NCBI GenBank assembly: GCA_030655795.1
Contig: JAUSPJ010000271.1
Location: 1-26,449 of the forward strand
Origin: Fidelibacterota bacterium
Lineage (GTDB): Bacteria; Fidelibacterota; UBA2242
DNA length: 26,449 bases
Direction: 5' to 3'
In this document: in pieces, positions 1 through 26,449 of the stretch
How positions within the stretch are numbered: position 1 is the stretch's first letter
How the letters are laid out: each line of letters begins with the position of its first letter
Notes under the pieces: model-generated
The model's database searches: none
Told to the model about the DNA's origin: nothing
Seen by the model: only the letters and a program-made list of their open reading frames with translations
Translations under genes and position numbers: made by a program

Positions 1-1602
1 GTCTTTGGGACCATACAGTTTAATTGCCAGGTCGATGACCGGATCATCAAGGGATTCCATTTCCGCCGCAGTTTTATTGTATAACTCTTTTGCATAATCG
101 GCATCTTTAAGACCGGTTTTGGTGAATGTGTGATCCATCCAATCTTCAATGGAATCGGAACCCCGTAGAATGTAATCCAATTCCGTTATCCGCTGCTCCT
201 CCGGAAGCGATGCCGCTTGATTCAGCGCACGAATCATCATGATTTTTTCAAAAGGTTCATAGACACGCAGATGGGCATAATCGATTTTATCGATACTTTC
301 CTTAACCCGTTTTTCTGAAAATTCCGGACGACGTTCGGATTCCGGTTTGGCGCGCTCGCGGGCAACTTCGTAAGCTTTGGCAGCCAGATTATAAAGAACA
401 CCGCTGGTGTATCCCCCGAAGTTTTTTAATGCTTCATCATAATCGAAGTTTTCTTCCAGAATTGCATACTGAGCCGCAATATTTTCAATGACGTCTCCGA
501 ACTGATTCTTTAGTTTTCGTTTGGAATTGATAAAACTCATCAGTTCATTTTCAAAACGTTGTTTATTTTCGATAAAACCGGACTTTTGCATGCCGTCTAT
601 ATTGCCCTGGTAATTTTTCATTGTATTGTTGATTCCCGAATCATAGCTGGCGAGCTTGAGTTTGGCATCAGGATTCTCCTCACTCAATTGGGTAATGACA
701 TCCAGAATGCTCTGAAAGCGTTTTACGGATGGAATATAATTCCGGTTCAGATTCCAATCCACCGAATACGAGCTTCTATAACGCATGGTTCCTCCGGGAA
801 ACCCCAGAATAAATGTTATATCATCGGGTTTTAAGTCAGATCTAGCCATCTTTAAATAATTCGGGGATTTAACAGGAATGTTTTCCAGACTGTATTTCGC
901 TCCGGAACCATCGGGCGCCTGATAGACTCTCAGATAGGTAAAATCACCGGTATGCCGTGGCCACATCCAGTTATCGACATCGCCGCCGTAATTTCCGATG
1001 GCGGAGGGCGGTGCGAACACGATCCGCACATCCTGGTATTTATTAAACAAATATTTGACATACTGTTTACCGTTATAGTTGGTAGCAATGTAACAGTATC
1101 GGTCCTCGCGATCATTCTCCGCTTCCTTTTCCATGTCGGTAATCATCTGCTCGATTTTCTTCTCTTTTTCAGTCAGATCCTCAATGCCTTTAACACTTTT
1201 TAGAATTACATCTGTTACATCGGCCATGCTCTTTAAAACAAAGGCATACTGACCAATCGCCGGTAATTCCTTTTCCTTACTCCCGGCCAGAAATCCATCT
1301 GTAATATAATCGACGCCATCTTTTGCAGAATTTCGCTGTAATGCTCCGTAAGCACAGTGATGATTCGTTAATATCAGACCGTCGGGAGATACAAAAGAAG
1401 CCGAGCAGCCGCCGAGCCAGACAATAGCATCGCTAAGTGACGGTTTGCCGGAACTGTAAATTTCTTCGGCTGTTATTTGAAATCCTTCCTCAGCTAAATT
1501 CAGATCCGGTAACTGAGACAGCAACCACATGCCTTCTTCGGCTTGAATATTCAATACAAACAACAGGCAGAAAATCCCAATCAATAAATACTTGTTTATC
1601 AT
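1..1602 (-). CDS. S46 family dipeptidyl peptidase (DPP7/DPP11-like), secreted; 3' part lies beyond the window edge
   Basis: Hand translation from ATG at 1602, with AGGAGG at 1608-1613 on the minus strand: MINKYLLIGIFCLLFVLNIQA (signal peptide), then EEGMW and GGCSASFVSPDGLILTNHHCAYG, typical of the S46 N-terminus with the catalytic His. In frame at position 1 (…DDPVIDLAIKLYGPKD). Absent from the ORF track because no stop codon falls in the window. Confidence 0.92.
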   Translation of the reverse strand, partial: MINKYLLIGIFCLLFVLNIQAEEGMWLLSQLPDLNLAEEGFQITAEEIYSSGKPSLSDAIVWLGGCSASFVSPDGLILTNHHCAYGALQRNSAKDGVDYITDGFLAGSKEKELPAIGQYAFVLKSMADVTDVILKSVKGIEDLTEKEKKIEQMITDMEKEAENDREDRYCYIATNYNGKQYVKYLFNKYQDVRIVFAPPSAIGNYGGDVDNWMWPRHTGDFTYLRVYQAPDGSGAKYSLENIPVKSPNYLKMARSDLKPDDITFILGFPGGTMRYRSSYSVDWNLNRNYIPSVKRFQSILDVITQLSEENPDAKLKLASYDSGINNTMKNYQGNIDGMQKSGFIENKQRFENELMSFINSKRKLKNQFGDVIENIAAQYAILEENFDYDEALKNFGGYTSGVLYNLAAKAYEVARERAKPESERRPEFSEKRVKESIDKIDYAHLRVYEPFEKIMMIRALNQAASLPEEQRITELDYILRGSDSIEDWMDHTFTKTGLKDADYAKELYNKTAAEMESLDDPVIDLAIKLYGPKD

Positions 1603-1769
1603 TTAATCCTCCTACTAATCAATACTTAATCTAACTGATTTTCACTAATTGACAAAGTTACAAAAAAGGTCTGTGATGGCTCGGATTACAAATATCAGAA
1701 AATCATTGTGATTGAAACCAAAAAATCATTTTAGTATCTAAGAAAATGAAAATTCTGGTTGTTGATGTA

Positions 1770-2006
1770 ATGGAAGAACGAAAACCGAACATGCCGCTGC
1801 TGGGCGATCTGTTTCCTGAACTGAAAAATGTTAAAACAACTCACGGCTTGATGAACCTGCCTGACGATCTGAAGGGATCGTGGTTTGTACTGTTCGGCGA
1901 CCGGATTATCGTTCCGCCTCCAGGCAGCATCAAGGAAGCCGAAGAACGGCTGAAAAAATACGAAGGTTACGACTGGTGGTTTTGTCATAAACCGCTGGAA
2001 AAATAG
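1770..2006 (+). pseudogene. Peroxiredoxin (TDXH/Prx6-like) with an in-frame internal deletion of the catalytic core
   Basis: The N-terminal block [35 protein letters not shown] is joined directly to the C-terminal block [34 protein letters not shown]. The intervening SHPADFTPVCTTE motif with the peroxidatic Cys is absent. Start is ATG 1770 or 1746. Confidence 0.85.
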
Positions 2007-2028
2007 CACACTCATTACATTAGTGTCG

Positions 2029-2061
2029 GGGCATATGATCAATTGATTGTATGCCCTTTTT
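2029..2061 (+). terminator. Intrinsic terminator after the peroxiredoxin remnant
   Basis: GGGCATATGATC-AATT-GATTGTATGCCC forms a 12-bp stem with 2 G-U pairs, followed by TTTTT. Confidence 0.8.
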
Positions 2062-2072
2062 ATTAAATTTTC

Positions 2073-2101
2073 TTGCAAACTGTTTTCGAATTGCTTATAA
2101 T
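2073..2101 (+). promoter_or_regulatory. Sigma70-type promoter of the trp operon
   Basis: TTGCAA (2073-2078), 17-nt spacer, TATAAT (2096-2101), located 18 nt before the leader-peptide ATG. Confidence 0.8.
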
Positions 2102-2119
2102 TGCCCGACAGTTGAGAAT

Positions 2120-2209
2120 ATGATGAAAATGAAAAATCAAAAACTAAATCAGAACTGGTGGTGGGAAAAGTTAAGAAAGTGGCATTTCCCCGGACATGAC
2201 GATGAATAA
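2120..2209 (+). CDS. trpL: trp operon leader peptide, 29 aa: MMKMKNQKLNQNWWWEKLRKWHFPGHDDE
   Basis: Three tandem TGG codons at 2156-2164 and a fourth at 2180-2182, lying between the promoter and the attenuator upstream of trpE. The start could also be ATG 2123 or 2129. Confidence 0.9.
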   Translation: MMKMKNQKLNQNWWWEKLRKWHFPGHDDE

Positions 2210-2273
2210 GTAAAAGACCTTTACAGAATAAATTCAGACCCGCCGGCGAAATGCCAGGCGGGTTTTTTGTTTT
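2163..2273 (+). promoter_or_regulatory. Transcription attenuator (protector, antiterminator and terminator hairpins)
   Basis: 1:2 hairpin GGGAAA 2163-2168 with TTTCCC 2185-2190. 2:3 hairpin TGGCATTTCCCCGG 2180-2193 with CCGGCGAAATGCCA 2243-2256 (13 of 14 complementary). 3:4 hairpin ACCCGCC-GGC-GAAAT-GCC-A-GGCGGGT 2238-2263, followed by a T-rich tract. Confidence 0.88.
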
Positions 2274-2297
2274 GTATAGTAACAAAACGAGACATTT

Positions 2298-3776
2298 ATG
2301 AATTATGAAACATTTAAAAAATTTTCCAGACCGGGCTTGATCATTCCGGTCTATCGAAAATTCAACGCTGATTTCATCACACCAGTGATAGCTTACCTAA
2401 AAATACGGGAAGCCGGTAAACACTCCTTTCTACTGGAAAGTGTTATCCGCGGCGAACAGGTCGGGCGCTATTCTTTCCTGAGCCAGGAACCGTACCTGAT
2501 TCAGAAATTCACCGATAATAAGACGATCACGATCGCCGATCATAAGAACAAGATCCACAAAGAAGATTTCTTCGATCTGCTGCAGCATCAACTGAAGGAT
2601 TATGATTTACTGTTGACTGAAGAGCTGCCGCGCTTTACCTGCGGTGCAGTGGGCTATGTTGGCTATGAGATGATCGGTCAGATTGAAAAACTGCCTGAGC
2701 CGAAAATCGATGTGATTGGCACTGACGATGCGCTCTTCGGATTTTATAATCAGCTAATCGCCTTCGATCATTTGAAAAATGAGGTCATCCTGATTGCCAA
2801 TGTTTTTATTAATGAAAACAGCGATGATTATCAGCTCTTCCAGGAAGCCCAAAACCGACTGGATCACCTGCAGGATAAATTGAACAGACCATTCGATAAT
2901 TCACTGGAATTTAAGGCGGATTGGAAAACAGAGGGAGCCAATTTTACAAAAAATGATTTCCTAAAAGCTGTCGAGAAATCCAGAGAGTATATTTTTGCCG
3001 GAGATATCTTTCAGACAGTAATTTCTCAGCGTTTTTCAGTAGCCTATAGCGGTGATTCCTTTCAGGTCTATCGGACATTGCGGAATATCAATCCATCCCC
3101 CTATATGTTTTACCTCGATTTTCTGGATTATCAGGTAATTGGTTCATCGCCGGAGCCTATCATCCGGGCAGAAGATGGCGAGCTGGAGATCATACCTCTC
3201 GCCGGTACCCGTCAGCGTGGCGAGGATAAAAATGAAGATGAAGCGCTGGCTGAAAATTTACTGAAAGATCCCAAAGAACTCGCCGAACACGTGATGCTGG
3301 TGGACCTTGCCAGAAATGATGTCGGGCGAATTTCTGAATACGGTAGCGTCAAAGTAAAAGACTTCAAGACCATCCAAAAGTACTCGCATGTCATGCACAT
3401 TATTTCCAGAGTTACCGGAAAATTGCGGAAAGGTTTGACCGTTGTAGACGCGTTTAAATCGGCTTTTCCGGCGGGAACAGTCTCAGGCGCACCCAAGATT
3501 CGGGCAATGGAAATCATTAATGAACTGGAGCCGCAAAAGCGGGGTATTTATGCCGGTGCAATCGGCTATTTCAACTATGGCGGCAACATGGATCTGTGTA
3601 TCGGAATTCGCACTATCGTAGCCAGCAGGGATCGCATGTACTATCAGGCAGGCGCCGGGATTGTCGCGGATAGCATTCCCGAAAACGAATATCAGGAAAC
3701 CTTAAATAAGTGCAAAGCCCTGCGCCGTGCAATCGAGCAGGCAGACGGAGGGATCAATGATTTTATTTATCGATAA
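2298..3776 (+). CDS. trpE: Anthranilate synthase component I
   Basis: LLES and NPSPYM Trp-feedback motifs, EHVMLVDLARND, FPAGTVSGAPK and AGAGIVADS; first gene of the trp cluster. Confidence 0.96.
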   Translation: MNYETFKKFSRPGLIIPVYRKFNADFITPVIAYLKIREAGKHSFLLESVIRGEQVGRYSFLSQEPYLIQKFTDNKTITIADHKNKIHKEDFFDLLQHQLKDYDLLLTEELPRFTCGAVGYVGYEMIGQIEKLPEPKIDVIGTDDALFGFYNQLIAFDHLKNEVILIANVFINENSDDYQLFQEAQNRLDHLQDKLNRPFDNSLEFKADWKTEGANFTKNDFLKAVEKSREYIFAGDIFQTVISQRFSVAYSGDSFQVYRTLRNINPSPYMFYLDFLDYQVIGSSPEPIIRAEDGELEIIPLAGTRQRGEDKNEDEALAENLLKDPKELAEHVMLVDLARNDVGRISEYGSVKVKDFKTIQKYSHVMHIISRVTGKLRKGLTVVDAFKSAFPAGTVSGAPKIRAMEIINELEPQKRGIYAGAIGYFNYGGNMDLCIGIRTIVASRDRMYYQAGAGIVADSIPENEYQETLNKCKALRRAIEQADGGINDFIYR

Positions 3777-4344
3777 TTATGACTCCTTTACCTATAACCT
3801 CGTGGATTATATCGGGCAGATGGAACCCGATATGCAGGTCGTTCGCAACGATCAGATCGATGTCGCTGAAATAGGGAAACTAAATCCAGACGGAATCGTT
3901 ATTTCCCCTGGTCCCGGTTCGCCAGATGACGCGGGTATTTCCTGCGACGTCATTAAAACCTATCACCGGACAGTTCCCATTTTGGGCGTATGTCTGGGTT
4001 TTCAAGCCATTGGCCAGGTTTTCGGTGCCAGAATTATCCGGGCGCCGTTTCCCGTTCATGGTAAAACCTCGGCTATCCAGCACAATTGCCAGGGATTGTT
4101 CAAAGGAATCACATCTCCCATGGAAGCAACCCGTTATCATTCATTAATTATTGAACATGCAAGCTTATCCGATGAATTTATGATCAGCGCCGAAAGCGAA
4201 CACGGCCTGATTATGGCGATCGCACACAAAGAGCATCCGGTATACGGCGTTCAGTTTCATCCGGAATCCATTTTAACGCGCGACGGTATGACTTTATTAT
4301 GCAACTGGCTGGAAATTATCAAAGAATTTCGGAGGACATCATGA
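3757..4344 (+). CDS. trpG: Anthranilate synthase component II (class I glutamine amidotransferase)
   Basis: IDNYDSFTYNL, ISPGPG, GVCLG (catalytic Cys), RYHSL and QFHPES. Start reassigned to ATG 3757, which follows a GGAGGG RBS. Confidence 0.95.
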   Translation: MILFIDNYDSFTYNLVDYIGQMEPDMQVVRNDQIDVAEIGKLNPDGIVISPGPGSPDDAGISCDVIKTYHRTVPILGVCLGFQAIGQVFGARIIRAPFPVHGKTSAIQHNCQGLFKGITSPMEATRYHSLIIEHASLSDEFMISAESEHGLIMAIAHKEHPVYGVQFHPESILTRDGMTLLCNWLEIIKEFRRTS

Positions 4345-5366
4345 TAAAAGAACAACTGGAAAAAATTGCCCACAGCAGAGACCTTAGCAGAGATGAAGCT
4401 GCCAAGGTGTTACAGATGATTATCGATGAACAACTGACGGCAACGGAAATCGGTGCGTTTCTGTTTGGTCTCCGTATTAAGGGTGAATCGGTGGATGAAA
4501 TTCAGGGATTCATCGACACGATGCAACAGCATATGATAAAGGTAACGTTAGACGATCATAATGCTATTGACATTTGCGGAACCGGCGGTGATAATAAACA
4601 CTCATTTAATGTGTCCACAACGGCAGCCATTGTCATTGCCTCCGGAGATGTTTCTGTAGCCAAGCACGGTAACCGCTCGGTTTCTAGTAAAACCGGATCG
4701 GCTGATGTTCTGGAAATTCTGGGCGTCAGGATTGATCTTTCGCCGGAAAAAACCAAACAGTGCGTCGATGAAATCGGTTTTGGTTTCTTTTTTGCGCCCC
4801 TGTATCACCCGGCAATGAAAGCCGTCGTTCCCCATCGCAAAAATCTGGCAACCCGGACTGTTTTTAATATGCTCGGTCCCTTACTGAATCCAGCCGGTGT
4901 CAAACGTCAGCTGATCGGCACTTTCAACAGAGAAACCGCTCAAAAAACTGCTGCAGTCCTCAAACAGCGGAATTATTTGAAAGCCTGTGTCGTCCATAGC
5001 GATGATGGATTTGATGAGATTTCACCCTTTACTGATAACCGAATATTCGAAGTTGATAAAGATAAAACTGAAATTGATAGTTATATATTTACACCAGTTA
5101 AATATTCGGGTATCTTTAACGAGGAAGCGAGCGTTCAAGGCGGTGACGGCGAGCAAAATGCTATCATTACTTTATCGGTCCTGAGAGGCGAGAATGGTAT
5201 CCCAAGGGCAATGACCATCCTGAATGCTGCCTTTGGATTGTACGTCGGCGACAGAGTAAAAACTATCAATGACGGGATTTCCTTGGCGACTGAATTAATC
5301 GATAACGGCAACGCCATGATGAAACTGAATGAGGTTCGGGAATTCAGTAATGACCTGGCAAATTAA
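4341..5366 (+). CDS. trpD: Anthranilate phosphoribosyltransferase
   Basis: CGTGGD..SFNVST, AKHGNRSVSSKTGSAD and FNMLGPLLNP. Start reassigned to ATG 4341 (ATGA overlap with trpG, GGAGG upstream). Confidence 0.96.
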   Translation: MIKEQLEKIAHSRDLSRDEAAKVLQMIIDEQLTATEIGAFLFGLRIKGESVDEIQGFIDTMQQHMIKVTLDDHNAIDICGTGGDNKHSFNVSTTAAIVIASGDVSVAKHGNRSVSSKTGSADVLEILGVRIDLSPEKTKQCVDEIGFGFFFAPLYHPAMKAVVPHRKNLATRTVFNMLGPLLNPAGVKRQLIGTFNRETAQKTAAVLKQRNYLKACVVHSDDGFDEISPFTDNRIFEVDKDKTEIDSYIFTPVKYSGIFNEEASVQGGDGEQNAIITLSVLRGENGIPRAMTILNAAFGLYVGDRVKTINDGISLATELIDNGNAMMKLNEVREFSNDLAN

Positions 5367-5375
5367 GGATAAAGC

Positions 5376-6173
5376 ATGACGATTCTCGACGAAATAATTA
5401 CACATAAGAGATCGGAACTGGAGGCTTTAAAATCTCACATCCCCGTTGAATTTTATCAGAATGCCATCGTCAATTTGCCAAGGACAAAGAGTCTTCGCCG
5501 GAAATTGGACATGAGCAGAGATTTTTACTTTATCTGTGAAATCAAAAAAGCATCGCCATCCCAGGGCATTATCCAGGCGAATTTCGATCCCATCAAGCAA
5601 GCACAACAATATGTTGAAGCAAAGGCAGATGCCATTTCAATTCTGACTGACGAGAAATATTTTTTGGGCAAACTCGACTACCTTAAGGAAATTCGGAAAA
5701 CCGTCGATTTGCCCCTGCTGCGCAAAGACTTCATCATCGATCCCTATCAGATTTATGAATCCCGTTACCATGGTGCTGATCTGATCCTGTTGATTGCCCG
5801 GGTTTTGACAAAGAAACAGATCCTCGAATTTTCTAATCTTGCGGCGGCGTTAAAAATGGAAGTTCTGCTCGAACTGGCAGATGCTAATGACTTAGACAAA
5901 ATTCCTGCAGCTGATCAACATATTATTCTAGGCATCAACAACCGGAATCTGCTTACTTTTAATGTCAGTCTTGAAAATTCATTGCGGCTGAAACCATTGC
6001 TGCCCGAGGGATTACCAGTTATCAGCGAGAGCGGAATTTTAACAGCGATGGATTGTAAGTTGCTTTATGAAATTGGCTTTGCCGGTGCATTGATCGGTGA
6101 ATCGCTGATGCGGGCAGCTTCCCCGAAAGCGCTGCTCGATGAATTCAGAAAGGGAATTACCAATGCCGGTTAA
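5376..6173 (+). CDS. trpC: Indole-3-glycerol phosphate synthase
   Basis: EIKKASPSQG, LLRKDFIIDPYQI, GINNRNL and SESGI. Confidence 0.96.
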   Translation: MTILDEIITHKRSELEALKSHIPVEFYQNAIVNLPRTKSLRRKLDMSRDFYFICEIKKASPSQGIIQANFDPIKQAQQYVEAKADAISILTDEKYFLGKLDYLKEIRKTVDLPLLRKDFIIDPYQIYESRYHGADLILLIARVLTKKQILEFSNLAAALKMEVLLELADANDLDKIPAADQHIILGINNRNLLTFNVSLENSLRLKPLLPEGLPVISESGILTAMDCKLLYEIGFAGALIGESLMRAASPKALLDEFRKGITNAG

Positions 6174-6783
6174 ACTTAAAATTTGTGGGATCACTACCCT
6201 GGCGGACGCACAGATGGCAGTTGAGTTAGGTGTGGACTGGCTCGGATTCAATTTTTATCCTAAAAGTCCACGGTATATTGATCCGTTAAAAGCAGCGGAA
6301 ATTATAAAAAAACTACCAGACCATATCCAAAGCATCGGAATTCTGGTACAGCCAACACTGTCTGAGATAAATGAAATTATTCAGATCGCTCAAATCCAGC
6401 GACTACAGATTTATGAGCCTATGGATTTCAGCGACCTGTCCATTTTACCAATTCCGTCAATTATCTGCCATCGAATATCGGATAATCAAAATAAATCCTA
6501 CGACTTTATGAATGCCGATATGATATTGCTGGACAATCATTCTAAAAACGCTTTCGGCGGCACTGGTAAAGCCTTCGACTGGGCGAATATCCCGGCAAAT
6601 ATTCCAAGGGATAAACTGATTCTCACGGGAGGGATTACTCCGCAAAATATCAGTCAGGCGCTGGAAACCGTAGATCCGGCTGTCATTGATGTAGCCAGCG
6701 GTTCGGAGCTGTCACCCGGCAAGAAAGATCATGATAAAATTAAAATATTAGTCGAAAAAGTGAGAGAATTTAACAGGAAATAA
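6163..6783 (+). CDS. trpF: Phosphoribosylanthranilate isomerase
   Basis: KICGIT, GFNF..SPR, LLD....FGGTG..FDW and IDVASG. ATG 6163 preferred as start; overlaps the end of trpC. Confidence 0.93.
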   Translation: MPVKLKICGITTLADAQMAVELGVDWLGFNFYPKSPRYIDPLKAAEIIKKLPDHIQSIGILVQPTLSEINEIIQIAQIQRLQIYEPMDFSDLSILPIPSIICHRISDNQNKSYDFMNADMILLDNHSKNAFGGTGKAFDWANIPANIPRDKLILTGGITPQNISQALETVDPAVIDVASGSELSPGKKDHDKIKILVEKVREFNRK

Positions 6784-6786
6784 ACC

Positions 6787-7989
6787 ATGACTCGATTCAA
6801 CAAAATTGGTTATTTCGGTGAATATGGCGGTCAGTTTATCCCCGAGATATTGCGACCGGCTTTAATAGAACTGGAAGACGCCTACAATAAACTAAAAGAT
6901 GATCCGCAATTTCAGCAGAAGTTCAAAGAAGAGCTGCATGACTATGCCGGTCGACCGACAGCGCTGTACTTTGCCGAAAACCTGACGAAGCACTTCCAAA
7001 AAGCAAAAATTTATCTGAAACGTGAAGACCTGAATCATACGGGCGCGCATAAAATTAACAACGCTATCGGGCAGATATTACTGGCACAGTACATGAATAA
7101 AAAACGCATTATCGCCGAAACCGGCGCTGGTCAGCATGGCGTCGCAACAGCTACTGTCGCTGCCCGGGCTGGACTGGAGTGCTGCATCTATATGGGTGCA
7201 GAGGATATCGAGCGTCAGCACCCCAATGTTCAGCGGATGCGCCTGCTGGGGGCAGAGGTGAAACCCGTTCACTCCGGCACGGCTACCCTAAAAGACGCCA
7301 CCAATGAAGCTATGCGGGATTGGCTGGCTAATGTAAAAACCACGCATTATATCATTGGATCGGTCGTTGGTCCCCACCCATTTCCCATGATTGTCCGGGA
7401 CTTTCAGAAAATCATTGGCGAGGAAACCCGTGCACAGATTCAGAAAAAAGAAAATCATCTGCCCGATTACATTCTTGCCTGTGTCGGTGGCGGCAGTAAT
7501 GCTATCGGAATATTTCATCCGTTTCTTGAAGATGCAGAGGTGAAATTGATCGGTGTCGAGGCAGCCGGTCTGGGCATTGACAGTCATCAACATGCGGCAA
7601 CTCTGGGCAGAGGATCATGCGGGATATTCCATGGCATGAAAACCTACATCCTTCAAAATGCCGACGGACAGATTCAATTACCCTACTCCCTGTCTGCCGG
7701 GCTGGATTACCCCGGTGTCGGACCGGAACACAGTTATTTATTCAATAGCAAACGTGTCGAATACAATTCTGTGACTGACCAAGAAGCACTGAATGCCGTG
7801 GCACTTTTAAGTCGTATTGAAGGGATTATCCCGGCACTCGAATCGGCTCACGCCCTGGCTTATCTCAATTACCTGATGCCAAAAACACAGAAGGAAGAGA
7901 TCGTTATAGTCAATCTCAGTGGCCGCGGTGATAAAGACATGGACATCTATATTACTCACATTTGTGAAGCGGAGAAGAATAAACAATGA
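6787..7989 (+). CDS. trpB: Tryptophan synthase beta chain
   Basis: [15 protein letters not shown] (PLP Lys), [30 protein letters not shown] and NLSGRGDKD. Confidence 0.98.
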
Positions 7990-8768
7990 GTAAAATATTT
8001 AACCAAATCCTGACATCTAAAAAACAGCAAAACGAAAAGTATCTTTCCATATTCCTGACCGCCGGATTTCCGGAAAAAGACGATACGGTCGACATCATCC
8101 TGCAACTGGCCGAAAACGGTGTTGATTTTATTGAATTGGGAATTCCCTTTTCCGATCCCATTGCTGATGGGCCAGTAATCCAAAAAGCCTCAGACAAAGC
8201 CCTGACAAACGGCATTAGGCTGAAAGATGTGTTAAACATCGTAAAAAAGGTCAGAGAATCATCGGACATACCTGTTATCCTGATGGGTTACCTGAATCCA
8301 ATTCATACAATGGGTATAGAAATGTTTTTAAATAATGCTAAAGAAGCGGGCGTTGACGGCCTGATCATACCGGATTGGCCTTATGAAGAAAGTCACCTTT
8401 ATTTAGAGCAGATGCAGCGTGCGGATATTGATCTGATTCACCTGATTGCACCAAATACGCCCAAAACAAGAATCCGGGAAATTGACACTATCAGTACGTC
8501 CTTTATCTATTGTGTGGCATATACCGGCGTCACCGGTCAGGATAACAGACCAACCCGGAGAACAACTGAATTTTTTAAGTATCTAAACCAAACCCTGAAA
8601 CATCCCTGGATTATCGGATTCGGAGTAAATAACCACCGGGATTTTCAACTATATACACAATATTCCGACGGCGTGATTATCGGTTCCGCCTTTATTCAAC
8701 TCCTGGAAACAACCCCGGCATCTGCCCGCATAGCCGCCATCCGGTCATTTATCAGAGGTGTCAAATAA
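7986..8768 (+). CDS. trpA: Tryptophan synthase alpha chain
   Basis: [22 protein letters not shown] and [11 protein letters not shown]; ATGA overlap with trpB. Confidence 0.97.
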
Positions 8769-8771
8769 TCC

Positions 8772-8810
8772 TTCAAGAAGATTTAAAACTAACTTCTTCT
8801 TGAATATTTT
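8772..8810 (+). terminator. Possible terminator of the trp operon
   Basis: Perfect 10-bp inverted repeat TTCAAGAAGA (8772-8781) / TCTTCTTGAA (8795-8804) with a 13-nt loop, followed by TATTTT. The stem is AT-rich, so it is only moderately convincing. Confidence 0.45.
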
Positions 8811-8849
8811 GTTATAATTGTGTAAATATAATCATTGCCGGAAGGGTTT

Positions 8850-9218
8850 ATGAAAAATCAATTGCGAAATTTTATCGAAATCCTCAAACTGGAACTGGAC
8901 GACCTGCAGGATGATATTCATTCTCTCAAGAAAATCTGCGAGCGCAAACTGAAAGATGGTCTGATTACCAATTACGTTCAAATGGAAAATATGGCACTCT
9001 ATGATAATGAGCTCCATGCAATAAATTCCTTCCGTAATATCCTAAATGAAACCAATCCCGAAAACTTCGATTCACTAGAAAAACTGGTGTTTCACCTGGA
9101 TGAAAATTTCAAAGCCACAATGAAGTCCTGCGCTTACGCCAAAGCCGGGCATATCTGCATCGAGCGCAAGATGCTGAAAGTGGCGAAGTATGTTCGGGGC
9201 GATGGATTCTCAAATTGA
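8850..9218 (+). CDS. Hypothetical protein, about 122 aa, predicted alpha-helical
   Basis: Clean ORF with GAAGGG before ATG 8850, amphipathic helical pattern (LKLELDDLQDDIHSL), filling the gap between trpA and the repeats. No family recognised. Confidence 0.7.
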   Translation: MKNQLRNFIEILKLELDDLQDDIHSLKKICERKLKDGLITNYVQMENMALYDNELHAINSFRNILNETNPENFDSLEKLVFHLDENFKATMKSCAYAKAGHICIERKMLKVAKYVRGDGFSN

Positions 9219-9264
9219 AATATTAAAGGTAAAAGGAAAAATTAAAAAGTATAATACCTCATTC

Positions 9265-9357
9265 GTCATCTCGCATCCCCGATTCATCGGGGTGAGAGAT
9301 CGGGTAAGACAAATACACAGGTCTTAACCGATTTTTCATCGTCCCGACACAGGTCGG
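9265..9357. repeat. REP-like palindromic unit, with its second half truncated by the IS
   Basis: GTCATCTCG-CAT-CCCCGAT-TC-ATCGGGG-T-GAGAGATC (9265-9301), a spacer hairpin GGTAAGAC/GTCTTAACC, then GATTTTTCATCGTC-CCGAC-ACAG-GTCGG ending at the IS left end. Confidence 0.7.
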
Positions 9358-9598
9358 CAATTTTATCATATAAATTAATTTGCCAAAAATTCGATATATA
9401 ATAATGAATATGCAGGATAAATCAGTACAATATTGAGGTAAAGGACAAATTAAATATGACGGTTATTATAGATAATCGTTTTATTGAATTTTTGAGATTA
9501 TCATAAATTTCATATTTACGCCTCCTTTTGTTTGGACATGTGTTATACTTTTTATTTGCTAAAAATACTATTTTGCAGAAATAACCGCCATATATTAA

Positions 9599-9627
9599 TT
9601 GACTTTCTCCTTTTTGTATATTATATT
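9599..9627 (+). promoter_or_regulatory. Putative internal sigma70 promoter of the transposase
   Basis: TTGACT (9599-9604), 17 nt, TATATT (9622-9627), upstream of GAAAGGGG and ATG 9658. The context is AT-rich, so a chance match is possible. Confidence 0.5.
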
Positions 9628-9657
9628 TACCATTATGAATTAATATTAGAAAGGGGT

Positions 9658-10113
9658 ATGATAATGGCAATTAAAAGGCAGAATAATTTCTTCTTTTCCG
9701 GCACCTCAGGTTGTCTTGCTATTAATCCTTCCGACAGTGCTGCTATAAAATTAGCTATGCTGATTGAGGGTAAATGTATGGGGTTAGGTCCTACCAAAGC
9801 TGCAAAGAAGTATGGATATACTAAACAACACTTTTTTCAAGTTCTTAATGCTTACAATGAAGGTGGAATAAAAGCGCTTAAGGATAAGAAAAGGGGACCA
9901 AGGGGAAAATACGTTAGGACTGAAGTCACAGAGAACCAAATTATTCGGCATCGATTTTTAGATCCAGACGCAAGTCCAAAAGCTATTACTCAGAAGTTAA
10001 ATCAAAGTGGATATAGAGTCAGCCTAAGGAGTGTGGAACGTACCATTACAGAAAAAGTGTTACAAAAAAAAACTTCACTTATTAAATCCTCAAAAAGAGG
10101 TAAAACCGATTGA
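9658..10113 (+). CDS. IS OrfA, helix-turn-helix DNA-binding part of the transposase
   Basis: TKAAKKYGYTKQHFFQVL...GGIKALKDKKRGPR followed by a second HTH-like segment, SPKAITQKL...SLRSVER. RBS lies before ATG 9658/9664, so the longer track start at 9532 is unlikely. Confidence 0.8.
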   Translation: MIMAIKRQNNFFFSGTSGCLAINPSDSAAIKLAMLIEGKCMGLGPTKAAKKYGYTKQHFFQVLNAYNEGGIKALKDKKRGPRGKYVRTEVTENQIIRHRFLDPDASPKAITQKLNQSGYRVSLRSVERTITEKVLQKKTSLIKSSKRGKTD

Positions 10114-11480
10114 AGTTCATGTAACAAAACGGGGAACGGAAAGCCGTTCTGCAGATGTAGAAAGTATAGAGCGTGGTGTCAGAGAATTATTGGCACAGAA
10201 AGTATCCGGAACTTTGTTAGGTATATGGTTATTGATTCCAGAGCATTTGCGTTTAGGGACATGGGATTTACTAACTACATGGACTGGTGATAATCACAGT
10301 GGGATTAAACCACGTTTAGCCCTTCAAATGGTTCATGAATCCGCGTTATGTACAACAGGAATTCGTCAAACACGTTCCTTATGTCATCAAAGTTTTGAAT
10401 TGGCAAACGGTTTACCATACATTGCCACAGATGAGGAAGTTCATTATTTATTGGATGAACACAGTATTGATGAAGCAAAAAAGTTGCAGATTAGGTTGGC
10501 TTTGCTTCGTCAATGTCTTGGGCATTATAAGAGTAATATTTTAGCCTTTGATCCCCACCGAATTCGTACTTATTCTCGCCGTATTATGCCAAAAAAGAAG
10601 AGTCGTCCCAATGAACGTTCCAATCCAGTTCTTCAGACATTTTTTGGCTTAGACGTACAGACGGGGCAACCTCTGGGATTTACCATAGGGTCATCAGGAA
10701 AAACAACTACAAGAGCTTCTTTAGAATTGTTAGAGATGATGGACATGATTTTACCATCAAATAATGTGTTACTTTTAGCAGATACAGAACATGAAAGTTG
10801 TAGATTAATAGATCACATTATCGAAAGTGACAGATACGATATTTTAATGCCCGCTGCCCGAAAGAAAGCTGTTATCAATACGATTAAAAATCTGGAATAT
10901 AAGCGTCACTGGGCTGGTTATGCCACTGCTGAAACGCAATACAGATATAAAGAAAATAAGCATGAATTCAGATTAATTGGACAGCGTAGCGGCGAAAAGG
11001 AAGAAGAATATAATTACAAACCTTTTATTACTACTGGAGATAACTCTTCCTTGGAATTAATTACAGAAGATTATCCAGAGCGATGGACTATAGAAGAATT
11101 CTTCAACTTTGAAGGAGCAATGGGATGGGATCGTGCGTCAACTATGAATTTAAACATTCGATATGGAAAACTCTCTTTGGCTCTTATTGCTCAAGCAGCA
11201 ACTTACCAACTTAAGAAAATATTGCCAAAACCATATAGAAAATGGACAGCTCCGAAGGAGTCTCTACGAGACAAAACATCTTGCAGATTCCATTTTACGT
11301 GGAATTGATGGTGATTTGCGTGTAAAGGATGATACTATCATTGCTACTTTATATAATGTACCTGAATCATTAAATTTGAAACAATATTATGAAGATTTAC
11401 CAAGTAAATTAGAGAGAGAAGGCATCAATCCTAAAATACCATGGCTGTTTGATTTTAAGTTGGATTTTCGATTCAAATAG
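10061..11480 (+). pseudogene. IS OrfB, DDE catalytic part of the transposase, frameshifted by a 22-bp insertion at 11251-11272
   Basis: Acidic motifs AFDPH and LLADTEH, plus YPERWTIE matching the Y-x2-R-x3-E signature of IS4-superfamily transposases. Frame 2 runs to KWTA and frame 3 resumes with KHLADSILRGIDGDLRV…FRFK-stop, just inside the right TIR. Confidence 0.85.
11251..11272. repeat. 22-bp double mini-hairpin insertion TCCGAAGGAGTCTCTACGAGAC
   Basis: TCC-GAA-GGA followed by GTCTC-TAC-GAGAC. Removing exactly these 22 nt restores the reading frame (TGG ACA GCA AAA CAT CTT = WTAKHL). Confidence 0.75.
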
Positions 11481-11516
11481 TATTGATGAGTCAAATTTAT
11501 TTGGGGTATAAAATTG

Positions 11517-11926
11517 CTGATAAATCGAGACAACGAAGTATCCCTTATGACCAAGGTTACGAACATTGCAGATACATTTGGGGTTTAAATCTGGCTGCGG
11601 GGCTGTGCTCCGTAGCCACGTATCCGTTCCGGAGCATGAGCCCCGGAACGAGAAATACATTGGGGTTGTGGGGGATTTTTTCGTCTTCATCCCGACTTCC
11701 GTCGGAATTTCACCGGACAGGTCGGTCGTATACTCACTCAGATGACTTGACAAGAACCTGTCATACTGAGGAGTCCCGATGCAATCGGGGTGACGAAGTA
11801 TCCCTAAGGACCAATGCGAATAGCTCAAATTTCCCGGATTGGATTCACCGCTCCAACACTCCAGTTCTCCATCGCTCCACTCTTGATAAAGGGAGATTCT
11901 TCGGTCGTTAACTCCTTCAGAAAGAC
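11517..11926. repeat. Array of REP-like inverted half-units with further hairpins (BIME-like)
   Basis: ACGAAGTATCCCTTATGACCAA (11533-11554) and ACGAAGTATCCCTAAGGACCAA (11793-11814) are 20 of 22 identical. ACTCACTCAGATGAC (11732-11746) is inverted to GTCATACTGAGGAGT (11760-11774). CCCGAT-GCA-ATCGGG is an internal palindrome. The array closes with the half-unit GGGAGATTCTTCGGTCGTTAACTCCTTCAGAAAGAC (11891-11926). Confidence 0.72.
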
Positions 11927-11938
11927 AAAGAAACAATA

Positions 11939-13387
11939 TCAATAATCTTCTTCGATATCACTATAATCGGTTTTTTCTATTTCCCGTAGCACTTTCAATT
12001 CCGCTTCGGTGTACTTCTCAATCGTAAATCCCGTGTATCCATAAAAAATCGAAACCAGCGGGTTGATGAGGTTCAGGAACGCAAAGGGCAAATAAGCAAA
12101 GGGATAAACTCCCAGCGTGGCGAACATAAACGCGCCCCCGCTGTTCCAGGGAATCAGCGAAGAGGTCAGTGTCCCGGCATCCTCCAGAATACGGCTGAGG
12201 TTCTTCGGCTTCAGCCCCCGGTCGTCATAAATCTTTTTAAACATACGGCCCGGCAAAACAATCGCCAGGTACTGGTCCCCGGCAATCATATTCGTCCCGA
12301 TACAGGTCAGAACGGTAGCCGTCACCAGTGAACCGGTACTCTTTGCCACGGAAATAATTTTCAGTGCGATGGCTTTCAGCATACCGGAGGATTCCAATAC
12401 ACCGGCAAAACTCATGGCGCAGAGAATCAGCGAAACCGTCCACATCATACTGTCCAGCCCGCCGCGGGTCAGAAGATTATCAATCGCCTCATTCCCCGTG
12501 GCCGCAACAAAACCGTAGTGGGCACTTTGGACGATATCATTCAACGATGTGTGCTGAAACAGGGCCGCAAACAGTCCGCCCAGGACCGTTCCGCCCAGCA
12601 GTCCGGGAATCGCCGGCACTTTGAATATCACCATGCCAATCACCAGCAGCGGCGGCAGCAACAGGACCGGCGAGATAAAAAACTGGTCCGACAGGCCATT
12701 AAGAATGACATTGATAGCATTCATATCCAGATCTTTACCGCCGTATCTCAGGCCAAGGAAGGTATACAGAATCAGGGCAATAACCAGACTCGGCCCGGTT
12801 GTATAGACCATATGCCGGATATGCTCAAAAAGTTTTGCGCCCGTCACGGCCGGAGCCAGGTTTGTAGTATCCGACAGCGGCGACATTTTATCCCCGAAAT
12901 AAGCCCCGGAAATGATTGCCCCGGCCACCATGGGCAATGGAATGCCAAACCCTTTCCCGATCCCGATAAGGGCAACACCCACCGTACCGGCTGTGGTCCA
13001 TGAACTTCCCGTCGCTAATGAAACAATACAGCAGATCAGCGCCGTAGCCAGCAGAAACACGCGCGGTGAAATAATTTTCAATCCGTAATAGATCATGGTC
13101 GGCACAATACCGGCGGTAATCCAGGTGCCGATGATCATCCCGATAATCATTAAAACCAGGATAGCCGGCAGTGAAATTTTAATCGTATTGATCATGCCGG
13201 TCCGTATCTTTTCCCAGCGATAGCCGGAAAAAACGGCCACAATCGCAGCCACTGCAGCTGCGGATATTAGCGGGATATGCGGGTCACCATGGAGAAATCT
13301 CAGCACATATACCAGCACTAGGGCCAGGTAAATTACCGGAACAATTGCCCACCTGAATGGTATTACGAGTTCGGTCTTTTTTTTCAT
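11939..13387 (-). CDS. nhaC: Na+/H+ antiporter NhaC family membrane transporter
   Basis: Polytopic protein with GSSWTTAGTVG, SGAYFGDKMSPLSDTTN, RGGLDSM and LEDAGTLTSSLIPWN motifs. Substrate could equally be an amino acid or malate/lactate, as for other family members. Confidence 0.92.
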   Translation of the reverse strand: MKKKTELVIPFRWAIVPVIYLALVLVYVLRFLHGDPHIPLISAAAVAAIVAVFSGYRWEKIRTGMINTIKISLPAILVLMIIGMIIGTWITAGIVPTMIYYGLKIISPRVFLLATALICCIVSLATGSSWTTAGTVGVALIGIGKGFGIPLPMVAGAIISGAYFGDKMSPLSDTTNLAPAVTGAKLFEHIRHMVYTTGPSLVIALILYTFLGLRYGGKDLDMNAINVILNGLSDQFFISPVLLLPPLLVIGMVIFKVPAIPGLLGGTVLGGLFAALFQHTSLNDIVQSAHYGFVAATGNEAIDNLLTRGGLDSMMWTVSLILCAMSFAGVLESSGMLKAIALKIISVAKSTGSLVTATVLTCIGTNMIAGDQYLAIVLPGRMFKKIYDDRGLKPKNLSRILEDAGTLTSSLIPWNSGGAFMFATLGVYPFAYLPFAFLNLINPLVSIFYGYTGFTIEKYTEAELKVLREIEKTDYSDIEEDY

Positions 13388-13518
13388 ATAAAAACCTGTC
13401 AGGTTTACTTTGTTAATGGTTTTTACCGCATAGAATCGCTGACAATATAAAGAAAAACGAGCGAAGTATTAAGAGAAAAGCTTGGCGAAAGTGCCTGTGC
13501 TGTTTTAGATTTCGCAGG

Positions 13519-14613
13519 ATGATGGAAATCAAAATACTCGACCGTTATGTTGTCAAAAAATTTATCCTTCTTTTCGTTATGTCGCTGCTGACATTCCTGG
13601 TCATCTTTCATATCGTTGACATCATTGAAAAAATCGATAAGTTTCTAAAATCCGAAATGTCCGTTGTGGACATCGCCTGGTTTTATTACTATCAGTTGCC
13701 CTGGTTTATTGATATTGCAATTCCCATGTCTCTACTTTTGGCTTCGGTATTTACAATCGGCTCAATGGGCAAGTCCAACGAACTGGGCGCCATCAAATCC
13801 TCGGGTATCAGCCTCTATCGCATCTCCATACCGCTCTTACTGATCGGTCTGCTTATCAGCGTCGGCTCCTTCTTTTTCGAAGATGCAGTTGTCATCCCGG
13901 CTTCCCGGAAGCGCCTGGATATTGAACAGAATCAGATGAAACACCGCCAACAGGCCCAAAAAACCATTTACACCAATATCATGTTTCAGGACTCTCCCAC
14001 CTGCAATATCGTCATATCCCGTTTTGATACCCGGAAGAATACGGGCAGCACAATCACCATTCAAAAGACCAAAGACAACATTCTGGTGCAACGCATCGAT
14101 GCCCGAAAAATGGAATGGCAGCCCGAACAGAACGCCTGGCTGTTAAAGGATTTCAAAATCCGTAACTTCGACCAGGATGGTTTTGAAACGGTTTCTACCG
14201 CAATCACTGATTCACTATTTCATCTGAATTTACATCCCGAAGATGTCACCAAGACATCGCTCGACCCGGAAAGCATGCGCTACCGGGAACTGGCGGATTT
14301 CATCACCCGCCTTGAAGAAAGCGGCAATGACCCGCGCAAGTGGAAAATCAATCTCTATTATAAAATCGCTTTTCCTTTCACTAATTTTATTGTCATATTG
14401 TTCGGATTGCCGCTGGCCGCAATGCGCGAGCGCAAGGGCGTCAGTTTCGGCGCCGGGATGAGCCTGCTGGTTATTTTTATCTATTACGGTTTTATTAAAT
14501 TCGGCCAGGTCATGGGCTACAAGGGCTTGCTCAGCCCCCTGTTGTCGGTCTGGATCGGAAATATAGTATTCTTAATCGGCGGCGCCTACCTGCTCTACAA
14601 AATCCGCCAGTAA
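13519..14613 (+). CDS. LptF/LptG (YjgP/YjgQ) family LPS export permease, probably LptG
   Basis: ILDRY N-terminus, three TM helices, a periplasmic beta domain, then KIAFPF…LFGLPLA and three more TM helices (3+3 topology). Confidence 0.9.
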   Translation: MMEIKILDRYVVKKFILLFVMSLLTFLVIFHIVDIIEKIDKFLKSEMSVVDIAWFYYYQLPWFIDIAIPMSLLLASVFTIGSMGKSNELGAIKSSGISLYRISIPLLLIGLLISVGSFFFEDAVVIPASRKRLDIEQNQMKHRQQAQKTIYTNIMFQDSPTCNIVISRFDTRKNTGSTITIQKTKDNILVQRIDARKMEWQPEQNAWLLKDFKIRNFDQDGFETVSTAITDSLFHLNLHPEDVTKTSLDPESMRYRELADFITRLEESGNDPRKWKINLYYKIAFPFTNFIVILFGLPLAAMRERKGVSFGAGMSLLVIFIYYGFIKFGQVMGYKGLLSPLLSVWIGNIVFLIGGAYLLYKIRQ

Positions 14614-14632
14614 ATCCATCCTTCCCCACCCG

Positions 14633-14678
14633 GTCATCGTGAAGAGTCCCGGTTTACCTTAGATGAACACGGCGATCC
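14633..14678. repeat. Degenerate REP-like half-unit between convergent genes
   Basis: GTCATCGTGAAGAGTCCC…GGCGATCC resembles the GTCATACTGAGGAGTCCC start of the 11760 copy. Confidence 0.4.
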
Positions 14679-14748
14679 ATTTTATCTTACCCTCAGCGTT
14701 CTCTGCGGTTGTTTTTGAAGTTTCTATTCCGCGCTAATCCGCAAGTAA

Positions 14749-16107
14749 TTATTCGTTTTTCATAAAATCTTTACGCTTGCCGGTTGTGTACACATTCAGG
14801 GCAATATTGATCCCTTTTGCCGTCGTAAACCATAAACCCTGGTTCAGACCAAACGCCCAATCAACATGGATAAAACCGGTGTGGAAGCCGCTGCCGAACG
14901 TCATCTCCAGGTGTTTCCAGCCGCCGAAGGACACACCGGCCCGAAGGGGGATTCGGGGGCTCTTGGTCACTTCAATCCCGGTGCTCCATTTCCAGGCGCC
15001 AAATGAATAAAACCGGTCCTCAAAACCGACAACAAAATCCATCGCCAGCTGCATACCGTCTTCAATCCATTTGGACATACTGAAACGGGCCAGACTGGGA
15101 TAATTCATAACAAATTCACTGGAGTCGGAAATGGACCGATTACCACCGGGAAAAATATCGCTAAATCCGGCTTTCCCAAAAAATTTGTCCATCCGGGCTT
15201 CATTGACCTTAAACCAGTAGGCATGATTCCCACCGTCTCCAATAAACCCCTGATTTCCCATTAATCGTGAAATGATTGTGCTTTTATTCCAGTTAATCTG
15301 GCCAAAAACATTTGTGACGGAAAAACCAAGCCGGTAGCCGTCGATTTCCTGGGTGGTAATGCCGATATCCATTCCAAAACCACGCCCGCCAACGGACTGC
15401 TGAAACAGGTAATAGCCTTCCCCTTCCATATAATTTTTACCGGAAGAGAAATTGGTCTTCACATAGCCGTATGAAGAATCGGGATTCAACCCAAAATAGC
15501 TGATACCCTGCAGGTATTTAAAGGACACTCCGAAAAACAGTTTTTTAATCGGAAAGGCAAAGGAGTAAGCATACTGATTCATAATCAGAAAATCTTCCCG
15601 GAAATCCAGGCTCATTTCCTCGCCAATCGGATTACCGTCAACGATGAACGTCACCAGTCCTTTGGGCAATCCAATATCGCCGATCATGATGACATCCGAG
15701 GTAAAGGCTTTATTGTAGCGTGAAAAATTCAGATAGGGAATAGGAACATGCAAATCTGTAAAAATCCGCAAGCCATTTGCAGGAATTTCCGCCAGAAACT
15801 GTTCTTTCAGCAAACCGTCATTGGCCTCAAAGTCTTTGCCGTTATATTTGTTATAGCTGCGCATGGAGAGCATATTATTAGTAAAACTGGTATTGATTCC
15901 ACCCCAGACGCGATAGGATTTGTACTGTTCCTGAATAGCCAGGTTGGCGGGATTATAATCCACTGTGAACAGACCGCGGGCCATGACGCCATAGGCGCCT
16001 GCGAGCGCCATTCCGCGGGGGTCCCGCCGGGTTTGCCCCGATAACGAGACTATCAATCCCAGAAGGATACAAGCAATGACAATCTTTTTAGCGTGGCGGA
16101 GCTGCAT
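14749..16107 (-). CDS. Outer-membrane beta-barrel protein, FadL-like hatch motif (DUF5723-like), copy 2
   Basis: Signal peptide ending SLSG-Q, PRGMALAGAY…NPANLA, alternating amphipathic strands (GFGMDIG, LRAGVSFG, HVDWAFG). The Pfam name is recalled, not searched. Confidence 0.75.
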   Translation of the reverse strand: MQLRHAKKIVIACILLGLIVSLSGQTRRDPRGMALAGAYGVMARGLFTVDYNPANLAIQEQYKSYRVWGGINTSFTNNMLSMRSYNKYNGKDFEANDGLLKEQFLAEIPANGLRIFTDLHVPIPYLNFSRYNKAFTSDVIMIGDIGLPKGLVTFIVDGNPIGEEMSLDFREDFLIMNQYAYSFAFPIKKLFFGVSFKYLQGISYFGLNPDSSYGYVKTNFSSGKNYMEGEGYYLFQQSVGGRGFGMDIGITTQEIDGYRLGFSVTNVFGQINWNKSTIISRLMGNQGFIGDGGNHAYWFKVNEARMDKFFGKAGFSDIFPGGNRSISDSSEFVMNYPSLARFSMSKWIEDGMQLAMDFVVGFEDRFYSFGAWKWSTGIEVTKSPRIPLRAGVSFGGWKHLEMTFGSGFHTGFIHVDWAFGLNQGLWFTTAKGINIALNVYTTGKRKDFMKNE

Positions 16108-16108
16108 T

Positions 16109-25740: not shown

Positions 25741-26449
25741 TTATTCAAAGTCTTTCTGTAAATATTGCTCGATGGTTGATATCTGCGATTTTTTACGAAT
25801 TTTGGCAGCCAGTTTCCTTTCAAAGTCCCGGGCTGAGTTTTTTCCCATGAATTTCAGCAGATGGTTCATCGCAATCACCTCTGCTATTACCGTTATGTTT
25901 TTACCGGGATAGATCGGCAATTTGACAATCGGCGTATCCACCTCGAGAATTTTGACATGTTTATCCACGGCGCCGATGCGCTCGTAGCTTTCATTGTCGT
26001 CCCACTCCACCAATTCAACCTGAACTTCGACCCGCTTCTGTTGACGAATAGCCTGGATTCCAAACAGATTCCGGACATCTACGATCCCGAGGCCCCGAAC
26101 CTCCATATGATGTTCCAGGAATTCATTACTGGTACCGATAATGACATTGTCTGCCCGCCGGATAATTTTCACAATATCGTCGGCGACGAGGCGGTGCCCC
26201 CGTTCAACAAGATCCAGAGCGACTTCACTCTTTCCGATACCGCTGCGTCCGGTCAGCAGCAAGCCAACGCCAAAGACATCAACCAGCGAACCATGGACGA
26301 TCGTTGACGGCGCCAGGTTCCAGTCCAGATAATCCATCAACCGGCCCACTAAATTACTCGTCAGCATCGGTGTTGAAAACAGGGCGATATTATTTTCACG
26401 GGCAATTTCCAGGGAGAATTCCGGCGGCCGGGCTCCATGAGCAAAGATG
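25741..26449 (-). CDS. hprK: HPr kinase/phosphorylase; 5' part lies beyond the window edge
   Basis: HGSLVDVFGVGLLLTGRSGIGKSE (Walker A), GHRLVADD, EVRGLGI and PGKN. The frame stays open upstream of the track start (IFAHGARPPEFSLEIARENNIALFSTP). Confidence 0.96.
   Translation of the reverse strand, partial: IFAHGARPPEFSLEIARENNIALFSTPMLTSNLVGRLMDYLDWNLAPSTIVHGSLVDVFGVGLLLTGRSGIGKSEVALDLVERGHRLVADDIVKIIRRADNVIIGTSNEFLEHHMEVRGLGIVDVRNLFGIQAIRQQKRVEVQVELVEWDDNESYERIGAVDKHVKILEVDTPIVKLPIYPGKNITVIAEVIAMNHLLKFMGKNSARDFERKLAAKIRKKSQISTIEQYLQKDFE

Follow-up and report, generated by a model that had tools for sequence, protein, structure and literature searches.

How does an insertion sequence (IS) come to lie between two small palindromes, in mirror orientation, without having duplicated its target? 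This question is raised by a locus within a window of 26,449 nt (the whole stretch of DNA analysed here, from contig JAUSPJ010000271.1 of the Fidelibacterota assembly GCA_030655795.1). A preliminary description had noted that both IS ends adjoin such palindromes and that no direct repeat is present, and we confirmed this arrangement (target duplication of 0 bp). Repetitive extragenic palindromic (REP)-like sequences are abundant, how they arise and turn over is poorly understood, and the IS known to target them number only a handful. Comparison with related copies points to a hairpin-specific clade of the IS4 superfamily in which the length of the duplication depends on the loop of the target; on this explanation, which we regard as probable, the window copy would lack a duplication because its two flanks come from different palindromes.

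Ends and coding capacity of the element

The ends of the element were placed by a rule taken from relatives with exact duplications, which start with A(G/A)C(A/G)ATTTT and finish with AAAAT(C/T)G(C/T)T. By this rule the IS, a decayed copy on the forward strand, spans positions 9356–11518 (2163 bp), an assignment that also draws on its helix-turn-helix (HTH) and DDE_Tnp_1 domains, its GC content (35 % vs 44 % for the window) and a full-length copy in genome G008 that is 83 % identical. Each end lies 2 nt further out than had been proposed (9358 and 11516), a shift within the tolerance originally allowed. The terminal inverted repeats are imperfect, with 76 % complementarity over 29 nt (9354–9382 and 11492–11520). 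Within the element, the left repeat (9356–9382, forward strand) starts GGCAATTTTAT, as against AGCAATTTT in relatives, and is more diverged than the right repeat (11492–11518, reverse strand), which terminates in ATAAAATTGCT and aligns with the corresponding end of six other copies. The element opens with GG in the window copy and with AG in relatives. Because an IS-free allele from another metagenome (run X2) likewise reads GTC-GG-GA at this point, left boundaries at 9356 and 9358 are indistinguishable.

Two overlapping reading frames occupy the forward strand. The HTH part, orfA (9658–10113; about 150 aa, ATG at 9658 or 9664), matches HTH_29 and HTH_32 and overlaps the DDE transposase frame, orfB (10031–11480), at a run of nine A residues (10064–10072); the K-K-K encoded by this run is invariant across 12 homologs. 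The orfB product matches DDE_Tnp_1 (PF01609) with 46.5 bits (cut-off 23; E 4.9e-12), and D173, D250 and E356/357 are invariant in the same 12 homologs. An extra block of 22 nt (11251–11272), absent from five relatives and from one contig of run X3, breaks orfB, so that the first frame stops at 11308, the C-terminus being encoded in a different frame that runs to 11480; an exact look-up of this C-terminal frame returned no record. With the 22-nt insertion in its transposase and its diverged left end, the window copy is predicted to be inactive.

The relatives of this transposase are numerous, with more than 2000 homologs in the protein database and a typical length of about 466 aa, as expected of an intact orfB; most of them consist of the 466-aa orfB by itself, and they carry only generic ‘transposase’ names. 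Across databases, homologs of the clade number in the thousands and come from Bacteroidota, from Ignavibacteriota and from further lineages of sediments and groundwater. No NCBIfam IS model scored above its curated cut-off, the best being IS4_1 (39.7 bits vs a cut-off of 115), followed by lower scores for ISH3, IS701 and IS4_4; the IS1182 and IS1634 models gave no match at E 0.01 or better. A tblastn search with a close homolog (P0002) gave 0 matches at E 1e-3 among 72,556 plasmid records, a set that may or may not include ISRm22.

The clade resembles the strict IS4 family (De Palmenaer et al. 2008, PMC2266710) in its DDE_Tnp_1 domain, in the Y-(2)-R-(3)-E part of the signature and in direct repeats within the range of 8–13 bp (35 copies, see below). 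Variable repeat lengths are listed for the IS231 and IS4 subgroups of that family, at 10–12 and 10–13 bp, respectively (PMC2266710). The definition of the family, however, calls for one ORF without a frameshift and for a complete YREK motif (PMC2266710), whereas the window clade has a separate HTH orfA overlapping a DDE orfB at a conserved A run, and the K of Y-(2)-R-(3)-E-(6)-K is not conserved among the 12 homologs: Y-P-E-R-W-T-I-E is kept, and the residue six past the signature E is G, S or A, or A, K, D or S when counted from the second E. Judged from these sequence features, the element appears to be a decayed member of a large two-ORF clade within the IS4 (DDE_Tnp_1) superfamily, a group that appears to be unnamed.

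A target rule read from related copies

Other genomes and metagenomes yielded 59 unique related copies with both ends. Exact direct repeats flank 35 of them, with lengths of 8 (n=8), 9 (n=3), 10 (n=11), 11 (n=3), 12 (n=7) and 13 bp (n=3). The target of these 35 copies is a palindrome of the type TCCC-GAy-loop-rTC-GGGA, interrupted by the element so that GAy-loop-rTC stands, exactly duplicated, on both of its sides; in each arm the join falls between CCC on the outside and GAy on the inside, and the length of the duplication tracks the loop length of the target. All 35 repeats start with GA and end with TC, with TCCC or CCCC before the repeat in 24 and GGGA or GGGG after it in 27. The closest relatives (L010 and L061, 89–90 % amino-acid identity) follow this pattern, the first reading TCCC-GACGAGTC-IS-GACGAGTC-GGGA and the second having GACAAGTC as its repeat. 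Near-identical copies on one Saprospiraceae chromosome (most pairs 99–100 % identical to one reference, two about 93 %) have repeats of 10–13 bp. The insertion position within the repeated palindrome is thus constant, and two empty sites were recovered: the X2 allele, in which the left target hairpin is intact, and an unoccupied site in L031, which agrees with the predicted target.

As read from their flanks, these copies show the clade to insert specifically into a short palindrome, yCCC-GAy-loop-rTC-GGGr, with a loop of 2–7 nt. Aligning the flanks of other copies had been suggested at the outset as a check, and the outcome divides the original proposal: specificity for REP-like hairpins was borne out, but a cut at the hairpin base that leaves no duplication is contradicted by joins that lie within the stem and by the 8–13 bp duplicated in 35 of the 59 copies. 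Within a single element lineage the duplicated triplets vary, and in each flank y changes together with r, which indicates that the triplets derive from the target and not from the element. We also considered an element that includes the rTC and GAy triplets and duplicates only the loop (2–7 bp), and rejected it: near-identical copies differ in these triplets, which pair with each other inside one flank and not from one side of the element to the other.

By this rule the two element ends join between CCC and GAy, one on each strand, and gap repair doubles GAy-loop-rTC, giving 8–13 bp according to the loop and leaving a small hairpin on either side of the element. The two positions of strand transfer would then be dictated by the palindrome's arms, with no fixed spacing between them. 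Such placement suggests a target recognised as two half-sites, on DNA that is bent or extruded (cruciform-like).

An exact repeat is absent from 24 of the 59 copies, nearly all of which still have hairpin halves as both flanks. This share is high for secondary events, and some of these copies may be chimeras that arose where short-read assembly crossed a multi-copy IS.

The palindrome as a host feature

The genome that contains the window (2.0 Mb) has 27 exact palindrome sites, and 22 of these are not in an open frame of at least 120 codons; the 5 sites within open frames compare with 90 % of the genome in open frames. Among 41 related genomes the palindrome occurs in 37 (0–52 sites each, vs 0–2 for a reversed control pattern) and the transposase in just 3. 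The target is therefore, on the evidence of its distribution, a host feature that is REP-like and, in the window's genome, mostly extragenic. Classical REP families have more than 100 copies, and the 27 sites of this genome are fewer. A derivation of the hairpins or REP units from the IS itself, as solo ends, MITEs or excision footprints, was considered and found no support, given the palindrome in 37 and the transposase in 3 of the 41 relatives. Several small repeats make up the REP-like units that surround the IS, in a mosaic that contains no IS-end sequence. It had been suggested that the two REP half-units are reverse complements of one another, for which support was weak: alignment scores were 29 and 24, and the best shuffled sequences scored 32 and 28.

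The window copy and its IS-free allele

On the left, the flank finishes TCCC-GAC-ACAG-GTC (9342–9355) and is followed by GG-CAATTTT. This remnant of the left target comprises the outer arm TCCC (9342–9345) and GAC-ACAG-GTC (9346–9355), which corresponds to the segment that is normally duplicated. On the right, immediately after AAAATTG-CT, the flank opens GAT-AA-ATC-GAGA (11519–11530), with GAT-AA-ATC at 11519–11526 and the outer arm GAGA at 11527–11530, and this remnant belongs to a hairpin other than that of the left remnant. It takes the same place in a REP-like unit as the intact neighbouring hairpin TCCCGATGCAATCGGGG (11774–11790), an unoccupied target of the same REP cluster that is also found in the X2 allele. 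Between the right remnant and this hairpin lie REP-like units (11531–11758, 228 nt) that are absent from the X2 allele and include the hairpin TCCCGACTTCCGTCGG at 11690–11705. Local alignment relates both flanks to the cluster, the right one being homologous to the unit that the intact hairpin at 11774 heads, with a score of 33 for the left flank against 11620–11710 (shuffles 15.9 ± 3.2) and 42 for the right flank against 11777–11860 (shuffles 17.3 ± 3.0).

An empty site in a related strain had been named as a further check, and the X2 contig provides one. It holds the intact left target TCCCGACACAGGTCGGGA and joins 9357 to 11759 via 27 nt, so that 27 nt of this allele correspond to the IS and a further 240 nt of REP-like units in the window. 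The left junction corresponds to the 3′-arm position of one hairpin (TCCCGACACAGGTC followed by GGGA in the IS-free allele), and the right junction to the 5′-arm position of another (GATAAATC-GAGA), at the head of a different REP-like unit. Because the X2 allele has an intact left target, and the IS with 240 nt replaces its 27 nt, the flanks of the window copy come from two different hairpins. The X2 allele differs from the window by more than the IS and may not equal the ancestral allele of this strain.

A second IS right end occurs in contig C130, where the same 12 nt (GATAAATCGAGA) follow the IS end and the flanks diverge beyond them; the sample therefore holds more than one IS copy. The GAGA variant was found in 0 intact hairpins of this 70 %-complete genome. 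Identical 12 nt in the window and in C130, together with no intact GAGA hairpin, are a poor fit to two independent insertions. The right neighbour gene encodes an NhaC antiporter (protein atlas). In genomes of the same genus the coding flanks align at 70–87 %, and the intergenic DNA is unaligned, with no hairpin there.

Origin of the copy without a duplication

The original suggestion that the missing duplication is a secondary feature, produced by an adjacent deletion or by recombination between copies in neighbouring REP halves, fits the two hairpins seen through the X2 allele. We infer that the DNA separating two neighbouring hairpins was lost in a second event. Two copies in adjacent hairpins may have recombined, the IS may have mediated an adjacent deletion, or a single insertion may have taken one arm from each hairpin.

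The last of these would be a one-step origin, in which a single insertion engaged the 3′-arm of the left hairpin and the 5′-arm of its neighbour, so that the polarity of the stagger was reversed and the spacer lost instead of duplicated. Both junctions of the window copy lie exactly at the canonical cut positions (between rTC and GGG on the left, between CCC and GAy on the right), the spacing of joins is already flexible in the clade (8–13 bp), nearly all of the 24 repeat-less copies keep hairpin halves on both sides, and IS1272, which also targets hairpins, deletes part of the hairpin upon insertion (PMC4923244). Recombination has nevertheless left its signature among the relatives: in the Saprospiraceae genome at least one pair of repeat-less copies, distant from each other, has a single duplication divided between them, at the left of L024 and at the right of L045. 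We consider a one-step origin unlikely.

An assembly artefact is less likely still. The contig would then have crossed a multi-copy IS and joined the left and right junctions of different copies, each of which would have a duplication of its own. In favour of an artefact, the genome is a 70 %-complete metagenome-assembled genome (MAG) of 408 contigs, a second right junction exists in C130, depth over 10760–11170 is 2–4 times that of the flanks, and a Logan contig of the source sample exits the right end of the IS into the C130 flank and not into 11531. Another contig of the source run joins foreign sequence at 10072, sequence that was not found in the MAG, and two related copies (L120 and L121) have their left junction in common and different right flanks. 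Against an artefact, the X2 contig places the left flank (to 9357) beside 11759 onward in a close strain, and because the two are neighbours there, both window flanks belong to one locus. A single unbranched contig of the source run also crosses the left junction at flank depth, and copies without a duplication are found on the complete Saprospiraceae chromosome as well.

Two further readings are very improbable. A flush cut at the REP hairpin base, never duplicating, might be the native mode of insertion, as the window copy and 23 others lack an exact repeat and IS1272 behaves in this way (PMC5678879), but 35 of the 59 copies, the closest relatives included, have exact repeats of 8–13 bp and joins inside the stem. 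The least credible reading makes the hairpins the outermost inverted repeats of an element at 9342–11530 without target preference (the ends first proposed would then be off by 14–16 nt), since the inverted repeat continues when the palindromes are added to it, such a palindrome accompanies each right end in relatives and the 12 nt after AAAATTGCT are common to the window and C130; we rejected it because palindromes differ among near-identical copies (most pairs 99–100 % identical to one reference) yet form exact direct repeats within a copy, because both unoccupied sites hold one complete palindrome and because the palindrome is abundant in genomes without the transposase.

Comparison with known REP- and hairpin-targeting elements

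The duplications made by IS1397 and ISKpn1, IS3 family elements that insert in the loop of enterobacterial REP/PU sequences, are 3–4 bp long and limited to the loop. Like the window clade, these two insert in the centre of a REP hairpin, with a specificity attributed to the transposase (PMC1525189). Their transposase is of a different family (IS3, rve type), and the joins of the window clade are in the stem, with 3 bp between join and loop in either arm.

Members of the IS3, IS110, IS4, IS256 and IS5 families are already known to target REPs (PMC1525189). In the IS4 family, all copies of ISRm22 of Sinorhizobium meliloti are in REP palindromes (Tobes and Pareja 2006, PMC1525189), and 3 of 9 copies in REPs are without direct repeats, which was put down to recombination between copies or adjacent deletion (PMC1525189). 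The window clade is similar in being an IS4-group DDE element at the axis of a palindrome, with its repeat inside the palindrome, and about a third of the ISRm22 copies are likewise without a perfect repeat (PMC1525189). It differs in the fixed 6-bp repeat of ISRm22, as opposed to 8–13 bp according to the loop, in its two ORFs (HTH and DDE) and in its target motif.

IS1272 and TnSha1 (IS1182 family, staphylococci; PMC4923244, PMC5678879) are also DDE elements that choose hairpin-forming inverted repeats, so that the structure of the target matters, and their copies have no duplication, as in the window copy. IS1272 uses hairpins of any sequence and deletes them in part, in contrast to the window clade, which needs CCC-GAy...rTC-GGG and normally duplicates the centre. 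With exact duplications in 35 of the 59 copies and no match to the IS1182 model, the clade does not replace hairpins in the manner of IS1272. The IS110/IS1111 elements IS621, ISPpu9, ISPpu10 and ISPa11 share its high specificity for one REP position, but use a DEDD transposase, RNA-guided target choice and a duplication of 0–2 bp, and are mechanistically unrelated (PMC1525189, PMC11187229).

The locus had been put forward as a possible undescribed group of REP-targeting IS. The group does appear to be unnamed; the targeting of REPs as such was already known (PMC1525189). On our comparison, what is new is the variant seen here: a two-ORF clade within the IS4 superfamily whose duplication length depends on the target loop.

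Implications for target recognition and annotation

The target rule of this clade can be read directly from sequence, and a duplication length that follows the loop is hard to square with a rigid transpososome acting on B-form DNA; for this reason the clade offers a tractable system for studying how DDE transposases read DNA structure. More tentatively, its members may read the host palindrome as two half-sites, with strand transfer fixed for each arm and a stagger that lengthens with the loop, between 8 and 13 bp. Such a process would imply capture of a cruciform or strongly deformed duplex, a geometry not described for DDE insertion sequences, and the arms of two neighbouring hairpins could be used in one event. 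Although we rate this possibility below even, it would have consequences for host genomes: a single event on two hairpins would delete the spacer, explaining the about 40 % of copies, the window copy among them, with two different halves and no duplication, and the element would be a direct remodeller of REP clusters.

Copies with mismatched flanks are markers of rearrangement or of MAG misassembly. IS ends in this clade are easily misplaced, as rebuilt hairpins lengthen the apparent inverted repeats, and its elements can be annotated correctly with the rule given here (element ends A-G/A-C..., duplication GAy-loop-rTC). At the window copy, the 5-bp ‘core palindromes’ first noticed at the ends prove to be partly rebuilt from the duplication and the two terminal bases of the element.

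Target hairpin and duplication rule

Searches of genomes and metagenomes yielded 119 loci related to the IS, and an insertion rule was derived from the 59 unique copies with both ends. An exact direct repeat flanks 35/59 copies, with lengths of 8 bp (8 copies), 9 bp (3), 10 bp (11), 11 bp (3), 12 bp (7) and 13 bp (3). All 35 repeats start with GA and end with TC; TCCC or CCCC precedes the repeat in 24 of them, and GGGA or GGGG follows it in 27. These repeats and their flanking bases thus define the target as a palindrome, yCCC-GAy-loop-rTC-GGGr. Judged from the flanks, the joins fall between CCC and GAy on each strand such that GAy-loop-rTC is duplicated, and duplication length equals the loop plus 6. 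Control of duplication length by the loop of the target is the unusual trait of this clade. The structure is seen in the closest relatives with intact ends, L010 (90% amino-acid identity; TCCC-GACGAGTC-[AGCAATTTT...AAAATTGCT]-GACGAGTC-GGGA) and L061 (89%; duplication GACAAGTC). The GAy and rTC triplets are target-derived: they differ between near-identical copies, and their y-r pairing holds within each flank, not across the element.

One complete Saprospiraceae chromosome (OZ252053.1) has near-identical copies (most pairs 99-100% to one reference, two about 93%) that carry 10-, 11-, 12- and 13-bp repeats. A palindromic repeat of ~210 nt with CACTAGTG-like ends, holding the target hairpin at its centre, has received at least seven insertions (L023, L026, L029, L030, L031, L034 and L037) with 10-, 12- and 13-bp duplications, and an unoccupied repeat (L031:5975-6170) contains exactly the predicted single site. 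The remaining 24 of the 59 copies lack an exact repeat, and part of these may be due to assembler chimerism across a multi-copy IS. Two JGI metagenome contigs (L120 and L121) have an identical left junction and flank and different right flanks, a sign of either a polymorphic rearrangement or contigs joined chimerically through the IS. In OZ252053.1, the 13-bp duplication GACGATGAATGTC is split between the left flank of L024 (near 2.69 Mb) and the right flank of L045 (near 2.52 Mb), two oppositely oriented copies separated by ~170 kb. This pair is the footprint of an inversion through recombination between IS copies, a process that, on the evidence of the shared repeat, occurs in this family.

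Anatomy of the window copy

The window is the entire contig C383 of a groundwater MAG (2.03 Mb, 408 contigs, 70% complete). Its AT-rich IS block (35% GC vs 44% for the window) has imperfect inverted repeats as ends and lies between a 127-aa ORF on the left (8835-9218) and an NhaC antiporter gene on the right (11939-13387, minus strand). It codes first for an HTH protein (HTH_29, HTH_32) and then for a DDE_Tnp_1 transposase spread over three frames. The frame changes once at an A9 run (10064-10072) in the orfA/orfB overlap. The second change is due to a 22-nt block (11251-11272) that is missing from five relatives and one contig of run X3, so this copy is decayed. The A9 run is consistent with programmed slippage that would yield an OrfAB protein; read in the orfB frame, it gives a K-K-K that does not vary among 12 homologs, down to 49% identity, and in one database homolog (P0066, 577 aa) the HTH and DDE parts form a single protein. 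The 22-nt block resembles a fragment of some other small repeat family rather than a random indel, since a related genome has a 96% identical copy at a place outside the IS (L011:419-441) and the first 14 nt of the block turn up three times in the MAG (C93, C293, C329), beside 'cgaagattc' repeats.

A 1508-nt contig of the source run, X1, joins unrelated sequence, not found in the MAG, directly to 10072, the end of the A9 run, and another contig, from the metagenome run X2, exits the IS at 10065. A 5'-truncated copy could explain these breakpoints, as could a hotspot for breakage at the A run.

Ends and history of the window copy

The preliminary description had palindromes abutting both IS ends (9358 and 11516) and no direct repeat, as the flanks confirm: the left flank ends in TCCC-GAC-ACAG-GTC, followed by GG-CAATTTT; the right end, AAAATTG-CT, is followed by GAT-AA-ATC-GAGA; and a direct repeat around this IS is absent. 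The end structure of L010 and L061 places the IS at 9356-11518, just 2 nt outside those ends. A first reading, that the palindromes belong to the IS itself, drew on the palindrome at every right end in relatives and on a second right end in the MAG (C130:1-92, L006), identical to window 11439-11530; it was dropped as L010 and L061 show the palindromes as duplicated flanks. Each junction holds a small hairpin rebuilt after insertion, which accounts for the 'core palindromes' described at both ends and for an inverted repeat that appears to extend outward. The 12 nt past the IS end (GATAAATCGAGA) are common to the window and C130; beyond them the two sequences part, and C130 enters the upstream region of a 688-aa ORF. 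A source-run contig leaving the IS right end continues into this C130 flank. None of the intact hairpins in this genome, which is incomplete, has the GAGA variant.

The empty site whose recovery had been proposed was found in X2, another subsurface metagenome (Logan contigs), where an IS-free contig runs through 9029-9357, then 27 other letters beginning GA, then 11759 onward. This allele shows that the left target was a complete palindrome, TCCCGACACAGGTCGGGA, with the left junction at the canonical 3'-arm position, and it argues against a gross chimera by placing both window flanks at one locus; the right junction as described here is that of the assembled MAG contig. The window does not represent a simple insertion into the X2 allele, because the IS, the 12-nt GATAAATC-GAGA and 228 nt of REP-like units behind this right remnant (11531-11758, absent from X2) replace the 27 nt. 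Homology of the unit headed by the remnant to that headed by the intact hairpin 11774-11790 puts the right junction at the canonical 5'-arm position of a second hairpin.

The flanks of the window IS thus come from two different hairpins, and the DNA formerly between them is gone. The proposal of a REP-targeting IS with flanks from two hairpins stands, while the cut, which had been placed at the hairpin base, lies between CCC and GAy. Each flank is far more similar to other REP-like units in this intergenic region than shuffled controls are; that the two kinds of unit are mutually reverse complementary is only weakly supported. The specific history that we infer for this decayed copy could have involved recombination between IS copies in adjacent hairpins, an IS-mediated adjacent deletion, or a single insertion using one arm per hairpin, which would reverse the stagger polarity and delete the spacer.

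Small hairpins TCCCGACTTCCGTCGG and CCGGACAGGTCGG, with AATTTCA between them, lie at 11690-11730. Speculatively, their layout recalls the left and right IS junctions with nearly everything between them lost; the loops differ.

Relationship to known elements

Some members of the IS3, IS110, IS4 (ISRm22), IS256 and IS5 families are known to target REPs, and 3/9 ISRm22 copies lack repeats, a loss attributed to recombination or adjacent deletion (PMC1525189). IS1272 (IS1182 family) accepts hairpins whatever their sequence; its insertion removes part of the hairpin and leaves no duplication (PMC4923244, PMC5678879). Like IS4, the clade described here has the DDE_Tnp_1 domain and the Y-(2)-R-(3)-E residues, but it lacks the conserved K, and it has two ORFs where the definition of the family calls for a single one (PMC2266710). 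Its scores against the NCBIfam IS family models all stay far short of the cut-offs, tblastn of a close homolog (P0002) against plasmids gave no match, and source databases name its homologs only 'transposase'. We place the element in the IS4 superfamily, as a clade without a name that behaves like a REP-targeting IS. That kind of element is already known; the target motif, arm-defined joins, 8-13 bp duplication and two-ORF organisation are new.

The palindrome as a host feature

The exact palindrome pattern occurs at 27 sites in the MAG, only five of them inside open frames of at least 120 codons, which make up 90% of the genome. It is present in 37/41 related genomes, at up to 52 sites, against 0-2 sites per genome for a reversed control pattern, and the transposase is found in only 3/41. 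The IS therefore exploits a pre-existing REP-like element and is not its creator.

Two further settings of the motif were noted in the MAG. A repeat family around the target palindrome (...caagtcaatttcttg-TCCCGACGCGTCGGGA-g.aaattttaatttc.cgacg...) occurs in both orientations on C48, C133, C160 and C350, its left part faintly resembling the IS end (GTCAAATTT...TTG). Four tRNA-like units arrayed in tandem at spacings of 84-92 nt (C77, about 3150-3430, and C280:47) contain TCCCGATGGAATCGGGA, a match to the motif targeted by the IS that has the look of an anticodon stem-loop.

Follow-up and report, generated by a model that had tools for sequence, protein, structure and literature searches.

A 22-nt double mini-hairpin within an insertion sequence, and a family of ultra-short dispersed repeats in Marinimicrobia

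A transposase gene split by 22 nucleotides

The window analysed here, a stretch of DNA of 26,449 nucleotides, contains an insertion sequence (IS) whose transposase gene is read in two frames (Table 1). The upstream ORF (10031-11308, 425 aa) and the frame downstream of it, which ends at 11480, are offset from each other by 22 nt, and joining 10031-11248 with 11274-11477 yields a protein of 475 aa with one unbroken DDE_Tnp_1 match (PF01609, E 6e-12). Aligned along its full length (100%), this protein shares 91% identity with an intact homologue of 476 aa, which carries ...YRKWTAKHLADS... at this site. As the preliminary description of this DNA had held, the frame is shifted by a discrete 22-nt block, hereafter DH#1, with the sequence TCCGAAGGAGTCTCTACGAGAC at 11251-11272; its removal restores the peptide W-T-A-K-H-L-A, in agreement with the intact homologues, which do read W-x-A-x-H-L-A at this position. 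No lesion other than DH#1 is present in the window's copy of the IS. An end of the same IS was found a second time at the start of contig C130, and the REP-like hairpin of Table 1 belongs to the same type as the hairpins beside RAYT-like genes in relatives.

Table 1. Positions of the features at the locus
Feature	Position	Strand	Remarks
Host insertion sequence	9354..11520	+	imperfect terminal inverted repeats 9354-9382, 11492-11520
HTH OrfA of the host IS	9664-10113		
Transposase ORF (DDE_Tnp_1), part 5' of DH#1	10031..11248	+	frame continues to a stop at 11306-11308
DH#1, 22-nt double mini-hairpin element	11250..11271 (equivalently 11251-11272)	.	sequence; missing from empty IS copies
DH#1 unit 1, CTCC-GAA-GGAG	11250..11260	+	4-bp stem, GAA loop, C:G closing pair
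DH#1 unit 2, TCTC-TAC-GAGA	11261..11271	-	reads TCTC-GTA-GAGA on the - strand
Transposase C-terminal 68 codons and stop	11274..11480	+	+1 frame relative to the upstream part
REP-like hairpin CGTTCCGG...CCGGAACGAG	11636..11662	.	context only, outside DH#1

The boundary of DH#1 is ambiguous by one nucleotide (C), and the register 11250-11271 splits it into exactly two units of 11 nt. Both contain the mini-hairpin motif (C-GNA-G / C-GNNA-G), unit 1 as C-GAA-G on the plus strand, where it corresponds to the GNA 'mini-hairpin DNA' motif, and unit 2 with a GNA-type loop on the minus strand, as C-GTA-G. GNA loops closed by a C:G pair form ultra-stable single-stranded DNA mini-hairpins (PMC13037366). 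The GC content of the block is 12/22 (55%), as compared to ~30-45% in the surrounding IS. Its predicted fold as single-stranded DNA is weak (-2.3 kcal/mol with nearest-neighbour energies) and no better than that of shuffled sequences (z 0.08), so the evidence for hairpins comes from the covariation across copies described below. A scan of 8500-12500 against Rfam gave no match at E values of up to 1. Even with up to three mismatches, the exact 22-mer occurs once in the window, where no second copy had been seen before either, and once in the MAG searched (2.03 Mb, 70% complete and fragmented). The GGAGTC that DH#1 shares with 11770-11775, to which attention had been drawn earlier, is a 6-mer coincidence without weight.

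Filled and empty copies of the IS site

In other genomes, related copies of the IS are without precisely the 22 nt of DH#1. The view of a discrete element foreign to the gene, rather than of a local indel or duplication, is supported. At least four other IS copies, diverged by 9-13%, contain an identical DH#1 at this position, and it recurs there in assemblies produced independently by other studies (L058, L109/L110, L111 and, partly, G018), while a contig of the likely source run, X1, carries it with 0 differences. The insertion did not arise in the window, and the claim of a de novo event in this genome does not hold; DH#1 entered the transposase gene of this IS family once or a few times. 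These independent assemblies and the X1 contig also contradict an artefact or local mutation, be it an adapter, a chimeric join or a template-switch error at a quasi-palindrome. In favour of such an origin, the MAG is fragmented and 70% complete, and template switching classically produces palindromes; near-identical 22-mers exist at unrelated loci as well, however, and the artefact is hardly credible. A template switch was discarded as the source of DH#1, which is without a local template.

Contigs of two further metagenome runs, X2 and X3, are ~99% identical to the window's IS and lack exactly the 22 nt (these are Logan assemblies, not raw reads). In the IS tree, these empty contigs nest among filled copies and, by parsimony, a precise loss of DH#1, or its site-specific regain, has probably occurred. 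The IS copies are mosaic, and all four gametes are present among the combinations of DH#1 and a 24-nt version of the element described below.

The preliminary description had regarded the element as inactivating. The shift of frame is plain, inactivation would be its presumed outcome, and the copies have diverged with dN/dS values of 0.04-0.29: in the four full-length IS copies with identical DH#1, they amount to 0.10-0.29 upstream and to 0.04-0.24 downstream of the element (in the downstream frame). An otherwise intact, selected transposase gene keeps DH#1 inside. A reading in which the transposase is not inactivated would suppose that the full-length protein is made through a +1 shift (with the A-AAA-A run at 11273-11276 as candidate site) or through a ribosome hop (from ACA 11246-11248 to ACA 11271-11273), or that the element is a frequently excised, reversible DNA switch. 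It would accommodate the low dN/dS on both sides of an element shared by four full-length copies at 9-13% divergence, the lack of any other lesion in the window's copy, the scarless empty copies at 99% identity, the matching ACA codons that bracket the 22-nt gap with AAGGAG inside it, and the invariance of DH#1 itself (0/22 variable positions, as compared to 15.5% elsewhere, P ~0.025); phage T4 gene 60 and the mitochondrial 'byp' elements offer precedents of bypass. However, 5.6% of ordinary 22-nt windows are equally invariant, three of the four DH#1-bearing copies are disabled by further lesions as well (a second 22-mer, a 16-nt palindrome and a nonsense codon), and the low dN/dS could be explained if the IS copies had diverged before acquiring the element separately, or had recombined with one another. 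No RNA coverage was found over the DH#1 site, and neither take-off and landing codons nor slippery sites recur consistently at the other intragenic double hairpins. We consider a functional transposase unlikely, and ribosome hopping or a +1 shift was demoted to a minor rival since the ACA match is not paralleled at the other intragenic copies.

A family of double mini-hairpins and its other insertions

The same architecture, two abutting 11-nt mini-hairpins of the form NNYC-RNA-GRNN followed by NNYC-TNY-GRNN, is present in many copies in the MAG (G000), which contains 106 abutting doubles with 4-bp stems and 3-nt loops, whereas three Markov-3 controls contain 36-49. Doubles with C..G closing pairs in both units number 65-66 against ~3 expected by chance, which substantiates the earlier proposal of a multicopy family of ultra-short double hairpins (66 in the MAG). 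Fixing the loop frame alone gives 125 matches, of which 51 form perfect double hairpins (~0.03 expected), whereas the reverse loop order gives none in 57. Each strand, read 5' to 3', thus shows a C-RNA-G loop first (mostly GAA or AAA) and a C-TNY-G loop second. Among the 66 copies, the first base of loop 1 is G in 36 and A in 29, and its last base is A in 59; the position matrix reads T-N-Y-C...G-R-N-A for each unit, with TTN and NAA as flanks. The 5' flank is TTN in 39 of the 66 copies and the 3' flank NAA in ~31, and left flanks at six gene sites are CAG (that of DH#1 itself), TTA, TTT, TTT, TTA and CTT. Insertion occurs preferentially, with a loose preference, at TTN^NAA-like sites.

Sites of the generic pattern number 52 in G000, 210 in G008 and 91 in G025, with 0-3 in the reversed control, and counts per genome go from 0 to 210 among 301 genomes of the phylum (family genomes bear the title Candidatus Neomarinimicrobiota), being very patchy within genera, with 100-fold differences. 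Seven of 30 family genomes, and also metagenomes, contain near-identical 22-mers with unrelated flanks, while the exact DH#1 sequence was found elsewhere solely at the same site in other IS copies. Accordingly, the suggestion that the 22-mer is multicopy stands for the architecture and its near-variants but not for the exact sequence, which is single in the MAG. The 66 doubles of this genome lie outside long ORFs, except for DH#1 and one probable chance hit (C308:1822). Taken together, these data describe a family of dispersed, ultra-short repeats with dyad symmetry in Marinimicrobia (Neomarinimicrobiota), mostly intergenic, whose intragenic members, as far as seen, reside in dispensable or selfish genes.

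Besides the DH#1 site, further precise, duplication-free insertions of double hairpins were found at five more places, in line with the predicted entry into other coding genes and selfish DNA. Double hairpins interrupt two toxin genes, of the HepT and MazF types, and a second DDE transposase gene, and Pfam matches cross each of the three mended breaks uninterrupted. Within the host IS family, L058 has a second 22-mer 570 nt upstream of the DH#1 site, and an in-frame 24-nt version with AACA/GCAA loops, whose site is at 10396, occurs in L008, L111 and P0004/P0005, where it adds the peptide SQQGSLAG, an instance of the peptide additions that had been anticipated. Finally, double hairpins are present in the REPs on both flanks of a RAYT-like gene in G008 and absent from the G018 orthologue (94% aa identity). 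No target duplication was seen at any resolved site (six intragenic or REP filled/empty comparisons). At orthologous intergenic sites of same-genus genomes, coding flanks align at 74-88%, and the spacers are unalignable, with several-fold differences in length, so gain and loss are documented only inside repeated or selfish DNA.

Stem sequences vary widely between copies and covary with the shape kept, a pattern that selection on shape would explain no worse than recent copying. This covariation, together with the strict loop polarity (51 against 0), suggests selection for function, and the repeats might accordingly not be self-mobile but functional modules, such as binding sites of dimeric proteins or structural punctuation in transcripts or at replication, spread by recombination or gene conversion between larger repeats, with DH#1 passed among IS copies by conversion. 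Many copies do sit in composite repeat islands with conserved flanks, and the IS copies are mosaics. However, the insertions in HepT, MazF, the second transposase family and the REPs have flanks that share nothing, and copy numbers differ 100-fold within genera. Moreover, the nearest differences between DH#1 and other filled copies lie at -1, -8, -11 and +9, so close that only a tract of almost exactly 22 nt could have been converted. Spreading as passive modules is, on balance, improbable.

Proposed movement and relation to known systems

We favour, as the rather probable interpretation, that DH#1 is a copy of a dispersed repeat family, precisely inserted and scarlessly losable, for which a candidate IS200/IS605-type Y1 HUH enzyme is the best lead on the mover. 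The double hairpins would be active as hairpins of single-stranded DNA and be mobilised in trans by a nuclease/ligase specific for hairpins, most likely an IS200/IS605-type Y1 HUH transposase working by scarless 'peel-and-paste', and each element would amount to a left-end and a right-end hairpin free of cargo. In the IS, DH#1 shifts the frame by +1, and its exact loss would restore the frame. This lead is based on the lack of target duplication, the scarless gain and loss, the GNA loops closed by C:G pairs and the Y1 gene load. As to the latter, the number of Y1_Tnp genes follows the element count in 30 genomes with a Spearman coefficient of 0.69, a correlation confounded by overall mobile-element load and genome relatedness; in the same genomes, the coefficients of the element count are 0.45 with DDE_Tnp_1, 0.32 with GIY-YIG and 0.23 with genome size. 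The enzyme lead is only correlative. Against it, only nine elements of G008 lie within 62 kb around 15 Y1 genes, where 3.4 would be expected. IS200-like tnpA genes abound in these genomes; in G008, single mini-hairpins of a similar build (for instance CTCC-ATA-GGAG, CCTC-TAC-GAGG) lie on both sides of them, some having R-type loops on the 5' side and Y-type loops on the 3' side, although none of these flanks revealed an autonomous partner with ends identical to the element. Likewise, no transposase gene with the same double hairpins as its own ends was found in the genomes examined. IS200/IS605 transposition requires cleavage and guide sequences outside the hairpins, and none was identified beside the double hairpins.

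Other movers fared worse. A RAYT-type enzyme, suggested by the preliminary description, was not confirmed: the RAYT-like gene flanked by double hairpins (G008:C74) has them as insertions into its own REPs, which the G018 orthologue carries without them, strict scans of 22 RAYT-like loci gave no flanking pairs of double hairpins, and the other RAYT-like loci have REPs of the CTCGTTCC...GGAACGAG type. The retro-element origin offered at the same time is without support. A GIY-YIG nuclease was also rejected, as its gene load does not track the element count (rho 0.32, p 0.08); three elements lie in the 81 kb around 30 GIY-YIG genes, and G000 and G017, with many elements, have as their only GIY-YIG match a large, probably UvrC-type one.

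Among known systems, the double hairpins are rated as akin to REP/REPIN sequences and to the small dispersed repeats (SDRs) of cyanobacteria. SDRs of heterocystous cyanobacteria were reportedly described by Elhai et al. in 2008 (Genome Res 18:1484, cited in PMC3116915) as repeats of 21-27 nt with hairpin potential, whose mobility was deduced from filled and empty sites and from nesting within other repeats, and we know of no enzyme for them. Both are very small dispersed repeats with hairpin potential, but the phylum is different and the sequence unrelated, a separation made by description and not by direct sequence comparison; to our knowledge, the dyad architecture of two GNA-loop mini-hairpins and the frameshifting insertions into genes are not SDR features. 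REPs, of 20-40 nt each, and REPINs are mobilised by RAYT (TnpA_REP) Y1 HUH transposases (PMC3116915; PMC3733652). Like them, the double hairpins are short palindromes in tens to hundreds of copies, mostly extragenic, with paired inverted hairpins as the unit, a patchy occurrence between related genomes and a single-strand, hairpin-specific HUH enzyme presumed to move them. In contrast, at 22 nt they are about one half to one third the size, their two hairpins abut without spacer, the matrix of 66 copies has no GTAG or CGTC tag, stems vary freely whereas loops are fixed as RNA/TNY, and no RAYT gene flanked by inverted double hairpins was found, RAYT-like genes having their own, different REPs.

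With IS200/IS605 elements and their non-autonomous derivatives (PATEs), the family shares the lack of target duplication, scarless excision and insertion, and hairpins at both ends, which in the double hairpins would likewise be recognised as single-stranded DNA. Known IS200/IS605 derivatives are ~100 nt or more and retain guide and cleavage sequences, whereas in the double hairpins nothing is left but two 11-nt hairpins, and no clear fixed target of 4-5 nt is seen on their 5' side. As for DDE-derived MITEs, the elements are far below their size and without target-site duplication. Mitochondrial double-hairpin elements, the GC clusters and 'byp' elements of fungi and the repetitive hairpin elements of sponges (PMC2800124) resemble the present family in being short double-hairpin repeats, GC-richer than their surroundings. 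They spread into intergenic DNA and rRNA and at times into protein-coding genes, where some are reportedly tolerated in frame or bypassed (Lang et al., 2014). However, they are organellar, usually of 26-80 nt and without sequence relation, and the double hairpins show no evidence of bypass.

If a 22-nt double mini-hairpin moves exactly, it would set a new lower size limit for mobile DNA, and it would be a minimal substrate for the way in which hairpin-specific single-strand transposases choose and cut DNA. At its widest, the family of 22-24-nt elements might be a class, present throughout the phylum and perhaps throughout FCB, of the smallest transposable DNA known so far, cut and pasted as single-stranded DNA by IS200-type HUH enzymes, and its members might serve as reversible on/off switches of the genes that they enter. 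Such a switch would, through scarless excision, explain the purifying selection on an element-bearing transposase through ~13% divergence; this is a doubtful extension. For annotation, genes split by these elements look like pseudogenes or two ORFs. Double hairpins make frameshifts and short peptide insertions and pile preferentially into selfish DNA, and, given these effects and the 100-fold differences in number among sister genomes, they contribute genuinely to genome variation in Marinimicrobia, an abundant uncultured phylum of marine and subsurface environments.

The host IS and its broken transposase

The preliminary description had attributed the frameshift in the transposase to a discrete 22-nt insertion, here called DH#1, with a boundary ambiguity of one nucleotide (C), and this reading is upheld by the frames, the joined protein and the empty relatives (IS copies without the element). 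Joining 10031-11248 and 11274-11477 in silico yields a 475-aa protein with one unbroken PF01609 match and 2,597 homologues, the best of which is an intact 476-aa protein (91% identity over 100% of the length) that reads ...PYRKWTAKHLADSILRG... at the DH#1 site. The IS copies of G008 and G025, two MAGs of the same family, whose members are titled Candidatus Neomarinimicrobiota, miss exactly the 22 nt of DH#1 and read W-T-A/S-K-H-L-A there, in line with the W-x-A-x-H-L-A expected of intact homologues. As for the claimed inactivation of the transposase, the frame is indeed shifted, and loss of function may follow from it.

Features of the host IS and its transposase in the window
Feature	Coordinates	Remarks
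DH#1 block	11251-11272	reads TCCGAAGGAGTCTCTACGAGAC
Host IS, ~2.17 kb	9354-9382 and 11492-11520	imperfect terminal inverted repeats
OrfA, HTH	9664-10113	encoded by host IS
Transposase DDE_Tnp_1, upstream part	frame from 10031; stop 11306-11308	runs through DH#1
Transposase, last 68 codons	to 11480	+1 frame

At the junction of OrfA and OrfB, a run of nine A (10064-10072) is kept in every full-length IS copy, and the metagenomic copy L058 carries one additional G directly after it (alignment column 439). In G000, the 2.03-Mb, 70%-complete MAG containing the window, contig C130:1-92 equals window 11439-11530 (the last 92 nt of the IS) and continues into different sequence; since it begins with the IS end, the MAG has at least one further IS copy or a strain variant.

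Distribution and architecture of the double hairpins

The proposed search for the 22-mer gave a divided answer: only one copy is present in G000 with up to three mismatches allowed (and, as had been stated, no second one in the window), but near-variants with two mismatches or fewer occur at unrelated flanks in relatives, amounting to 16 occurrences in 7 of the 30 family genomes (reversed control, 0). The variant most frequent in G000, TGTCGAAGACATCTCTTCGAGA, is found there 11 times, and 19 times in G008 and 10 times in G025, when one mismatch is allowed. A census of the architecture with a degenerate, self-complementary pattern and a control pattern gave 0-3 sites in most of the 301 phylum genomes, the control pattern likewise 0-3, and 210 sites in G008, 93 in G057, 91 in G025, 75 in G021, 62 in G130 and 52 in G000. 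Together with the near-variants, these counts bear out the idea of a multicopy micro-element. Within genera they vary up to 100-fold (52, 24, 6, 4, 3, 2 and 1 in genus g1), as expected of something that expands and is lost.

In register 11250-11271, DH#1 is composed of exactly two 11-nt units, CTCC-GAA-GGAG and TCTC-TAC-GAGA. Abutting pairs of hairpins with a 4-bp stem and a 3-nt loop number 106 in G000, against 36-49 in three Markov-3 simulations, and in 65-66 of these 106 both loops are closed by a C..G pair (~3 expected). The position matrix of the G000 doubles reads T-N-Y-C-R-N-A-G-R-N-A, twice over, with a purine-type first loop (GAA 23, AAA 17, also GCA, GTA, AGA and others) and a second loop of the complement type (TTC 19, TTT 13, TAC 7 and others). 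With the loop frames alone fixed, 51 of 125 matches were perfect double hairpins (chance ~0.03), as compared to 0 of 57 in G000 for the opposite loop order. The reverse complement of an R-type loop hairpin (RNA, purine-first) followed by a Y-type one (TNY) is the same in form, so either strand begins with a C-RNA-G hairpin, which makes the element a dyad. The 'mini-hairpin DNA' motif takes the forms C-GNA-G and C-GNNA-G, and its extreme single-stranded stability is missed by nearest-neighbour parameters (PMC13037366), which explains the unremarkable computed fold energy of the 22-mer (-2.3 kcal/mol, z 0.08). The 22-nt class is dominant, with a few versions of 23-24 nt and 4-nt loops.

The G000 copies other than DH#1 all lie outside long ORFs, except for C308:1822, a probable chance match in a gene, and are frequently part of composite repeat islands. 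The spacers between conserved genes at C179:5690-5970 and C87:2000-2930 are such islands, of 277 nt and about 900 nt, made of double hairpins and of further dispersed modules with matches at many G005 loci; the matching spacers in same-genus genomes (G005, G003, G001) measure 89 nt and 16-118 nt. Short tandem arrays, either (AAATTTC)n or (GGATACT/GGATGCT)n, often bracket double hairpins (C43:6090-6170, C225:970-1110, C11:1990-2140). In G024:C148 (L007, 1100-1570), five different double hairpins are clustered in the intergenic stretch directly preceding a gene that encodes a four-helix-bundle protein (23S rRNA intervening-sequence type), and in G025:C577 (L021) a small GIY-YIG gene has a double hairpin ~230 nt upstream; the ORF right after this copy we take, by appearance, to be GxxExxY-like. 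Small accessory ORFs and double hairpins seem to share hot spots.

Precise insertions and the history of DH#1

Several pairs of filled alleles (with the element) and empty ones, compared as the preliminary description had suggested, reveal exact insertion without duplication. L058 carries a different 22-mer, TCCCAAAGGGATGTCTTCGACA, ~570 nt upstream in the same transposase ORF, missing in all other copies. A longer form of 24 nt, TCCCAACAGGGATCCCTTGCGGGA, with loops of 4 nt, is inserted in frame at the site of window 10396, where the window is empty, giving transposases that are otherwise intact an extra SQQGSLAG (L008, L111 and the proteins P0004 and P0005, one such transposase being recorded on 12 contigs); it is also found in a contig of the metatranscriptome run X20, 98% identical to the window. 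In G025, CTCCAAAGGAGTCTCTTCGAGA lies inside a HepT-like toxin gene and TTCCGAAGGAATCTCTACGAGA inside a MazF/PemK-like gene, and in G008 CTCCGAAGGAGTCCCTACGGGA lies inside another DDE transposase; in-silico excision gives a single ORF in each case, with a Pfam match spanning the mended break (HepT 1e-17, PemK 5e-20, DDE 5e-4). Moreover, TGCCGTAGGCATCTCTACGAGG is inserted in both inverted REPs flanking a 177-aa RAYT-like gene of G008, and a 94%-identical orthologue in G018 has the same REPs without it. None of these six further insertions shows a target duplication, and their native flanks are similar to those genome-wide (5' TTN in 39/66 copies, 3' NAA in ~31/66), target preference being weak. 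The picture of a parasite of a parasite holds, with copies in IS transposases, toxin genes and REPs.

The REPs of the RAYT-like gene, CTCGTTCCCAAG-N5-CTTGGGAACG on both sides (L073 1840-2700, G008:C74; L080, G018:C192), are followed by tandem 'ggtccaacytgggaacgaga' units, and the same REP type (CGTTCCGG...CCGGAACGAG) occurs right of the IS at window 11636-11662.

A de novo insertion of DH#1 in this genome, as first proposed, is refuted by the identical 22-mer, minority TAC loop included, at the same site in metagenomic IS copies (L058, L109/L110, L111), filled copies being 9-13% different from that of the window; a truncated IS copy in G018 retains the right 9 nt of DH#1 at its edge. The sequence beside the insert differs among filled copies at -1, -8, -11 and +9, so for DH#1 to have been transferred by ordinary gene conversion, the converted tract must have been almost exactly 22 nt long. 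In the IS trees, one node joins two groups of filled copies with a third group, the empties L003/L004, so that a single gain would be enough for them. However, the empties of X2 and X3, two other metagenomes, are 99% identical to the IS of the window and fall inside the filled group, as L008 probably does too; this implies at least one scarless loss or a repeated site-specific gain. The Logan contigs of X2 and X3 cover 11062-11520 with 4 substitutions only and exactly 22 nt absent; the 22 nt are present in X1, the probable source run of the window. Combinations of DH#1 and the 24-mer among IS copies include all four gametes, indicating either recombination or recurrent gain and loss.

Among filled copies, dN/dS is 0.10-0.29 upstream of the insert and 0.04-0.24 downstream, in the shifted frame, the same as between intact copies; these values can be read as post-insertion divergence only if the filled copies inherited DH#1 from a common ancestor. 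No lesion besides DH#1 is seen in the IS copy of the window, each of three other filled copies has one additional lesion (a nonsense codon in one, a further 22-mer in another, and in the third a 16-nt palindrome in place of 9 nt), and empty copies are broken about as frequently as filled ones. DH#1 itself has 0/22 variable sites against 15.5% elsewhere (P ~0.025), yet 5.6% of ordinary 22-nt windows are also invariant. Three explanations are available: gain and loss of the element may be frequent enough to keep the gene under selection, expression may bypass the element, or several separate acquisitions may have come after the divergence. No RNA coverage was found at the DH#1 site.

The palindrome, TCCCGAC-TG-GTCGGGA, is perfect and replaces AAGAATTCT of the ORF in L109 (Ga0111033_1090913, ~2490-2510; window ~11094-11102), shifting the frame; its CCGAC/GTCGG core is that of the REP-like units adjoining the IS of the window (9344, 11692).

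Candidate enzyme and relation to known repeats

Insertion is precise and duplication-free, near-identical copies exist with exact absence of the element, and the single-strand-type hairpin architecture is strict and polar. A trans-acting enzyme recognising DNA hairpins would move these elements, and the best candidate is a Y1 HUH transposase of the IS200/IS605 type, whose 'peel-and-paste' chemistry leaves neither duplication nor scar. Y1_Tnp genes are present in 28/30 family genomes, and their number correlates with element count (Spearman 0.69, p 3e-5; controls: DDE_Tnp_1 0.45, GIY-YIG 0.32, genome size 0.23), a correlation confounded by genome relatedness and overall mobile-element load. A GIY-YIG nuclease as mover is not supported by its coefficient, nor is the RAYT previously suggested, given that the REPs of the G008 gene are filled and those of its orthologue empty. 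In G008, IS200-like tnpA genes have single mini-hairpins of like construction on either side, in several cases with R-type loops 5' and Y-type loops 3', so that a double hairpin could be a left end plus a right end with no cargo between. An autonomous partner with ends identical to the double hairpin was not found, and no guide or cleavage motifs for movement of this type were identified.

Pairs of mini-hairpins with GNNA-type loops surround IS200-like tnpA genes in G008 (L065-L070) and G000 (C356:2480-2760), each (e.g. CCCC-GATA-GGGG) followed by a conserved 'ttygctatttgt' motif, in a family common to both genomes.

The double hairpins resemble REPs/REPINs in their inverted hairpin pair and presumed HUH enzyme, but lack the GTAG/CGTC tag and a RAYT gene of their own between copies. 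They are also similar to cyanobacterial SDRs, described as mobile repeats of 21-27 nt with no enzyme known, and to mitochondrial double-hairpin elements, which too invade genes; the absence of target duplication sets them apart from MITEs. A literature search on REP elements in Marinimicrobia found nothing relevant, and to our knowledge this double-hairpin family of Marinimicrobia has not been described. The DH#1 family is a real, multicopy and apparently mobile micro-element.
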